Shown here: positions 1-64,000 of the stretch, one piece after another
Numbering within the stretch: the first letter of the stretch is position 1
Layout: each line of letters starts with the position of its first letter
Source of the DNA: Candidatus Nealsonbacteria bacterium
GTDB lineage: Bacteria > Patescibacteriota > Minisyncoccia > Minisyncoccales > CAZKCU01
Direction of reading: 5' to 3'
Length of the DNA: 64,000 nucleotides
NCBI GenBank assembly: GCA_047456305.1
Contig: CP179888.1
Location: 189,307-253,306 of the forward strand
The notes under the pieces: model-generated
Told to the model about the DNA's origin: nothing
Seen by the model: the letters and a program-made list of their open reading frames with translations, nothing else
The model's database searches: none
Position numbers and translations under genes: made by a program

Positions 1-23
1 AAAGTTTTTCCTAATTTCTATTT

Positions 24-551
24 TTATTTAAACATCTGAGAGTCAAAAGAAAGTTCAATGGTAAATTTAATTTCCCCCTCTTTTCCGATTGAAACCTCTG
101 TTAAATTAACATCTTTAACAAATTCTCCCCTTCTAAAAATCGAAAGTTGCTGGCCTAGACTCTCAAAGCTTTCGGCCTGACCAGAAATGGAAGCGTGCAA
201 TTTTCCAACATCTAAATCCAACTTAGAAAAGAAAATTTTAGGACAAGAAAGATTTTCAAGAAAGGTAAAGAAATTCCTGCTCAGCTGATGAGAAATAAGT
301 AAAGAATCAACTATCTCAATCTTTTTCTGGTATCCAAAAATTCTTTTCTCTAAAGCTTTTATTTCAGGAGTTTCTTTTTGGGATATAGCATCTTCTATAT
401 TTTGAAGAGTCCTGGCTGAATTTTTTTGAAAATAACCTAAGATAAAGTAACCCAAAACAGAAATAATAAGTAAAATTAAGGATAAATAGAATAAAATACT
501 AACTACTGGTAATTTAGGTTCAACTTTTTTTGGAATAATTTCTATTGCCAT
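24..551 (-). CDS. PilN-like type IV pilus assembly protein (bitopic membrane protein)
   Basis: 175-aa ORF 5 nt downstream of pilM. It has one N-terminal TM helix (VVSILFYLSLILLIISVLGYFILGYF) followed by a soluble domain, the same architecture as the PilN ORF at 32239-32766. Assigned by synteny and architecture only. Confidence 0.5.
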   Translation of the reverse strand: MAIEIIPKKVEPKLPVVSILFYLSLILLIISVLGYFILGYFQKNSARTLQNIEDAISQKETPEIKALEKRIFGYQKKIEIVDSLLISHQLSRNFFTFLENLSCPKIFFSKLDLDVGKLHASISGQAESFESLGQQLSIFRRGEFVKDVNLTEVSIGKEGEIKFTIELSFDSQMFK

Positions 552-556
552 ATTTT

Positions 557-1627
557 TTACTCAAAACCCCTGAGAGCCATTCCAACCGCTATGGCATAAG
601 AAGGCCCCATTTCTCTTAAAGTTTGTTCTAAAGCTGGGGGATAAAAAATTTCAGTAAAAGGGTTAGCTATCTCCACAGTTTTTTTGAGGCGCTTTAAAGA
701 GTATTCTTTCAGCCCGGGAAGTAGAGCTGATCCCCCGGCTAAAATAACTTTTTCTATTTCTTTTCCCTCAGCCTTATAGAAGTTCTGGGAGATTTTTTCT
801 ATCTCAGAAAGCAGCAAATCAATCAAGGGAGATAGAATTCTTCCAATTTTCATCTCCGAAAATCCAATACCATGTCTTTTTTTTAAGTCTTCAGCTTCAT
901 TATAACTAATATTTAAAGATTTGGATAGGAGGCGGGTTAATTCATTTCCCGAAACATCAAAGCTATAAGTTATTTTCAAGACTCCTTTTTCAATAATACT
1001 TATGGTAGTACTCTGAGCCCCGATATCTACCAAAGTAATTATACCTTTTTTATCTTTAATTAAAGACCTCAACAGGCCAAACACTTCTGCTTCCAAAGCC
1101 AGAAGTCGAATTTGAGAAAGTCGAGCAATTTCCTGATATTGATTAATAACTTCGTGAGGAACAGCTACTAAAAGGACTTTGAGCCCGGCCTTTTCTCGAT
1201 TAGAAACCTTACCCTCCTCAATTATTGACCAATCTAAAACTACTTCTGATAAAGGAAGGGGAATATGCTGACGGGCCTTAAATTGGACAGCTGAAGATAT
1301 TTCCTCTTGAGTCATCGGAGGTAACTCAAGAAAGGTAAAAAAAGTTGAAAAATCAGGAATGGAAAAAACAGCTTCTCTATTTTCAATCTTAGTTTCCTTA
1401 AAAATAGCTCCGATGGCTTTGGCAATGTCTTGGTTTGAAAGCAAAAGAGTGCTTTTTTCAAAAGTCCTAAATGGCTTTCTGTAAAACATCTGGGCGCCAA
1501 TTTCTCCATAATTCTCAAGTTTTATTCTCTCTCTCAGACCTGATAATTCAACAACTTTAATAGAGGTTGTCCCAATATCTATCCCTAAAAATCTTTTAAA
1601 GGGCTTTTTAAAGGGTGTCCATAACAT
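557..1627 (-). CDS. pilM: type IV pilus assembly protein PilM (actin-like ATPase fold)
   Basis: 356 aa. Actin/FtsA-like motifs 'LGIDIGTTSIKVVEL', 'LVDIGAQSTTISI' and 'ILAGGSALLPGL'. Paralogous to the ORF at 32763-33860 and followed by a PilN-like ORF. Confidence 0.8.
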   Translation of the reverse strand: MLWTPFKKPFKRFLGIDIGTTSIKVVELSGLRERIKLENYGEIGAQMFYRKPFRTFEKSTLLLSNQDIAKAIGAIFKETKIENREAVFSIPDFSTFFTFLELPPMTQEEISSAVQFKARQHIPLPLSEVVLDWSIIEEGKVSNREKAGLKVLLVAVPHEVINQYQEIARLSQIRLLALEAEVFGLLRSLIKDKKGIITLVDIGAQSTTISIIEKGVLKITYSFDVSGNELTRLLSKSLNISYNEAEDLKKRHGIGFSEMKIGRILSPLIDLLLSEIEKISQNFYKAEGKEIEKVILAGGSALLPGLKEYSLKRLKKTVEIANPFTEIFYPPALEQTLREMGPSYAIAVGMALRGFE

Positions 1628-1670
1628 TAAATATATTATATCATTTTAAAAAAGAAGGTCTATATCTAGT

Positions 1671-2429
1671 ATGTGGAAAAAGCTCAACATAAAAAACTTT
1701 GCTTTATCTCTTCTCTTTCCCCGGTTTTGCTTTTGCTGCCAGAAAGAAGGAAGTTATCTTTGTGAAGATTGTCTTTCTACTATTGAAATTTCTGAGCATC
1801 AATACTGTCTTTGTCAAAAGCCTCAAAAAATCTGGCAGGGAGGAAAATGTCAAAGATGTGTCTCCCGAAAACTCAACGGCCTTTATTTTGCTGCCCCCTA
1901 CCAAAATAGTTTAGTTCAAAACTTAATTCACAGCTTTAAATATAAGCCTTTTATAAAAGAGCTCTCAAAACCATTAGCTTCTTTAATAATAAATCATTTT
2001 CAATTACTCGACAATCCTCCTGATTTTTTTTACCCCGTTAAATCCCGCGAAGCGGGTGCGAAGCAATTTAACGGGGCTGAATTTCTTCTCCTGTCTATTC
2101 CTTTGGAGAAAAGGAAGTTAAAGGAGCGGGGATTTAATCAGGCAGAAGAATTAGCTAAAGAGCTCTCAAAATCCTTGAAAATCCCTTTGTTAAATGATGT
2201 CTTAATAAAAATAAAAGAAACTTTACCCCAAGTTGAACTTTCCGGGAAAAAAAGAGAAGAAAATATCAAAGGAGTATTTTTGGTAAAAAATACTGAGAAA
2301 ATAAGAGGAAGAAAAGTTCTTTTAGTTGACGATGTTTACACAACCGGCTCAACTATGGATGAGGGTGCCCGAGTTTTAAAAACGGCTGGAGCAAAAGAGG
2401 TTTGGGGAGTGGTAGTAGCCAGAGGATAA
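1671..2429 (+). CDS. comF: ComF family protein (zinc-ribbon N-terminus plus phosphoribosyltransferase fold)
   Basis: 252 aa. N-terminal CxxC...CxxC pairs and the C-terminal PRTase motif 'VLLVDDVYTTGSTMDE'. Carries an in-frame palindromic insertion at 2033-2076. Confidence 0.8.
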   Translation: MWKKLNIKNFALSLLFPRFCFCCQKEGSYLCEDCLSTIEISEHQYCLCQKPQKIWQGGKCQRCVSRKLNGLYFAAPYQNSLVQNLIHSFKYKPFIKELSKPLASLIINHFQLLDNPPDFFYPVKSREAGAKQFNGAEFLLLSIPLEKRKLKERGFNQAEELAKELSKSLKIPLLNDVLIKIKETLPQVELSGKKREENIKGVFLVKNTEKIRGRKVLLVDDVYTTGSTMDEGARVLKTAGAKEVWGVVVARG

Positions 2430-2458
2430 AAGAGAATTAGAAATTAAGAATTATGAAT

Positions 2459-2483
2459 AAAAAAACCGGCTTTGCCGGTTTTA
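2459..2483. terminator. bidirectional rho-independent terminator hairpin
   Basis: AAAAAACCGGC-TTT-GCCGGTTTT lies between comF (+) and tRNA-Ser (-), with A/T runs on both sides. Confidence 0.55.
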
Positions 2484-2489
2484 ACTTTG

Positions 2490-2575
2490 CGGAGGGGGTG
2501 AGATTTGAACTCACGAGGGCCTTTCAGCCCTAGTAGTTTTCAAGACTACTTGGGACAACCACTCCCGACCCCTCC
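2490..2575 (-). tRNA. tRNA-Ser(UGA), type II with long variable arm
   Basis: Hand-folded 86-nt cloverleaf. Acceptor GGAGGGG/CCCCTCC, anticodon loop CTTGAAA, variable arm GGGCTGAAAGGCCC, T-loop GTTCAAATC. No encoded CCA. Confidence 0.85.
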
Positions 2576-3589
2576 CAGCATAAGTTTGTATCTTTTCTGA
2601 ATGTTTGGATTATGGGTGCCTATTAAATCAAAGTACTTCATAATCTCGCTCTGATTTTCTAATTGGACATTTCTTTTGTTACGAATCTTTGGAGAAAAAT
2701 CTAATTCTTTCAATATTCTAACAACCGAAGAACAAAGTGATGTTGAGTAACTCGTAAAACATAATCGCGGATAACAATAAGTTCTCCCATTAATTCGGTG
2801 ATATTCGCGAAATAGACATCCATCTGTATCAATCAAACCTTTGATACAAGAAATTTTAAAAGATTTGTTCCTTTTAATCCATTCGGGAATATCCAAGTTT
2901 TGTTTTAATTTGTTGCCGATTTTTAAACCTATTGATTTACAAAACATTACTAATTTTGTGCGTGAAACAACAACATCAACTGTCGACTTATGTTTATTAT
3001 AAATACTTGGTTCTACTTTAAAAAGTTTTTTTATAAGACTCCTGACAAAAATACTATAAAGTTTCTCGGTCCCGCGATTTAGTGAAACAATCACTTGTTT
3101 TTTCGCAATTCCACCATCACCAATCATAATTCCGACAAATTCAGCTAGTTCTTCTGAGAAACGTGGTTTTTTAATTGGTTTAGTAACTCCAACAATGAGG
3201 TTTTTTCTATATTTGCCTTCTCTTTCCCACCACTCATACCATTTCTTTTTCCAATATTCAAGATCTCCTCCAATCCTTCCATATTTTTTTAATACCGCCT
3301 TTGCTCCTGCAGATGAACCAAGTGCTGTGTACCAATACCTGTCTCTTAACTCAATATTTGGAGGTATTTGGATTTTAGCTTTTTGAGACAAATCCTGAAC
3401 TACTCTCAGGGGCATAGAGTATTTTTCTCTTTTCCAGTCATTGAAAGTTCTTTTATGTACACCTATTATATCTGTGAGTTCAGCCCAAGAAAGTTTTAAT
3501 TTACCCACTGTTTTTGATAAAAAATGATACTGTTCACCAACTGGAAAAATAACTCTCTTTTCCATTTTAGAATTTAACAGTTCGGCCAT
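2546..3589 (-). CDS. free-standing LAGLIDADG-family homing endonuclease-like protein with N-terminal HTH
   Basis: 347 aa. Two LAGLIDADG motifs ('FVGIMIGDGGIA' and 'IKGLIDTDGCLF') and an N-terminal HTH-like segment 'LSWAELTDIIGVHKRTFNDWK'. The last ~30 nt overlap the 5' part of tRNA-Ser(UGA). Confidence 0.75.
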   Translation of the reverse strand: MAELLNSKMEKRVIFPVGEQYHFLSKTVGKLKLSWAELTDIIGVHKRTFNDWKREKYSMPLRVVQDLSQKAKIQIPPNIELRDRYWYTALGSSAGAKAVLKKYGRIGGDLEYWKKKWYEWWEREGKYRKNLIVGVTKPIKKPRFSEELAEFVGIMIGDGGIAKKQVIVSLNRGTEKLYSIFVRSLIKKLFKVEPSIYNKHKSTVDVVVSRTKLVMFCKSIGLKIGNKLKQNLDIPEWIKRNKSFKISCIKGLIDTDGCLFREYHRINGRTYCYPRLCFTSYSTSLCSSVVRILKELDFSPKIRNKRNVQLENQSEIMKYFDLIGTHNPNIQKRYKLMLGGVGSGCPK

Positions 3590-3663
3590 TATTCCATTTT
3601 AACACTTTAAAGATATAAAAACAACCTAACTTCTTCTCAGATTCTATCTAAAAATAAAAAAGG

Positions 3664-3752
3664 CGGAGAGGGTGGGATTCGAACCCACGAAGGGATATTA
3701 CTCCCTTACCTCATTAGCAGTGAGGGGCACTAGACCACTATGCGACCTCTCC
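3664..3752 (-). tRNA. tRNA-Ser(GCU), type II
   Basis: 89-nt cloverleaf. Acceptor GGAGAGG/CCTCTCC, anticodon loop CTGCTAA, long variable arm, T-loop GGTTCGAATCC. Confidence 0.85.
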
Positions 3753-3790
3753 TTATTTTAATTTTAACCATTAAAGTTGTTTAAGTCAAA

Positions 3791-3819
3791 TTGAAATTTA
3801 ATTAATTTTATGATATATT
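3791..3819 (+). promoter_or_regulatory. sigma70-like promoter for tRNA-Arg(GCG)
   Basis: TTGAAA, 17-nt spacer, TATATT. The -10 ends 12 nt before the tRNA 5' end. Confidence 0.5.
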
Positions 3820-3831
3820 TTATTAGTATTT

Positions 3832-3906
3832 GCCCTCGTAGTTCAATGGATAGAATGCGAACTTGCGGAGTTTGTGATAGAGGTTCGACTCCTCTCGAGG
3901 GCACCA
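3832..3906 (+). tRNA. tRNA-Arg(GCG), CCA encoded
   Basis: Acceptor GCCCTCG/CGAGGGC, anticodon stem CGAAC/GTTTG, loop TTGCGGA, T-arm AGAGG-TTCGACT-CCTCT, 3' ACCA. Confidence 0.8.
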
Positions 3907-4068
3907 TCGAGGAGAAGTCAACGATTTTCTGGTCGTCTCGCTTCGCTCGGCGACCAGATTGAAAGGAATTTTAGGCGAAAAAATCAATTGGCGGTAAAAG
4001 AAAATTTTTTCATTTTTAATTTACTCAAGGTCGATTTTTTAATTTTTTATTAAATTTAAATATAGATA

Positions 4069-4518
4069 ATGAAAATGCCTACTTGGATAATTTATGGAAT
4101 AATAGCCTCTTTATGTTTAGGAAGTTATGTGATTGCTTCTAAAATTGCTATTTCTGGAAAATATTTTGAAAGAATTAGTCCGGCCTGGACTGCCCTATTT
4201 ATGCTTTTAGGGATTGCGGTTATATTTATAATCGCTGTGATCAAAGAGGGCTTCCCAATGCCTATTAGCAAGCCTGATATTGGATTTGCTGTTTTGTCTG
4301 GCATTCTTTGGGGATTAGGAATGTATTTTGTTTTGAAGGCGATAGCTATTGGAGCAGATGTAGCGAAACTGACTCCACTTTATAATACGAACACTTTAGT
4401 AGCAGTACTCTTGGGAATTATTTTGCTACATGAGTTGCCCAAAGCAGGTGACATTGCAAGAGTGGCAGTTGGAGCAGTGTTAATTGTGGCTGGAGCAATT
4501 TTGGTAAGCTTCAGGTAG
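4069..4518 (+). CDS. small EamA/DMT-superfamily-like membrane transporter
   Basis: 149 aa with about five TM helices and a Gly/Ala-rich C-terminal helix 'VAVGAVLIVAGAILV', typical of an EamA half-domain. Family assignment is from composition and topology only. Confidence 0.5.
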   Translation: MKMPTWIIYGIIASLCLGSYVIASKIAISGKYFERISPAWTALFMLLGIAVIFIIAVIKEGFPMPISKPDIGFAVLSGILWGLGMYFVLKAIAIGADVAKLTPLYNTNTLVAVLLGIILLHELPKAGDIARVAVGAVLIVAGAILVSFR

Positions 4519-4621
4519 GGGCGTAGTATTTGAGAAAGATTTTGTGTGAGGCAGCAATAAACATAATAAACATTTTTGATTAATATTTATGAGTAAAAGC
4601 GGGTTTGTTTTATCTGAAAGA

Positions 4622-4739
4622 ATTTGCCGCCAAAGAAAAACTTGAAATTGTTAAAGAACGCGGCGAAGCCGCTCCGAATTTTTTGGGGCTTCATCGCCGC
4701 CAAAGGCGACGAAAAAAGTTCGAACTATTTTCAATATAG
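4622..4739 (+). repeat. ~120-nt GC-rich dispersed element (copy A) ending in the 21-nt box TTCGAACTATTTTCAATATAG
   Basis: Collinear with the reverse complement of 55877-56003. Shared blocks are GCCAAAGAAAAACTTGAAATTGTyAAAGAACGCGGCGA, GGGGCTT, a TCGCCGCC-nnn-GGCGnCGA hairpin and the terminal box. The box alone recurs at 24163-24183 (-) and 60954-60974 (+). Confidence 0.8.
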
Positions 4740-4759
4740 TGCACAGCAAATTTTCTTTT

Positions 4760-6943
4760 ATGAATCTCTCTACTCCCATTGAACAAATTCCTCGGGTTGG
4801 TCTCCAATATCAAAGAAGATTAAAAAAATTGGGGATAAAAACTGTTCAAGATCTTTTTTTTCATTTTCCTCATCGCTATGAGGATTTTTCAAAGATAATT
4901 CCAATTTCAAAAGCCGAGCCCGGTGGCCCTTTTTGTTTTCAAGGAAAAATTTTAGATATAAAAAACATCTACACTTCCAGAAAAAGAATGGTTTTAACCC
5001 AGGCAACTATTGGCGATAAAACCGGAAAACTAAAAGTAATTTGGTTTAACCAACCCTATCTCATCAACACTTTTAAAAAGGGGGATTATGTTTGTTTGGC
5101 AGGAAAAATAGCAAAAAAAGGAAGCGCAAAATATTTATCCAGCCCGGCCTATGAGAAAATTCCCCTAACACCTAATACCTATAACCTAACACCTCATCTA
5201 ACCCATACCGGAAGATTAATTCCGGTTTATCCAGAAACAGAAGGATTATCCTCAAGGTGGTTAAGATTTATTGTCAAACCTCTTCTGATAAAATTAAAAA
5301 ACCAAATTTCAGATTCTCTGCCAGAAAAAATCAGAAAAAAATATGAATTTTTACCCCTCCAAAAAGCAATTTGGCAAATCCATTTTCCTGACTCTTTGAA
5401 GTTAGCCCAAGAAGCAAAAAAAAGATTTGCCTTTGAGGAGTTATTTAATCTTTCACTTTTTGTTTTAAGAGAAAGAGTGAAATTAGCCAGAGAAAAAGCA
5501 ATTCCCATTCCTTTAAATCTGGCTCTTATTAAAGAATTTACTAAAAGCTTACCTTTTAAACTAACCGATGCTCAAAAGAAATCTGCCTGGCAGATATTAA
5601 AAGATTTAGAAAAACCTAGACCAATGAACCGGCTTTTGGAGGGTGACGTTGGCTCTGGGAAAACAGTGGTTGCAGCTATGGCTGCCTTAAATGTAGCTAA
5701 AGCTGGTTTTCAAATCGCTTTTATGGCACCGACAGAAATTTTAGCCAAACAGCATTATAAAACCCTAAATGGATTTTTAAACCCCGTCCCCTATGCTCGG
5801 CGTGATTTAACCAAACAGAATGCTAAAGGCTTAGGGGGCGGGGTGAATATTGGATTAATCACCGGCAAAGAAAGTTATTATGACAATAAAAAAATTACCA
5901 GAAAAGAACTTTTGAGAAAATTGGAGGAAGGGAAAATTGATATTTTAATTGGTACTCACGCCTTAGTCCAGGAAGGGGTAAAATTTGGAAAACTGGCTTT
6001 GGTAATCTTAGATGAACAACATCGTTTCGGCGTAGAGCAACGGGCCCGTCTCTGCCAACAACCAAAGTTTATCCCTCATCTTTTGTCAATGACTGCCACT
6101 CCTATCCCCCGCACCCTGTCTTTAACAGTTTTTGGCGACCTTGATTTATCTATTATTGATGAATTGCCCAAAGGTAGAAAAAAAATAATTACAAAAATCG
6201 TCCAGTCGAAAGATAAAAAAGAAACCTATAATTTTATCAGAGCCGAAGTTAAAGAGAACCGCCAAGTTTTTGTAATCTGTCCTCGGATTGAACCCGTCAA
6301 AACCTCTCCAGAAAATTTAGACGGTGAACTTTCACAGCAGGTATTAAGTTGGATGGAGGTAAAAGCAGTAAAAGATGAATATCAGAAACTTTCAAAAGAA
6401 ATTTTCCCTGACTTAAAAATCGGCATGCTCCACGGCAAAATGAAAACTCAAGAAAAGGAAAAAGTAATGAAAGATTTTAAAGATAAGAAAATTGATATTT
6501 TAGTATCAACTTCCGTCGTTGAAGTGGGGGTTGATATTCCTAATGCGACAGTAATGATGATTGAGGGTTCAGAAAAATTCGGTTTAGCCCAACTTCATCA
6601 GTTCAGAGGTAGAATAGGACGTTCTGATTTTCAATCTCACTGCTTTCTATTTACAGATGCGCTAGGCGTCGTAACAAACCGACGACTAAGAGCACTTCTC
6701 TCTTGCGAGAATGGTTTTGAGTTAGCGGAAAAAGATTTGGCAATCCGGGGACCCGGAGATTTTTCTGGTTCAAGGCAATGGGGAATTCCCGACCTGGCTA
6801 TGACTTCTCTAAAAGATATATTTTTAGTTGAAAAAGTAAGACAAATTGCAAAAAAATTATTAGAAGAGGACCCAGAATTAAAAAAATATCCCCTATTGCA
6901 AAAGAGATTAAAAAATTTTGGAGAAAAAATTCACCTGGAGTAA
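4760..6943 (+). CDS. recG: ATP-dependent DNA helicase RecG
   Basis: Motifs: wedge/OB N-terminus, helicase motif I 'GDVGSGKTVVA', DEQH box 'ILDEQHRFG', 'SMTATPIPRT' and 'HQFRGRIGR'. The ORF track starts at GTG 4739, inside the repeat. ATG 4760 (MNLSTPIEQ) is the preferred start. Confidence 0.9.
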   Translation: MNLSTPIEQIPRVGLQYQRRLKKLGIKTVQDLFFHFPHRYEDFSKIIPISKAEPGGPFCFQGKILDIKNIYTSRKRMVLTQATIGDKTGKLKVIWFNQPYLINTFKKGDYVCLAGKIAKKGSAKYLSSPAYEKIPLTPNTYNLTPHLTHTGRLIPVYPETEGLSSRWLRFIVKPLLIKLKNQISDSLPEKIRKKYEFLPLQKAIWQIHFPDSLKLAQEAKKRFAFEELFNLSLFVLRERVKLAREKAIPIPLNLALIKEFTKSLPFKLTDAQKKSAWQILKDLEKPRPMNRLLEGDVGSGKTVVAAMAALNVAKAGFQIAFMAPTEILAKQHYKTLNGFLNPVPYARRDLTKQNAKGLGGGVNIGLITGKESYYDNKKITRKELLRKLEEGKIDILIGTHALVQEGVKFGKLALVILDEQHRFGVEQRARLCQQPKFIPHLLSMTATPIPRTLSLTVFGDLDLSIIDELPKGRKKIITKIVQSKDKKETYNFIRAEVKENRQVFVICPRIEPVKTSPENLDGELSQQVLSWMEVKAVKDEYQKLSKEIFPDLKIGMLHGKMKTQEKEKVMKDFKDKKIDILVSTSVVEVGVDIPNATVMMIEGSEKFGLAQLHQFRGRIGRSDFQSHCFLFTDALGVVTNRRLRALLSCENGFELAEKDLAIRGPGDFSGSRQWGIPDLAMTSLKDIFLVEKVRQIAKKLLEEDPELKKYPLLQKRLKNFGEKIHLE

Positions 6944-6944
6944 A

Positions 6945-8507
6945 TTATTTCCTTACTTTCTCAGTTGGCCAAAAACCCATGTATTTGCCAAACATCCACC
7001 TGGTTTGGGCATCCAAAGCTGGTAAAGAAGTAAAAAATATCATAATTAAGGGAAGTAAAAACCACTCGGTTGCTAAAACCAGATATTTAACGCGGCCGTA
7101 TTGAGGTGGCTTTGGAGGAAGTAAAAGGATACTAAAATAAGCTGAACTAATTAATCCGACCATGGCTAAGGTTAAAATACGACTTATTATCTTGGGTAAA
7201 TTATAGGAAATTAAAGTCTGGGAAAAATCAGGTCCTCCCAAAACTAAAGGCAACCAACCTAACAAAAAAATCATAATTGAAACAGTTGCCCAAGACCAAT
7301 GGCTTTCAATTATTTCAAATCCCTGAGAAAATTTTTTTGAAAGAGGGATTTTTTTGTTCTTCAGGAAACCAAAAAGGAAAAAAGCAATATCCCCTACTCC
7401 GTAAGCCCACCTTCGTTGCTGTTTGTAAATATTAATTATTGTCCGGCGAAAATTCTTTGCGACATTAGCATCCATCGAAACCGGATAAAAAATTGGACAA
7501 ACCTGGTAATCTCCGTCATATTTTAAAAAACATTGCCAAAAAATTCTCGAATCATCAGAAACAACCCCAGAATCTTTAAAGCCGACTTCAAAGAGAGCCT
7601 GAAAACTCATTGAATGAGAAGAAAAAGTAACTAACTTTTCCGGCCTTTCCTGGTTCATAGTATGCCAAAAAGTTGAAGAAAAAGAAAAAACTCGAGAAAG
7701 TACTGGAGCTACCCAGATATTATTAATGTAAAGAGGAATGGGCTGGAAACTAGTTCTAGTCGGTTTGGGACAAGTTAAGTAATGCCAGGTTACACAGCTG
7801 AAGTATTTTTTAAAAACACAAGTATCAGCATCCAAAGAAGAAACAATAATATTTTGGTAGGGAATTTTCAGGGGATCAATAATGAGAAGTTTTGCTTTTT
7901 TAGCCGCCCAGGTCTCATTGGAACCTTTGCCGGCAATTTCTCCTAGCAAATTTGCCGGATGCCAGGTTATTAAAAACCTAAAGAATTTATTCCCAAACTC
8001 TTTCTCAATGACTTGGCTAGTTTTTGCAACCTCTTTTTTTACTTTTTCCTCACAAGCTAAAACCACAATCATTTTATTTTTTGGATAATCAGTATTTTCC
8101 AAGGCCAAAAAAGTATCCCGAATAATCTCTAAAGGTTCTTTATACATTGGAAAGATAATTAAATGATAAATATCTTTCCAGTTTTTAAGATTTAATGTGC
8201 CAGATGGAAAATGTAAATTATTTAGTTTTCTAATCCAATCAATTTTTTCGTGCTCTTTCATTTTTTGGTAGCCGGCCCGGAGATGAAAGGAAAGATAAAT
8301 TGTTCTAAAAAACCAAAAAATTACAAAAAGGATAATAAAAATGGCAATTAAAAAGGGTTTTTTCCAAGAAAAAATAATAACCAAAATTAAAGTCGCCCAG
8401 GACAAGGCCCCGGGAAGAACTTCAAAAAACCTATAAACCATCTTATCTTTTGAATTTTTAAGGTCGGCGGCTCGAGAAATTTTTAAATAAAATTTATTCT
8501 TATCCAT
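6945..8507 (-). CDS. membrane-bound family 2 glycosyltransferase (processive, cellulose/chitin-synthase-like)
   Basis: Multiple TM helices flank a GT2 domain with 'SSLDADT' (DxD) and the 'QQRRWAYG' (QxxRW) motif. The ORF-track N-terminus (to 8594) runs antisense through tRNA-Glu, so the start was moved to Met30 (ATG at 8507). Confidence 0.75.
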   Translation of the reverse strand: MDKNKFYLKISRAADLKNSKDKMVYRFFEVLPGALSWATLILVIIFSWKKPFLIAIFIILFVIFWFFRTIYLSFHLRAGYQKMKEHEKIDWIRKLNNLHFPSGTLNLKNWKDIYHLIIFPMYKEPLEIIRDTFLALENTDYPKNKMIVVLACEEKVKKEVAKTSQVIEKEFGNKFFRFLITWHPANLLGEIAGKGSNETWAAKKAKLLIIDPLKIPYQNIIVSSLDADTCVFKKYFSCVTWHYLTCPKPTRTSFQPIPLYINNIWVAPVLSRVFSFSSTFWHTMNQERPEKLVTFSSHSMSFQALFEVGFKDSGVVSDDSRIFWQCFLKYDGDYQVCPIFYPVSMDANVAKNFRRTIINIYKQQRRWAYGVGDIAFFLFGFLKNKKIPLSKKFSQGFEIIESHWSWATVSIMIFLLGWLPLVLGGPDFSQTLISYNLPKIISRILTLAMVGLISSAYFSILLLPPKPPQYGRVKYLVLATEWFLLPLIMIFFTSLPALDAQTRWMFGKYMGFWPTEKVRK

Positions 8508-8536
8508 TAGTTGTTTTTTGATATTTAAAATAGAGG

Positions 8537-8608
8537 CGGCCCCATGGGTAGTCGAAACCCAGTTTTTTGGATGAAAACCAAATGTCCTAACCACTAGACG
8601 ATGGGGCC
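8537..8608 (-). tRNA. tRNA-Glu(UUC)
   Basis: 72 nt. Acceptor GGCCCCA/TGGGGCC, anticodon stem TTTGG/CCAAA, loop TTTTCAT, T-arm TGGGT-TTCGACT-ACCCA. Confidence 0.85.
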
Positions 8609-8633
8609 AAACTATATTAGTTTATCTTAAAAA

Positions 8634-8662
8634 TTGAAAAAAAGCAAGAAAAAAGTTAAGAT
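8634..8662 (+). promoter_or_regulatory. sigma70-like promoter of tsaD-valS (near-leaderless geometry)
   Basis: TTGAAA, 17 nt, TAAGAT. The -10 ends 7 nt before the tsaD ATG at 8670, so the predicted +1 falls within 1 nt of the start codon. Confidence 0.45.
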
Positions 8663-8669
8663 AAATTAC

Positions 8670-9719
8670 ATGATAATTTTAGCTATTGAAACTTCTTGTG
8701 ATGATACCTGTATAGCAATAGTAGAAGCTAAGGGACAGAAAAAACCTTGTTTTAGTATCTTGTCCAATATTGTTTCCTCCCAGGTAAAAATTCACCAGAA
8801 ATGGGGAGGAGTATATCCAACATTAGCAAAAAGAGAACATCAGAAAAATTTGCCTTTGGTATTGAAAAGAGCTTTAAACAAAGCCAAGGACCCAAAAGCT
8901 GATTTAGTTGCCATAACTGTTGGGCCAGGATTAGATCCTTGTTTGTGGACAGGAGTGAATTTTGCTAAAGATTTAGCCAAAAAATTAGACCTGTCAATAA
9001 TTCCTGTAAATCATATTGAGGCTCATATCTATGCCAACTGGCTTTCGCCGGTTGGCATATCTCAAATCTTTCCTGCGATTTGTTTAGTGGTTAGTGGAGG
9101 GCATACTCAATTGATTTTAATGAAAAATCACGGAAATTACCAAATCCTCGGTGAAACAAGAGATGACGCGGCTGGCGAATGCTTTGATAAAATAGCCAGA
9201 ATTTTAGGGTTAGGATATCCCGGCGGTCCATTAATTGCTGCCGAGGCAGCAAAACTAAAAACTAAAAACTATCAACTAAAAATTAAATTGCCGAGGCCGA
9301 TGATCTACCAAAGAAATTATGATTTCAGTTTTTCAGGGCTAAAAACAGCAGTTTTATATAATTTCAAAAGCCAATCAGAAAAAATCAGGAAATCAAAAAA
9401 ATATATCCAAGCAATATCTGCTGAAGCTCAACAAGCAATAGTTGATGTTTTGATTAAAAAAACCATTCGAGCTGCCAAAGATTATAAAGCAAAAACTATA
9501 ATTCTTGGCGGCGGGGTTGTAGCCAATAATGAATTGCGTAAGCAATTTATGTCAAATGTCAAATGTCAAATGTCAAATGTCAAATTCTTGGTTCCGCCAA
9601 AAAAATTCTGTACTGATAATGCGACAATAGTGGCGGTAGCTGGCTATTTTCATTACTTAAGAGTTGAAATCAAAAATTGGCAAGAAATTAAAGCTGAAGC
9701 TAACCTCAGGATATGTTAA
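8670..9719 (+). CDS. tsaD: tRNA N6-adenosine threonylcarbamoyltransferase TsaD
   Basis: Motifs 'ILAIETSCDDT', 'VGPGLDPCL', 'PVNHIEAHI', 'VSGGHTQL' and 'CTDNA'. The ORF-track start (TTG 8634) is the -35 box, so ATG 8670 is preferred. Contains a heptamer tandem repeat at 9549-9585. Confidence 0.9.
   Translation: MIILAIETSCDDTCIAIVEAKGQKKPCFSILSNIVSSQVKIHQKWGGVYPTLAKREHQKNLPLVLKRALNKAKDPKADLVAITVGPGLDPCLWTGVNFAKDLAKKLDLSIIPVNHIEAHIYANWLSPVGISQIFPAICLVVSGGHTQLILMKNHGNYQILGETRDDAAGECFDKIARILGLGYPGGPLIAAEAAKLKTKNYQLKIKLPRPMIYQRNYDFSFSGLKTAVLYNFKSQSEKIRKSKKYIQAISAEAQQAIVDVLIKKTIRAAKDYKAKTIILGGGVVANNELRKQFMSNVKCQMSNVKFLVPPKKFCTDNATIVAVAGYFHYLRVEIKNWQEIKAEANLRIC
9549..9585 (+). repeat. tandem heptamer (ATGTCAA) x5.3 inside tsaD
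   Basis: atgtcaaatgtcaaatgtcaaatgtcaaatgtcaaat, translated as MSNVKCQMSNVKF in a region that looks like an insertion into the TsaD C-terminal part. Confidence 0.95.
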
Positions 9720-9728
9720 AATAAATCT

Positions 9729-11804
9729 ATGGAACTTCCAAAAGTCTACAATCCTAAAAAAGTTGAAAGGAAAATTTACAATCTCTGGGAAAAGAGTGGC
9801 TTTTTTAATCCTGATAAATTGCCTAAGTCACATAAAAAACCTTATTGCATTGTCATTCCGCCGCCAAATATTACCGGTTCCTTGCACATGGGTCACGCCC
9901 TGAATGTGACTTTGCAGGATATTTTAATCCGCTGGAAACGGCTTCAGGGATATAAAACTCTCTGGCTTCCAGGAACCGACCATGCCGGTATTGCCACTCA
10001 ATACGTGGTGGAAAAAGAACTAAAAAAAGCAGGTATTACTCGTTTTGATTTGGGCCGAGAAAAATTTATTAAAAGAGTTTGGCAATGGAGAAAAAAGTAT
10101 GGAAATATCATTTTGGAACAATTTAAGCAATTGGGCTGTTCTTTAGATTGGACGAGAACCCGTTTTACCATGGACAAAGATTATGTTCGGGCAGTGGAAA
10201 CTGCCTTTCAACACTATTATAAAAATGGTTGGATTTACAAAGGAAAGAGGGTGGTCAATTGGTGCCCGAGGTGCCAAACTTCATTGTCTGATTTGGAAAT
10301 TGAATACAAAGAAGAAAAAGGGAAATTATGGCGTATTAAATATCCGCTAGCAAAAAAAGTCGAAAGTCGAAAGTCGAAAGTCATTGTGGTGGCGACAACC
10401 AGGCCGGAAACAATGCTGGGAGATACGGCAGTAGCAGTAAATCCTAAAGATAAAAGATACAAAGATTTAATCGGCAAAAAAGCAATTTTGCCTTTAGTTA
10501 ATCGTAAAATTCCCATTATTGCTGATAGACTGGTGGACCCTGAATTTGGAACAGGAGCGGTAAAAATTACTCCGGCTCACGATTTAAATGATTACGAAAT
10601 TTCTTTGAGGCACAATTTACCAATGGTTCAAGTGATTGATGAAAAAGCTAAGATAACCAAAGAGGCTCCTCTTCCCTATCAGGGGATGAAGATTTTTGAA
10701 GCTCGCCAAAAAGTGATAAAAGACTTAAAAGAACTGGGGCTTTTAGAAAAAGTTGAAGATTATACTCACCAAATTCCCAAATGTTATCGCTGTTCTGCCA
10801 TTTTAGAATTAATTCCTTCTGAGCAATGGTTTTTGAAAATGAAAGAACTTGGCAAAATGGCAATTGGGGCAGTGAAATCAGAGAAAGTGAAATTTATTTC
10901 CAAGAGTTTTGAGAAAATTTATTTTGATTGGTTAAAAAACATAAAAGATTGGTGCGTCTCTCGTCAGATTTGGTGGGGCCATAAAATTCCTCTCACAGAT
11001 ACCAAGGATGTCTTAGATACCTGGTTTTCTTCAGCCCTTTGGCCTTTTGCTACTTTAGGTTGGCCAAAAAAAACAAAAGACCTCAAAAAATTTTATCCAA
11101 CTGATACTCTTATTACTGACCGGGGTATTATTAATCTTTGGGTGGCTAGAATGATTTTTTCTGGAATGGAATTTATGAAAAAAGTTCCGTTTAAAAATGT
11201 CTATATCCATGCCACAGTCTTAACCAGGGAAGGAAAAAGAATGTCAAAATCTCTTGGCACAGGAGTGGACCCAATAAATCTTATTGAAAAATACGGGGCC
11301 GATGCCACTCGTTTTGGGATTGCCTGGCAAATTATGGGAGGGCAAGATATAAGATTTGTGGAAGATAATATTGTAATGGGGAGAAAATTTTGTAATAAGA
11401 TTTGGAATGCAACACGCTTTATTTTGCTACAAATCAAAACCAACGGAGAACGGTTCTCCGCTAATCTAAGAAAGGGTAAAAATTTAACGGCTGCCGATAA
11501 AAGAATATTGAAGCTATTAGATAAAACAATAAAACAGGCTAATAAATATTTAGAGAGTTTTCAATTTGGTAAGGCGGCTCATATACTTTATGATTTTTTC
11601 TGGCATGACTTCTGCGACATATATATTGAAAGAGCTAAAATCCAGAAAGATAAAAAAAATACCCAAAAAATATTATTATATGTATTACTAAATTCTCTAA
11701 AACTTCTGCATCCTTTTATGCCCTTTATCACCGAAGAAATCTATCAAAAATTGCCGATTAAAAATAAAAAAAGGTCTCTAATGATTGAGGAATGGCCCAA
11801 ATAG
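9729..11804 (+). CDS. valS: valine--tRNA ligase (compact form, no C-terminal coiled coil)
   Basis: Motifs 'PPPNITGSLHMGHAL' (HIGH), 'TTRPETMLGD', 'DVLDTWFSS' and 'RMSKSLG' (KMSKS). 691 aa. Contains a heptamer repeat at 10356-10382. Confidence 0.9.
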   Translation: MELPKVYNPKKVERKIYNLWEKSGFFNPDKLPKSHKKPYCIVIPPPNITGSLHMGHALNVTLQDILIRWKRLQGYKTLWLPGTDHAGIATQYVVEKELKKAGITRFDLGREKFIKRVWQWRKKYGNIILEQFKQLGCSLDWTRTRFTMDKDYVRAVETAFQHYYKNGWIYKGKRVVNWCPRCQTSLSDLEIEYKEEKGKLWRIKYPLAKKVESRKSKVIVVATTRPETMLGDTAVAVNPKDKRYKDLIGKKAILPLVNRKIPIIADRLVDPEFGTGAVKITPAHDLNDYEISLRHNLPMVQVIDEKAKITKEAPLPYQGMKIFEARQKVIKDLKELGLLEKVEDYTHQIPKCYRCSAILELIPSEQWFLKMKELGKMAIGAVKSEKVKFISKSFEKIYFDWLKNIKDWCVSRQIWWGHKIPLTDTKDVLDTWFSSALWPFATLGWPKKTKDLKKFYPTDTLITDRGIINLWVARMIFSGMEFMKKVPFKNVYIHATVLTREGKRMSKSLGTGVDPINLIEKYGADATRFGIAWQIMGGQDIRFVEDNIVMGRKFCNKIWNATRFILLQIKTNGERFSANLRKGKNLTAADKRILKLLDKTIKQANKYLESFQFGKAAHILYDFFWHDFCDIYIERAKIQKDKKNTQKILLYVLLNSLKLLHPFMPFITEEIYQKLPIKNKKRSLMIEEWPK
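10356..10382 (+). repeat. tandem heptamer (AAAGTCG) x~4 inside valS
   Basis: aaagtcgaaagtcgaaagtcgaaagtc, encoding KVESRKSKV just upstream of the conserved 'VATTRPET'. Confidence 0.95.
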
Positions 11805-11912
11805 TCGATGAAGGATTCGCCTTCATCTCCACCTTCGCCACCTTCGGTGGCTCGGTGTTTAATGGTTGAAATCTGGCCCAAGCCATTTTCTTAATTGCGA
11901 AGCAAATTAAAA

Positions 11913-12653
11913 ATGAACTATTTTTTCTTAATCATCTTAGCTTTTTTGCCTAGTATTATCTGGCTTCTTTTTTATCTCCGTAAGGACGCTCATCCTGAAT
12001 CAAATCAGATGATTTTAAAAATTTTCTTTTATGGAATGTTGGCAGCTATTCCAGCAGCTTTAATCGAGCTGGGAATTTTTGAGGTCTTTAATAAATTAAG
12101 CCCACTCATTTCTAAATGGGTAGGGATAAATCTTTCTTCAATCCTTATCACCATCTTAAGTATTTTTATTGGAGTAGCTTTAATTGAGGAAATTATAAAA
12201 TATTTAGTAGTTAAAGAAAAAGTCTTAAATAATCCAGAATTTGATGAACCAGTGGACGCCATGCTTTATATGATAATTGCCGCCCTGGGTTTTGCTGCTT
12301 TGGAAAATATTCTCATTTTATTTCCACTGGGTCCCGCTTTTCTAATAGGAGAAGCTTTGGCACTTATATCTCTCCGTTTTGTCGGAGCAACATTTTTACA
12401 TGCTCTTTGCTCAGGATTAGTGGGTTATTTTCTGGGATTATCTTTTTTTGAAACAAAAAAACGAGGGAAATTAATTTTGATAGGGTTGGGGATAGTTATT
12501 GTCTTGCATGGTCTCTATAATTTTTCTATAATAGTGATGAAAGAAGAGGTAAGGCTTATAATACCTATAATTATTTTAATTGGTCTTGCCATTGTTATTT
12601 CTTTTGGTTTCAAAAAGTTAAAAAAAATGGCGAGCGTCTGTAAAATTAGATAA
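11913..12653 (+). CDS. PrsW-family intramembrane metalloprotease-like protein
   Basis: Polytopic membrane protein with 'EEIIKYLVV' (ExxK) and 'FLHALCSG' (H-containing) motifs, as in PrsW. ATG 11913 is preferred over the TTG at 11895, which lies in a hairpin repeat. Confidence 0.6.
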   Translation: MNYFFLIILAFLPSIIWLLFYLRKDAHPESNQMILKIFFYGMLAAIPAALIELGIFEVFNKLSPLISKWVGINLSSILITILSIFIGVALIEEIIKYLVVKEKVLNNPEFDEPVDAMLYMIIAALGFAALENILILFPLGPAFLIGEALALISLRFVGATFLHALCSGLVGYFLGLSFFETKKRGKLILIGLGIVIVLHGLYNFSIIVMKEEVRLIIPIIILIGLAIVISFGFKKLKKMASVCKIR

Positions 12654-12663
12654 AAAAACGCGG

Positions 12664-12706
12664 AACCGTTCGCTCAGCTCTACTGTAATTTGCTTCGCAA
12701 ATTAAA
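12664..12706 (+). repeat. 43-nt inverted repeat, left arm (upstream of hsp20)
   Basis: aaccgttcgctcagctctactgtaatttgcttcgcaaattaaa matches the reverse complement of 13521-13563 at 40 of 43 positions. It contains the hairpin AATTTGC-TTC-GCAAATT. A partial inverted copy lies at 11891-11912. Confidence 0.9.
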
Positions 12707-12707
12707 T

Positions 12708-13361
12708 ATGTCTTTTCTCGAAAAATTAAAAACCAAGCTTCCGAAGGAAGCGAAGGTGGAAAAGAAGACGAAGTCTTCTTTGACTAAAGGAATAGGGATT
12801 GAAAAAGAATTTGAGGAAAAACTGAAATCCGGTCCAAATTTTGCCGTCCAAAATTCAGAAAAGCCTGCCCCTCCGAATTTTGTTGCCAAAAGCCTGGAGG
12901 AATCTGATCAAACAAAAGAAAAGTCAAAAGAGAAAAAGAGATTAAAAGTTAAAGAGAAATTCACTAAATCTAAGCCAGAGATCCAGGAAGCAATAAAAGA
13001 AGGAAAAATTAAAAAAGAAAAGTGGTTTGAGGCAGAAGGAGAGTTGGCGGTTGATGTTTATCAAACAGAGAAAGAACTTGTTATCCTTTCTGCTATTGCT
13101 GGCCTGAAGCCAGAAGACATAAATATTTCTGGCCAAGGAGACGTAGTGATAATAAGAGGGAGGCGGGAAAGACCAGTTAAAGATGAAGAAAGAAATTATT
13201 TTTATCAGGAATGTTACTGGGGACCATTTTCAAAAGAAATTATTTTACCAGTAGAAGCTGACATCTCCAAAGCTGAAGCTTCAATGACAGAAGGGATTTT
13301 GATTATAAGAATACCGAAAATTGAAAGAGAAAAGGAAAAGAAAATAATAGTTAAAGAATAA
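12708..13361 (+). CDS. Hsp20/alpha-crystallin family small heat-shock protein with Lys/Glu-rich N-terminal extension
   Basis: C-terminal alpha-crystallin domain 'LAVDVYQTEKELVILSAIAGLKPEDINISGQGDVVIIRGRR ... GILIIRIPK'. ATG 12708 is preferred over the upstream TTG. Confidence 0.8.
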   Translation: MSFLEKLKTKLPKEAKVEKKTKSSLTKGIGIEKEFEEKLKSGPNFAVQNSEKPAPPNFVAKSLEESDQTKEKSKEKKRLKVKEKFTKSKPEIQEAIKEGKIKKEKWFEAEGELAVDVYQTEKELVILSAIAGLKPEDINISGQGDVVIIRGRRERPVKDEERNYFYQECYWGPFSKEIILPVEADISKAEASMTEGILIIRIPKIEREKEKKIIVKE

Positions 13362-13396
13362 ATAATTTTCTTCCCCTTTCATTCTCTTTCAGCAGC

Positions 13397-13428
13397 AAAA
13401 AGTCACTGTGCTCAGCGCAGTGGCTTTT
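13397..13428. terminator. bidirectional rho-independent terminator between hsp20 and tRNA-Leu
   Basis: AAAAAGTCACTG-(loop)-CAGTGGCTTTTT, an 8-bp stem flanked by A and T runs. Confidence 0.65.
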
Positions 13429-13515
13429 TGGTGCTGGGGAGGAGATTCGAACTCCTATGATCTTACGATCGATAGCTCCTAAAGCTATTACGTCTACCAA
13501 TTCCGTCACCCCAGC
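13429..13515 (-). tRNA. tRNA-Leu(UAG), type II, CCA encoded
   Basis: 87 nt. Acceptor GCTGGGG/CCCCAGC, anticodon stem ATAGC/GCTAT, loop TTTAGGA, long variable arm, T-loop GTTCGAATC, 3' ACCA. Confidence 0.85.
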
Positions 13516-13520
13516 ACTTT

Positions 13521-13563
13521 TTTAATTTACGAAGTAAATTACAGTAGAGCTGAACGAACGGTT
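13521..13563 (-). repeat. 43-nt inverted repeat, right arm (upstream of tRNA-Leu on the minus strand)
   Basis: The reverse complement reads aaccgttcgttcagctctactgtaatttacttcgtaaattaaa. Pairs with 12664-12706. Confidence 0.9.
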
Positions 13564-13639
13564 ATTAATTATCTTACCTCTAAACTATATAAAAATCCGC
13601 CTTTTCGTTCTTCCCGAAAAAAGATAATTTCGCTCCTTT

Positions 13640-14047
13640 CTATGTAATGCCGACTATAAGTTTGACAATGCCTGGAACAGCTTTGGCTACAAAGCCAATG
13701 GCTAGTCCAATCATTGCATAAATGATATAATTTCTTCCGGTGACTATTCTGTCAGGCATACCGGCAGCGGTCAGAAGAAAAATGGCTCCCATAATTACAA
13801 AGACGGTGGCAAGGGCTAACAAAAAAACAAATATCCAATCAGTAACATTATAGATAGCTTGTAACATACAACAGGCCCCCCAGTCCTCTATCGATACAAA
13901 ATCACCGATTGGACAAGTACGACCATCTGGAAGTATTATCGTTTTAGTTATTTTACATGTCTTAGGAACCTGAGCTAAAATTAAAGTCGGGAAAAATAAG
14001 AAAGCTAAAATACTTAACAAAACCAAAACTGAAAAGATTTTTTTCAT
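13640..14047 (-). CDS. VirB2/TrbC-like (T4SS-pilin-like) small secreted membrane protein
   Basis: 135 aa. Signal peptide (MKKIFSVLVLLSILAFLFFPTLILAQ), a Cys-containing segment, then two TM helices joined by the loop 'LLTAAGMPDRIVTGRN'. Same architecture as 14108-14455 and 58731-59273. Confidence 0.55.
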   Translation of the reverse strand: MKKIFSVLVLLSILAFLFFPTLILAQVPKTCKITKTIILPDGRTCPIGDFVSIEDWGACCMLQAIYNVTDWIFVFLLALATVFVIMGAIFLLTAAGMPDRIVTGRNYIIYAMIGLAIGFVAKAVPGIVKLIVGIT

Positions 14048-14107
14048 TTTTACTCTTTATATTTTTAAGTTTTTTTACTCGACCTTTGCTTTTTAAAAAT
14101 CTTATTT

Positions 14108-14455
14108 TTAAGGTGATGGGGGTGAAACTCCTATTATTTCTCTTAACACAGAAATTAGGCCCTTGGCAAGTAAAATAATGGCTAATCCGATTAATGTCCA
14201 TAAAATTATTTTCTTAGCTGTCTCAATTCTTTTAGGATCTCCACCGGCTGTTAAAAAGAAAAATGCAGCAATCATTATCATTATGGGAGCAATGGCTATA
14301 GCAACCCAAAAAATAAAATTGACAATTGCATTTAGAAGGTCTTCGAAACTCTCAGCTTCTAATGGATTTTCAATTTCAATAATCTGAGCCATTAAAACAG
14401 AAGTGGGTAGTAAGGTTAAAGTTCCAATAAAAATTAATAAAAATATTTTTTTCAT
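14108..14455 (-). CDS. VirB2/TrbC-like (T4SS-pilin-like) small secreted membrane protein
   Basis: 115 aa. Signal peptide ending 'LMAQ', then two TM helices joined by 'FLTAGGDPKRIETAKK'. Paralogous motif (F)L(T/F)AGG(D/S)P...AK..I....IGLAI. Confidence 0.55.
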   Translation of the reverse strand: MKKIFLLIFIGTLTLLPTSVLMAQIIEIENPLEAESFEDLLNAIVNFIFWVAIAIAPIMIMIAAFFFLTAGGDPKRIETAKKIILWTLIGLAIILLAKGLISVLREIIGVSPPSP

Positions 14456-14475
14456 TGTTTTATTTTACTCCATTT

Positions 14476-14994
14476 CTAATTTTTAGTAAATACCAAACCA
14501 TAATGGTAAGCTCCGGCTGTAAATTCCTTCTTAAGTTTAAGTTTAGCATCTTTTGCCATTTTTTTGACTGAATCTGCTGAAACCCTTCCTTTTTTAGGGC
14601 CGAAGGGAATTTTGGGTAGCCAATCAACAACTAAAATTTCTCCTCCTTTTTTTAAAATCCTTTTTGCTTCAGAAAAGACCCTTTTTTTATTTTCTATCTG
14701 AAACAAAAGATTGGTCATTAGAACTAAATTACAACTTTTTTCAATAATATCCACCTTTTTTTCTACATTGGCACGAATTGTTTCAATATTTAAAACTTTC
14801 TCCAGTTTTGCCCTGCTTTGAAGAGCGGAAAGCGGCTCCTCTAAGATATCAATAGCATAGACTTTCCCTTCCTCCAATCTTTTAGCCAAAGGAATAACCC
14901 AACCGCCAGAACCACAACCAAAATCACAAGCTGTCATATCTTCTCGCAAATTAATATTATTTAATACTTTATTTGGATTTAGAAAACCCTCCAT
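14476..14994 (-). CDS. class I SAM-dependent methyltransferase
   Basis: 172 aa. Motif I 'ACDFGCGSGGWVIPLA', an acidic loop 'VYAIDI' and post-I/II motifs. Confidence 0.75.
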   Translation of the reverse strand: MEGFLNPNKVLNNINLREDMTACDFGCGSGGWVIPLAKRLEEGKVYAIDILEEPLSALQSRAKLEKVLNIETIRANVEKKVDIIEKSCNLVLMTNLLFQIENKKRVFSEAKRILKKGGEILVVDWLPKIPFGPKKGRVSADSVKKMAKDAKLKLKKEFTAGAYHYGLVFTKN

Positions 14995-14995
14995 T

Positions 14996-17491
14996 TTAAA
15001 TATATACAGATGAAGCCACCCGGTCTCCTTCTTCTAATCTCATTATTTTCACTCCCTGAGTAGCCCTTGATAACTTTGCAATGGTGGCTATTTTAGTTCT
15101 TATCACCTGCCCTTTCTGAGAAATAACGATTAAATCCTCTTCCAATCCTGACAAAATCTTGGAAGCTATCAAATCCCCGGTTTTTGAAATTATTTTCGCT
15201 GTTTTAATCCCTGAACCTCCCCTCTTCTGCAATCTGTACTCTCTTAAATCAGTTCTTTTCCCATATCCATTTTCAGTCACCACTAATAAATAATTTTTTT
15301 CCTTTTTTAAACTTTTAACTTTCAACTTTGAACTTTGAACTTTTATTATGTCCATCCCCACTACCTTATCTCCCTTTCTTAGTCTAATTCCTTTCACGCC
15401 CGCGGCCTGCCTTCCCATTTCCCTAATATCTTGTTCTTTAAATCGGATGGTCTGCCCTTTTTTTGTCGTTAAAATTACCTCATCCTGGCCAGTACTTTTA
15501 CAAACTTTCTTCAACAAATCATTTTTTTTAAGAGTTATGGCGGTTAATCCTGATTTTCGAACATTTTTAAATTCCTCAAGTTTAGTTTTCTTAATTATAC
15601 CATTTTGGGTAACCATTACTAAATATTTTATACTCTGATCAGCATCTACTTTCCCTAAGGGAAAAATAGATAAAACTTTTTCTTGCTGAGTTATTTCCAG
15701 AAAATTGAGAAGACCTCGCCCCCTGGCCACTCGAGTTCCTTCAGGGATTTCATAAACAAAAGTTCTAAAGACTTTTCCCGAATCAGTAAAGAAAAATAAA
15801 GAATCATGGGTATTAGCTAAAAGAAAATGCTCAACAATGTCATCTTGTAAGGTTTTCATCCCTAAAATTCCCTTACCTCCTCTTCTTTGAATTTTATAAA
15901 CAGTAGGATTTATTCTTTTAATGTAGCCCCCCTGGGTTAAGGTAATAATTGTCTCTTCTTCGGGGACTAAATCTTCTAAAGACAGCTCACCAATTTTTTG
16001 AGTACTTACTTTTGTTCTTCTTTCATCCCCAAAATTCTCCTTCAAAACCTTCAATTCTTTTTTAATAACCTCTTTTATTTTTTGAGCGCTTTTTAGAATT
16101 GCTGTTAATTCTCGAATCTCTTTTCTTTTTTGAATTAACTCCTCTTCAATTTTTTTTCGCTCAAGTTTGGCCAAGGTTGAAAGCTTTGTCTCCAGAATAG
16201 CATTGGCTTGAATCTCAGTTAATTTAAATCGTTTTATAAGATTTTTCTGGGCCTCTCCGCGGTCAGCCGAAGCTTTAATTGTTTTAATAACAGCATCGAT
16301 TTTAGTTAGACATTTATCTAATCCTTCTAAAATATGGGTTCTCTCTTTAGCTTTTTCTAAATCAAACTTTGTTCTCAGATATATTACTTCTTTTCGGTGT
16401 GAAATGAAGTAATTTAAGACTTCATTCAAGGGTAAAACTCTGGGCTGGATTCTTTCTACCAGGGCTAACATGTTCAGATAAAAAGTTTTTTGAAGATCGG
16501 TGAATTTATAAAGACGGTTTAAAATCTTTTGGGGATAAGCATTTGACTTTAGGTCGATGACGATTCTCATTCCTTCTTTGTCTGATTCGTCCCTAATATC
16601 TTTAATTCCCTCAATCTTCTTTTGCTGAACTAAATCAGCAAATTGTTTTACTAAGGATGACTTTTGAACCTGAAAAGGAATTTCATTGATTATAATTCGG
16701 AGGCGGCCACTCTTTTTACTTTCAACAACTTCTGCCTTGCCTCTCATAACTATTGGTCCTTTTCCTTGAGAATAGGCAGTAATTATCTCTTTCTGGTCGT
16801 AAATTATTCCTCCAGTTGGAAAATCCGGTCCCTTAATAAATTTAAAGAGGTCAACAGTCGTAGCTTTGGGATGGTCGATTAAATAAATAGCAGCATCTGA
16901 GACTTCCGAAAGATTGTGGGGAGGAATGTTAGTAGCCATACCAACGGCAATCCCCAAAGAACCATTCAATAAAAGTTGAGGTAAGGGAGAAGGCAAAACA
17001 GTAGGTTCCTTTCTGGTAGCATCATAATTATCAACAAAATCAACTGTATTTTTTTCAATGTCTTTAAGCATCTCTTCGCCAATTTTTGAGAGCCGAGCTT
17101 CGGTGTAGCGTTGGCTGGCCGGAGGATCTGAATCTAAACTTCCAAAATTTCCTTGACCATCAATAAGTGGATAACGCAATGAGAAATCCTGAGCCATTCT
17201 CGCTAATGCCTCATAAATTGGGGCATCTCCGTGAGGATGGAAAGTCCCCATGCAAAAACCCGTAACTGCTGCCGATTTTCGGTATTTAGCTGCGTGACCT
17301 AATCCCATCTCATGCATGGCATACAAAATTCTCCGATGAACTGGCTTTAATCCATCTCTAACATCGGGTAAGGCCCGAGAAACAATTACTGACATGGCAT
17401 AATCGATATAGCTTTCTTTCATCTCCTCAGTTATTTCCCGGGGCTTGATATAGCCTATTTCAGTTGTTGTTTTTTGAGAGTTATTCTTCAT
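14996..17491 (-). CDS. gyrA: DNA gyrase subunit A
   Basis: 831 aa. '[14 protein letters not shown]' and 'YHPHGD'-type '[13 protein letters not shown]', the catalytic region 'ARYTEARL' ([10 protein letters not shown]), and C-terminal beta-pinwheel repeats. Carries a heptamer repeat at 15310-15344. Confidence 0.95.
15310..15344 (-). repeat. tandem heptamer (AACTTTN on + strand) x5 inside gyrA
   Basis: aactttt aactttc aactttg aactttg aactttt, translated on the minus strand as '[13 protein letters not shown]' within the C-terminal domain. Confidence 0.9.
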
Positions 17492-17708
17492 TGATTTCTG
17501 GTATCTCTAATTTTGGTAATTCTTTTAATTTTTCATTAAAAGAAGGTATTTTAAATTCTTTTTGAAAAGCTTCTCCTTTAAAGCTTTTTATTCTTTGTTG
17601 AAAACTCTTAACCCACCAAATCAGAAGCGAAAATCCAATAATAACAACTACTGACCAAAGGATTATTTTTCTTATATATTCTGGTTGATTCCGAAGTTTT
17701 TGTAACAT
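17481..17708 (-). CDS. small membrane protein, unknown function
   Basis: 75 aa with one TM helix ([19 protein letters not shown]). Overlaps the gyrA start by 11 nt and abuts the upstream MBL gene, so it is probably operonic. Confidence 0.4.
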
Positions 17709-18362
17709 TTAGGGTTTTAATACCACCACTTTCAAACCTTCTTCTGATAAATCTTTTTTCTTAATTAATAATTTATTTAAGGTCTCTGGTCTTTTCATTC
17801 CCATCACTTTTAAAAATTTATCAACTCCTTCCAGTTTTAACTTTAATTTAGGGATTTGATAATGCATAGGTATTATAATTTTAGGTTCAATTTGAGAAAT
17901 TATCTTTGCAGCTGTCTTTGAATCAATAGTATAAACTCCTCCGATTGGAATTATTAAAATATCAATGTTATTGATTTTTTCGAGTTGGTCTGGGGTCAAC
18001 TCTTTTTGGCCAATATCTCCGAGATGACAAAGTTTCATTCCTTCTGTGGCAATGGTATAAATAGTATTGTTTCCCCTCTGTCTTCCCTGAGAATCATCGT
18101 GGAAAGAGAAAATTCCCTGAATGTAGATTTCTTTTATCTCATACTCTCCCGGGCCATCAATTAAAAAGGGATTACCTTTTATTGCCTTAGAATTATCATG
18201 ATCTCGATGATGATGAGTGATTAATAAAATATCAGCCTCTATTGAAGGAAGTTTTAAGCCAAGAGTTTCATCAAAAGGGTCAATAACAATATTTACCGGG
18301 TTGTTTTTCTTTTGGTTAGTTATTATTTTAAAGCAAGATTGACCGTGCCAAGTAATTTGCAT
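17709..18362 (-). CDS. MBL-fold metallo-hydrolase (UPF0173-like)
   Basis: 217 aa. 'MQITWHGQSCFKI' N-terminus, the metal-binding 'LITHHHRDHDN' (HxHxDH), and downstream H/D ligands. Confidence 0.8.
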   Translation of the reverse strand: MQITWHGQSCFKIITNQKKNNPVNIVIDPFDETLGLKLPSIEADILLITHHHRDHDNSKAIKGNPFLIDGPGEYEIKEIYIQGIFSFHDDSQGRQRGNNTIYTIATEGMKLCHLGDIGQKELTPDQLEKINNIDILIIPIGGVYTIDSKTAAKIISQIEPKIIIPMHYQIPKLKLKLEGVDKFLKVMGMKRPETLNKLLIKKKDLSEEGLKVVVLKP

Positions 18363-18383
18363 TATTTAATTTTATCATAACTC

Positions 18384-18412
18384 TTGAAAAAATCAATAAA
18401 GTTCGTTATAAT
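18384..18412 (+). promoter_or_regulatory. consensus-like sigma70 promoter of the S1 gene
   Basis: TTGAAA, 17 nt, TATAAT. The -10 ends 7 nt before ATG 18420. The ORF-track 'start' at 18384 is the -35 hexamer itself. Confidence 0.55.
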
Positions 18413-18419
18413 GGATAGC

Positions 18420-19529
18420 ATGAAAGATATTTTTGAAAAAAATAATTTATTGAAGCCGCCGAAAGTTGGTGAAATTATTGAGGGCCAAATTATTGGTAAA
18501 GGACGCTCATCTGTTTTTTTTAATTTAGGGCCTTTGGGAACAGGAATAATTTATGGAAAAGAGCTTCAAGAAGCTAAGGATAGTTTAAAAGATTTAAAAA
18601 TTGGTGATAGTATTTTTGTAAAAATAGTAGATCTCGAAAATGAAGAAGGCTATATTGAATTATCTTTAAAACAGGCTGGCCAAGAACTCACCTGGGAAAC
18701 CCTCAAAGAGAAAAAAGAAAAAAATGAGACCCTGAAAGTTAAAATTTTAGGAGCAAATAAGGGAGGCTTACTGACAGAGATTTTAGGGACTCCTGCTTTT
18801 TTGCCAGTATCACAATTATCTCCAGAACACTATCCTCGGGTTGAAGGAGGAGATTCATTAAAAATTTTAAGAGGGCTTCAAAAATTTATAGGAAAAGAAT
18901 TGGAAGTAAAAATCCTTAATCTTTCCCAAAAAGAAGGAAAATTTATTTCGAGCGGAGCAAGAAACAAGATTCTGCCGAGCGAAGCGAAACGGGTTCTTAT
19001 TTTATCTGAAAAAGCAAAAGAAATTGAGAAAATAAAAGAAGCTTTAAAAGGCTATAAAGTAGGAGATGTAGTTGAGGGAGAAATTAGCGGGCTGGTTGAC
19101 TTTGGAGCTTTCATGTTTTTTGGCAAAGGTCTCGAGGGTTTAATCCATATCTCTGAATTTGATTGGGCAATAGTTCAAGACCCTTCTAAAATTGTCAAGG
19201 TTGGGCAAAAAATTCGAGCAAAGATTATTGAAATTTCAGATAATAAAGTCTTTTTATCTTTAAAAGCTCTAAAAAGAGATCCCTGGAAAAATATTGAGAA
19301 AAAATATAAAAAAGGCGATAAGGTTTCGGGCAAGGTAACTAAATTTAATCCTTTTGGTGCATTTGTTCAGATTACGCCAAAAATCCAGGGACTAGTCCAT
19401 ATTTCCGAATTTGGAACAAAATCTAAAATGGAAGAAATTTTAGAGATTGATAAAAAATATGATTTTCAGATTTTATCAATTGACCCAAAAGAGCACCGAA
19501 TGAGTTTAAAATTAGTGGAAAGTCGATGA
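18420..19529 (+). CDS. rpsA: 30S ribosomal protein S1-like protein (four S1 RNA-binding domains)
   Basis: Repeated S1/OB motifs ('GEIIEGQIIGKG', 'VGDVVEGEISGLVDFGAFM', 'GDKVSGKVTKFNPFGAFVQI ... GLVHISE'). The start could also be ATG 18411. Carries a GC-rich in-frame segment at 18948-18992. Confidence 0.8.
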   Translation: MKDIFEKNNLLKPPKVGEIIEGQIIGKGRSSVFFNLGPLGTGIIYGKELQEAKDSLKDLKIGDSIFVKIVDLENEEGYIELSLKQAGQELTWETLKEKKEKNETLKVKILGANKGGLLTEILGTPAFLPVSQLSPEHYPRVEGGDSLKILRGLQKFIGKELEVKILNLSQKEGKFISSGARNKILPSEAKRVLILSEKAKEIEKIKEALKGYKVGDVVEGEISGLVDFGAFMFFGKGLEGLIHISEFDWAIVQDPSKIVKVGQKIRAKIIEISDNKVFLSLKALKRDPWKNIEKKYKKGDKVSGKVTKFNPFGAFVQITPKIQGLVHISEFGTKSKMEEILEIDKKYDFQILSIDPKEHRMSLKLVESR

Positions 19530-19578
19530 AGCTAAAGCTTCATCTCCAGCGTCGGTTTAATAAATTAAACCTTACTAA

Positions 19579-22500
19579 ATGAAGAAATTAATTAAAAATT
19601 TTATTTTCGTAATTTTAATTTTCCTGATTATCTCGGGTATCTTTACCTTGTTTATCTCACCGCTTGAAAAAGAAAAAGAAATTTCTTTAACTCAATTAGT
19701 TGAAGAAATTAACCAGGAAAAAATTAAACAAATTACTATTTCTGGTTCAGAGCTTCAGATAATATACCAAGATGATACTAAAGCTAAATCTAGAAAAGAA
19801 ACAGAAACAGCTTTATCTGAATCTTTAATAAATTACGGAATAGATAAAGAAAAATTAAAAAAAGTGGAAATTGAAACAAAAAAAGAAAAAGAAAGTTTGT
19901 TTTGGTTATGGTCAACTCTAATAATTCTGCTTCCTTTAGTTTTATTTGGTTTATTTTTCTGGATGATGTTCCGTCAGGCCAAAACCGGAGTAATGCAGGC
20001 TTTTAATTTTTCAAAAGCCAAAGCTCGGCTTTTTGGCGCTGAAGGTCATCCAAAAGAAAAAATCAGTTTCAAAGATGTTGCCGGCTTAGAAGAGGCAAAA
20101 GAAGAACTAAAAGAAATCGTTGATTTCTTAAAAAATCCCAAAAAATATTTAAAGATGGGGGCGAGGATACCAAGAGGAGTTTTATTGATGGGGCCAGCTG
20201 GAACAGGAAAATGTGTAGTTGGAAGTACATTTATCTTAACTTCCAAGGGCTGGATAAAAATTCAAGATGTCCCTAAATATTTCAGAGTAAATGAAGAAAA
20301 TCAAGTAGCCGGCGCTGAAGTTTTCAGTATTAATCTAAAAACTTTAGAAAAGAAAAAAAACTTAGCCTCTCATTGGTATAATTTAGGGAAGCAAAAAACA
20401 ATTAAGATAACTTCTCGCAATGGAATCTCTCTTGAAGGAACACTAGAACATCCGGTAGTGATTACGGATAGAGATGGTAAAATGAAATTCAGAAAGTTAG
20501 AGGAAATTAAAAAAGGTGACCTTTTAGTTGTTAATTACAACCATCAAGTTTTTGGGAATTATAAAATTTTACCTGATAAGGAAACTGCTTATTTATTGGG
20601 TCTACTTTTGGGCGATGGCGGTTTATCAATTAAAAATAGAATATATTTTAGTAATGCAAATAAACAATTAGTTAAATTTGTTAAAAATTATTTCCAAAAA
20701 TATTTTGGTGTTATTCTTCATAAGGCTAAATCTAGAAAATACGATTGGCTCATTTCTGATTGGAAAGCTAAAGAAAAATTAAGAGAATATGGTATTTCAG
20801 AAAGTCATGCTAGAGGCAAAGAAATTCCAGAAAGTATAATATCCGGTCCTAAAGAATATCAAACTGAATTTATTAAGGGCTTATTTGACACGGATGGATC
20901 AGCAGGCCTCAAAAATTCGATTTTACAATTAGCCAGTGCCTCAAAGACACTAATTGCCCAGCTTCAAGTTCTGCTTCTCAATTTAGGAATAGTAAGCAAG
21001 ACAAGGAAAAAGCGTTCAAACCAAACTGGCGCTTATTATCATTATTTAGAAGTTTCAGGAGATTTTACTAAAAATTTCGCTCAAGAAATCGGATTTGAAA
21101 TAGAAGAAAAACAAAAAAAATTAGAAAAGATTCTAGCAAAAAGAAGAAATACAAATGTAAATACAGTTCCTTTTGCTGCAAAGAAAATTGAAACTCTCTG
21201 GCAATATTTAAAAAAAGATGGACGAAAATTTAATAGAGCTTTTTATAGAACTCTTACCTATAAGAGTATCAATGAATATATTAATAAAGTCCACAAAAAT
21301 CCTTCAAAACAAAAGGTAGATAAAATTTTAGAATTTTTTGAGAAAGAAAAAAAATCTATAAGAAATCTTTTAGAATTTAAACAATTATCAAAACTAGCCG
21401 ATAACACTTTCTTTTTCTCTCCTGTCATTGAAATAGAAAGAGGAAAAGATATAGTATATGATTTTACTGTTCCCAAAACTCATTCATTCGTAGCAAATGG
21501 ATTAATAAATCATAATACTTTATTAGCAAGAGCAGTTGCCGGTGAGGCTAATGTCCCTTTCTTTTCAATTGCTGGCTCAGAATTTATTGAGATGTTCGTA
21601 GGGGTTGGAAGCTCTCGAGTAAGAGATCTTTTCACTACTGCTAAAAAAGCAGCCCCTTCTTTGGTTTTTATTGATGAACTTGACGCTATTGGCAGACACC
21701 GGGGAGCTGGACTTGGCGGAGGACATGATGAAAGAGAGCAAACATTAAATCAAATTTTAGTAGAAATGGACGGCTTTGAAAGAGAAACAAATGTGATCAT
21801 TCTTTCAGCGACGAACAGGCCAGATATCCTGGACCCAGCTCTTTTGCGGCCCGGTAGATTTGATAGAAAAGTAGTTTTGGACTTGCCTGATATTAAGGGC
21901 CGGGAAGAAATTCTAAAAATTCATTGTCGAGGAAAACCCTTAGCCCTAAATATTAATTTGAGAGAAATTGCTGAAAGAACCCCAGGGTTTTCTGGTGCTG
22001 ATATAGCTAATGTTGTCAATGAAGCAGCGATTTTAGCTGCCAGAAGAAACAAAAACCAGGTTTATCAAGAAGAGTTTTTAGAATCAATTGAAAAAGTTTT
22101 ATTGGGTCCGGAAAGAAAAAGTCATATCTTGTCCAAAAAAGAAAAGGAAATCGCTGCTTTCCATGAAGCAGGTCACGCTTTGGTTTCTGCTTCTCTGCCT
22201 GAAGCTGAGCCGGTAAGGAAAATTTCAATTATTGCCAGAGGTATGGCTGCTGGCTATACCTTAAAAATGCCAGCTGAGGAGAGAAAAATTAAAACCAAAA
22301 AAGAATTTTTAGCTGAATTGGCAACTTTACTTGGTGGATACTGCGCTGAAAAATTGAAATTTAAAGAAATTACCACTGGGGCAGCTAATGATTTGAAAAG
22401 AGCTTCCGACTTAGCTAGAAAGTTGGTTAAAGAATACGGTATGTCTCCTTTAGGACCAATTTCTTTTGGTGAAAAAGAAGAATTGGTTTTCTTAGGAAAA

Positions 22501-22773
22501 GAGATTTCCGAGCAGAGAAATTATTCTGAAAAAGTAGCCGCTAAAATTGATAAAGAAGTTGAAAAATTTGTCAAAAATGCAGAAAAAGAAGCAACGAAAC
22601 TTTTATTCAAAAACAAAAATTTACTTGAAAAAATTGCCAAAACCTTAATTGAAAAAGAAACCATTGAAAAAGAGGAATTTGAGAGTTTAATTAAAGGAGA
22701 AAGGAAAACAGCCTACAAGAAATCCTTGTCAAAAACTGAAAAGCCAGTAAAAGTAAAAATTAGACAAGTGTAA
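19579..22773 (+). CDS. ftsH: ATP-dependent zinc metalloprotease FtsH, interrupted by an intein
   Basis: Two N-terminal TM helices. Walker A is split as 'GPAGTGK|C...HN|[11 protein letters not shown]'. Also Walker B 'VFIDELDA', SRH '[19 protein letters not shown]' and zinc site 'HEAGHAL'. Confidence 0.95.
20212..21516 (+). mobile_element. intein (435 aa) with LAGLIDADG homing-endonuclease domain in the FtsH P-loop
   Basis: Starts with Cys1 ('[13 protein letters not shown]', block A). Block B is 'GTLEHPVV'. LAGLIDADG motifs are '[10 protein letters not shown]' and '[10 protein letters not shown]'. Blocks F/G are '[21 protein letters not shown]' followed by the +1 Thr of GKT. Its removal restores '[18 protein letters not shown]'. 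Confidence 0.9.
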
Positions 22774-22776
22774 CAA

Positions 22777-22848
22777 GGGCACGTAGTTCATTGGTAGAAC
22801 GCTTCTCTTATAAAGAAGAGGTAGAAGGTTCGATCCCTTCCGTGCCCA
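22777..22848 (+). tRNA. tRNA-Ile(UAU)
   Basis: 72 nt starting 3 nt after the ftsH stop. Acceptor GGGCACG/CGTGCCC, anticodon stem CTTCT/AGAAG, loop CTTATAA (anticodon TAT), T-arm GAAGG-TTCGATC-CCTTC. Confidence 0.8.
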
Positions 22849-22855
22849 CACAAAT

Positions 22856-22929
22856 GGGCGCTTGGCGCAGTGGTTTAGCGCGTCTCGGTGACATCGAGAA
22901 GGTCGTGGGTTCAAATCCCTCAGCGCCCA
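22856..22929 (+). tRNA. tRNA-Val(GAC)
   Basis: Acceptor GGGCGCT/AGCGCCC, anticodon stem TCTCG/CGAGA, loop GTGACAT, T-loop GGTTCAAATCC. Confidence 0.8.
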
Positions 22930-22930
22930 C

Positions 22931-23611
22931 ATGCAACCGAAAATTATAGTCAAAGAGGATAAATCCTCTTTTCCATCCTTCGCTGCGGCTCGGCTATATG
23001 AAGATGAAAATGTTTTAGTAATTGATAAACCAGCAGGGGTAAATTCTGACGACTTTAAAAAGAGGGTTCACAGATTAGATAAAGACACTTCGGGAATATT
23101 TCTGGTAGCAAAAAACGATAGGGCCTTAGATTTTTTGCAAGAACAATTTAAAAACAGAAAAGTAAAAAAGAAATATTTAGCCCTGGTAATCGGCAATCTG
23201 AAAAATAACGAAGGTGAGATTGAAACCCTTATTGGCCGCTCACCGGGAAACAGAAGGAAACAAAAAGTATACTTGCCTCACGAACCAGGCTCCCAAGGAA
23301 AAAGAATTGCTGTTACCAAATATAAAGTGTTGCAAAGATTTAAAGATTATGATTTGATTGAGGTTGAGCCTCTTTCAGGCAGGAAGCATCAGATTAGAAC
23401 CCATTTTGCTTATTTGGGCCACCCCATAGCCGGTGACAAACTATATGGGTTTAAAAACCAGCTCTGCCCTAAAGAATTAAAAAGACAATTTTTACATGCC
23501 GGTTATCTTAAAATAAAGTTAACCGGTGGAGAAGTAAAGCCCACTGTTCACACAGAGGAATTTAAATCGGAATTGCCTGAAGATCTAAAAAAAGTTATTA
23601 AAAACTTATGA
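22931..23611 (+). CDS. RluA-family pseudouridine synthase (no S4 domain)
   Basis: 226 aa. '[16 protein letters not shown]', catalytic '[15 protein letters not shown]', '[24 protein letters not shown]'. The ATG is 1 nt after tRNA-Val. The N-terminal 20 aa are encoded by a dispersed hairpin repeat. Confidence 0.85.
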
Positions 23612-24024
23612 CAACAAAAATTGAAACATTTTTAAAGCCTTTTCTCAAAAAAGAAATCCCTGACATAGGTCCTGGTGACACTGTCAGGATTTATCAAAAA
23701 ATCAAAGAAGCCTTAAAGAAAAGTAAACCCTCTATGGAACAAGAATATAAAGAAAGAATTCAAATTTTTGAAGGTTTGGTTTTGGCGAAAAAACACGGTA
23801 AAGGAATTTCAGGAACTATTACTGTCAGAAAAGTAATTTCAGGAATTGGAGTAGAAAAAACATTTCCACTCCACTCCCCTACTATAGAAAAGATAGAAAT
23901 TATAAAAAGAGGAAAAGTAAGGAGAGCAAAACTTTATTATTTAAGGAAGGCTAAAGGAAGAAAGGCGAGATTGAAAAAGAAAGAAGCCCCGGTGGAGAAA
24001 CAGAAAGATGCGCGGGTGCTGTAA
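23608..24024 (+). CDS. rplS: 50S ribosomal protein L19
   Basis: '[12 protein letters not shown]...[51 protein letters not shown]'. ATGA overlap with the preceding gene. The last 15 nt overlap tRNA-Leu(GAG). Confidence 0.9.
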
Positions 24025-24093
24025 TAGGTAGCCAGGCTAGCTTGAGGTGCTAGTGTCCTTATGGACGTGGAGGTTCGAGTCCTCTCCCGCGCA
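24010..24093 (+). tRNA. tRNA-Leu(GAG), type II
   Basis: 84 nt. Acceptor GCGCGGG/CCCGCGC, anticodon stem CTAGC/GCTAG, loop TTGAGGT, long variable arm, T-arm GGAGG-TTCGAGT-CCTCT. Confidence 0.8.
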
Positions 24094-24248
24094 CTAAATA
24101 AAGTGAGGTTCGCCCGATCATCCCCGGTCATTCGACCGGGCCGAGTCCCTCCCTAGGCACCAGTATATTGAAAATAGTTCGAACACATTTCGTTGTCTTC
24201 GGCGAGGAAAGTTGTAAAAATTGCTAAAAGATTAATATCTCAAATTGA

Positions 24249-24324
24249 GGGCGAGTAGCTCAGTGGTTAGAGCGCTTCTCCTACACAGAAGAGGTCGCAG
24301 GCTCAAATCCTGCCTCGCCCACCA
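24249..24324 (+). tRNA. tRNA-Val(UAC), CCA encoded
   Basis: Acceptor GGGCGAG/CTCGCCC, anticodon stem CTTCT/AGAAG, loop CCTACAC, T-loop GCTCAAATCC, 3' ACCA. Confidence 0.85.
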
Positions 24325-24349
24325 AAAAAACCTCGAATTCGAGGTTTTT
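24325..24349 (+). terminator. rho-independent terminator after tRNA-Val(UAC)
   Basis: AAAAAACCTCG-AATT-CGAGGTTTTT. Confidence 0.7.
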
Positions 24350-24401
24350 ATTGATTTTTAAATTAAAAAATGGTATCTTAAAGATGATTTAAAATAGATA
24401 T

Positions 24402-24487
24402 GGAGAGGTGCGTCGAACGGCAAGACACTGGTCCCGAAAACCAGAGCCTATTTTATAGGTTTGTGGGTTCGAATCCCACCCTCTCCG
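24402..24487 (+). tRNA. tRNA-Ser(CGA), type II, with C at position 33
   Basis: 86 nt. Acceptor GGAGAGG/CCTCTCC, anticodon stem CTGGT/ACCAG, loop CCCGAAA, long variable arm, T-loop GGTTCGAATCC. Confidence 0.8.
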
Positions 24488-24497
24488 CAGCCAAATT

Positions 24498-24866
24498 ATG
24501 TTTAACTTTTTTAAAAAAAGAAAAAGGGAGCCGGAGAATTTTAGGGAGATTTTGGCTTATTTTAAGAATTTGGAGAAAAGTTTTGAAAAACTTTCAAAAG
24601 AATTAAAGAGTCTAAAAGAAGAAAGTAAGTTTTCAATTCAGAAAGTCGGCATAGTAAGATTTAATCCTTTCTCAGAAGTGGGGGGTGACCAAAGTTTTTC
24701 TATTGCTTTGCTTGATGGAAATAATGACGGAATAGTAATTACCAGTCTTTATAGCCGGGAAGGGAATAGAATTTACGGAAAATCAGTAAAAGCAGGCCTC
24801 TCAAAATATTCTTTATCTAACGAAGAGAAAAAAGCAATAAATGAGGCTATAAGTCTTAAATCCTAA
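24498..24866 (+). CDS. DUF4446-like protein
   Basis: 122 aa. N-terminal coiled segment, then 'VGIVRFNPFSEVGGDQSFSIALLDGNNDGIVITSLYSREGNRIYGK', which matches my recollection of the DUF4446 signature. Confidence 0.55.
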   Translation: MFNFFKKRKREPENFREILAYFKNLEKSFEKLSKELKSLKEESKFSIQKVGIVRFNPFSEVGGDQSFSIALLDGNNDGIVITSLYSREGNRIYGKSVKAGLSKYSLSNEEKKAINEAISLKS

Positions 24867-25002
24867 ATTTGAAATTCTAAATCCTAAATAATATCAAATA
24901 ACCTAAATCCAAATGACCAAAACGGTTTTGAATTTCAAACGTTTGAATTTTGGATTTGTTTCGGATTTAGATATTAGGATTTCGGATTTTTATTCTCTGA
25001 TT

Positions 25003-26535
25003 ATGGTTAAAAAGAAAGACCAAAACTTAATAACTCGTCCTCCAGTAGTGGTTGTTTTAGGTCACGTTGATCATGGAAAATCGACTTTGCTTTGTGCAAT
25101 TAAAGATTTCAAAATCACCGAGAAAGAGGCCGGAGGAATTACCCAACATATTGGAGCTTATGAGATTGAGCATCAGGGAAAATCAATTACTTTTATTGAT
25201 ACACCCGGCCATGAGGCCTTTTCAGCCATGCGTTCCAGGGGAGCCAAAGTTGCTGATATTGCCATTTTAGTGGTGGCGGCTGATGAAGGAGTGAAAACTC
25301 AGACAAAAGAAGCTTTATCTCATATTAAAAAATCAGGTCTGCCTTTAATTGTGGCAATAAATAAAATTGATAAACCTACAGCTGACCCAGAAAAGGTTAG
25401 AAGAGAATTATCCCGGGAGAATATTTTGGTTGAATCAATGGGAGGAAAAGTTCCCTCAGTTGAGGTTTCAGCAAAGACCGGTCAAGGGATTGAAGACCTT
25501 TTGGAATTAATATTACTGGTGGCTGAGATGGAGCAGTTAAAAGGAGATATAGTAATGCCAGCTGAAGGGGTAGTAATTGAGGCCTATTTGGATTCCCAGA
25601 GAGGACCAACCGCTACCTTACTTTTAGATAATGGAATTTTAAGACCAAGGGATATCATCGGAACTGATTCTTGTTTTGGAAAAGTAAAAAACTTAGAAAA
25701 TTTTCAAGAGATTGCCATTAAAGAAGCTTCTCCTTCAATGCCGGTAGTTGTTTTTGGCTTTGAAAACGTTCCTAAGGTTGGAGAGGAATTTAGAGTTTTT
25801 TCTGATATTGAATTGGCTAAAAATCATCTCCAAAAACCAGAGAAAAAAGTTTCACCAGTATTTTCTCTTGAGCCCGATCAAAGAGTCTTAAATCTAATTC
25901 TAAAAGCTGATGTCTTGGGATCGCTTGAAGCTATTGAAGAGGTTTTAAAGGAACTTCCCCAAGAAAAAGTTGTCTTAAGAATTCTAAAATCTGAGGTCGG
26001 CGAGATAAATGAATCTGATATTAAGTTGGCTAAAGGGTCTAAGGCTCAAGTTTTAGCTTTTCGAGTAAAAACAAATCCAATTGCTCAGTTGTTAGCTGAA
26101 AGAGAAAAAATTAAAATAATAGGATTTGAAGTAATTTATGAATTAGTTGAGGGAGTTCGGAAAATAATGGAAAAAATTATTAAGCCAGAAGTAGTCAGAA
26201 TTGATTTCGGGAAGGTTAAGATTTCAGCAATTTTTAGAACTGAGAAAAATCGCCAAATTTTAGGAGGAAAAGTTATTGAGGGAGAAATTAAAAAAGGGGC
26301 ATTAGTTGAAATTTTTAGACTACAACCCGCCCACCGCGTCCTCCCACCTTCGGCGGGCCCCGGCGAAGAAAAGGTCGGTCAGGGAAGGATTATTAATCTC
26401 CAGCGAGACAAAAAAGACGCAGAAAGAGTTAAAAAGGGAGAGAAATGCGGAGTATTATATGAGGGAGATGTCAAAATTGAAGAGGATGATGTTTTGATGA
26501 TTTATACTGAAGAGAGGAAAAAAGGAGAACTTTAA
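25003..26535 (+). CDS. infB: translation initiation factor IF-2 (short N-terminus)
   Basis: G-domain '[16 protein letters not shown]', 'DTPGHEAF', 'NKIDK', then domains II to C2. ATG 25003 (MVKKKD) is preferred over the ORF-track start at 24913, which lies in a repeat array. Contains a 56-nt GC-rich in-frame element at 26317-26372. Confidence 0.9.
26317..26372 (+). repeat. 56-nt GC-rich hairpin element, copy inside infB
   Basis: agactacaacccgcccaccgcgtcctcccaccttcggcgggccccggcgaagaaaa. About 86% identical to the reverse complement of 36611-36666 (pilin leader), but read in a different frame. Confidence 0.9.
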
Positions 26536-26543
26536 ATCGCAGT

Positions 26544-26888
26544 ATGTCTAAGCGCATTCAGCGCGTTAACCAACTTATAAAAAAGGAGCTTTCTCAGATT
26601 CTTTTGCGAGAAGTTGATTTTCCAAAAGATATCTTAGTAACCATCACCAGAGTTGATACATCGCCTAATTTGAGAGAAAGTAAGGTTTTTATTAGTGCGG
26701 TGCCGGAAGATAAAACTCAAAGGGTCCTGAAGACTTTAAATCAGAAAATTTATGAGTTACAACAAAAAATTAATAGAAGATTAAAAATGAGGCCAGTTCC
26801 TCGGATTAGATTCTTGGAAGAAAGAGAAACAGCTGAAGCCGGAAGAATTGAAGAGCTTTTAGAGAAATTGAAAAATAGAAAAAAATAA
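26544..26888 (+). CDS. rbfA: ribosome-binding factor A
   Basis: 114 aa. 'RIQRVNQLIKKELSQILL', 'ITRVDTSPNLRESKVFIS'. Conserved infB-rbfA synteny. Confidence 0.85.
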   Translation: MSKRIQRVNQLIKKELSQILLREVDFPKDILVTITRVDTSPNLRESKVFISAVPEDKTQRVLKTLNQKIYELQQKINRRLKMRPVPRIRFLEERETAEAGRIEELLEKLKNRKK

Positions 26889-26902
26889 GATAGGATAATA
26901 TT

Positions 26903-26974
26903 GGTCGCGTACCCAAGTAGCTAGGGAATGGTCTGCAAAACCATTATACGTGGGTGCAAATCCCACCGCGACCT
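26903..26974 (+). tRNA. tRNA-Cys(GCA)
   Basis: 72 nt. Acceptor GGTCGCG/CGCGACC, anticodon stem ATGGT/ACCAT, loop CTGCAAA, T-arm GTGGG-TGCAAAT-CCCAC, discriminator T. Confidence 0.8.
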
Positions 26975-26977
26975 CAT

Positions 26978-27064
26978 GCCGGGGTGGTGGAATCGCTAGA
27001 CACGAAGGACTTAAAATCCTTTGGAGGAAATCCCTCCGTGCGGGTTGGAGTCCCGCCCCCGGCA
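26978..27064 (+). tRNA. tRNA-Leu(UAA), type II
   Basis: 87 nt. Acceptor GCCGGGG/CCCCGGC, anticodon stem AAGGA/TCCTT, loop CTTAAAA, long variable arm, T-arm with GTTGGAGTC. Confidence 0.85.
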
Positions 27065-27077
27065 CATTTTTTAAAAT

Positions 27078-27824
27078 ATGGGAAATGTATATACAAGGCA
27101 CATTAATCACAACTTCTTTAAAAAATGGAACTCCAAGATGAGTTATGTTTTAGGCTATATTGTAGCCGATGGTTGTATTGCAATAAGCAAAGATAGAAAA
27201 AGCCATCCTTTTACATTAAATATAACTTCTGCTGATTTGAAGCACTTATATTTGCTTAAAGAAACACTAGAATCTGAACATAAGATTAGTAAAAAATCTC
27301 GAAAAGCGGATAATAACGGATATCAATTACAAATTCGTAACCATATAATAACTAAAGATTTGATGAATTTAGGGATATTCCCTAGGAAAACATATAATTT
27401 AAATCCTATAAAAGTTCCAGAAAAATATTTCCCTGATTTTATTCGGGGATTTTTTGATGGTGACGGTTCAGTTTATATTTATAAAGTTAACGGAGTTCCG
27501 CAAATTAAGGCTTCGTTTAGCAATCCGAGCTTACCTTTTATTGCCAAACTCAACCAAGATCTTTGTAGAAAAATGGGAATTTCTATGAAAACCATCCATG
27601 AAGATAAGAATAAAAGAAGAAAGATTCCTTTATACTATATTGATTTTTATATCGATGATTGTGAAAAATTTGCTGAATTTATGTACCGAAACAACTCCTC
27701 TTTATTTCTTCTTCGCAAATGCAAAATTTTTGAAAAATGGAAATTGATAAAAAGGCGACATTATATAAAACAAAATTATCCTTCAAAAGTAGGCTGGCAT
27801 TTAAACCAAAAAGTCTTCACTTAA
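27078..27824 (+). CDS. free-standing LAGLIDADG-family homing endonuclease-like protein
   Basis: 248 aa. Two motifs, 'LGYIVADGCIA' and 'IRGFFDGDGSV'. Starts 13 nt after tRNA-Leu(UAA). The true start may be the internal Met at 27139. Confidence 0.75.
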   Translation: MGNVYTRHINHNFFKKWNSKMSYVLGYIVADGCIAISKDRKSHPFTLNITSADLKHLYLLKETLESEHKISKKSRKADNNGYQLQIRNHIITKDLMNLGIFPRKTYNLNPIKVPEKYFPDFIRGFFDGDGSVYIYKVNGVPQIKASFSNPSLPFIAKLNQDLCRKMGISMKTIHEDKNKRRKIPLYYIDFYIDDCEKFAEFMYRNNSSLFLLRKCKIFEKWKLIKRRHYIKQNYPSKVGWHLNQKVFT

Positions 27825-27983
27825 AAACTGCCAAAGAACCTGATAAAAATATCGGCTCGAACCACATTTAGTAAAAGAAAATTTTTAATCATTTTATTAT
27901 TTAAAATTTTCATCTGCGTATAATCAAAGGTCGAAGATAAAAGTGGAATGAAACAAAGAAGATAAATAAACAACTTTTATTTT

Positions 27984-28496
27984 ATGGAAAAATTAAATCC
28001 TAAAGCAGTTTGGATATTCTTTTTCCAATTCCTTAGTCTTGGATTAATTTTAGCTTTAATGCTAGGATATTTCTTTTGGGCACTTATGGTTAAATTTGAG
28101 TTTAATTGGTGGATAGTAATTCTCTTTTTGGCCGTTATTTGGATTTTTGGTAGTTATGGTTGGGCTAAATTATATTACAATTTCTATAAGTTTGAACTTA
28201 CTGAGGAAGCCTTTAAAAAAGAGCATGGTGTAATTTGGAAGCGATATATTTCTATCCCTTATGAAAGGATTCAAAATATAGATATTCACCGTGGAATACT
28301 TGCCCGGATTTTAGGTTTAAGCGATCTTATGATTCAAACTGCCGGCTATACTGGAGTCTACCGAGGGGGTGGTCTTCTGGGTACATTGGGAGGAAGAGAT
28401 CCTGAAGGAAAGCTTCCTGGTCTTTCTAAAGAAAGAGCTGAAGAAATAAGAGAAGAGTTAATAAGAAGAACAAGGGGAACAAAATCAGGATTATAA
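27984..28496 (+). CDS. bacterial PH-domain (bPH_2, YdbS/YdbT-like) membrane protein
   Basis: 170 aa. Two N-terminal TM helices, then 'ISIPYERIQNIDIHRGILARILGLSDLMIQTAG'. Confidence 0.65.
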   Translation: MEKLNPKAVWIFFFQFLSLGLILALMLGYFFWALMVKFEFNWWIVILFLAVIWIFGSYGWAKLYYNFYKFELTEEAFKKEHGVIWKRYISIPYERIQNIDIHRGILARILGLSDLMIQTAGYTGVYRGGGLLGTLGGRDPEGKLPGLSKERAEEIREELIRRTRGTKSGL

Positions 28497-28586
28497 AAAG
28501 GAATTTGCTAAAATTCTTAAATACATTGGGATTGGTTGTAGCTAGAATCTTGTTTTCCAACCCTCAAAGAATTTACCGCCGAATTA

Positions 28587-28648
28587 AAATAGCCCCGCTG
28601 AAAGCGGGGCTATTTTAGTTTACAGAGAACCGTTCTCTGTAAATTTTT
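28587..28648. terminator. two adjacent terminator hairpins between convergent genes
   Basis: AAAATAGCCCCGC-TGAAA-GCGGGGCTATTTT followed by TTTACAGAGAAC-C-GTTCTCTGTAAATTTTT. The second abuts the stop of the minus-strand 3D-domain gene. Confidence 0.6.
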
Positions 28649-29255
28649 ATCCTTCCAAAATTTCAATATAGGTTCTCTTTGCTCCAAAATTTAAGGCTTC
28701 CCAATAAGAGGGAAACCAAATATCAATATGATATTCCCCTTTTTTCCAACTCATTCTATCTTCAACCACAAAAATTTTCTCACCATAGATTTCTGGAATC
28801 CTGATTTCTGTTCCAAAAGGATACTTATTGTTAGCAACGATTCCTTCTCTGACCCAGGTACCAGCAGCAGTTATATAAGGACTGTCATCGGTCTCCCAGG
28901 GAGAGCTTGAGTAGGCAGTAACAACTACTTCTATTATCTTCTGGGTATACTGAGATTCTGGATTAGAAGGACTAGAAATTGCTAAAAGACTATTTCCTTG
29001 TAAAAGAGGTAACCCTTTCTCTAAGACCTGGGATATTTCTTTAATCTCAACCTCAACTAAATTAGCCTCAGCATTTTTTGCTGCGGGCTCAAAAATTGGT
29101 AAAATCCCGACTAAAATTCCAACAATTATTATAATAATCAGAATAGTAAGCCCCGATAGAGGGATGAAAACACGAGCCTTTCCCTCATCAGGGGAAATAT
29201 CCTGATAATTTAAGTTCGTACTCATTTTAAAACCCCTTTTCAGGGATTTTACCAT
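28647..29255 (-). CDS. 3D-domain (RlpA/MltA-like double-psi beta-barrel) cell-wall protein
   Basis: 202 aa. An N-terminal TM anchor, then 'VTAYSSSPWETDDSPYITAAGTWVREGIVANN..PFGTEIRIPE...VVEDRM', typical of 3D domains. Confidence 0.65.
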   Translation of the reverse strand: MVKSLKRGFKMSTNLNYQDISPDEGKARVFIPLSGLTILIIIIIVGILVGILPIFEPAAKNAEANLVEVEIKEISQVLEKGLPLLQGNSLLAISSPSNPESQYTQKIIEVVVTAYSSSPWETDDSPYITAAGTWVREGIVANNKYPFGTEIRIPEIYGEKIFVVEDRMSWKKGEYHIDIWFPSYWEALNFGAKRTYIEILEG

Positions 29256-29441
29256 ATTAGCTTATCCAGATAACTTGTCAAGGGTTAGCTTATGGAGCGG
29301 GTGAGGCGAAGAGAACGAAGTTCTCTTCTTCATCTTCGCTTCTTTCGGAAGCTCGGTAAGAGATGAATCTCTTCTTTGCTCACCGAAGCTTTAGCTGAGG
29401 TAAAAAAGAGGGTTTTCCCTCTTTGTCTGCGCTATCGCTTG

Positions 29442-29513
29442 AGCGGGTGAAGGGAATCGAACCCTCTTCTTGATCTTGGCAAGATCACATAATAACCGTT
29501 ATACGACACCCGC
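29442..29513 (-). tRNA. tRNA-Gly(GCC)
   Basis: 72 nt. Acceptor GCGGGTG/CACCCGC, anticodon stem TGATC/GATCA, loop TTGCCAA, T-arm GAGGG-TTCGATT-CCCTT. Confidence 0.8.
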
Positions 29514-29518
29514 ATTTG

Positions 29519-29591
29519 TGCCGCGGGCCAGACTTGCACTGGCTACCTCAACTTTTTCAGAGTTGCGCTCTACTCCATGAGCTACCGCGGC
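29519..29591 (-). tRNA. tRNA-Phe(GAA)
   Basis: 73 nt. Acceptor GCCGCGG/CCGCGGC, anticodon stem CAACT/AGTTG, loop CTGAAAA, T-arm GCCAG-TGCAAGT-CTGGC. Confidence 0.85.
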
Positions 29592-29606
29592 CTTTCTTTT
29601 TCTATG

Positions 29607-29677
29607 TGGACCCAGCGAGAGTCGAACTCGCGACTCGTCCATGCCGAGGACGTGTCTTACCGCTAGACTATGGGCCC
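29607..29677 (-). tRNA. tRNA-Ala(GGC) with G3:U70 and C at position 33
   Basis: 71 nt. Acceptor GGGCCCA/TGGGTCC (G3:T70 wobble), anticodon stem CGTCC/GGACG, loop TCGGCAT, T-arm GCGAG-TTCGACT-CTCGC. Confidence 0.75.
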
Positions 29678-29699
29678 CCTTCATTTTTAATTTCCGAGT

Positions 29700-29771
29700 T
29701 GTCCCTGATAGGAATCGGACCTATATCCCAGGTTTAGGAAACCTGTGCTCTATCCATTGAGCTACAGGGAC
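29700..29771 (-). tRNA. tRNA-Arg(CCU)
   Basis: 72 nt. Acceptor GTCCCTG/CAGGGAC, anticodon stem CAGGT/ACCTG, loop TTCCTAA, T-arm ATAGG-TCCGATT-CCTAT. Confidence 0.8.
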
Positions 29772-29785
29772 AAATTGATATTTCA

Positions 29786-29814
29786 AGTATAACAAGATTT
29801 CTGCTTGTTGACAA
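29786..29814 (-). promoter_or_regulatory. sigma70-like promoter of the four-tRNA operon (Arg-Ala-Phe-Gly)
   Basis: The minus strand reads TTGTCA, 17 nt, TATACT. The predicted +1 is about 8 nt upstream of the tRNA-Arg(CCU) 5' end. Confidence 0.5.
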
Positions 29815-29897
29815 CAGAGTTTGATGATAAAATAAAGTATGCGAATATTCGCATTTTTGTAGATTAGCATAAAATTCATAGATTCGCATTATATTTT

Positions 29898-30923
29898 ATG
29901 GAAAAGTCTCCAATTGTTGAAGTAGCAAAAAAGGTTTGCCCAGCAGTAATTACTGTTATTATTTCCAAAGATTTACCAAAGGTAGAGGGTCTTTATTTTT
30001 TTCCTTTTGGCGAAAAGAGCTTTATTGTTCCCAGAATGAAAAAAGGGAGAAAGGAAAAAACAAAAATTGGGGGAGGTTCTGCTTTTATTATCTCAAACGA
30101 TGGTTATATTTTAACCTCACAACATGTTGTAGCTGATCCTGAAGCCGATTATACTGTCATTTTAGAACCAACCAAAAAATATCCAGCCAAAGTTATTTCC
30201 CGGGATCCAATTAACGATGTTGCTATTCTGAAAATCAAAGAAAAAAATTGCCCTTATTTAGAATTAGGTGATTCAGACAAAATTGAACTTGGAGAAGAAG
30301 TCATTGCTGTTGGAAATCCTTTAGGAGAATTTCATGATACAATTTCAGCCGGAATTGTTTCGGGATTATCCCGATTTATTGCTGCCTATAGTAGTCTCTC
30401 CCGAGAAGCTGCCAGATTAAAAGGTTTAATTCAAACTGATGCTGCCATTAACCCTGGAAATTCCGGAGGACCTTTGGTTAATATGACAGGTGAGGTAATT
30501 GGAATTAATACGGCTATGGTTATGGGAGCCCAAAATCTTGGTTTTGCTATTCCGATTAACTATGCCAAAAAAGACCTGGAAGAAGTTAAAAAATATGGAA
30601 AAATTAAAAGACCATTTTTGGGAATAAGATATATTATTTTAAACAAAGAGATAGCTGAACAAAATAAACTACCGGTTGATTATGGGGCTTTAGTTATGAG
30701 GGAAAGGTTAGGAGAGACAGCGGTGATTAAAGGTTCAACAGCTGAAAAAGCAGGAATTAAAGAGTTTGATATAATTTTAGAAATTGGGGGAGAAAAAATT
30801 ACTGAAAAAAATCCCTTAGCAAATGTTTTGCAAAAATTCAAAATCGGTGAGAAGATTGATTTCAAAATCTTAAGAGAAAAGAAAGAGATAGGTTTAAAAG
30901 TAACATTAGAAGAGAAAAAGTAG
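29898..30923 (+). CDS. HtrA/DegP-family trypsin-like serine protease with one PDZ domain
   Basis: 341 aa. Catalytic triad context 'ILTSQHVV' (His), 'NDVAILKI' (Asp) and 'GNSGGPLVN' (Ser). C-terminal PDZ-like 'GSTAEKAGIKEFDIILEIGGEKI'. Confidence 0.85.
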   Translation: MEKSPIVEVAKKVCPAVITVIISKDLPKVEGLYFFPFGEKSFIVPRMKKGRKEKTKIGGGSAFIISNDGYILTSQHVVADPEADYTVILEPTKKYPAKVISRDPINDVAILKIKEKNCPYLELGDSDKIELGEEVIAVGNPLGEFHDTISAGIVSGLSRFIAAYSSLSREAARLKGLIQTDAAINPGNSGGPLVNMTGEVIGINTAMVMGAQNLGFAIPINYAKKDLEEVKKYGKIKRPFLGIRYIILNKEIAEQNKLPVDYGALVMRERLGETAVIKGSTAEKAGIKEFDIILEIGGEKITEKNPLANVLQKFKIGEKIDFKILREKKEIGLKVTLEEKK

Positions 30924-30961
30924 CATTTAAAAAGCGCACTAGGAATGCGTCCACACGAATT

Positions 30962-30988
30962 AAAAACAGCTTTAAAGCTGTTTTTTTA
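30962..30988 (+). terminator. rho-independent terminator after the htrA-like gene
   Basis: AAAAACAGCTTTAAAGCTGTTTTTTT. Confidence 0.7.
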
Positions 30989-30997
30989 TTCGAACTT

Positions 30998-31069
30998 GGT
31001 GATCGAGGAGAATCGAACTCCCATCACCTGAGCCACAGTCAGGAGCTTTACCATTAAGCTACGACCACC
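30998..31069 (-). tRNA. tRNA-His(GUG) with genome-encoded G-1
   Basis: G-1 pairs with C73. Acceptor GTGGTCG/CGATCAC, anticodon stem CCTGA/TCAGG, loop CTGTGGC, T-arm GGGAG-TTCGATT-CTCCT. Confidence 0.8.
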
Positions 31070-31075
31070 ACGATG

Positions 31076-31149
31076 TGTCCCCGGCGCGACTCGAACGCAC
31101 AACCTAGAGATTAGAAATCTCTCGCTCTATCCAGTTGAGCTACGGGGAC
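31076..31149 (-). tRNA. tRNA-Arg(UCU)
   Basis: 74 nt. Acceptor GTCCCCG/CGGGGAC, anticodon stem AGAGA/TCTCT, loop TTTCTAA, T-arm GTGCG-TTCGAGT-CGCGC. Confidence 0.85.
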
Positions 31150-31163
31150 ATATTAACCTAATT

Positions 31164-31192
31164 ATTTTACCTAAAATCCTTAATTTAGTCAA
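31164..31192 (-). promoter_or_regulatory. sigma70-like promoter of tRNA-Arg(UCU)/tRNA-His
   Basis: The minus strand reads TTGACT, 17 nt, TAAAAT. The predicted +1 is about 8 nt before the tRNA 5' end. Confidence 0.55.
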
Positions 31193-31333
31193 CGAGCTTC
31201 CGTAGGAAGCAACTCGAAGAGATAAATCTCTTCTCCACCCTTCGCTGCGGCTCGGGTAGTTAAAGAAGAGTGCGAAGAAAAGTTTTTCTTCTTTCGTCTT
31301 GTCTTCGACTCGACGGACGAAGTTCTCTTCGCC

Positions 31334-31657
31334 TTATCTAAAGAGATCGGGGTATTCTTTCAATTCAGTTTCTTCAAATCTTCTTCCCCTGGCCTCCCAT
31401 TCATCTAATATTTTTTGGTAGATTTTTTCTTCAAATTGAAGAGGTTTTTTAATAATTTGGGGTTCTGCTTTCTCTGCCAAAATGCTGTATTTATAGAAAA
31501 TAATACCACTCAAAATTAGGGACAAAAACAAAAGAAATAGGAAAGTCAAAAAAGTATTCTCCCCTAAAATTCTTGGAAGTTTTTTAAAGAAGATTTTAAT
31601 TTTACCTGCAAGCTGTATCTTGCGAAGCAAGGCAGAGGGCTTAAATTTTATTAGCAT
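31334..31657 (-). CDS. small bitopic membrane protein at the distal end of the pilus operon (unknown function)
   Basis: 107 aa. One TM helix (FLTFLFLLFLSLILSGIIFY) and a charged C-terminus. There is a 1-nt gap to the PilO-like ORF. Confidence 0.4.
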   Translation of the reverse strand: MLIKFKPSALLRKIQLAGKIKIFFKKLPRILGENTFLTFLFLLFLSLILSGIIFYKYSILAEKAEPQIIKKPLQFEEKIYQKILDEWEARGRRFEETELKEYPDLFR

Positions 31658-31658
31658 A

Positions 31659-32231
31659 TTACTTGGTGAAGACTTTTATTAATAAAGAGATGCTGCTATC
31701 TGCCAGAGAGAACTCTTCAAATTCTTCTGGCTTTACTTCTTTTTCAGTTAATCTCCTAATATTTAAATTAAGAATTTCTATTAAATAAGGGCTGGTTTCT
31801 AATTTTTCAAGAAATTTCTCAAAATTAGAGAGCCTCCCCTTTAAAGCCACCTGAAAGGTTATGGAAGGCCAAGGATCAGCGGTTATTTGTTTTTTTGGAG
31901 TCGAGGAGGAAATATTAATCGAAATCTGAGAATCCTTAGCAATTTTTCTCAGAAAACCAACGAATTCAATAATATCGGTAGGAATTTCTGGGTCGATAAA
32001 TAATTTATCAATTTTTTCTAAATTTTGGTAATGGGTTTGGTAAATCTTTTCAAATTTTTCCAGGTTTTCGATTTCAACCTCTAGCAAAGCTAATTCTCTT
32101 TTTTGAGAAATAAAAGCCTCAGAATTTTTTTTAATATTATTAAACAAGGGGTAAATTATTAGAAAGATAAAAATTAGTCCTATTATTCCAGGGATTCCCA
32201 AAGTAAAAATTATTTTTTTATTTAGATTCAT
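31659..32231 (-). CDS. pilO: PilO-like type IV pilus assembly protein
   Basis: N-terminal TM helix (IIFTLGIPGIIGLIFIFLIIYPLF), a coiled coil, then a C-terminal alpha/beta domain. Position after pilM-pilN. ATG 32231 is preferred, though the ORF track extends to 32273 and would overlap pilN. Confidence 0.55.
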   Translation of the reverse strand: MNLNKKIIFTLGIPGIIGLIFIFLIIYPLFNNIKKNSEAFISQKRELALLEVEIENLEKFEKIYQTHYQNLEKIDKLFIDPEIPTDIIEFVGFLRKIAKDSQISINISSSTPKKQITADPWPSITFQVALKGRLSNFEKFLEKLETSPYLIEILNLNIRRLTEKEVKPEEFEEFSLADSSISLLIKVFTK

Positions 32232-32238
32232 GATTAAA

Positions 32239-32766
32239 TTACTTCGTAATTTTAAAAGTAACCTCAAAATCAATGTCGACTAACTTAATCCAGACAGCTG
32301 GTGGGAAACGAATTTCTTTAAAATCTTTTTGTTTTTCAAGATTCTCTTTAAAATCAACCAAAACTTCCACAGTCGGAGAAAAACCAGAAAGGGTTATTTG
32401 AGAAGTATCCTTTTGATAAGAAAAAGAGTTTAAATATATTCCTTCAGGAATAATCTTTGAAATTCGTTCCAGAAACTCAGTTAAATTAAACTGGCCTTGA
32501 TAGAAAGAATCTATTTTAGAAAGGTTTTGATTAATTGAATTGAGTTTCTCTTTAAGAGCCTCACTCTGAGAAAACTCTTTTTCTCCCAAATTTGCAAGAA
32601 TTTTTTGATATTCGGCCTGTCCTGAAATGTAAATCTTTATTGAAAATAAAAGTAAAGAAAGAAAGATAAGAAAAACCAGCAAAAGAATTTCTAAAATTAA
32701 AATTAGTTTAATTCTCTCTTCTTCTAAAAGTTCTTGTTTTTGTTGTGGCGGCAATAAATTTATCAT
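32239..32766 (-). CDS. pilN: PilN-like type IV pilus assembly protein
   Basis: 175 aa. 'MINLLPPQQKQ' N-terminus typical of PilN, one TM helix and a coiled coil. There is a 4-nt overlap with pilM. Confidence 0.65.
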   Translation of the reverse strand: MINLLPPQQKQELLEEERIKLILILEILLLVFLIFLSLLLFSIKIYISGQAEYQKILANLGEKEFSQSEALKEKLNSINQNLSKIDSFYQGQFNLTEFLERISKIIPEGIYLNSFSYQKDTSQITLSGFSPTVEVLVDFKENLEKQKDFKEIRFPPAVWIKLVDIDFEVTFKITK

Positions 32767-33860
32767 TTTTCTTTTATTCCTCTTAAAGCTAACCCTAAGG
32801 CTGTAGTATAGCTTAGTGATTTCTCATAGGGCAGCTCTGGTACCTCTTTTAAAGGTGTTGGTAAAATATTTATCCAGGGATTGCCGAGCTCTACGGGAAT
32901 TTTTAATTCCGAAGAAAGAATATCATCTAATCCTTTGAGGTTAGCTCCTCCTCCACAAAGGAAAATCTTTTCTACTTGCTTTCCATCGGGAAGTAAATGT
33001 TCATGAGAGATATGGCTTTGATAGAATCTTAAGTAGGTTCTAATTTGCTTTATTAAATTGGTCAAGACAGGAATTAATGCTTCAAAAATTTCTTTTCCGA
33101 TATTCTTTCTATCAGTTTGAATACCATACTTTATTTTCAGTTTTTCTGCCTCGACTAAATCAACTTTTAAACTCCTGGAAATGGCTTCAGTAAATTTTTG
33201 AGAGGAAACTGGAATGGATGAGGTAAATCTTAAAGAATAGCCAGAAAAAATGATAAAACTGGTTCTACTAATTCCTAAGTCAATTAAAAGAATAGGGAAA
33301 GGACTTAGTCCATTTTTTACCAAAGCCCGGGAAATCGCCTGAGATTCAATTTCTAAAACTTTAGGAATAAAACCAGCTTTTTTAATTGAAGCTATATAAG
33401 GATCTATTGTTTTCTTGGGTAAAGCAGCAATTAAAACATCAAGGTGGTCGAGATGATTGTAGAAAGGCTGAACTATTTGAAAATCTAAATAAGTTTCTTC
33501 AATAGGTAGAGGAACGTAATTTTCTGCTTCAAACCTGACTGCCTTTTTTAACTCTTCCCCTGTCATTGGAGGCATTTGAATTACCTGTAAAAAAGCTTTT
33601 TCTTCAGGTAAAGAAGTAATGACATATTTTGTTTTTAGTTTTTCCCCTTTTACTTTTGAAATTGCTTCTCTAATAATCTTTGCCAGAGCTTCTTCATTTT
33701 TAATTTCTCCCTCTTCAATTATTCCTGATTTAATCTTTACCTCTCCAAAAGAAGCCAAACCTAAAACTCCTCGCTTTTTTTTGAGCTTGATGATTTTCAG
33801 AGATAAGTCAGAAATATCTAAACCGAAAGCTTCTGGTTTTAAGGTTAAAAAATTAAACAT
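32763..33860 (-). CDS. pilM: type IV pilus assembly protein PilM
   Basis: 'FGLDISDLSLKIIKL', 'LIDLGISRTSFII', 'FLCGGGANLKGL'. ATG 33860 (MFNFLTLK) is preferred. The ORF-track TTG at 33887 would overlap the upstream gene by 26 nt. Confidence 0.8.
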   Translation of the reverse strand: MFNFLTLKPEAFGLDISDLSLKIIKLKKKRGVLGLASFGEVKIKSGIIEEGEIKNEEALAKIIREAISKVKGEKLKTKYVITSLPEEKAFLQVIQMPPMTGEELKKAVRFEAENYVPLPIEETYLDFQIVQPFYNHLDHLDVLIAALPKKTIDPYIASIKKAGFIPKVLEIESQAISRALVKNGLSPFPILLIDLGISRTSFIIFSGYSLRFTSSIPVSSQKFTEAISRSLKVDLVEAEKLKIKYGIQTDRKNIGKEIFEALIPVLTNLIKQIRTYLRFYQSHISHEHLLPDGKQVEKIFLCGGGANLKGLDDILSSELKIPVELGNPWINILPTPLKEVPELPYEKSLSYTTALGLALRGIKEK

Positions 33861-33861
33861 T

Positions 33862-35664
33862 TTAGTAGGTTTCTTCCCAATGTTCAATATTTATTATTGG
33901 TGAAAATTGGGGCGGTTCTGGTTCCCACCCTAATCCATACCATACTATATCTTTATCATAAGTAATATCAAACCAGGTATAAATTTTGCTCTCTATCTTA
34001 ACTTTGCCTCCTATGATGGCCCCCTTAATATCAAAGTATTGTAATATGCTAGTTACTTTTATTTCCTCGATAGCATACAATACCCCTGTAATATCAATAT
34101 CGTGCCAAAAGAAAGAATATTTACCAAATTCTATCTTCTTTTTAGCTAAAAGACCGCAAGGATGGTTTTGGCACCACGTAGTACAGTCTGTAATATAATC
34201 AGGGTCACATACTGTTACACTGGAATCTCCATATTGGCTAGGTTCATCGTGTTCTTTCCACTCCAATTTGTTCCCAATTTTAATCTCTTTAGCTACCAAG
34301 GCTCCATTAACTACCAGATGGCGACCTCCCTTTAATTCAACATTTTTGTCAACATAAGTAATCTCGCTGTTGAGAACCAATTTACCTCCTTCTCCTACAT
34401 TCCATAAAAGAGTTTTAAAATCATCCTCGGAAAAAACACATCGGCTATCAGACAGAACCTTAGTATCAGTATCATCATAACCTAAAACTTTACATTGGGC
34501 TGAATTTTCTGCCTCTTGAGCCCTACATTTGAAAGAATGACTATTGGGGTTATCACACTCAGGGTAATCGGAATCAAAATCGACCATTGGAACAGAAACT
34601 GTAGGCTCTAAAGCTTCTGGGGGAGGAGGACATCTACCGGTAGGACAGTTTGGATCACATCTGTCACTAGCACAAACAGCTTCGGCAGTCAAATTACTAT
34701 CAGCTGCGCCATGTTTAAATTCAAGTCTGTCTACCGCAAAAGCTATACCTTCTAAATTCTCTATTATCTCGGTCTCAGGATCATCTTTAGTATCTGGATC
34801 ATCATTAACTACGAGATGAGTCAACCAGCCTTCAATTTTTATCTTTTCATTGCTAAAAATATTAGCCCCATCAACCCCCTGCTCACCAATCTTCACACTA
34901 CTATCCTTGACTTTAAGCTCTTTCTCCCCAGCAAAGAGAGCATTGCCTTTACCATTATGGACTTCCACATTGCTAAAATCTTCAATTTTTAGCGCTTCGT
35001 TAGAAAAAATATTTCCATCATAAACCTTTAGATCGCTCCTTTTAATTTTAAGCTCTTTTTCTTTTCCAGTACAACCAGCAAAGAGAGCATTGCCTCCAGG
35101 GCTATGGACTTCCACATTGCTAAAATTTTCAATTACTAATTTTCCATTAGAAAAAATATTTCCATCATAAACCCTCACCTGACTTCGCTTAATTTTAAGC
35201 TCTTTCCCCCCAGCAAAGATAGCAGCTTTTTCGAGCGGATCGGCTAAAGCTTTGAATACTGTGGTCTTGATTACTCTTTGAGCGGTTTTTCCATTAAGAT
35301 TGATGGTTGCCTTAGAAACAATTCTTCCTCGTCCACAAGCAGAATTTTGAATCTCAACTCTATAGAAACTATTGGGAAATAATGGGTCGGTCTTTTCAAA
35401 ATTTGCTGACCAGTTTTCACAACCTGGCTTAGTTATAAAATCACTTTTCCAAGCAGGGTCGCCAGCTGTTGCTATCTCATCATTTTTCAATTTCCAGATT
35501 GCCTGGTTAATTCCTGCCTCGGCTAAATAATAGGCCCTATTTCCTGCCTCTTGGCTTTTAGAAATCTTAGATTCAGTTAAAGCAAAGGATAGAAAATAGA
35601 CACTTAAAAGTAGTAATATCCCTAAGCTGAAAAAAGCAATGATGGTAATAATTCCTTTGTTCAT
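33862..35664 (-). CDS. large PilX-N-like pilus-associated protein (putative tip/minor pilin-like)
   Basis: 600 aa. Hydrophobic N-terminus plus 'AGNRAYYLAEAGINQAIWKL' (PilX_N-like). Three ~45-aa internal repeats ('KELKIKRS.L/VKVYDGNIFSN..L.IE.FSNVEVH...GNALFAG') and a Cys-rich middle region. Confidence 0.55.
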   Translation of the reverse strand: MNKGIITIIAFFSLGILLLLSVYFLSFALTESKISKSQEAGNRAYYLAEAGINQAIWKLKNDEIATAGDPAWKSDFITKPGCENWSANFEKTDPLFPNSFYRVEIQNSACGRGRIVSKATINLNGKTAQRVIKTTVFKALADPLEKAAIFAGGKELKIKRSQVRVYDGNIFSNGKLVIENFSNVEVHSPGGNALFAGCTGKEKELKIKRSDLKVYDGNIFSNEALKIEDFSNVEVHNGKGNALFAGEKELKVKDSSVKIGEQGVDGANIFSNEKIKIEGWLTHLVVNDDPDTKDDPETEIIENLEGIAFAVDRLEFKHGAADSNLTAEAVCASDRCDPNCPTGRCPPPPEALEPTVSVPMVDFDSDYPECDNPNSHSFKCRAQEAENSAQCKVLGYDDTDTKVLSDSRCVFSEDDFKTLLWNVGEGGKLVLNSEITYVDKNVELKGGRHLVVNGALVAKEIKIGNKLEWKEHDEPSQYGDSSVTVCDPDYITDCTTWCQNHPCGLLAKKKIEFGKYSFFWHDIDITGVLYAIEEIKVTSILQYFDIKGAIIGGKVKIESKIYTWFDITYDKDIVWYGLGWEPEPPQFSPIINIEHWEETY

Positions 35665-35735
35665 AGATATTAGATGATAGATATTAGATGATAGATGATA
35701 GAAAATCTTAGGCGAAACTATCCAAAATCTAATTA

Positions 35736-36704
35736 TTAGAAATTTCTGCCAAAAATTTTAGTTTCCATTTTCAGGGTTTTTCCTCCTTTCGTTAAAGTCA
35801 GGGCAATATTAATAACCTCAGAACCCCAGAATTCTAAATTATCTACATATTCACCAATTACTCGAAGCTCTTCCAAAATAACCTCTAACAAGCATTCTCC
35901 AGCACCAGTGTCAGGAGTAGCATCCCGAGAAGCATAGGTCCCTGGAGTTTTACAGCTCGCTTCTGCTTGACAACCACCGTCTGTTGAATCTTCTGAAATA
36001 CAATAAGTAATGACTTTTCTCTGGATATTCTGGATATTATTGCTAGTATCCAGGTAATAATGAATATAGTAATAAGAAGTATCTATTTTATACTCTGAAG
36101 TATCATTAGGATTTGTATCCCAATCACTATCTACCTCAGCTTTTTGATTTGTTTCATTATAACTAACAATCTTTCTTATTTGCCCCTTCCCAGTCCCGCC
36201 GATTATTTCTATAAACATATCTTTATAGAAATCTTTTTCATCTGAAGCAGTTGAAGCTAAAGTAATATAGGAAACACCTTCACCATCAACACCTCCTCCT
36301 TGAGCAATATCTTCTTCAGAAATCGAGGATAGATGACCGTCTTGAAATAGAATTTCATCTTTGGGGCTAGCAAGGTCGGTGGCTATTAGTTGGGCTTGAC
36401 GAATTTCTCTAGTTAATCTCTCTAAGATTACTCTTCCATTTTGAGTGAGTTCAGCTGCAATTTCTTCTTCCCGGTAAGTGCGGTGACTCAATATATAGGT
36501 TCCATAAATTGCTCCAATAACTAAAATAAGAATAGTAATGGTCACTAAAAGTTCAGTTAGGGTAAAGCTCTTCTGAAGTCTGAAGTCTGAAGTCTGAAGA
36601 TCTGAAGATTTTTTCTTCGTAGGGGCCCACCGAAGGTGGGAGGATGTGGCGGGAGGGTTGTAGTCTTCGTACTTCGTACTTCTTTTTATTTCTTCATACT
36701 TCAT
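35736..36704 (-). CDS. type IV pilin-like protein with atypically long repeat-encoded leader
   Basis: 322 aa. The class III signal core 'SFTLTELLVTITILILVIGAIYG' is preceded by a 46-aa leader with no alternative start codon. Position -1 is Ser, not Gly. Large globular C-domain. Confidence 0.65.
   Translation of the reverse strand: MKYEEIKRSTKYEDYNPPATSSHLRWAPTKKKSSDLQTSDFRLQKSFTLTELLVTITILILVIGAIYGTYILSHRTYREEEIAAELTQNGRVILERLTREIRQAQLIATDLASPKDEILFQDGHLSSISEEDIAQGGGVDGEGVSYITLASTASDEKDFYKDMFIEIIGGTGKGQIRKIVSYNETNQKAEVDSDWDTNPNDTSEYKIDTSYYYIHYYLDTSNNIQNIQRKVITYCISEDSTDGGCQAEASCKTPGTYASRDATPDTGAGECLLEVILEELRVIGEYVDNLEFWGSEVINIALTLTKGGKTLKMETKIFGRNF
36611..36666 (-). repeat. 56-nt GC-rich hairpin element, copy inside the pilin leader
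   Basis: The reverse complement reads agactacaaccctcccgccacatcctcccaccttcggtgggcccctacgaagaaaa. Homologous to 26317-26372 in infB. Flanked by the heptamer arrays TCTGAAG (36572-36607) and CTTCrTA (36665-36716). Confidence 0.9.
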
Positions 36705-36719
36705 ACTTCGTACTTCTTT

Positions 36720-37139
36720 TTATCTTTTAGCAATTAGAGTAATAATTTCTACTTTTTTAGGAAATGTTCTAAGAGCTGATTTCCAATATACAGTTACTTT
36801 TACTTGTTTTAAGCCCGGGTCAGGATAACAACTGACTTCGCTAAAATCTTCGCCGTCAAGGCAAGTTATTTCTGTCTCTCTTTTGAAGTTACTAAAATTA
36901 GCTATCGTTTCATAATCTTCAATGTCAGGACAAACATCGTCAGAACAAAGCACCTTGCTGTATGATTTAGAAAGATTTTCTTCTATTTTCGCCTGGCCAA
37001 GCTGGCTGGCTATTGTAGCCATTCGGGCAGACCTTTCTATTTGGACTGCTAAAGGAAAAGCATTTAAAACCCCAAGAATTCCTATTGTTAAAATAAAAAT
37101 TGCTATTATTGTCTCAATTAGGGTGAAACCCTTTTTCAT
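36720..37139 (-). CDS. type IV pilin / pseudopilin (prepilin-type N-terminal cleavage/methylation domain)
   Basis: 139 aa. 'MKKGFTLIETIIAIFILTIGILGV'. Confidence 0.8.
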   Translation of the reverse strand: MKKGFTLIETIIAIFILTIGILGVLNAFPLAVQIERSARMATIASQLGQAKIEENLSKSYSKVLCSDDVCPDIEDYETIANFSNFKRETEITCLDGEDFSEVSCYPDPGLKQVKVTVYWKSALRTFPKKVEIITLIAKR

Positions 37140-37140
37140 A

Positions 37141-37584
37141 TTATTTTATTTTAACAAAACCAGATGGTTTAACATCAATAATTTTTTCGTCTCCCTTAGT
37201 ATTCTTTAAGGTAATAGTTCCACTCTTTTTTACTGCTCCATAGGGATTAAACTCCACTTGATTATCAAGAAAATCAGTAAAACTAAGATTTGTAATTTTA
37301 TCGGGAAGAGATACCTCTTTAAGAGGTTGACCTCCACTACACTGAATTATTTTATATTTTCTATCGGTTGGGAAATTTGTGGGGAATTGGAGGCAATATT
37401 CAATCTGTTCGGTTAGGGCCAGTTGCTGAGCATAACGGAGGTCACTAATCAAATTTCTAACTGCTCCATTTAATTGTAAAGTTGGCTGATAATTCTTAAA
37501 TATTGGGACACTAATTCCAGCAAGAATTACAATGATACCAATAACAATCAGAATTTCAATTAAAGTAAAACCATTTTTTGTCAT
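37141..37584 (-). CDS. type IV pilin / pseudopilin (prepilin-type N-terminal cleavage/methylation domain)
   Basis: 'MTKNGFTLIEILIVIGIIVILAGI'. ATG 37584 is preferred. The ORF-track start at 37608 lies in the upstream repeat array. Confidence 0.8.
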   Translation of the reverse strand: MTKNGFTLIEILIVIGIIVILAGISVPIFKNYQPTLQLNGAVRNLISDLRYAQQLALTEQIEYCLQFPTNFPTDRKYKIIQCSGGQPLKEVSLPDKITNLSFTDFLDNQVEFNPYGAVKKSGTITLKNTKGDEKIIDVKPSGFVKIK

Positions 37585-37654
37585 TTTAACATTTAAGCAT
37601 CTAAGCATTTTAACAGTGGGTTTATATGTTTAGATGTTAATATGTTTAGATGTT

Positions 37655-38875
37655 TTAGATTGCTCCCAGCATTGAATACATTGGCTGGATCATTGAGATG
37701 GCAAAAAAGCCAACCATTGCTCCAATAATAAGCATCAAAACAGGTTCTATCACTGCTGATAAGTTTTTAGTAGCATTTCCTACTTCAGTCTCAAAAAAAT
37801 CAGCCAGTTTTCCTAAAACCTCTGAAGTCTCCCCGGTCTCCTCCCCTACTTCAATCATCTGAATAATTATCGAAGGGTAAATATCCTGATAGGGTTTTAG
37901 GGCTTCTGAAAGCTTACTTCCTTTCCTGACTTTCTCAGCAGATTCTGCTATTGCCTCTCGAAAATAAATATTCCCCAAGGCTGCTGAGACAATTTCTAAA
38001 GTCCTGACAATAGGAACCCCAGAGGCAAAAAGAGAGCTTAAGGTTCTGACTGTGTAGGCAGAATTAGTTTTTCTAATAATTGGGGAAATAATAGGAATTT
38101 TTAAAGAGAGAAAATCTACCATTCTCTTTCCTCTTTTTGTTTTTAAAATTATCCGAAAGACAAAGAAAAGTCCAATAACTATCAAAATACCGAAAAACCA
38201 TTTTTCAGCTAAAAAAGTGCCAAAGGAAATTACCAATTTAGTAGTAGGAGGAAGTTCAACGTTCAAATCCCTAAAAGTTTCTGCTAATTTGGGGACAACC
38301 ATAACTAACATCAAAAATCCAATGCCTATCATGGCGCAAATGATGACGGCTGGATAAATCATTGCCCCTTTTATTTTTGATTTTAATTCATATTCTCTTT
38401 CCATCTGCTGAGTTAAAGTTTTTAAAACTTCTTCCAGAGTTCCAGCTTCTTCTCCAACTTTTACCATACTAATAAAAAGTTCAGAGAAAATGTCGGGGTG
38501 CTTTTGTAAAGAGTCAGAAAAACTTTTTCCTCTGGTTATCTCCTCAGCTACATTAAATAGAGCCTTCTCGAATTTTTTACTTTTTGTCTGTAAGGCTAAA
38601 ATTCCTAGAGCCCTGGGCAAAGAAATACCAGCTGCAATCATCACCTGTAAATTTTTGGTAAACATCATTTTCTCAGTTAAGGAAACTCTTCCTAAAAATG
38701 GTAAAGAGATTTTGAATTTCTTTCTTTTAATCTCTTCCCCTTCCAAACTTGCCGAAATTAAAACATAGCCTTCTTGACGAAGGACTCTGGCCAGTTCTGA
38801 CTTATCTTTAGCTTCTAGAGTTCCTGATCTATCCTCTCCTTTTAGAGATTTGGCAGTATAGAAATATTTAGGCAA
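37655..38875 (-). CDS. pilC: type IV pilus platform protein PilC (GspF family)
   Basis: Two GspF repeats ('MMFTKNLQVMIAAGISLPRAL', 'AYTVRTLSSLFASGVPIVRTL') and three TM helices. The ORF is open to 39031, but those 52 codons are a GC-rich dispersed repeat. TTG 38875 gives the canonical 'MPKYFYTAKSLKGE' N-terminus. Confidence 0.8.
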   Translation of the reverse strand: MPKYFYTAKSLKGEDRSGTLEAKDKSELARVLRQEGYVLISASLEGEEIKRKKFKISLPFLGRVSLTEKMMFTKNLQVMIAAGISLPRALGILALQTKSKKFEKALFNVAEEITRGKSFSDSLQKHPDIFSELFISMVKVGEEAGTLEEVLKTLTQQMEREYELKSKIKGAMIYPAVIICAMIGIGFLMLVMVVPKLAETFRDLNVELPPTTKLVISFGTFLAEKWFFGILIVIGLFFVFRIILKTKRGKRMVDFLSLKIPIISPIIRKTNSAYTVRTLSSLFASGVPIVRTLEIVSAALGNIYFREAIAESAEKVRKGSKLSEALKPYQDIYPSIIIQMIEVGEETGETSEVLGKLADFFETEVGNATKNLSAVIEPVLMLIIGAMVGFFAISMIQPMYSMLGAI

Positions 38876-38891
38876 TGGAGTGAGGCAACAA

Positions 38892-39018
38892 GTTTCAAAG
38901 TAGCTTTCGTAGGCGGCTGAGCATGGTCTCGCCGAAGGCGAGTCAGCCGCCGAGAACGCAGGCTGCCAAACCTCGCTGGGGTTTGGACAGCCGGTACTTT
39001 GAAAACTTCGTTGCCGAG
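38892..39018 (+). repeat. ~110-nt GC-rich nested-hairpin element (copy X)
   Basis: GGCGGCTGA-GCATGGT-CTCGCC-GAA-GGCGAG-TCAGCCGCC ... CTCGCTGGG ... CCGAGC. Homologous to 56998-57108, with compensatory stem changes. Confidence 0.8.
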
Positions 39019-39023
39019 CATAA

Positions 39024-40772
39024 TTATTCAATAATGACCCTTAATACTTCTTCAATTGATGTTATTCCCTGGGCTGCTTTAATAAATCCGTCCTCAATCA
39101 TTGTTCTCATTCCTTCTTTTTGGGCCTGGGCCTGAATTTGATCAGAGGTTGCTTCTTTAACAATTAGTTCTTTTATGGTTTCGGTAACATCTAAAACTTC
39201 GAAAATCCCAATCCTGCCACTATAACCCTCCGGGCATTCCTTGGTTGATTTTGGTCGATAAAATTCGATTTCCTTAAAAGTGGCTTTCGGTTTTACCAAT
39301 TTTTCCTCCCTTAAGATTTTTAGAATCCGGTCTAAATCACAATATTTTTTCAAATTTTTTAGTTCTGGTTCTTTTAGAGTGTACTTAGTTTTTTCTTTAC
39401 AAAGTTTTCTAACCAGTCTTTGGGCTAAAATAATTTCAAGGGTTGAGGAAAGCAAAAATGGCTCTGTCTTCATATCGATCAATCTGGGGATAGCTCCAGC
39501 AGCATCGGTAGTATGCAAAGTAGATAAGACTAAATGGCCAGTTAAGGCGGCATTAATAGCTAAAGAAGCTGTTTCGTTATCTCTAATTTCTCCCACCATA
39601 ATAATATCGGGGTCCTGACGAACCAAAGACCTGAGACCTGAAGCAAAGGTTAAACCAATTTTTGAATTAACCTGAGTTTGGTTAATTCTTGGCATTCGAT
39701 ATTCAATTGGGTCTTCAATGGTTGAGATATTTACCCCGGGAATATTCAGAATTTCCATCATGGCATACAAAGAGGTGGTTTTTCCACAGCCGGTTGGTCC
39801 GGTAACAAGAATCATCCCTACTGGTTTTCTCAAATTATCCTGAACTCTTTCTAAGGCTTCGTCTCTTAATCCTAATCCCTCTAAGGTAAGAACTTTGGCG
39901 GTTTCAGGCAATAGTCTCATAACAATTTTTTCTCCGTTAAAAACCGGCAAAACCGAGACTCTAATTGAGTATCTGTAATCCTCGGTTTCTATCTTAAAAC
40001 GGCCATCCTGGGGAAGTCTATGCTCGTCTAACTTTAAATTGGAGAGAACTTTTATTCTGGCTACAATTCCTGAGCTAACTTGTTTAGGAAGAGTCATAGC
40101 ATCATGTAAAATACCATCGATTCGATAGCGGACTATAACTTCTTTTTCCAGGGGTTCTATATGGATATCAGAAGCTCGCTGTAAAATTGCGTGCTTCATT
40201 AGGGTATCAACAATCCTAACCACTGGTAGTTCTTCGGCTGCTTTTAAAAGTTCTTCTTTCTCCTCAACTACTTCCTCTTCCTTTATCGGTTTAATAATCC
40301 CAGCTTCCTTTTTGATAATTTCCCCGAATTCAGCCTCGAGGGTTTTTTGGTATTGATTTAAAACGTTTTTGATGGAATTTGGAGTAGTCAGTCTTGGCAG
40401 AATTTTTAAATTTGCTGTCTTTTTAATAAATTCAATGGTTCTTAAATCTTCCGGGTCAAGCATAGCCACTTCTAAATTATTTCCCTTTTTTCTAAAGGCA
40501 ATAATATTATGACTCCTGGCAATTGGTTCGGGAATAAATTTTAGAACTTCTGGCGAGATTTTTTCTTTTTCTAAGTTTATAAAAGGAATCCCTAAAATAT
40601 AGGCTTCGAGTTTAATTAGCTCTTCTTGGGTAATTAAACCATCTGAAATTAAAACATCTCCGACTTTCTGGCGGGTAATTTCTGCTTTTTTTAGGGCTTT
40701 CTCAAACTGGTCTTTGGTAACTAAACCAGCATCCAAAAGAAAGGCTTTTAATTGTCCTGATTCAACTCGCAT
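39024..40772 (-). CDS. pilB: type IV pilus assembly ATPase PilB (GspE family)
   Basis: 582 aa. N-terminal GspE_N/MshEN-like domain, Walker A 'GPTGCGKTT', Asp box, Walker B 'IIMVGEIRD', His box 'GHLVLSTLHT', and a tetracysteine-like region. Confidence 0.9.
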   Translation of the reverse strand: MRVESGQLKAFLLDAGLVTKDQFEKALKKAEITRQKVGDVLISDGLITQEELIKLEAYILGIPFINLEKEKISPEVLKFIPEPIARSHNIIAFRKKGNNLEVAMLDPEDLRTIEFIKKTANLKILPRLTTPNSIKNVLNQYQKTLEAEFGEIIKKEAGIIKPIKEEEVVEEKEELLKAAEELPVVRIVDTLMKHAILQRASDIHIEPLEKEVIVRYRIDGILHDAMTLPKQVSSGIVARIKVLSNLKLDEHRLPQDGRFKIETEDYRYSIRVSVLPVFNGEKIVMRLLPETAKVLTLEGLGLRDEALERVQDNLRKPVGMILVTGPTGCGKTTSLYAMMEILNIPGVNISTIEDPIEYRMPRINQTQVNSKIGLTFASGLRSLVRQDPDIIMVGEIRDNETASLAINAALTGHLVLSTLHTTDAAGAIPRLIDMKTEPFLLSSTLEIILAQRLVRKLCKEKTKYTLKEPELKNLKKYCDLDRILKILREEKLVKPKATFKEIEFYRPKSTKECPEGYSGRIGIFEVLDVTETIKELIVKEATSDQIQAQAQKEGMRTMIEDGFIKAAQGITSIEEVLRVIIE

Positions 40773-40834
40773 AATAATCGCAGAACAGACACGGAAAAGT
40801 TCTGCATTGATTCTGCCTTTAGTTCTGCCTCAGT

Positions 40835-41206
40835 TCAGCGGCCTTCAAGGGCTTTTTTAATTTTTTCTAAAACTTCTTCCAAGGTGTATTGGGCTTTCAC
40901 TAAATAGGTGGTCGCTCCCAGCCCAATTGCTTTGTCAACATCTCCTATTCCTTCAAGATTGGTCAAGATAATAACCGGAATTTCTTTTGTTTCAGGGTCT
41001 TCTTTCAGTTGTTTTAAAACCTCGAAACCGTGGACTTTGGGCAAAATTAAATCTAACAAAATCAGGTCGGGTTTTTTAGTCTTAGCCATTTTCAGCCCTG
41101 TTTCTCCGTCTAAGGCTGGAATCATTTCATAACCCTCTTGGCTTAAAATTTCTCCAAAGGTTTTTTGGAGTGCAGATTCGTCTTCGATAAATAATATCTT
41201 TTTCAT
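40835..41206 (-). CDS. single-domain response regulator (CheY-like receiver)
   Basis: 123 aa. 'KILFIEDE', phospho-acceptor 'DLILLDLILPK', 'PVIILTN', 'YLVKA'. Confidence 0.85.
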   Translation of the reverse strand: MKKILFIEDESALQKTFGEILSQEGYEMIPALDGETGLKMAKTKKPDLILLDLILPKVHGFEVLKQLKEDPETKEIPVIILTNLEGIGDVDKAIGLGATTYLVKAQYTLEEVLEKIKKALEGR

Positions 41207-41228
41207 AAAAGTTTTATATTATTTAATT

Positions 41229-41301
41229 GGTTCACCCTGTTAAATAATTTCGCCTTTGGCGAAATTGCCGCAGAGTGGCATTTAACAGGGTAAAGTGAAC
41301 C
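41229..41301. repeat. ORF-less palindromic element with CCCTGTTAAAT / ATTTAACAGGG termini
   Basis: ggttcaCCCTGTTAAATaatttcgcctttggcgaaattgccgcagagtggcATTTAACAGGGtaaagtgaacc, with the inner hairpin AATTTCGCC-TTT-GGCGAAATT. The right arm overlaps the kinase stop codon. The same termini flank the GIY-YIG ORF at 48215-48499 and the comF insert at 2033-2076. Confidence 0.8.
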
Positions 41302-42256
41302 AAAAGGTCGACCCAACTCCCTCTTGGCTTGAAAATCCAATTTTTCCTCCTGATTTTTCAACAATGGCTTTGGTAATATAAAGACCTAAGCCTGATCCCT
41401 GGGTTTGATATCTCAAGACATTTTCTGAACGGAAAAATTTTTGGAAAATATATTTTTTATCTTCCTTAGGAATACCTACGCCATTATCTGCAATTTCAAA
41501 ATAAAGTTTTTTTCCTTTCTTCTCAAGTTTTATTTTAACTTTACCTTTATTTTTAATATAACGAATGGCATTATCTAAGAGATTCCCAATTACTAATCTA
41601 ATTTGAGAGGGATCAGCAAGAATCTCTGGTAAATCCTCCTCACTCTTGAATTTTACCTCAATATTTGAGGCCTGAATAAAAGGCTTAAATTCTAAGATTA
41701 AATCTTTTATTAAATTCTCTAAAGAAAACTTTCGCTTTTTTAAGGAAAGATCTCTTTGTTCAATTCTTGAAACGGTTAATAAATCTGAAATTAACTCCTC
41801 CATCCGACTATTATTTTCTTTTAAAATTTTAAAGTATTCTGTTTGTTTTTCCTCAATCTTGCCAATTCTGCCCGACATTAAAAGCTCAATCGCCCATCTT
41901 AAATTAGAAAGGGGACTTCTTAATTGATGAGAAACCACACTGATAAATTCTGATTTCATTCTATTTGCCTCAGCCAATCTCTCAAAGCCCTGAATTATAA
42001 TAAAATCAATAATAAACAAAGTGGCGGTTAATAAAAGTATAATCAGAGCTATTAGCACAGGGTCCTCAACATAGCGGGTACCTATGGCATAGGTAATGAC
42101 GGCTGTTCCAATAATAATTATTCCCATTATTAAAAAAAGAAATTGGGGACACTGCCAAAGAGAAAGGCCATAGCGCCTACACTGAGCAATGATATTAAAT
42201 TGACTAAAAACTTTCTTGAAGTTCACTAATTCCATTGTAGCATATTTGAAAAACAA
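41282..42256 (-). CDS. sensor histidine kinase (2 TM, HisKA plus HATPase_c)
   Basis: 324 aa. H-box 'SVVSHQLRSPLSNL', N-box 'LLDNAIRY', G1 'DNGVGIP', G2 'GSGLGLYI'. Confidence 0.85.
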   Translation of the reverse strand: MFFKYATMELVNFKKVFSQFNIIAQCRRYGLSLWQCPQFLFLIMGIIIIGTAVITYAIGTRYVEDPVLIALIILLLTATLFIIDFIIIQGFERLAEANRMKSEFISVVSHQLRSPLSNLRWAIELLMSGRIGKIEEKQTEYFKILKENNSRMEELISDLLTVSRIEQRDLSLKKRKFSLENLIKDLILEFKPFIQASNIEVKFKSEEDLPEILADPSQIRLVIGNLLDNAIRYIKNKGKVKIKLEKKGKKLYFEIADNGVGIPKEDKKYIFQKFFRSENVLRYQTQGSGLGLYITKAIVEKSGGKIGFSSQEGVGSTFWFTLPC

Positions 42257-42274
42257 GTAAAAATATGATAGATT
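42246..42274 (+). promoter_or_regulatory. candidate promoter for tRNA-Pro(UGG)/tRNA-Gly(UCC)
   Basis: TTGAAA, 17 nt, TAGATT. The predicted +1 is about 8 nt before the tRNA-Pro 5' end. Confidence 0.4.
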
Positions 42275-42288
42275 TAGATTATAGAATA

Positions 42289-42359
42289 CGGGGTGTGGTG
42301 TAATGGTAGCACGAGTCTTTTGGGAAGATTTAGTCCGAGTTCGAATCTCGGCACCCCGA
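42289..42359 (+). tRNA. tRNA-Pro(UGG)
   Basis: 71 nt. Acceptor CGGGGTG/CACCCCG, anticodon stem AGTCT/AGATT, loop TTTGGGA, T-arm CCGAG-TTCGAAT-CTCGG. Confidence 0.8.
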
Positions 42360-42371
42360 CCTTCATCGATT

Positions 42372-42442
42372 GCGGGTGTAGCTCAATGGCAGAGTCTCTG
42401 GTTTCCAACCAGATTATGTGGGTTCAATTCCCATCACCCGCT
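42372..42442 (+). tRNA. tRNA-Gly(UCC)
   Basis: 71 nt. Acceptor GCGGGTG/CACCCGC, anticodon stem TCTGG/CCAGA, loop TTTCCAA, T-arm with GGTTCAATTCC. Confidence 0.85.
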
Positions 42443-42496
42443 CAAGCGATAGCGCAGAGCCAAGAAGAGATTTATCTCTTCGACTGCTCCAAACAG

Positions 42497-42520
42497 AAAA
42501 CGGCTCAAGTGAGCCGTTTT
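42497..42520. terminator. bidirectional rho-independent terminator
   Basis: AAAACGGCTC-AAGT-GAGCCGTTTT, between the tRNA pair (+) and rny (-). Confidence 0.65.
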
Positions 42521-42586
42521 CCAATTCTCAATTTTCAATTACCCGAGCGTTAGCGAAGGGTGAAAAAGAGGATTTATCCTCTTCGA

Positions 42587-44116
42587 CTATTTTGCGTATT
42601 CTATCACTCTGCTTTCCCTAATAACATTGACTTTAATTTCTCCAGGATATCTTAGTTCTTCTTGAATTCTATTGGCGATATCTTTAGCTATTTTTTTTGC
42701 CTGGAGATCATCTATCTCCTCTGGCTTAACGAAAACTCGAATCTCTCTGCCGGCCTGAATAGCATAACTTTTTTCTACCCCGGCAAAAGAATTGGCAATT
42801 TGCTCTAATTCACCCAATCTTTTAAGATAACTCTCTAAGGTATCTTTTCTTGCTCCTGGTCTGGCTCCAGAAACCTGATCAGCAACCTGAACAATTATTG
42901 CTTCCAAGCTTTCATAGGGATATTCTTCGTGATGGGATTTTATAGCTGAAATTACTTCTTTCTCTACTCCAAATTTTTCTAAAATTTTAATGCCAATATC
43001 AGTATGAGAACCTTCAACCTGATGGTCAATGGCTTTGCCAATATCATGTAAAAGCCCCGCTTTTTTAGAAACCTGAATCTTTCCCCCAATTTCAGCAGCC
43101 AAAGCCGAAGCCAAAAGGGAAACTTCAATAGAATGAAGCAAAACATTCTGGCCGTAGCTGGTTCGAAAACGTAATCTCCCTAACAATTGAATAATCTTTG
43201 GATCAAGACCAACAAAGCCTGCATCATAAAGAGCTTTTTCTCCGGCCTCTTTTATCTGAGAGGATATTTCCGATTCTGCCCTCTCAACAATCTCTTCAAT
43301 CCTGGCTGGATGAATTCTGCCATCCCGGATCAGCTTTTCCAGGGCTACTTTAGCAATCTGCCTTCTAATCGGGTCAAAGCCCGAAATAACCACTGCTTCC
43401 GGAGTTTCATCAACTATTATTTCCACACCGGTTAATTTTTCAAAAGCTCTAATGTTTCTTCCTTCTTTACCAATAATTCTTCCCTTAATTTCTTCAGAAG
43501 GTAAAGCTAAAGTTGTAGTAGTAATTTCCTGAGCCTGGGAAATGGCGCATTTCTGAATAGATAAAGCTAACAATTCTTTGGCTTTTTTTTCAAATCGCTC
43601 CTGGCCTTCTGCTTCTAATTTTTTCATCCTTTCAAAAATTTCTTTCTGGTATTCTTTTTCCAGATTCTCAAATAACTCTTCTCGCGCCTCTTTCTTGGAG
43701 AATCCAGAAATCTTTTCTAAATTTTCATCAGCTTTCTCCTTTAGACTTTCTAAAGTTTCTTTTATCCCCCTGAGTTTTTCTACCTTTTGGCGAAATTCAG
43801 CTTCCTTTTTTTCATAATCTGAAAGTTTCTCATCTAAAATATTTTCTCTCCTTAGTAAAAGTCTTTCTGTTTTAAAAAGTTCCTCACTCCTTGCATCTGC
43901 TTCCGCTTTAGCTTTCTCTAAAATCTGGGAGGCCTTTTCCTTGGCCTGGGCCAGAAGAGCTCCAGTCTCAGTTCTGGCCTGAGAAATTCTTTTTTGAACT
44001 TTTGCTTCTAAGGTGTCGTAATCTCTTCTGGCAATTGACTGACGAGCATAGTAACCCAAAACAACTCCTATTACCACAGAAACTATGCCCACTAAAAGTG
44101 GAATAAATTGATTCAT
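42587..44116 (-). CDS. rny: ribonuclease Y
   Basis: 509 aa. N-terminal TM helix, a long coiled coil, a KH domain ('GRIIGKEGRNIRAFEKLTGVEIIVD') and an HD domain ('LLHDIGKAIDHQVEGSH'). Confidence 0.9.
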   Translation of the reverse strand: MNQFIPLLVGIVSVVIGVVLGYYARQSIARRDYDTLEAKVQKRISQARTETGALLAQAKEKASQILEKAKAEADARSEELFKTERLLLRRENILDEKLSDYEKKEAEFRQKVEKLRGIKETLESLKEKADENLEKISGFSKKEAREELFENLEKEYQKEIFERMKKLEAEGQERFEKKAKELLALSIQKCAISQAQEITTTTLALPSEEIKGRIIGKEGRNIRAFEKLTGVEIIVDETPEAVVISGFDPIRRQIAKVALEKLIRDGRIHPARIEEIVERAESEISSQIKEAGEKALYDAGFVGLDPKIIQLLGRLRFRTSYGQNVLLHSIEVSLLASALAAEIGGKIQVSKKAGLLHDIGKAIDHQVEGSHTDIGIKILEKFGVEKEVISAIKSHHEEYPYESLEAIIVQVADQVSGARPGARKDTLESYLKRLGELEQIANSFAGVEKSYAIQAGREIRVFVKPEEIDDLQAKKIAKDIANRIQEELRYPGEIKVNVIRESRVIEYAK

Positions 44117-44233
44117 ATTTTAAAAATGGAATTTGAATATTTAACATTTTTAGAGGAAAACTTAGAATGTGAATACCAAAATCCAAAGTTAATTTTATCC
44201 TATTTTAATATTAAAGGATTTTTTAAAGTTTGT

Positions 44234-44262
44234 CAAAAAAACCCGCACTCAAAAGCGGGGTT
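44234..44262 (-). terminator. rho-independent terminator downstream of the giant surface-protein gene
   Basis: The minus strand reads CCCCGC-TTTTGAGT-GCGGGTTTTTTT. Confidence 0.6.
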
Positions 44263-44334
44263 CTCTTTTAACGGAATGAAAAGATTAGGGTATCTTTAAG
44301 GTTTAACCTTGCATAGTATGTTTTTCCATTCCAG

Positions 44335-47300
44335 TTAAAATGGCGCAATCTCTTTCCATATAGGAAGAGGAAGCTGACTATTTAAAGTTTTAGTGCGAGA
44401 ACAGGAGAAACCATCAGAATCAGTAACTCTGAGAGTAATGTCTTTTTCGCCAGTGGAAGGGAATTTAGCTGTTGGATTTTGCTCGGTGGAACTGGCCGGG
44501 CTGCCATCCTGGAAAGTCCAGAACCAGCTTTCTTTAGTAGTTCCTCCATAGACAGTTGATTGGTCAACGAATAAAACATCTTCATTAACGCTTGGTTTAA
44601 ATGGAGACCAGCTAAAGTCAATTTCTGGACAGGCATGTGTTGGGGTGCTAAAGCTGGGACCTGAAATCCAGTTAGAATCAAGGCCTTTATTATCCCAGAC
44701 TTTTAATCTCCAGTAATATGTATTGTTGTATTTCAACTTACCCAAGATAGTGGCATAGGAATTAGAGCTTGATGTTACTTTTCCAGAATCATCTTCAGGT
44801 TTAGAGAAATTACTATTGTTATCTACCTGAACTCGGTAGGCAGATTGAGTGTCTCCTGGGTCAGGGTCAGTGAAAGTCCAGGAGAAATACGCAGCTGGCC
44901 CAGAAAGACAATAATCTGGCTGGACTACCTTAAGATTGGTGGCTGAGGGAGGCTGATTGGGAATAACAGTTATAATAGTTACTGTTGTTGAACGGGAAAT
45001 ACTGCCTCCAGGACCAGTACATTTCATTGAGTAACTAGTGGTAATAGAAGGGCTAACCGGTCTACTGCCAGAAGTTGGCACTGAGCCTGACAAACCGGCT
45101 GTCCAGCTACAAGAACTAGTATTGCTTGAAGACCAACTTAAAGTAGAAGATTGACCTTTGTCAATTGAAGAAGGATTAGCGAATAAATTAAGGATAGGGA
45201 CAAGGCATGCGCTGTCAGCCACGCATCGAGATTGAGAATCACAGCCAGAAGGAGTACAGGTACGAGTTTGCTGTCTTTGGGTAGCAGAACAACTACCTCC
45301 TCCGCATGAACCATTAGCCCAACTTGTGCAAGAACAACCAATTTTTCTATAGCCGGTACAGTTTGGACAGTCAGAGCTATTCCAGGTACCAATTATTTCA
45401 TAACCTGAAGCTGGACTCCGTCTAGTACAGGAACAATCGGGCCAGACATGGCTGGTAGTACCGTGGTTTACACAAGTATGCCCACAGTCTGGTAGGGTTT
45501 TTTTATAGCCGGTGCAGTTTGGACAGTCAGAGCTATTCCAGGTTCCAATTATTTTATAACCTGAAGCTGGACTCCGTCTAGTACAGGAACAATCGGGCCA
45601 GCCAACACTCGCGGTACCATGATTTAAGCAGGTATGACCACAATCTGGTAAAATCGGTTTTTCTCTGCATTTCCCTTCTGAACAACCATAAGGACAAGCA
45701 ACACAATTGATTATGGCGTTTTCTTTTTGGCAACCAACTCCTTCAATACAGCCTCCAGAATAAACTGTTTTTTGGCACTCCCACCAACGACCGTACTTAT
45801 AATCACAATAAGAAGGACCAGTTTTGGAAGTTATTGGACCGCAGTCTCTTAGATAAACTTCAGAGGGTAGCCCAAAGTCCTGACAGTGACCTGTATCTCT
45901 GAAACAACCTCCAGAACACCATGTCTTATAATAAAGCTTAGTTCCATCGCAGTGGTATTCACCATCGGTGCAAGTCTTTGGGCCACAATCTTCCCAATCT
46001 GGTTCCCAGACCCTACAGTATGAGAGGAAAAGGCGTCTAGAGCACTCAATAAATCCTCCCAGACAAGCTTGGTTACCTATACATCCCGAATAACCCCCTT
46101 CTTGCTGACTACAATTACCACTAGGGATGCTTTTTCCACAAAGAGAAGTTTTTGTAGTTCCGGGTATAGACTTACATCTGCCCCAAGAACAATAATAACA
46201 TTCAGGGCACATATCATCGATCCAACAGACAGGGTATATAAGGCATCTTCCATCTGCACAGTCAAACTCACAATCTTCAACTCTTTCTTCATCGGGCTCA
46301 GTACGTTCATAGCACTCACTTTCTGAACATCCTCTCTTAACACAAATTGTCTTATGATAAACATCGCCGTCTTTACAATAGTTATCACCCCAATCGCCGC
46401 ACTCATCCGAGCCGCAGTCTTTTGACAAATAATCGTACTTCTTAAACACCCAGCAAGCACCGCCTGAGCAACCTCCAGAGCAGCTAAATGTATACCGGCG
46501 TTCGCTTCCGCTACAATAATAAGTAGCAGAGGTACAGGTCCTTTTGCCGCAATAAGTTACAGGCTCACTATTGGTGCCAGTAAAGTAATAGCAAGAACTT
46601 CCTGAACATCCCCGGTAGTAAACTGTTCTTTTTCTACGTAAATAATCACCTGAACAGTAATAGCTCCAGGAACCATAGCTGGTGGAGCCACAACTTCTTA
46701 CAGGCTCACTATTGGTGCCAGTAAAGTAATAGCAAGAACTTCCTGAACAACCCCGGTAGTAAACAGTTCTTTTTCTACGTAAATAATTCCCTGAACAATA
46801 ATAGCTCCAGGAACCATAGCTGGTGGAGCCGCAATAAGTTACATAACTCGTTTGGGTGCCAGTAAAGTAATAGCAAGAACTTCCTGAACAACCCCGGTAG
46901 TAAACTGTTCTTTTTTTGTATAGACTACTCCCCGAACAGTAATAACTCCAGGAACCATAGCTGGTGGAGCCGCAATAAGTTACATAACTCGTTTGGGTGC
47001 GGGTATAGTAATAACAAGAACTTCCTGAACAACCTCGGTAGTAAACAGTTCTCCTTTTGTATACTCTACTCCCGGAACAGTAGTAGCTCCAGGAGCCGTA
47101 GCTGGTGGAGCCGCAATTTGTTACATAACTCGTTTGGGTGCTAGTACGGTAATAACAAGAACCACCTGAACATCCCCGAGAGTAAACAGTTCTCCTTTTG
47201 TATACTCTACTCCCAGAACAGTAATAACTCCAAGAGCCGTAGCTGGTAGAGCCGCAGTTTTTTACATAGCTTGTTCGAGTTCTAGTATAGGAATAACACT

Positions 47301-47655
47301 TATTTCCTGAACAACCTCGGTAGTAAACAGTTCTCCTTTTGTATACTCTACTCCCGGAACAATAGTAGCTCCAGGAGCCATAGCTGGTAGAACCGCAGTT
47401 TTTATATTTTCTACAAGAACCACAGCCATAACGGGTGCAATATTTCCTTTGACGATAGTTACCAGAACAAGAACAGTTATAGCTATACCAAGAATATACT
47501 GCACTACAGTAATTTAGATGCTCAGTAATTGAAGACAGCCTAATACCAGACTGACCGTCCTCCAAAGATTTGTCAAAAGACCAATCAACCCTTAAAGGAA
47601 TAAGAGCTATCAAAAAAGCAAAAAATATAGAAATAAGAATTATTTTCTTATTCAT
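44335..47655 (-). CDS. giant secreted cysteine-rich repeat protein with C-terminal Ig-like, FN3-like and PKD-like domains (putative adhesin)
   Basis: 1106 aa. N-terminal signal/anchor (IILISIFFAFLIALIPL). Six 47-aa units 'CGSTSYGSWSYYCSG...KRRTVYYRGCSGSSCYY.T.T.....'. Further Cys-rich modules, including two 52-aa 'LPDCGHTC.NHGT...WPDCSCTRRSPASGY.IIGTWNSSDCPNCTGY' units. Then 'STLSWSS...SC' Ig-like, 'SAYRVQVDNNSNF...YYWRLKVWD' FN3-like and 'ITLRVTDSDG' PKD-like segments. Confidence 0.7.
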   Translation of the reverse strand: MNKKIILISIFFAFLIALIPLRVDWSFDKSLEDGQSGIRLSSITEHLNYCSAVYSWYSYNCSCSGNYRQRKYCTRYGCGSCRKYKNCGSTSYGSWSYYCSGSRVYKRRTVYYRGCSGNKCYSYTRTRTSYVKNCGSTSYGSWSYYCSGSRVYKRRTVYSRGCSGGSCYYRTSTQTSYVTNCGSTSYGSWSYYCSGSRVYKRRTVYYRGCSGSSCYYYTRTQTSYVTYCGSTSYGSWSYYCSGSSLYKKRTVYYRGCSGSSCYYFTGTQTSYVTYCGSTSYGSWSYYCSGNYLRRKRTVYYRGCSGSSCYYFTGTNSEPVRSCGSTSYGSWSYYCSGDYLRRKRTVYYRGCSGSSCYYFTGTNSEPVTYCGKRTCTSATYYCSGSERRYTFSCSGGCSGGACWVFKKYDYLSKDCGSDECGDWGDNYCKDGDVYHKTICVKRGCSESECYERTEPDEERVEDCEFDCADGRCLIYPVCWIDDMCPECYYCSWGRCKSIPGTTKTSLCGKSIPSGNCSQQEGGYSGCIGNQACLGGFIECSRRLFLSYCRVWEPDWEDCGPKTCTDGEYHCDGTKLYYKTWCSGGCFRDTGHCQDFGLPSEVYLRDCGPITSKTGPSYCDYKYGRWWECQKTVYSGGCIEGVGCQKENAIINCVACPYGCSEGKCREKPILPDCGHTCLNHGTASVGWPDCSCTRRSPASGYKIIGTWNSSDCPNCTGYKKTLPDCGHTCVNHGTTSHVWPDCSCTRRSPASGYEIIGTWNSSDCPNCTGYRKIGCSCTSWANGSCGGGSCSATQRQQTRTCTPSGCDSQSRCVADSACLVPILNLFANPSSIDKGQSSTLSWSSSNTSSCSWTAGLSGSVPTSGSRPVSPSITTSYSMKCTGPGGSISRSTTVTIITVIPNQPPSATNLKVVQPDYCLSGPAAYFSWTFTDPDPGDTQSAYRVQVDNNSNFSKPEDDSGKVTSSSNSYATILGKLKYNNTYYWRLKVWDNKGLDSNWISGPSFSTPTHACPEIDFSWSPFKPSVNEDVLFVDQSTVYGGTTKESWFWTFQDGSPASSTEQNPTAKFPSTGEKDITLRVTDSDGFSCSRTKTLNSQLPLPIWKEIAPF
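46552..47397 (-). repeat. 6 x 141-bp tandem repeats inside the giant gene
   Basis: aa 87-368 consist of six consecutive 47-aa units with high DNA-level identity (for example, the recurring ggaaccatagctggtggagcc... blocks), followed by a degenerate seventh unit. Confidence 0.9.
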
Positions 47656-47687
47656 TTATTTTTCCAATAAATTTTCAGACAATTATT

Positions 47688-48212
47688 TTACTCTGCTGGT
47701 ATCAAATCTACTGGCGATACCCGAACTTCGGTCCCCTCTATGGTATAGTCTGGCTTTAAATCCAAAGTGATAAAAACATTATCCTCTACCTTAATCTCTT
47801 CAAAACTAATTTCTTTTTCGCCCAGATTGTATTCTTTTCCTTCGGCAATACTGATTGTGCCTGTTATCTCCTCTCTTGCAGCTCCGGCTGGCAAAATATA
47901 ATCAGAAATGATTTTTGCCTCCTGGCTAATCGGAACTACTAAAGAAGGTGTCTCCTCTCCTGTCTCAGTAAATCCTGCAACGGTTAAATTACGACCAGAT
48001 ATTTCTTTTACGATACCACTAACAGAAAGCACCCACCGAATTGCTTCTGAAGCCAACAAAGAATCCATTTTTTGTAATTTTTCTGCTTCTAATCCTTTCT
48101 GTATTCCTGGAGTTATTCCTTGCCTTCCCACATTTAAACCAATATAATAACTTATCCCTATCAAAAAAATAGCAATGACAATAATGACGAAAATAGCTAT
48201 TTTTTTATTCAT
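47688..48212 (-). CDS. membrane-anchored protein of unknown function (paralog of 48826-49293)
   Basis: 174 aa. N-terminal TM anchor. Shares 'GLE.EK.Q...SL..SE......ISG.V.EI......V......EE..LV.P.SQEA.I......KEI.FE.IKV.D.VF' with the 155-aa ORF. Start codon abuts the GIY-YIG stop (TAAATG). Confidence 0.45.
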   Translation of the reverse strand: MNKKIAIFVIIVIAIFLIGISYYIGLNVGRQGITPGIQKGLEAEKLQKMDSLLASEAIRWVLSVSGIVKEISGRNLTVAGFTETGEETPSLVVPISQEAKIISDYILPAGAAREEITGTISIAEGKEYNLGEKEISFEEIKVEDNVFITLDLKPDYTIEGTEVRVSPVDLIPAE

Positions 48213-48470
48213 TTACCCTGTTAAATAAGATTTGAGCCTGTTCTTTAAGAACATCTTACCGAGATAAGTTTTTAAATACTTTTCTCGGTGAGTAGCATCT
48301 TTTTGACTTAGACAGGCTTCGTAATAAATTAACTTCAACGGTCTTCTGTCTTTAGTGGACTTAACTAATCCCTTCCGATGCTGCTCAAATCTTAATTTTA
48401 AATTGTTAGTATACCCTGTATATAATTTTTTATCTTTGTCTGACTTCAAAACCTAAACATAATGAAACAT
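48213..48470 (-). pseudogene. GIY-YIG nuclease-family gene (UPF0213/YhbQ-like) with in-frame TAG at codon 6
   Basis: Reading from ATG 48470 gives MFHYV-TAG-VLKSDKDKKLYTGYTNNLKLRFEQHRKG...REKYLK. The TAG (48453-48455) sits where the conserved Tyr of the 'YVY(I/V)L' GIY strand is expected. The ORF track only reports the TTG-initiated remainder (48213-48449). Confidence 0.6.
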
Positions 48471-48687
48471 AACAAAGATTTAAAATTATTTAACAGGGTT
48501 AATTTTCGACCTTTAAAAAACTTTACTTTATTTATTATACAATTATACCATAATTATTACATTATATGTCAATGTTATTATATCACAATTAAAAAATAGA
48601 AAGCCTGTGGATAACTAAAGAACTATTTTAAATGGCATTTAGTTAAATAACCTTTTTAAAAATTTTTGTAAAAAGGAGGTAATACTT

Positions 48688-48813
48688 CTATATTACCTCC
48701 TTCTTGAATACTGTTGGTTTTAAATCGTAAACAAAAATATTTATTACAATTAAGACTATAGCTAAAGCAATAATTCCAATAATTCCTGAAGTTAATTTGA
48801 TTCTTTCTTTCAT
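48688..48813 (-). CDS. 41-aa single-TM peptide (not in ORF track)
   Basis: ATG 48813, MKERIKLTSGIIGIIALAIVLIVINIFVYDLKPTVFKKEVI, with stop TAG at 48688-48690. It lies 12 nt downstream of the 155-aa ORF, and its stop lies in the loop of the terminator hairpin GGAGGTAATA/TATTACCTCC followed by a T-run. Confidence 0.4.
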   Translation of the reverse strand: MKERIKLTSGIIGIIALAIVLIVINIFVYDLKPTVFKKEVI

Positions 48814-48825
48814 TATCATCAATCA

Positions 48826-49293
48826 TCACCTTCTTGCTTCCGATATCGATACATAAACTCCTTGCAAAGGAGAGTCTGACAGAATTACTTCTATCGAGTT
48901 TAGTAAAACAAAAACTTTATCTCCCACTTTTATATCCTCGAAAGCAATTTCCTTTTTCCCTAAAGTGATTTCTGCCTCCTGGCTGACCGGAATCACTAGA
49001 AATCTTTCTTCCCCTTCTTCATTGATAACAAGAGTGTATTCAAAGATTTCTTCTACCTTACCGGCAATACTGAAGCCACCCAAAAATTCTTCTGAGCCTA
49101 TCAGAGAACGAAGTCTTTGAATCTTTTCCATTTCTAACCCTTTACTATAACCTTCCTCATATCCTGATAACTTACCTTCTTTTAGGCCAATATTATATTG
49201 TTCAGTATATTTCAGATATCCTATGAAACCGGCGAATCCTAAAGCAGAAATTAGCATTACTACTAAAAGAGCTGTCAAAATCTTCTTTTTCAT
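48826..49293 (-). CDS. membrane-anchored protein of unknown function (paralog of 47688-48212)
   Basis: 155 aa. N-terminal TM anchor (ILTALLVVMLISALGFAGFIGYL). See the paralog motif above. Preceded by the RBS GGAGGAAG and a conserved promoter. Confidence 0.5.
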   Translation of the reverse strand: MKKKILTALLVVMLISALGFAGFIGYLKYTEQYNIGLKEGKLSGYEEGYSKGLEMEKIQRLRSLIGSEEFLGGFSIAGKVEEIFEYTLVINEEGEERFLVIPVSQEAEITLGKKEIAFEDIKVGDKVFVLLNSIEVILSDSPLQGVYVSISEARR

Positions 49294-49348
49294 TTCTTCC
49301 TCCTTAGTTTTCTTTCCCTATTAATAAATATTTAAATATTCTAATAAG

Positions 49349-49377
49349 ATATTACACCATTTCAGAGAATCTGTCAA
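49349..49377 (-). promoter_or_regulatory. conserved strong promoter P1 (TTGACA-17-TAATAT)
   Basis: The minus strand reads TTGACAgattctctgaaatggtgTAATAT. The spacer is nearly identical to those of P2 and P3. Confidence 0.65.
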
Positions 49378-49530
49378 ATGAAAAAATCTCTAATCGAGAA
49401 AAGTAAAAGAGGCAAATGTAAAATTTGCCTCCCTTCTTATTATAGGACTTGTTCGGCTCGAGCAAAGAGTAGAGCGAAAAACCTCAATGACTTGGATACT
49501 CGAATAAACCTGAATAAATAGGTTAGAAAA

Positions 49531-49570
49531 AAATAATAATCCCTGAATCTCGTTTAAGATTCAGGGATTT
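49531..49570 (-). terminator. rho-independent terminator after the 85-aa ORF
   Basis: AATCCCTGAATC-(8 nt)-GATTCAGGGATT, followed on the minus strand by ATTATTTTTTT. Confidence 0.65.
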
Positions 49571-49597
49571 TTCTCTGATTTTTTTTCTAACCTTACG

Positions 49598-49855
49598 TTA
49601 TCCTTTTTTATTTAATTTTCTGAATGAGTTCTGAAGTCTCTTTATTCCGTCGTCAGCGATTCCAACGAAGTAACAACCGCCGACAATAATTAAAACAAGA
49701 CCAACAACAACTAAAGTTAACCCTAAAAACTCAATTTGTTCTGGAGAAGTACAGAATCCTATTACCAAGCCAATCACTAACCAGGCCAAACCACCAAAAA
49801 ATCCTAAAAGTGGCAAAAAAGACTCCCTATTATATAAATCATTCATTCCTTTCAC
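49598..49855 (-). CDS. 85-aa two-TM small membrane protein
   Basis: Two Gly-rich TM helices (LPLLGFFGGLAWLVIGLVIGF and LGLTLVVVGLVLIIVGGCYFVGI). RBS AGAGGTGAAAGG. Has its own promoter (P2) and terminator. Confidence 0.55.
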   Translation of the reverse strand: MKGMNDLYNRESFLPLLGFFGGLAWLVIGLVIGFCTSPEQIEFLGLTLVVVGLVLIIVGGCYFVGIADDGIKRLQNSFRKLNKKG

Positions 49856-49890
49856 CTCTTTCTATATAAAATTTGTAATATTCTATCATT

Positions 49891-49919
49891 AGATTACACC
49901 ATTTCAGAGAATTTGTCAA
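49891..49919 (-). promoter_or_regulatory. conserved strong promoter P2 (TTGACA-17-TAATCT)
   Basis: The minus strand reads gcgccacTTGACAaattctctgaaatggtgTAATCT. Confidence 0.65.
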
Positions 49920-50050
49920 GTGGCGCTGGTAATGTATACATACTTTTTGCACTTTTCTGGTAATCTAAGGGCATATGAAAACTATGCTCAAAGATGTTAT
50001 CGTTTTACAAACTTAACAGGTATATCATATGTATCTGAACCTAGACACCC

Positions 50051-50127
50051 CTTAAAAGAGTGGAGCTTCAAAAGAAAAAGCCGAGTGGTTTTTTAGAAAG
50101 TTTCAGATACCACTCGGTTTTTTAATA
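50051..50127. repeat. 77-nt repeat R1 with terminator-like hairpin
   Basis: cttaaaagagtggagcttcaaaagaaaaagCCGAGTGGTtttttagaaagtttcagatACCACTCGGtttttt. About 85% identical to R2 (50465-50541). Confidence 0.85.
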
Positions 50128-50140
50128 ATGGACCTATCCA

Positions 50141-50317
50141 TTACGTTCCTTTCTTCATTGTTTCCTTTTCTCCTTCCTTTATTATTCTCGAAACGAATCT
50201 TGAATGAAGGAATGCAAAGATAACAATGATTACAGTCCCAGCAAAAATATAGGCTGTCACTTTTACAAGCTCTTGTACAATCTGTACAAGTTGTGCTAAT
50301 TGTGCAATCTCTCCCAT
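50141..50317 (-). CDS. 58-aa single-TM small protein (not in ORF track)
   Basis: RBS GAGGAGGAAACG followed by ATG 50317. MGEIAQLAQLVQIVQELVKVTAYIFAGTVIIVIFAFLHSRFVSRIIKEGEKETMKKGT, with stop TAA at 50141-50143. Flanked by promoter P3 and repeat R1. Confidence 0.5.
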   Translation of the reverse strand: MGEIAQLAQLVQIVQELVKVTAYIFAGTVIIVIFAFLHSRFVSRIIKEGEKETMKKGT

Positions 50318-50429
50318 CGTTTCCTCCTCTCTATATATTTTTATATATTTTTCGAATCCTAATTTTATTCTAACAACTTATCCCCGGCTATCCATTTTAA
50401 ATTTACAATGAACATCCCAACTATTTATA

Positions 50430-50458
50430 AGCTTACACCATTTTAGAGAATTTGTCAA
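50430..50458 (-). promoter_or_regulatory. conserved strong promoter P3 (TTGACA-17-TAAGCT)
   Basis: The minus strand reads gcgccacTTGACAaattctctaaaatggtgTAAGCT. Confidence 0.6.
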
Positions 50459-50464
50459 GTGGCG

Positions 50465-50541
50465 CTTAAAAGAGCGAGACTTTAAAAGAAAAACCCGAGT
50501 GGTTTTTTAGAAAGTTCTAAGGACCACTCGGTTTTTTAATA
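50465..50541. repeat. 77-nt repeat R2 with terminator-like hairpin (downstream of clpP)
   Basis: cttaaaagagcgagactttaaaagaaaaacCCGAGTGGTtttttagaaagttctaaggACCACTCGGtttttt. Confidence 0.85.
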
Positions 50542-50593
50542 GTTAAGTTGTATGAGGTATTTACTTTATCACTTATTTTGATATCTCCAAATT

Positions 50594-51193
50594 CTATTCT
50601 TTTGTCTTTATCACTTCATCAATTATTCCGTATTCTTTTGCCTCTTCAGCTGACAAATAAAAATCTCGGTCAGTATCTTTTTCTACTTTTTCCAGAGGTT
50701 GACCGGTATGTTTGGCTAAGATTTTATTTAACTTGTCTTTTATTTTAATAATTTGTTTTGCCGTAATTTCAATCTCTACGGCCTCACCGGTAACTCCGCC
50801 AGCTACCTGATGAAGTAAAACTTCAGCATTGGGCAGGGCAAAACGTTTTCCCTTTTCTCCAGCAGATAGTAAAGTCGCCCCCATTGAACCTGCTAATCCA
50901 AAACAGACAGTAGAAATAGGGCATTTAACATATTGCATAGTATCGTAGACTGCTAAACCTGCAGTAACTGATCCTCCCGGGGTATTTATATAAAGCTGGA
51001 TGTCTTTATTAGGATTTTGGCTGGCCAAAAAAAGCATTTGGGCAATAGCCGAATTAGCCACAACATCAGTAATGGGACCTGCCAAAAAAATAATTCTTTC
51101 TTTTAAAAGTCGGGAATAAATATCATAGGCTCTCTCTCCATATTGAGATTTTTCGATGACGGTTGGAATTAAAACCATAAATTTATTTAACAA
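50594..51193 (-). CDS. clpP: ATP-dependent Clp protease proteolytic subunit ClpP
   Basis: 199 aa. '[15 protein letters not shown]', catalytic '[11 protein letters not shown]' (Ser), 'LLHQ' (His). Confidence 0.95.
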
Positions 51194-52049
51194 AATTTTC
51201 TAAAAATTGAAAAGTCTTTTTGTTTCTGATTACACTTTCACTATATTCTTTTAATTGATTTTGGTCAAGATCAGGATAAATTTTTGAAATTTTATCTATC
51301 TCTTCTTTTATTTCTTTCTCTGAAACCTCAATATTTTCTCTCCTTTCAATCTCTTTCAAGACCAAAGAGTTTTTGATTTTTCTTTGAGCTTCTGGCAAAA
51401 AAGAGTCCAATAATTCTTTTTCGGTCTTTTGTATTTTAGCCAAGTAATCCTCGAATTTAATCTGAAGTATTTGGGGAACTTGCTGTTTTAAACTCTCAAG
51501 CATTCGCTTTTTTTCTGATTCTACCAAAACTTCAGAAATCTCAATCTGAGAATTTTCAGCTATTTTATCTAAGATTTCCTGACGGACCCTTTCTTTTTCA
51601 ATCCTCTCTTTCTCTGTTCTTAATCTTTCGATTTCTTCTTTGGTAACTACAACTTCCCTTCTTTTAACTTGAGAAGCAATCTGTTTGTAATCTGGCAATT
51701 TGACTTCGGGCAAAACCGAAATTTTGGCCTTAAATTCAAAGGGGTTTCCAGGAGTTAATTTTAAAACTTCAATTTCAGGTTTAGAAATAGCTTCAATTTT
51801 ATTTTCCGAAATTGCCTTGAAGTAATTTTCTTTTATTGCTTGATTAGCAGCCTCTTCTAAAATTCTTCCCGGGCCAATTTCCTTTTCAACTATTTCCTTT
51901 GACACCTTACCTTTGCGAAATCCTTTAATTTCAAGCTCTTTACCCAAATCCAAAGTTGCCTTTTCAACAAAATTATTAAATTCTTCAACTGGAACCCTGA
52001 CTAAAATTTCAATTTGGGACTTTGGCAGTTTTTTAATTGAAGTTTCCAT
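51183..52049 (-). CDS. tig: trigger factor, short form apparently lacking the FKBP/PPIase domain
   Basis: 288 aa. N-terminal ribosome-binding domain with '[14 protein letters not shown]' (GFRxGxxP-like). It then runs directly into a helical C-domain-like region with no 'GD.v.iDf.G..dG' PPIase segment. tig-clpP synteny. Confidence 0.75.
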
Positions 52050-52093
52050 TAATAGTGCCTAAGACCTTGCTAAGGCTTCTCTCTCTTTATTCT

Positions 52094-54076
52094 TTACAAG
52101 AAAAAAGGAAGAAAAATTAAAGAGATTATACCAATTAATTTTATTAAAATATTTAGAGAAGGACCGGCAGTGTCTTTAAGAGGGTCTCCAACTGTGTCGC
52201 CAATCACTGCCGCTTTATGAGCGTCGGAGCCCTTTCCTCCTAAATTACCAGCTTCAATGAATTTTTTAGCGTTATCCCAGGCTCCCCCGGCATTAGCCAT
52301 TAGCAAAGCCAATAAAAATCCAGTGATTAGACTGCCGGCCAAAACTCCCCCTAAGGCCTCGGTTCCTAAAATAACTCCTACTAAAATCGGAGTCAAAATA
52401 ACCAAAATCCCGGGTAAAATCATTTCTTTTAAGGAGTTTTTGGTGATTAAATCAACGCACCTGCCATAATCTGGCTCAATCCTCTCTTCCATTATTCCGG
52501 GAATTTCTCTAAATTGCCTTCTTACTTCTTTCACTACTGCCTGAGCCCCCCGACTTACTGCCTTTAGAGTTAAGGAACAAAATAAAAAAGAAAGCCCAGC
52601 TCCGATAAAAAGACCGGCAATTACTTTAGAATCTAAAAGACTAATTATTTGAAGATTGGCTACTTCAAAATAGGTACTCAGCCAGGCCAAGGCCACCAAG
52701 GCCGCTGACCCTATGGCAAACCCTTTTCCGGTAGCGGCAGTAGTGTTTCCCACCGCATCTAAAGCCTCTGTTCTCTGGCGAACTTCTTTTTCCAGTCCGG
52801 CCATCTCTGAAATCCCGGCAGCGTTATCAACAATGGGACCGTAGCAATCTGTAGATAAGTTTATTCCCAAAACTGCCAAAATTCCTACAGAAGCAATAGC
52901 GATTCCATATAGTCCAGCGAAATGATAAGCAATTATAGTGGCAATGGCTACTCCCAGCACTGGTAAAGCAACGCTTTTCATTCCCACTGCCAGCCCTTCA
53001 ATAATTACGGTCGGGGCTCCAATTTGAGAAGCCTTGGCAATGTCTTTTACAGGTTTCTTTTCCGCTGAAGTATAGTATTCAGTGCTTTTGCCAATCAAAA
53101 AGCCAACTCCCAGACCAGCCAAAAGCGCCCAGAATAGTCCAATCTCCTCAAAGAAATTTGAGATTATGAGGTAGGCAACCACAGCCATTAAAACGTTAGC
53201 CACAATCACCCCTCTTTCCATCGCTTTTCGGATTTGCTCAGTTTGTTCTGGAAATGGCTTTTTCTGGAGGTCTTTGGAAATTTTTACAAAAAAGCTACCA
53301 ATAATCGAACTCAAAATTCCAGCTGATGCTAAAATCAGCGGTAAAAAAAGACCTTTTTCTCCAAATGCCACCATTCCAATAACTATTGCCGCAATAATGG
53401 CTGAAACATAGGACTCAAAAAGGTCAGAACCCATTCCGGCAATATCTCCCACGTTGTCTCCAACATTGTCAGCAATTACTGCCGGGTTTCTGGGGTCATC
53501 TTCGGGAATTCCTTTCTCAATTTTTCCTACTAAATCTGCTCCCACATCAGCTGATTTAGTAAAAATCCCCCCTCCCACTCTCATAAAAAGGGCAACCAGA
53601 GAGGCACCGAAAGCATAGCGGAGTAAAAGATGAGTATCTTTAAACAAAAGCCAAATTACTGATATTCCCAATAACCCCAGACCAACTACCAAAAAACCCA
53701 TAACCTTTCCTCCAGAAAAAGCAATCTGAAAACTTTTTGGAAAATTCGTTCTGGCGGCATTAGCTACCCGGGAATTTGCCCGGGTGGAAATCATCATTCC
53801 AATAAAACCGGCCAAACTTGATACCCCTGCTCCAATTAAGAAAACAAAAGCTGCTGAAAAACTCCTTGTCATTAAACCAAGTAAAAGAGCAATCAAAACA
53901 AAAACCAGAGCCATTATTTTAAATTCCCTTTTTAAAAAAGCTCTCGCTCCTTCCCTAATGGACTGAGAAATTTTGACCATTTTCTCAGAACCAGCAGAGG
54001 CCTGATTTATCTTCCGAATCAAAAAGAGGACAAAAACTATAGTAAAAAGAGAAACAATGATGGAAAGATACAACAT
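52094..54076 (-). CDS. hppA: membrane-bound ion-translocating pyrophosphatase (H+/Na+-PPase)
   Basis: 660 aa with about 15 TM helices. Signature '[18 protein letters not shown]', '[21 protein letters not shown]', '[22 protein letters not shown]'. Confidence 0.95.
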
Positions 54077-54084
54077 AATATTGC

Positions 54085-55317
54085 TTATTTTTTAGCTGGT
54101 TTTTTCTTCTTGGTTTCTTTTTTTTCTTTAACCTTTGGCTCTTTCTCTTCTTTCTCGCCTTCCGGACTTCTGACATCAATCTTCCAGCCAGTTAGTTTGG
54201 CAGCCAATCTAACATTTTGGCCATCTCTGCCAATGGCTAAAGATAATTGCTCTTCAGGGACAATGGCTACCGCTTTATTTTTGGGCTCAATTTTAACTTC
54301 CAAAACTTTAGCCGGAGAGAGAGAGTTGGCAATGAATTTTTCTGGCTCTTCAGAATATTCAATAATATCTATTTTTTCTCCCCCGAGTTCTGAAATTACC
54401 GCTCCAACTCTGGTCCCTTTTTGGCCGACTGCTGACCCTATTGGATCAATTCCTTCAGTTTCAGAAAAAACCGCAATTTTTGACCGAGACCCAGCCTCCC
54501 TGGCAATCGACTTAATTAAAACTTGCCCGGTTGAAATTTCCGGAACTTCCAATTCAAAAAGTTTAGAAATTAGTTTAGGATAGGCCCTTGATAAAAGTAC
54601 TACCGGCCCTCTCGGGCTTTCTTCAACTTTTAGAATATAGACTTTAATTCTTTGGCCAGGCCGATAAAATTCTCCAGGAACCTGTTCTTCTCTTGGCAAT
54701 ATTCCCAAAGTTTTGCCAATATCTAAAAAGATGTTCCTTCCCTCGATTCTCTGAACAATTCCAGAGATTATTTCTCCTTGCTTTGACTTATATTCTCCAA
54801 AAATTGCCTCCCTTTCCGCCTCCCTAATTTTTTGTAAAATCACCTGTTTTGCTGTCTGGGCAGCAATCCGACCATAATCTTTATGAATCTCTAAAACCAT
54901 CTCTAATTCTTTCCCTGGTTTAATCTTTGGCTTTATTTTCTTTGCCTCTTTTACCATAATATGTTTTTCTGGATTAAAACGGAACTTTTCTTTAGCCGAT
55001 GGTTCTTTCTCAATCTTCTTTTTTCTAAGTTTGGGCGGCGGGTGGGTGGCGTCCAACTCTTCCTCAGAAAGAATCATTGAATCATCTACCACTAATTTTA
55101 CTTGCCAAAATTTAACTTCGCCTGATTCTAGGGAAATCTTAGCTCGAATGATCTGGCCTCTCTTTCCATAATCTTTTTTATAGGCAGCGGCATAAGCCTG
55201 CTCAATAGTTTCGATGACTTTTTCTTTAGAGATTCCTTTTTCCTCAGCAATCTGGGAAATTGCCAAAGTAAAACTTTTGAGATCTATGTCTTTATTTTGA
55301 GATGGGTTAGAAATCAT
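54085..55317 (-). CDS. nusA: transcription termination/antitermination factor NusA
   Basis: NusA N-domain, S1 domain ('GEIISGIVQRIEGRNIFLDIG'), two KH domains ('PIGSAVGQKGTRV', 'LAIGRDGQNVRLAAKLTGWKIDV') and a Lys-rich tail. ATG 55317 is preferred over the TTG at 55338. Confidence 0.9.
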   Translation of the reverse strand: MISNPSQNKDIDLKSFTLAISQIAEEKGISKEKVIETIEQAYAAAYKKDYGKRGQIIRAKISLESGEVKFWQVKLVVDDSMILSEEELDATHPPPKLRKKKIEKEPSAKEKFRFNPEKHIMVKEAKKIKPKIKPGKELEMVLEIHKDYGRIAAQTAKQVILQKIREAEREAIFGEYKSKQGEIISGIVQRIEGRNIFLDIGKTLGILPREEQVPGEFYRPGQRIKVYILKVEESPRGPVVLLSRAYPKLISKLFELEVPEISTGQVLIKSIAREAGSRSKIAVFSETEGIDPIGSAVGQKGTRVGAVISELGGEKIDIIEYSEEPEKFIANSLSPAKVLEVKIEPKNKAVAIVPEEQLSLAIGRDGQNVRLAAKLTGWKIDVRSPEGEKEEKEPKVKEKKETKKKKPAKK

Positions 55318-55371
55318 AAAAATAATGTCCGTTTCCAACGGACAGAAATTCTAAATTTATCAACTATTTTT

Positions 55372-55400
55372 AGTTTAAAAAAAGAAAATCTTATTGTCAA
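55372..55400 (-). promoter_or_regulatory. sigma70-like promoter upstream of nusA
   Basis: The minus strand reads TTGACA, 17 nt, TAAACT. Confidence 0.5.
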
Positions 55401-55466
55401 GCCCGCCCAAGTTTTTGGACTATGTATTATTTGAACCAAGGGCTCCTATCCAAAAATTTGGGAGGG

Positions 55467-55865
55467 TCAAGCCCCGATCGCATTCTGAATATGGCGAATT
55501 TTAGCTTTCTTTGACTTTAAATCAATTTTAATTGCCACTACATCAATTTGCCATTTAGATTCCAGAGGAATTTTCTTTTCTGAAAGCCAATCTTGGGTTA
55601 TTTTTATTAATTGTTTTTGCTTCTGAAAGTTAACCTTTTCTTCGGGTGAAATTACAGAGGGCTGTTCTCTGTCACTTTCAGTCAAAGTTTTCACCTCGAT
55701 AAAATAGATGACATCATCTTTCTTAGCTACAATATCAATCTCTCCCTTTTGAGGTCCCTGAATCCATTTTCTGGAATAATTCTTATCTAAAATTTTATAT
55801 CCTTTATTTTTTAAATAATAACAGGCGATATTCTCACCAAAATTTCCTAATTGCTTTGGATTCAT
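55467..55865 (-). CDS. YraN-family (UPF0102) endonuclease-like protein
   Basis: 'GNFGENIACYYLKNKGYKILDKNY ... GEIDIVAKKDDVIYFIEVK'. ATG 55865 is preferred. The ORF-track extension to 55928 is encoded by the GC-rich dispersed element. Confidence 0.75.
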   Translation of the reverse strand: MNPKQLGNFGENIACYYLKNKGYKILDKNYSRKWIQGPQKGEIDIVAKKDDVIYFIEVKTLTESDREQPSVISPEEKVNFQKQKQLIKITQDWLSEKKIPLESKWQIDVVAIKIDLKSKKAKIRHIQNAIGA

Positions 55866-55876
55866 AATGGGGTGGA

Positions 55877-56003
55877 CTATTCTTAAATTAGCTCGAACAT
55901 TTTTCGCCGCCTGCGGCGGCGAAAGCAAGCCCCCGTGATTTGCGGCTCGCCCGCAAGCGGGCTCGCCGCGTTCTTTGACAATTTCAAGTTTTTCTTTGGC
56001 AGT
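55877..56003 (-). repeat. ~125-nt GC-rich dispersed element (copy B, degenerate terminal box)
   Basis: The reverse complement is collinear with 4622-4739 (see that feature). It ends about 10 nt upstream of the yraN-like ATG. Confidence 0.8.
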
Positions 56004-56006
56004 AAT

Positions 56007-56630
56007 TTACTCTGAAAATCTAAAAGTAGAAATTATTTGATCAATTATTAAAAGATTCTCATTAAATTCCTCTCTTTCTTCTTCTACCTCAAAACCGAAC
56101 ATATAAAATAGATTATCTGTTGGTAAAAGCCAAGCACCATCCTTTTTATAAATTATAACACCATTTCCCTCAAAACTTTTTTCTTGAAAAATAACCTTCG
56201 AGGCCTCTAATCCTCCTATTTGCCCTGTTTCTGTTTTTATTTCATTCCCCATTATTCCCATCATCTCTTTCATTTCTGACATCGCTTTTTCCCCTGGGTC
56301 AAGGGCATTTATTATAATCTCAGCAGAATGAAAAGCATCGATATGCTTTATAAGCCTTACATCCCTCAAACTCACTTCTCCTGACTCAACCTGCCAACCA
56401 AATTCAGGATCCCAAGATGTTAATTCCCAATCTTTTGGATATTTTATTTCATATCCATACTCTTCATTCTTATAAATCTTCCAATCAGCGGTTTCATCTC
56501 CAATTATTTCTTCTGAAACTTCGGCTTTCTTTTCGGGGAACCAAAAATACTGCCAAGTCAAAATTCCTCCAGCAATAAAGGCAGTAAGAATAACTATAAT
56601 CCAGATTTTAGAAAAAGCTCGATTGTCCAT
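56007..56630 (-). CDS. membrane-anchored secreted protein of unknown function (paralog of 60224-60868)
   Basis: 207 aa. N-terminal TM helix. Shared motifs 'ET.DWK.Y.NE.YG.EIKYP.DW' and C-terminal 'I(I/L)STFRF(S/I)E'. Confidence 0.5.
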   Translation of the reverse strand: MDNRAFSKIWIIVILTAFIAGGILTWQYFWFPEKKAEVSEEIIGDETADWKIYKNEEYGYEIKYPKDWELTSWDPEFGWQVESGEVSLRDVRLIKHIDAFHSAEIIINALDPGEKAMSEMKEMMGIMGNEIKTETGQIGGLEASKVIFQEKSFEGNGVIIYKKDGAWLLPTDNLFYMFGFEVEEEREEFNENLLIIDQIISTFRFSE

Positions 56631-56777
56631 ATTTTTGTTCAGTAATTTTTAACTTTTATGAAAAATTTTCTTTTATTAGAACAAAACCAAAAATTGATTT
56701 TTTCTTTCAAAACTCCGTTCAATTTTGCCGCCGAGCCGCCACGCGGCGAGGCGGAAAGGTTGACATATCCGAAAGTG

Positions 56778-56848
56778 TGGACCCGGGCAGATTTGAACTG
56801 CCGTTTCTACAATGCGAATGTAGCGTTCTTCCACTGAACTACAGGCCC
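56778..56848 (-). tRNA. tRNA-Ala(CGC)
   Basis: 71 nt. Acceptor GGGCCTG/CGGGTCC with G3:U70, anticodon stem CTACA/TGTAG, loop TTCGCAT, T-arm GGCAG-TTCAAAT-CTGCC. Confidence 0.8.
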
Positions 56849-56879
56849 CGTAGAAGAATTTCGAAATTCTTCTACGGGG
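56846..56879. repeat. 34-nt perfect palindrome between two tRNA genes
   Basis: CCCCGTAGAAGAATTTCGAAATTCTTCTACGGGG. Its last three bases on the minus strand are the first three G of tRNA-Ala(CGC). Confidence 0.95.
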
Positions 56880-56888
56880 CAGACCCGG

Positions 56889-56959
56889 TCGGGACGCTGG
56901 GAATCGAACCCAGTCTACATCCTCCCGAAGGATGTGTACTACCGGTATACTACGTCCCG
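56889..56959 (-). tRNA. tRNA-Pro(CGG)
   Basis: 71 nt. Acceptor CGGGACG/CGTCCCG, anticodon stem CATCC/GGATG, loop TTCGGGA, T-arm CTGGG-TTCGATT-CCCAG. Confidence 0.85.
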
Positions 56960-56997
56960 ATTAATATTTACGAGCGAGGGAAGCAATTTTTATGGAC

Positions 56998-57108
56998 CAT
57001 CCGCAGCGAGTTGGCATGGTCTCGCCGCGAAGCGGCGAGCAACTCGCGAGGAACTGAGCTTGCTTCTCGCTGGGAAGCAGAGCGTGTCCTAAAAATTGTC
57101 TTCCCGAG
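56998..57108 (+). repeat. ~110-nt GC-rich nested-hairpin element (copy Y)
   Basis: GCGAGTTG-GCATGGT-CTCGCCGC-GAA-GCGGCGAG-CAACTCGC ... CTCGCTGGG ... CCGAGC. Homologous to 38892-39018. Confidence 0.8.
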
Positions 57109-58590
57109 CTAAGTTACCCAATACTTTTGCTTTGTCATCTTATCTTTTTTCATTTCAATTTTTTCTCTTTCTTCTCTTGATTTTTGAGCTTTCTCTTTTA
57201 ATTTCTCATCTGATAATTTAGCTAATTTCTTAACTTCTTTCTCTAAAAAATCTTTTTTATTTTTCTTTGGGTCCTCTAAGACACAGGACAGCAAGACATC
57301 TAAAATTTGTCCTACCTTAGGCCCTGGCTGAATATCTAAAGTCCTCACCACACCATTTCCCCCAACTTTAAGCATCTTTACTGAAATTGGATCCTGGGAA
57401 ACTTTCTCAATAACATATCTTAAGTGTCTTAATTTATAGGGTTCGGCTTTTGGACAACCAGAACCAATTCGATCAGCCATCCTCACCTGCAATAATTCTT
57501 CCATATTTTCTGGTCCAACCTGACGAACCAATCTTCTGACCGAACTCTTTCCCACCTCATCCGGATGATAATAGAAAAGATGATATCTGACAAGTTTGGC
57601 AATTTTTTCAATATCTTTTTTGGAAAATTTTAAGCGATTTAATATCTGCAAAGTCATTTTTGCTCCTAAAATTTCATGGCCATAAAAAGTGGCATTTAGT
57701 CCCTTGCCTCTTTTAGCCCGGGGTTTGGCAATATCATGGAATAAACTGGCCAATCTGACATGTTTATTAAAATCCCGTTTAGCTGCATATTTTAAAGACA
57801 AAAGGCTATGCTCATAGCAATCATAAATATGATGCTTATTTTGAGTTACCTTATAGCCCTCTTCCAATTCAGGGATAATATATTTTAAAAGGGAAAGTTC
57901 TCTCAAGAGCTCTAGACCATTGGCTGCTTTTTCAGTCATAATAATCTTTAAAAATTCATCTCTAATTCTCTCTTTAGAAATTGCCTGAAGCCAGGGAGCA
58001 TTTTTTTTAATAGCTTGAGCGGTTTTTGGTTCAATCTTCCATCCTTCAACCAGGGTTACCGAAAACCTTACCGCTCGCATCATCCGTAGGGCATCTTCTG
58101 AAAATCTTTCTTCAGGATTGCCCACCGCTTGAATAATCTTATTTTCTAAATCTTTTCTTCCTTTAAAAGGGTCGATAATTTCGTAATTTTTGATTTTTCC
58201 TTTTTCCTTTTTGATTTCCGTCAATGCAATAGCATTGACCGTAAAATCTCTTCTAGCTAAATCTTCTTCTATGGTTTTAGCCCAACGAATTTTATCAGGA
58301 TGTCTTTTATCTGTATATTTCTCATCAATTCTATAAGGAGTAATCTCAATTTCTTTTAATTTTTGGTTTTCACTGCCTGTTAAAACAGTAACAGTACCAA
58401 ATTTGTTATCACTAAAACTCCTCAAAAAAATCTTTCCAATTTCTCCGGGTTTAGCATTAGTGGCTACATCCCAATCTTCTGGTGTAACTCCCAAAAGTAA
58501 ATCCCGAACACAGCCTCCAACAATATAGGCCTCAAAACCAGCTTTTTTTAATTGGTCAATTACAAATTTTACTTCTTTTGGTATTTGCAT
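57109..58590 (-). CDS. cca: CCA-adding tRNA nucleotidyltransferase (class II, with HD domain)
   Basis: 493 aa. 'YIVGGCVRDLLLG', 'DWDVAT', 'RDFTVNAIA', 'EDALRMMRAVRF', and HD 'LFHDIAKP'. Consistent with most tRNA genes in the window lacking an encoded CCA. Confidence 0.85.
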   Translation of the reverse strand: MQIPKEVKFVIDQLKKAGFEAYIVGGCVRDLLLGVTPEDWDVATNAKPGEIGKIFLRSFSDNKFGTVTVLTGSENQKLKEIEITPYRIDEKYTDKRHPDKIRWAKTIEEDLARRDFTVNAIALTEIKKEKGKIKNYEIIDPFKGRKDLENKIIQAVGNPEERFSEDALRMMRAVRFSVTLVEGWKIEPKTAQAIKKNAPWLQAISKERIRDEFLKIIMTEKAANGLELLRELSLLKYIIPELEEGYKVTQNKHHIYDCYEHSLLSLKYAAKRDFNKHVRLASLFHDIAKPRAKRGKGLNATFYGHEILGAKMTLQILNRLKFSKKDIEKIAKLVRYHLFYYHPDEVGKSSVRRLVRQVGPENMEELLQVRMADRIGSGCPKAEPYKLRHLRYVIEKVSQDPISVKMLKVGGNGVVRTLDIQPGPKVGQILDVLLSCVLEDPKKNKKDFLEKEVKKLAKLSDEKLKEKAQKSREEREKIEMKKDKMTKQKYWVT

Positions 58591-58612
58591 AGCTTTATTT
58601 TAACCCAGAGTC

Positions 58613-58640
58613 TTGAATTTTTCAATTGTTTTGCTAAAAT
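58613..58640 (+). promoter_or_regulatory. sigma70-like promoter for tRNA-Arg(UCG) and downstream pilin-like gene
   Basis: TTGAAT, 16 nt, TAAAAT. The predicted +1 is about 2 nt before the tRNA 5' end. Confidence 0.55.
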
Positions 58641-58648
58641 GTTAATAA

Positions 58649-58724
58649 GCCCCCGTAGCTCAATTGGATAGAGCTCTAGTCTTCGGAACTAGGTATTGTG
58701 AGGGTCCGAGTCCTTCCGGGGGCA
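58649..58724 (+). tRNA. tRNA-Arg(UCG)
   Basis: Acceptor GCCCCCG/CGGGGGC, anticodon stem CTAGT/ACTAG, loop CTTCGGA, T-arm GAGGG-TCCGAGT-CCTTC. The variable region looks 7 nt long in my fold, so the ends are +/- 2 nt. Confidence 0.75.
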
Positions 58725-58730
58725 CCCAAT

Positions 58731-59273
58731 ATGAAAAATGAAAAATTAAAAATATTATTTTCAATAACTTTTTTAGGAAGCTTGCTTTTTGCTCCTTTGA
58801 TTTCTTTAGCTGCTGGAATCTATCAAGTTAGTCCTTATCCTGGTACTTACTATGGGAGTATGGATATTTGCTATGAAGGATTAGTTCCTTGTGGACAGGG
58901 AAAGCCTTATTGGAAGAATGGAACGATTGTAGGCGGAAAGTGTCAAGGTAACAAAGTAGATGAAGGAATGCCCTGCCAGTTCTGTCATTTCTTTGTGATG
59001 TTTAGAGGTATTTTAGATTTTATTCTGAAACTGGTTATCGTAATCGGGGTTTTAATGCTTACCATTGGCGGGTTTATGTTCCTTTTTGCCGGAGGAAGTC
59101 CAAAAACACTAGATTTAGCAAAAAGAATATTAACTTCGACGGTTATAGGTCTGGCCATAATCTTTGGCGCCTGGTTGATTATCAATACGATTTTTATGGC
59201 TATTGGAGTAGCTGGTTGGACTGGCTTAAGAGAGGGCTGGTTTTCAATTGAATGTGCGATAAAACTACCATAA
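58731..59273 (+). CDS. VirB2/TrbC-like (T4SS-pilin-like) secreted membrane protein with Cys-rich insert
   Basis: Signal peptide ending 'SLAAG', a Cys-rich domain (CYEGLVPCGQG...CQG...CQFCHF), then two TM helices joined by 'FLFAGGSPKTLDLAKR'. ATG 58731 is preferred because the ORF-track start overlaps the tRNA. Confidence 0.55.
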   Translation: MKNEKLKILFSITFLGSLLFAPLISLAAGIYQVSPYPGTYYGSMDICYEGLVPCGQGKPYWKNGTIVGGKCQGNKVDEGMPCQFCHFFVMFRGILDFILKLVIVIGVLMLTIGGFMFLFAGGSPKTLDLAKRILTSTVIGLAIIFGAWLIINTIFMAIGVAGWTGLREGWFSIECAIKLP

Positions 59274-59276
59274 ATT

Positions 59277-59304
59277 GCCCCGCTAGCTCAATTGGTAGAG
59301 CAGG
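59277..59304 (+). pseudogene. tRNA 5'-half relic (acceptor 5' strand plus complete D-arm only)
   Basis: GCCCCGC-TA-GCTC-AATTGGTA-GAGC-AGG, after which the sequence becomes the A-rich leader of the next ORF. No matching 3' half (GCGGGGC) follows. Confidence 0.6.
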
Positions 59305-59316
59305 AAATAAAAAATA

Positions 59317-60075
59317 ATGACCCAAAAAGACAAAGTAAAATATTCAAAATTAAAAGCAGAAGCGATTCAACTCCGGAAAAAAGGATTAAGCTATAACGAA
59401 ATTAAAAAAGAAATAAATGTATCCAAAAGCACTTTAAGCCTTTGGCTGAAAACTATTCCCTTAACCCCTGAATTAAAGAAACGATTTTATACTGCACGAA
59501 TTTTAAATTTGGCTAGAGGTCCTCAAAGTCAAAAAGAAAGAAGACTTCGAGAAATCACTAAAATTATTAACGAAGCAGAGAAAGAGATTGAACTTCCTCT
59601 CTCCCTTAAAACTTACCGTCTTTTAGGGACAGCATTGTATTGGGCCGAAGGAAATAAAACTAAAGGCTTTGAAGTTACAAATTCTGACCCTCATTTTATA
59701 CTTTTTATGGTCCGTTGGTTTGAAAAAGTGTTCAGGATTTCTCCTGAGAAATTAAAAGCGAGCTTAAATATTTATCCTCAGCAGAACGAACAAAAAATAA
59801 AAAAATTCTGGTCCCAATTAACAAACGTTCCTCTTGAGAATTTTAATAAAAGTTTTGTAAAACCACCAAATAGAGGTTATAAGAAAAACAATCTTTATTA
59901 CGGAACAATAAAAATTAGAGTTCCAAAAGGAACTGATACGCGCCATCGAGTTTTTGGATGGATAAAAAAAGTTTTGAAAGATATCACTCCGAAAGTAGAA
60001 TTAGTTGAAAAAGAATGGAAATCACTTAAAGAAACTCCTCGTCCAGCTAATATTCCAGAAAATATTGAAATTTAA
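59317..60075 (+). CDS. HTH plus degenerate LAGLIDADG-like putative homing endonuclease
   Basis: 252 aa. N-terminal resolvase-type HTH 'LSYNEIKKEINVSKSTLSLWLK' and a single LAGLIDADG-like motif 'LLGTALYWAEGNKTK'. Lies between the tRNA relic and tRNA-Lys. The family call is tentative. Confidence 0.45.
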   Translation: MTQKDKVKYSKLKAEAIQLRKKGLSYNEIKKEINVSKSTLSLWLKTIPLTPELKKRFYTARILNLARGPQSQKERRLREITKIINEAEKEIELPLSLKTYRLLGTALYWAEGNKTKGFEVTNSDPHFILFMVRWFEKVFRISPEKLKASLNIYPQQNEQKIKKFWSQLTNVPLENFNKSFVKPPNRGYKKNNLYYGTIKIRVPKGTDTRHRVFGWIKKVLKDITPKVELVEKEWKSLKETPRPANIPENIEI

Positions 60076-60077
60076 AG

Positions 60078-60149
60078 GCCCCCATAACTCAATTGGCAGA
60101 GTAGCGGACTCTTAATCCGTAAATCCAGGTTCGAGTCCTGGTGGGGGCA
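60078..60149 (+). tRNA. tRNA-Lys(CUU)
   Basis: 72 nt starting 2 nt after the preceding stop codon. Acceptor GCCCCCA/TGGGGGC, anticodon stem GCGGA/TCCGT, loop CTCTTAA, T-arm CCAGG-TTCGAGT-CCTGG. Confidence 0.85.
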
Positions 60150-60223
60150 CATTTCAGTATTTTTAAAAAGATTTAATCAATTTGAAGGTGGGAAATTAAA
60201 ATGAGACCAACCAAAACAGAAAT

Positions 60224-60868
60224 ATGAATTTTTCTAAAGACCCACAAGTTAATTGGAAATATGTTCTGATTATTGTTGTTCTGGCCGCCATTGTTGGTGG
60301 AGGAATTTGGATTTATTTTGGAGATGTTGTGAAAAATATAATTTCTCTTTCTCAATTTCCTGAAATAAAGAAACCAGAAGAAATAACCCAAGACGAAACC
60401 ACCGATTGGAAGACTTACCGCAGTGAGCAGTATAAGGTTGAATTTAAGTATCCGCCCGATTTTATATTTGATGAGAATTGTCCCGGAGGTCTCGATAATC
60501 CCGCTGTAATTAAAAGTGAATTTGTAGGATGTGATATAGGATGTAAACCACATGGAATCAGTTTCATTTTTAAAATGGGGCCTTATGCCAATATCTATGA
60601 AGCTATTAATTCGATCCCTGTGTCGGTTAGTGGTGATATAGGTCCAGTTGAATCTCTTATTTTTAATTCCAATAAATTTACCAGAGTTCAGATGATAGAA
60701 TATTACGGACCGGGCGATATTTTCTATCTGATTCAGTACCCGAAAAGCAATTTATTTCTTAGTATTGTGGTTATTCCTACGCCAAGGACAAATCCTGAAA
60801 CAATGACAATTATTGATTATGAGCAAATAACCCGCCAAATTCTCTCCACCTTCAGATTTATTGAATGA
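60224..60868 (+). CDS. membrane-anchored secreted protein of unknown function (paralog of 56007-56630)
   Basis: 214 aa. TM helix (YVLIIVVLAAIVGGGIWIYF), 'ETTDWKTYRSEQYKVEFKYPPDF' and C-terminal 'ILSTFRFIE'. Preferred over the overlapping antisense ORF at 60173-60553. Confidence 0.55.
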   Translation: MNFSKDPQVNWKYVLIIVVLAAIVGGGIWIYFGDVVKNIISLSQFPEIKKPEEITQDETTDWKTYRSEQYKVEFKYPPDFIFDENCPGGLDNPAVIKSEFVGCDIGCKPHGISFIFKMGPYANIYEAINSIPVSVSGDIGPVESLIFNSNKFTRVQMIEYYGPGDIFYLIQYPKSNLFLSIVVIPTPRTNPETMTIIDYEQITRQILSTFRFIE

Positions 60869-61092
60869 CAGCTAATCTATCTCATTTTTTTATGGTGAGA
60901 CAGGACGGAGTTGGATAATTTTTGCTTTTGGGTTAATACTAATATGAGATTGATTCGAACTATTTTCAATATAGGGCACCAAATTTAGTTTTTAGTTGTT
61001 AGTTGTTAAAAGGCGATGTCAGAAGGTGATTTTGCCTTTTTGTTTTTTTGTTTATTTTTTGATTTGAGGTATAATTAGAAATAGAAAAAATT

Positions 61093-61359
61093 ATGTTAAC
61101 TTCTAAAGAAAAAGAAGAATTAATCAAAAAATATAAACTTCATGAAACAGACAGCGGTTCTCCCGAAGTTCAGATTGCCTTACTTTCAGAAGAAATTAAA
61201 AGATTACTTTTACATTTAAAAAAGCATCCTAAAGATTTTCATTCAAAAAGAGGTTTGTTAAAAATGGTCAGCCAAAGAAGAAAGTTTTTAAATTATTTAA
61301 AAGAAAAAGATAAAAAGAGGTATAACAGTATTGTCAAAAAAATAGGACTTAAAAAATAA
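61093..61359 (+). CDS. rpsO: 30S ribosomal protein S15
   Basis: 88 aa. '[53 protein letters not shown]'. Confidence 0.95.
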
Positions 61360-61360
61360 T

Positions 61361-61864
61361 ATGGTAATTAAACATATTGGTCAAAGAGTAGGAGTTCTAA
61401 TTGATGTTCAGAACCTCTATCATTCTGCCAAAAATCTCTATAAAGCCAGAGTTAATTTTCGGGAAATTTTAAAATCAGCTGTTAGCCAGAGGAGTTTAAT
61501 TCGGGCCTTTGCTTATGTTGTCAGAACAAAAACCGGAGAGGAAAAACCTTTTTTCGAAGCTTTAACCAAATTAGGAATTGAGACCAGGGTCAGAGATTTA
61601 CAAGAGTTTTACGGCGGTTTAAAAAAAGCTGATTGGGATGTTGGAATTACTGTTGACGCTATAAGAATCGCTCCCAGTGTTGATACCATTGTTTTGGCCT
61701 CAGGGGATGGCGATTTCATTCAGTTAGTTGAGTATTTGAAAAATCGGGGGAAAAGAGTAGAAATTATTGCTTTTGGCAGATCGGCTTCAGCTCGCCTAAA
61801 AGAAATAGCTGATGAATTTATTGATTTAGAAAAAAATCCAGAAAAATATTTACTTAAAAAATGA
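61361..61864 (+). CDS. NYN-domain (LabA/DUF88-like) protein
   Basis: 167 aa. 'RVGVLIDVQNLYHSA', 'DWDVGITVDA', 'IVLASGDGDFIQLVEYLKNRGKRVEIIAF'. Confidence 0.75.
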   Translation: MVIKHIGQRVGVLIDVQNLYHSAKNLYKARVNFREILKSAVSQRSLIRAFAYVVRTKTGEEKPFFEALTKLGIETRVRDLQEFYGGLKKADWDVGITVDAIRIAPSVDTIVLASGDGDFIQLVEYLKNRGKRVEIIAFGRSASARLKEIADEFIDLEKNPEKYLLKK

Positions 61865-63993
61865 TGGAGAATAAATTTAAATTAAAACTTGATAACCGGG
61901 AATTAACTGTCGAAATCAAAAATCTGGCTGAACAAGCTAATGGCAATATTTTGGTCAGCTATGGTGATACTTTAGTCTTAACCACCGCTGTAATGTCAGA
62001 ATCTAAAAAGGAAGGGGTCAATTTTTTCCCCTTGACTGTTGATTACGAAGAAAGATATTATGCTGCTGGCAAAATTCGCGGTGCCAGGTACATTAAAAGA
62101 GAAGGTCGGCCTTCAGACGAAGCCATTTGTGCAGCCAGGCTAATTGACCGAACCATCCGACCAAGATTCCCAGAAAATCTGGCTCGAGAAGTTCAGGTAG
62201 TTAACACTGTCCTTTCCTGGGATGCTGAGAACGACCCTGATGTTATTGGACTAATCGCTACCTCCCTATCTCTTTCAATTTCTGATATCCCCTGGTCAGG
62301 ACCTCTAGCAGCAGTTAGAGTTGGTAGAAAAGAGGGTCAATTTATTCTCAATCCAACCTATGAAGATAGAGAAAAAAGTGAGATAGACCTTATTTTTGCT
62401 GCCGGTTTTGATAGTAATGGTAAATTTTTAGTTAATATGATTGAAGGGAATTTTGAGGAAGTAGAGGAAAATTTAATTTCAGAAGCTTTAGAATTTTCTG
62501 AAAAGTATTTAAAAAAGATTTATGATTTTCAAAAAGAGATTATAAAAAAAGTTGGGGAAGAGAAAGTCCTTATTGAAGCTCCCTCGCAGGACCTGGAATT
62601 AGAGAAAGAAATTAGGAAATTTTTGGGCAAAAATTTAGAAAAAGCGCTATATCAAAGTGAAAAAACTGAACGGATGGGGAAAGTAAATAAATTAAAAGAA
62701 GAGCTTTGCAATTTTATAGAAGAAAAATATCCAGGAATGGGAAAAGTAAAATATGCCCAGGATTTTTTTGAAAAAGAAATTTCCAGATTAATCCATGAAA
62801 ATATTATTTTATATGAGAAAAGGCCAGATGGCAGAAAATTAGATGAAATAAGAGAAATTCATCTTGAAGCTGGGCTTTTACCAAGAACTCATGGTTCCGG
62901 CCTTTTCTGCCGAGGCCAAACAAAGTCCCTGTCTATCTTAACTTTGGGAGCGCCAGGGGATCAACAATTATTGGAAGGAATGGAAATTGTTGGCAAAAAG
63001 CGTTTTATGCATCATTATAATTTTCCTCCTTATTCGGTTGGAGAAATTAGGCCAATGCGAGGCCCGGGAAGAAGAGATATTGGTCACGGAATGTTAGTAG
63101 AACGAGCCCTTTTACCCCTAATTCCCGGTTTTGAGGAATTTCCCTATACAATGAGGGTAGTTTCGGAAATTCTTTCTTCTAATGGTTCAACTTCTATGGC
63201 TTCGGTCTCTAGCTCTTCTCTGGCTCTAATGGATGCTGGAGTACCAATAAAAGCTGCAGCAGCTGGAATCGCCTTAGGCCTAATGATGGAAGAGGGTCCC
63301 GCCTCCGCTAAAGCTTCGGCAGGTAAAAATTACAAAATCTTAACTGACATTCAGGGACCAGAAGATGGCCATGGAGACATGGATTTTAAAGTAGCAGGGA
63401 CAAAAAAAGGAGTAACTGCTATCCAGATGGATGTAAAAATTGCCGGCATTACCCCAGAGATTTTAAAAGAAGTTTTGTCTCAAGGAAGAAAAATCAGACT
63501 TCAAATTTTGAATAAAATCCAGGAAGTGCTGCCAAAACCCAAGGCCCAACTTTCTCCTTTCGCTCCCAGAATTCTTACCTTGCAAATTAATCCAGAAAAA
63601 ATCAGAGAGGTAATAGGCCCTGGTGGAAAAATAATTAATGAAATTACGAAAGAAACTGGAGTTGCCATAGATATTCAGCCCTCAGGTCTTATTTTTATTA
63701 CCTCAGAAAAAGAAGAGGCAGCAAAAAAGGCCCTTTCCTGGATAAAAAATATTACCAGAGAAATTAAGGTCGGAGAAATTTTTCAGGGTAAGGTAAAAAG
63801 GATTCTGGATTTTGGAGCTTTTGTCGAAATTCTGCCGGGTCAGGAAGGTCTAATTCACATTTCTCAACTAGCACCTCATCGAGTAAAAAGAGTTGAAGAT
63901 GTAGTTAAAATTGGCGATGTTTTGTCGGTAAAGGTAATCTCAATTGATGAACAAGGAAGAATAAATTTATCATTAAAAGAAGCTAAGAAATAA
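61861..63993 (+). CDS. pnp: polyribonucleotide nucleotidyltransferase (PNPase)
   Basis: 710 aa. Two RNase PH domains ('RPDGRKLDEIREI', 'GHGDMDFKVAGT'), KH ('IREVIGPGGKIINEITKETG') and S1 ('VGEIFQGKVKRILDFGAFVEILPGQEGLIHISQL'). rpsO...pnp synteny. GC-rich in-frame insert at 63295-63324. Confidence 0.95.
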   Translation: MMENKFKLKLDNRELTVEIKNLAEQANGNILVSYGDTLVLTTAVMSESKKEGVNFFPLTVDYEERYYAAGKIRGARYIKREGRPSDEAICAARLIDRTIRPRFPENLAREVQVVNTVLSWDAENDPDVIGLIATSLSLSISDIPWSGPLAAVRVGRKEGQFILNPTYEDREKSEIDLIFAAGFDSNGKFLVNMIEGNFEEVEENLISEALEFSEKYLKKIYDFQKEIIKKVGEEKVLIEAPSQDLELEKEIRKFLGKNLEKALYQSEKTERMGKVNKLKEELCNFIEEKYPGMGKVKYAQDFFEKEISRLIHENIILYEKRPDGRKLDEIREIHLEAGLLPRTHGSGLFCRGQTKSLSILTLGAPGDQQLLEGMEIVGKKRFMHHYNFPPYSVGEIRPMRGPGRRDIGHGMLVERALLPLIPGFEEFPYTMRVVSEILSSNGSTSMASVSSSSLALMDAGVPIKAAAAGIALGLMMEEGPASAKASAGKNYKILTDIQGPEDGHGDMDFKVAGTKKGVTAIQMDVKIAGITPEILKEVLSQGRKIRLQILNKIQEVLPKPKAQLSPFAPRILTLQINPEKIREVIGPGGKIINEITKETGVAIDIQPSGLIFITSEKEEAAKKALSWIKNITREIKVGEIFQGKVKRILDFGAFVEILPGQEGLIHISQLAPHRVKRVEDVVKIGDVLSVKVISIDEQGRINLSLKEAKK

Positions 63994-64000
63994 CTATGAA

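What the first reader, a model, noticed from the sequence alone, without database searches (positions are those of the whole stretch)
59277..60149. tRNA 5'-half relic, an HTH/LAGLIDADG-like ORF and an intact tRNA-Lys: footprint of an insertion into a tRNA array
GCCCCGCTAGCTCAATTGGTAGAGCAGG (acceptor strand plus D-arm) stops abruptly and is followed 12 nt later by a 252-aa ORF with a resolvase-type HTH and a single 'ALYWAEGNK' LAGLIDADG-like motif. A complete but different tRNA-Lys(CUU) starts 2 nt after its stop. The relic cannot pair with the downstream acceptor 3' strand (TGGGGGC), so this is not a split or intron-containing tRNA. More likely, the insertion of an endonuclease gene destroyed one tRNA of a tandem pair.
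Basis: partly seen in the sequence, partly recalled or inferred. Interest (0 to 1): 0.55.

Follow-up and report, generated by a model that had tools for sequence, protein, structure and literature searches.

The report
Mobile gene parked at tRNA-Lys gene
The "half tRNA" is a real leftover copy of the first 31 bases of a lysine-tRNA gene, and together with the 252-aa gene behind it forms an 801-bp selfish insertion that sits directly upstream of the lysine tRNA(CUU) gene in hundreds of ultra-small (CPR) bacteria but is missing from this organism's closest relatives.

Summary
Window 59277-59307 matches bases 1-31 of intact tRNA-Lys(CTT) genes of other genomes 31/31. The 252-aa ORF (59317-60075) and the intact tRNA-Lys(CTT) (60078-60150) are as described.

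The ORF behaves like a mobile gene. Relatives of it precede a tRNA-Lys(CTT) in 154 of 155 fetched loci. The closest relatives (flanks 92-95% identical) lack it and carry a single tRNA-Lys there, identical to the window's intact copy. So no tandem pair existed and no resident tRNA was destroyed.

The relic is a different tRNA-Lys variant from the resident gene. In well-preserved cases it ends in the anticodon loop, and in one relative it is a chimera of the two variants.

ORF divergence disagrees with flank divergence in both directions. The ORF is under purifying selection (dN/dS 0.09-0.21) and is broken in 6 of 155 loci.

Best explanation: a free-standing homing-endonuclease-like cassette that targets the tRNA-Lys(CUU) gene and leaves or carries a duplicated 5' part.

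LAGLIDADG membership is weak. The only support is a motif-level match to I-DmoI (E 0.015). There is no Pfam or Foldseek support. How the host's own tRNA escapes cutting is unexplained.

The parts
59277..59307 (+). Relic: positions 1-31 of a tRNA-Lys(CTT) gene (acceptor 5' strand, D arm, 5' strand of the anticodon stem). It is the variant 'GCCCCGC / GCTC..GAGC / GGAAA'. It breaks off at the anticodon loop.
   Evidence: 31/31 identical to intact tRNA-Lys(CTT) of L013 and others. Unique in the window, with 0 chance matches. Direct repeat of 60078-60104 at 81%. Aligns to the single tRNA of the empty site L161.
59308..59316 (+). A-rich junction or leader (TAAAAAATA) between the relic and the start codon. 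It is the left edge of the inserted gene.
   Evidence: The same relic / A-run / ATG arrangement occurs in L165, L170, L089, L103, L105 and L001.
59317..60075 (+). 252-aa ORF made of an N-terminal helix-turn-helix, a long helix and a C-terminal alpha/beta domain. It is the presumed site-specific endonuclease of the cassette.
   Evidence: More than 1188 homologues at 65-90% identity. dN/dS 0.09-0.21. AF2 model pLDDT 92.9. Followed by tRNA-Lys(CTT) in 154/155 loci. Absent from the nearest relatives.
59347..59454 (+). HTH DNA-binding domain (residues about 11-46), of the homeodomain-like / transposase-resolvase type.
   Evidence: Pfam HTH_23 E 8.9e-5, just below cut-off. 37/39 family members hit HTH_23 and 34/39 hit HTH_SB. 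PDB profile hit to the Sleeping Beauty PAI subdomain, E 0.003.
59635..59658 (+). Motif L-Y-W-A-E-G-N-K (residues 107-114) at the end of a helix. It is the candidate catalytic motif (E111, K114).
   Evidence: Y108, E111 and G112 are invariant. W109 and K114 are nearly invariant across 30%-identical relatives. The motif aligns with I-DmoI LYVAEGDK; the nine best PDB hits are all I-DmoI, and seven of them have E 0.015-0.018.
60078..60150 (+). Intact, resident tRNA-Lys(CTT), variant 'GCCCCCA / ACTC..GAGT / GCGGA'.
   Evidence: ARAGORN. Rfam 71.3 bits. 74/74 identical to the tRNA of the empty site L161.
59277..60077 (+). The 801-bp segment that is present here and absent from the nearest relative. 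It can be described equally well as [relic + ORF] inserted just 5' of the tRNA, or as [ORF + new 5' part] inserted in the anticodon loop.
   Evidence: blastn of the window against L161 and alignment A4.

Best explanation
This is a small selfish cassette dedicated to the tRNA-Lys(CUU) gene of CPR/Patescibacteria. It consists of a free-standing gene for a site-specific DNA-binding nuclease (HTH plus a LAGLIDADG-like domain) lying directly 5' of the tRNA gene. It is often preceded by a truncated copy of the tRNA's first 16-38 bases.

Likely mechanism:
1. The protein, probably as a dimer, recognises the tRNA-Lys(CTT) gene and cuts within or near the DNA encoding the anticodon loop. That DNA is the centre of the inverted repeat formed by the anticodon stem.
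2. The break is repaired by copying from a cassette-bearing allele.
3. The cassette is bounded on the left by a tRNA 5' part (the relic) and on the right by a complete tRNA. Both ends of the broken tRNA therefore find homology.
4. The product carries the gene, an intact tRNA, and a displaced or co-converted 5' fragment.
5. The fragment has no function as a tRNA and decays unless a new event renews it.

In this window the resident tRNA is untouched. The relic is of foreign type, so it arrived with the gene or by co-conversion.

Shown here:
- the identity of the relic;
- the strict ORF-tRNA-Lys linkage;
- the empty site in the nearest relatives;
- the discordant divergence of ORF and flanks;
- a chimeric relic in a close relative;
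- purifying selection on the ORF, with occasional decay.

Inferred, not shown:
- nuclease activity;
- the cut position;
- repair-mediated copying;
- transcription from an upstream promoter, with RNase P releasing the tRNA.
For: 1. Linkage. In 154/155 loci with a relative of the ORF, a tRNA-Lys(CTT) starts within 200 nt of the ORF's stop, mostly -38 to +14. The upstream neighbour varies (tRNA-Arg, Leu, Met, Cys, or a pilin-like gene). A 34%-identical member shows the same arrangement (L155).

2. Presence/absence. L161 has 92-95% identical flanks, and L156-L160 have NYN 97% identical. All of them have pilin-like gene, 12 nt, one tRNA-Lys, then S15, with no ORF.

3. Discordance with flanks.
- L170 has flanks 89-93.5% identical, but its ORF region is only 78% nt / 71% aa identical.
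- L010 and L001 have more distant hosts (PNPase 62-63%, NYN 75%) but closer ORFs (74-77%).
- L005-8 and L100-108 have closer hosts (NYN 89-91%) but ORFs of only 65-67%.

4. Relics.
- 33 of 124 distinct upstream regions carry a fragment that starts at tRNA position 1 or 2 and ends at position 16-38.
- The best-preserved ones end at position 31-38, followed by an A-run and the ATG.
- The window relic is 31/31 identical to functional genes elsewhere, although synonymous sites between these ORFs are saturated (dS above 1).
- The relics of the window and of L165 (ORFs 89% identical in the pairwise alignment; dS 0.30) differ by a compensatory D-stem pair and by the anticodon stem. They therefore derive from different functional tRNAs.
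- The L170 relic is chimeric: positions 1-24 match its own tRNA, and positions 25-33 are window-relic-like.

5. The gene is functional but dispensable. dN/dS is 0.09-0.21. In 6 of 155 loci it is frameshifted or truncated.

6. Nuclease hints.
- Y108, E111 and G112 are invariant, and K114 is nearly so.
- The best PDB sequence hits of the C-terminal profile are I-DmoI motif 2 (E 0.015).
- Fused two-unit proteins exist, as in monomeric LAGLIDADG enzymes.

7. A known analogue is T4 SegB, a free-standing endonuclease in a tRNA gene cluster (PMC2330249). Fungal mitochondrial genomes show LAGLIDADG ORFs lying between a gene and its partial duplicate (PMC6279837).
Against: - No curated family (Pfam, NCBIfam, PHROGs) matches the C-terminal domain.
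- Foldseek with a pLDDT-93 model returns no LAGLIDADG structure in its listed best 50 matches from PDB or BFVD.
- hhalign against a LAGLIDADG_1 alignment gives probability 0.2%.
- The predicted order of secondary-structure elements has helices between strands where the canonical fold has hairpins.
- The cassette-bearing genome keeps an intact tRNA identical to the empty-site allele. If the target lies wholly inside the tRNA, self-immunity is unexplained.
- Very high protein conservation (65-90% across classes) and long-conserved synteny would also fit a host-beneficial gene.
- The polarity of the window/L161 difference (gain or precise loss) is not resolved.
Confidence: 0.6

Rival explanations
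1. Site-specific integrating mini-element without a homing endonuclease. The protein would be a new kind of recombinase or transposase. A circular or copied form of the element carries a copy of tRNA positions 1-33 as its attachment site and recombines with the 5' part of the chromosomal tRNA-Lys gene (Campbell-type). This automatically gives [5' part]-gene-[complete tRNA].
For: - A direct repeat of the tRNA 5' part brackets the gene exactly.
- A crossover near position 1-5 would explain a foreign-type relic next to an untouched resident tRNA.
- A crossover at about position 24 would explain the L170 chimera.
- The HTH is of the transposase/resolvase kind.
- One source calls a homologue 'transposase-like'.
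- No LAGLIDADG fold match was found.
Against: - No DDE, HUH, serine- or tyrosine-recombinase signature appears in any library.
- No terminal inverted repeats are present.
- The only specific similarity is to the catalytic motif of I-DmoI.
- Fused two-unit forms are typical of LAGLIDADG enzymes.
Confidence: 0.15
2. Domesticated, vertically inherited DNA-binding protein that serves the host, for example by controlling expression or maintenance of the adjacent tRNA-Lys(CUU) gene. The relic would be a remnant of an old local duplication, kept similar to tRNA genes by gene conversion with the neighbouring copy.
For: - Strong purifying selection.
- Very high conservation and conserved synteny over many CPR lineages.
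- An intact possible target persists next to it.
- A conserved promoter-like element lies upstream in many lineages.
Against: - The ORF is absent from the nearest relatives and broken in 6 loci.
- ORF divergence is discordant with the flanks in both directions.
- The window relic differs from its neighbouring copy at 5 of 27 positions, in a way that matches other functional variants. Local conversion therefore does not explain it.
Confidence: 0.13
3. One reading: two tandem tRNA genes existed, and the endonuclease gene inserted into and destroyed the upstream one.
For: The window has many tandem tRNA pairs. The relic differs in sequence from the downstream tRNA.
Against: - Empty sites in six close relatives hold a single tRNA-Lys(CTT).
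- No 3' half of a first gene lies between the ORF and the tRNA here or in any of the 155 loci. The ORF abuts or overlaps the tRNA.
- The same architecture recurs with relics of different types and ages.
Confidence: 0.05
4. Split, permuted or intron-containing tRNA, in which the 5' fragment is expressed and joined to a 3' half.
For: The fragment ends in the anticodon loop, the classic intron position.
Against: - The acceptor strands do not pair.
- No matching 3' half exists in 64 kb.
- No group I/II intron or other RNA family was found in the region.
- Relics are decayed or absent in most loci.
- The downstream tRNA is complete and identical to that of relatives lacking the ORF.
Confidence: 0.02

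Closest known systems
Free-standing homing endonucleases with 'intronless homing', especially phage T4 SegB (GIY-YIG) in the T4 tRNA gene cluster (PMC2330249)
   Same: - An endonuclease gene lies between genes, not in an intron or intein, next to or within a tRNA gene region.
- It has a patchy distribution among close relatives.
- It spreads together with flanking markers.
   Different: - The protein family differs (HTH plus a LAGLIDADG-like domain, not GIY-YIG).
- The setting is a bacterial chromosome, not a phage.
- It keeps a fixed partnership with one tRNA species across hundreds of genomes.
- It leaves a truncated 5' copy of the target.
- Cleavage was not tested here.
LAGLIDADG homing endonucleases (I-DmoI, I-CreI; Pfam clan of LAGLIDADG_1/2/3)
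   Same: - The motif helix ends in an invariant acidic residue followed by G-x-K. It aligns with I-DmoI LYVAEGDK plus the following strand and helix.
- Single-unit and fused two-unit forms both occur.
- The genomic behaviour is that of a selfish gene.
   Different: - No Pfam hit was obtained, and no Foldseek hit to any of the solved LAGLIDADG structures.
- Predicted helices lie between strands where hairpins are expected.
- It has an N-terminal HTH and a long connecting helix.
Genomic islands and prophages integrated in tRNA genes by tyrosine integrases. The element carries a copy of part of the tRNA, so integration restores the gene and leaves a partial direct repeat. This comparison rests on established knowledge and was not tested here.
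   Same: A partial copy of the tRNA gene brackets the inserted DNA. The tRNA stays functional. The site lies in or near the anticodon loop.
   Different: - Here the 5' part is duplicated, not the 3' part.
- The insert is about 0.8 kb with one gene.
- No integrase is present.
Free-standing LAGLIDADG/GIY-YIG ORFs in fungal mitochondrial genomes lying between a gene (cob, atp6) and a partial duplicate of that gene (PMC6279837)
   Same: An endonuclease ORF is flanked by a complete gene on one side and a truncated duplicate of the same gene on the other.
   Different: - There the duplicate is the C-terminal part of a protein-coding gene, and lies downstream.
- Here it is the 5' part of a tRNA gene, and lies upstream.
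- The setting is bacterial.

Membership tests
LAGLIDADG homing endonuclease | Match to a curated LAGLIDADG profile (Pfam LAGLIDADG_1/2/3 or NCBIfam) | tested here: not met
   No LAGLIDADG family at E up to 10 for the ORF, for 39 close homologues, or for 10 distant ones.
LAGLIDADG homing endonuclease | Motif helix ending in a conserved catalytic acidic residue | tested here: inconclusive
   L-Y-W-A-E-G-x-K has Y, E and G invariant. The profile of the C-terminal domain gives I-DmoI motif 2 as the top nine PDB hits, but only at E 0.015-0.66 over 32 residues. hhalign against a LAGLIDADG_1 alignment gives probability 0.2%.
LAGLIDADG homing endonuclease | alpha-beta-beta-alpha-beta-beta-alpha fold | tested here: not met
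LAGLIDADG homing endonuclease | Acts as a homodimer or as a fused two-domain monomer | tested here: met
   Proteins with two complete units in tandem exist: P0198, P0213 and P0215, from Actinomadura and Allonocardiopsis. This is indirect evidence only.
LAGLIDADG homing endonuclease | Site-specific double-strand cleavage with 4-nt 3' overhangs | not testable with these tools
   Needs protein and a DNA substrate.
Free-standing homing endonuclease gene (intronless homing) | Not inside an intron or intein; lies beside its presumed target | tested here: met
   No intron RNA family is found in 58500-60400. The ORF abuts tRNA-Lys(CTT) in 154/155 loci.
Free-standing homing endonuclease gene (intronless homing) | Presence/absence polymorphism at a fixed site among close relatives, and a phylogeny discordant with the host's | tested here: met
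   Empty sites are seen in L156-L161. ORF and flank identities disagree.
Free-standing homing endonuclease gene (intronless homing) | Co-conversion of flanking markers | tested here: inconclusive
   The L170 relic is chimeric. Relic and intact types are swapped among loci. These patterns are compatible with co-conversion, but the history cannot be reconstructed.
Free-standing homing endonuclease gene (intronless homing) | The allele carrying the gene is immune to cleavage | tested here: inconclusive
   The intact tRNA of the window is identical to the empty-site allele of L161. No protecting difference is visible inside the tRNA.
tRNA-integrating element with a site-specific recombinase | Encodes a tyrosine or serine recombinase | tested here: not met
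   No recombinase domain is found. Only weak hits to the HTH of resolvases or transposases appear.
tRNA-integrating element with a site-specific recombinase | A direct repeat of part of the tRNA gene brackets the insert | tested here: met
   59277-59303 and 60078-60104: 27 nt, 81% identical, 801 nt apart.
Split / intron-containing tRNA | The 5' and 3' halves can form an acceptor stem; intron signals are present | tested here: not met
   GCCCCGC against TGGGGGC leaves two mismatches. No other 3' half is present in the window. No intron family was found.

The most novel reading that the evidence does not exclude
The C-terminal domain is a previously unrecognised nuclease family that carries a LAGLIDADG-like catalytic motif on a different scaffold, and whose members are specialised on tRNA genes. 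Observed partners are tRNA-Lys(CUU) throughout CPR bacteria, tRNA-Gln(UUG) in an Actinomadura fused-dimer form, and a Lys-like tRNA with anticodon TCT in one lineage.

On this reading the enzyme cuts at the palindrome formed by the anticodon-stem DNA. The cassette stays harmless by always supplying or regenerating the 5' part of the tRNA. The cassette would thereby drive exchange of tRNA-Lys alleles between lineages.
Probability: 0.25. Interest if true: 0.75.

Novelty: new variant of a known kind. Interest (0 to 1): 0.6.

Why it matters
- If correct, a large unannotated protein family gets a role as a tRNA-gene-specific selfish element of CPR bacteria. The family has more than 1000 clusters at 90% identity, and its C-terminal domain has about 2100 cluster representatives at 50% identity. 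All are labelled 'hypothetical' or 'HTH protein'.
- It would explain orphan tRNA halves upstream of tRNA-Lys genes, which could otherwise be mistaken for split tRNAs or pseudogenes.
- It would explain why tRNA-Lys(CUU) variants are shuffled among related genomes.
- It would add a tRNA-gene case to the known ways in which an endonuclease gene occupies an essential gene without an intron, namely by duplicating part of the target.
- The enzyme could be a compact, naturally diversified, sequence-specific nuclease with an easily mapped target.

Tried and rejected
- **Rfam search of the region and of a stretch cut at the relic's end.** No tRNA hit for the half and no intron family. The covariance model is uninformative for a fragment.
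- **Pfam, NCBIfam and PHROGs on the ORF and its relatives.** Only the HTH is found.
- **First AF2 model, from 39 close homologues.** pLDDT was 75, and Foldseek returned nothing useful.
- **Second AF2 model, from 72 diverse sequences.** pLDDT was 92.9, but Foldseek against PDB and BFVD gave only low-TM alpha/beta sandwiches such as YfiB and IspF.
- **hhalign of the family against one LAGLIDADG_1 protein and against a 34-sequence LAGLIDADG_1 alignment.** Not significant.
- **Search for a second copy of the family in the window.** None found.
- **Search for a matching 3' half in the window.** None found.
- **Terminal inverted repeats around the ORF.** None convincing.
- **Promoter scan.** No site lies directly upstream of the relic. 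Candidate sites lie before tRNA-Arg (58613-58640) and inside the ORF's 3' end (59974-60001).
- **tblastn against phage and plasmid collections.** No match.
- **Exact look-up of the window's own protein.** Not on record.
- **Simple model 'relic = host's displaced 5' half, intact copy = donor's'.** Rejected for this window, because the intact copy equals the empty-site allele of the closest relative.
- **Reverse model 'relic always travels with the gene'.** Rejected in general, because two ORFs 89% identical carry relics derived from different functional tRNAs.
- **My first script for acceptor pairing.** It mis-extracted the 3' strands. I use only its relic-versus-own-tRNA comparison.
Full report
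**1. The observation**

The sequence is as described.
- GCCCCGCTAGCTCAATTGGTAGAGCAGG lies at 59277-59304.
- An ATG follows 12 nt later and opens a 252-aa ORF, 59317-60075.
- A complete tRNA-Lys(CTT) lies at 60078-60150 (ARAGORN; Rfam 71.3 bits).

The 28-mer is unique in the window and is never matched in shuffles, even with three mismatches allowed. It is a direct repeat, 27 nt at 81%, of the first bases of the downstream tRNA, 801 nt away.

The generic tRNA covariance model does not report the half. This holds even when the searched stretch ends at 59309 so that a truncated match would be allowed. A fragment with almost no pairing partners cannot score in such a model, so I used a direct test. 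I took the 120 nt upstream of the ORF and aligned it locally against 120 distinct intact tRNA-Lys(CTT) genes collected from related loci. The result was a 31/31 match to tRNA positions 1-31. The score was 62, against a mean of 20 and a maximum of 31 for shuffled controls. An example is L013, which reads GCCCCGCTAGCTCAATTGGTAGAGCAGGAAACTCTTAA.... The relic is therefore a genuine 5' part of a tRNA-Lys(CTT) gene that breaks off at the anticodon loop.

**2. The ORF always sits in front of tRNA-Lys(CTT)**

The protein has more than 1188 homologue clusters at 65-90% identity. All are from CPR/Patescibacteria metagenomes and are named 'hypothetical' or 'HTH'. I fetched 65 loci from species-representative genomes, 80 from metagenomes and 9 by exact look-up.

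In 154 of the 155 sequences scanned (those loci plus the window), a tRNA-Lys(CTT) starts within 200 nt of the ORF's stop. Most distances fall between -38 and +14 nt. When the ORF's own stop is lost, translation runs into the tRNA and stops at its internal TAG (positions 8-10) or at the TAA of the anticodon loop.

The upstream neighbour varies: a pilin-like gene, tRNA-Arg, tRNA-Leu, tRNA-Met or tRNA-Cys. A member only 34% identical in the C-terminal domain has the same partner (L155). There is one copy in the window.

**3. The relic recurs, in different states**

Of 124 distinct upstream regions, 33 carry a fragment that begins at tRNA position 1 or 2 and ends at position 16-38.
- In the clade closest to the window, the fragment runs to the anticodon stem or loop and is followed by an A-run and the ATG. 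Examples are the window, L165, L170, L089, L103, L105 and L001.
- In others it is decayed (L010, L012, L014) or absent.
- More distant lineages instead carry a conserved promoter-like element, TTGnAG-N-TGnTATAAT-TGGAGGT-ATG.

**4. The empty site**

I used the neighbouring NYN-domain protein to find the organism's nearest relatives. L161 (NYN 98%) and L156-L160 (NYN 97%) have the same gene order without the ORF: CCA-adding enzyme, tRNA-Arg, pilin-like gene, 12 nt, one tRNA-Lys(CTT), S15, NYN, PNPase.

L161 is 92-95% identical to the window in the flanks. Its tRNA is 74/74 identical to the window's intact copy. The window's relic aligns to the same tRNA at only about 79%.

Three consequences follow.
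- There was no tandem pair.
- The resident tRNA was not destroyed.
- The relic is a different tRNA-Lys variant. It has G6-C7, G10 and C25, where the resident gene has C6-A7, A10 and T25, and its anticodon stem is GGAAA where the resident gene has GCGGA. That variant exists as a functional gene in other genomes.

The 801 bp present only in the window can be read in two ways: [relic + ORF] placed just 5' of the tRNA, or [ORF + new 5' part] placed in the anticodon loop. The two descriptions are cyclic permutations of each other.

**5. Signs of mobility**

- *ORF more diverged than flanks.* L170 (NYN 96%, flanks 89-93.5% nt) carries the ORF, but the ORF region is only 78% nt / 71% aa identical to the window's.
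- *ORF less diverged than flanks.* L010 and L001 have more distant hosts (PNPase 62-63%, NYN 75%) and closer ORFs (74-77%). L005-8 and L100-108 have closer hosts (NYN 89-91%) and more distant ORFs (65-67%).
- *Relics too well preserved for their age.* Synonymous sites between the window's ORF and those of L170, L010, L001 and L005 are saturated (dS 1.2-2.0). Even so, the relics still look like functional tRNA sequence. Old neutral relics should be unrecognisable.
- *Relics from different tRNAs.* The ORFs of the window and L165 are 89% identical in the pairwise alignment (90% in the database search), with dS 0.30. Their relics differ by a compensatory D-stem pair (C13:G22 against T13:A22) and by the whole anticodon stem. 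They therefore descend from two different functional tRNAs.
- *A chimeric relic.* In L170, positions 1-24 equal its own tRNA, including a lineage-specific D-loop base. Positions 25-33 (CAGGAAGCT) resemble the window's relic. This is what recombination between a tRNA 5' part and a relic would produce.
- *Occasional decay.* The ORF is under purifying selection (dN/dS 0.09-0.21) but is frameshifted or N-terminally truncated in 6 of 155 loci.

Together these observations fit the invasion, maintenance and decay pattern of homing endonuclease genes. This step is inference.

**6. The protein**

The N-terminus is a homeodomain-like HTH of the kind found in transposases and resolvases. The C-terminal domain matches no curated family.

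An exhaustive search with the C-terminal 165 residues finds 2100 cluster representatives. These include proteins with two complete units fused, from Actinomadura and Allonocardiopsis.

Y108, E111 and G112 are invariant in both diverse alignments. G104, N122, W165 and G196 are invariant as well, D124 is invariant or nearly so, and W109 and K114 are nearly invariant.

A profile of the domain gives I-DmoI as the nine best hits among PDB sequences. LYWAEGxK...NSDP...W aligns with LYVAEGDK...NKNK...W of I-DmoI's second motif, but only at E 0.015 over 32 residues. From general knowledge, not tested here, that glutamate is a catalytic residue of I-DmoI.

Three results count against membership.
- The AF2 model (pLDDT 92.9) has helices between strands where the canonical fold has hairpins.
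- Foldseek's listed best 50 matches from PDB and from BFVD include no LAGLIDADG structure.
- A profile-profile comparison with a LAGLIDADG_1 alignment is not significant.

**7. How it most likely works**

The better-preserved relics end in the anticodon loop, and the ORF's 3' end abuts tRNA position 1. The anticodon arm is an inverted repeat in DNA, which would suit a dimeric enzyme.

I infer that the protein cuts tRNA-Lys(CTT) genes in or near the anticodon-loop DNA, and that the break is repaired from a cassette-bearing allele. The relic would serve as the left homology arm and the complete tRNA as the right one. That would copy in the ORF, keep a working tRNA, and leave a displaced or converted 5' fragment.

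Transcription probably comes from upstream. A promoter-like site lies before tRNA-Arg at 58613-58640. RNase P would free the tRNA.

A Campbell-type integration of a copy carrying tRNA positions 1-33 would give the same product. It explains the foreign relic beside an untouched resident tRNA particularly simply, so I keep it as the main rival.

**8. What remains unexplained**

- The cassette-bearing genome retains a tRNA identical to the empty-site allele. Either this enzyme does not cut that variant, or part of the target lies outside the tRNA, or cutting is controlled.
- Relic type and intact type swap among loci without following either the ORF or the host. The order of events in this lineage, gain or precise loss in L161, cannot be settled.

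**9. Comparison with known systems, and novelty**

The closest analogue is phage T4 SegB, a free-standing endonuclease in a tRNA gene cluster (PMC2330249). The partial duplicate of the target resembles two other cases. One is fungal mitochondrial ORFs lying between cob or atp6 and a truncated duplicate (PMC6279837). The other is the mirror image of integrase-borne tRNA repeats.

Full-text searches found no description of this CPR family or of its link to tRNA-Lys. I rate it a new variant of a known kind, with moderate to high interest.

Noticed in passing
window 60151-61083 (ORF 60224-60868, + strand): About 930 bp lie between tRNA-Lys and S15, encoding a 214-aa protein with an N-terminal membrane anchor and no Pfam match. 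The segment is absent from the nearest relative L161, where the tRNA is followed by a 40-nt terminator-like spacer and then S15. It is present in L170 at 89-91% nt. It is a second, independent indel at the same hot spot.
   Followed up: partly
L001 364-855 and 4566-4820 (also L002-L004): The same neighbourhood in a related genome holds a LAGLIDADG_1 gene beside tRNA-Pro and the CCA-adding enzyme, and a small GIY-YIG gene right after S15. This tRNA-rich region seems to collect endonuclease genes.
   Followed up: no
L163 2927-3686 (also L164): A family member (229 aa, 37% identical) overlaps a Lys-like tRNA whose anticodon loop reads CTTCTAA (anticodon TCT, called Arg) and whose T stem has A53:T61 instead of G53:C61. 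It may be an anticodon-shifted or decaying copy of the target.
   Followed up: no
L174 2501-4251 (Actinomadura parmotrematis, GCA_019458805.1): A fused two-unit member of the domain family (P0198, 532 aa; each unit has its own HTH) lies 80 nt upstream of tRNA-Gln(TTG), in the same orientation. No relic was detected upstream. It suggests the wider family is tRNA-associated beyond CPR, but this is a single case.
   Followed up: partly
Upstream of the ORF in many loci, e.g. L026 2440-2482, L152 1940-1982: A conserved element TTGnAGTTCGGCTnCCCTGTGTGATATAATTGGAGGTATG occurs there (33 of 123 distinct loci by a loose pattern). It has a near-consensus -35 box and an extended -10 box. However, the GGAGG lies only 1-2 nt from the ATG, so the transcript may be leaderless. 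The window's clade lacks it and has the relic plus an A-run instead.
   Followed up: partly
L001 3749-3786, L010 3256-3265 and similar loci: In 10 distinct loci the ORF ends 38 nt inside the tRNA, at the TAA of the anticodon loop. In 18 it ends 10 nt inside, at the TAG at tRNA positions 8-10. The tRNA gene thus supplies back-up stop codons.
   Followed up: partly
window 59974-60001 (+): The best promoter-like match of the region (TTGAAA-16-TAGAAT, 10/12) lies inside the 3' end of the ORF, about 77 nt upstream of the tRNA-Lys. It could drive the tRNA independently of the ORF.
   Followed up: no
window 1-64000: The window holds 24 tRNA genes in 64 kb, many in tight pairs. No tRNA-Lys(TTT) is present in the window.
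   Followed up: no
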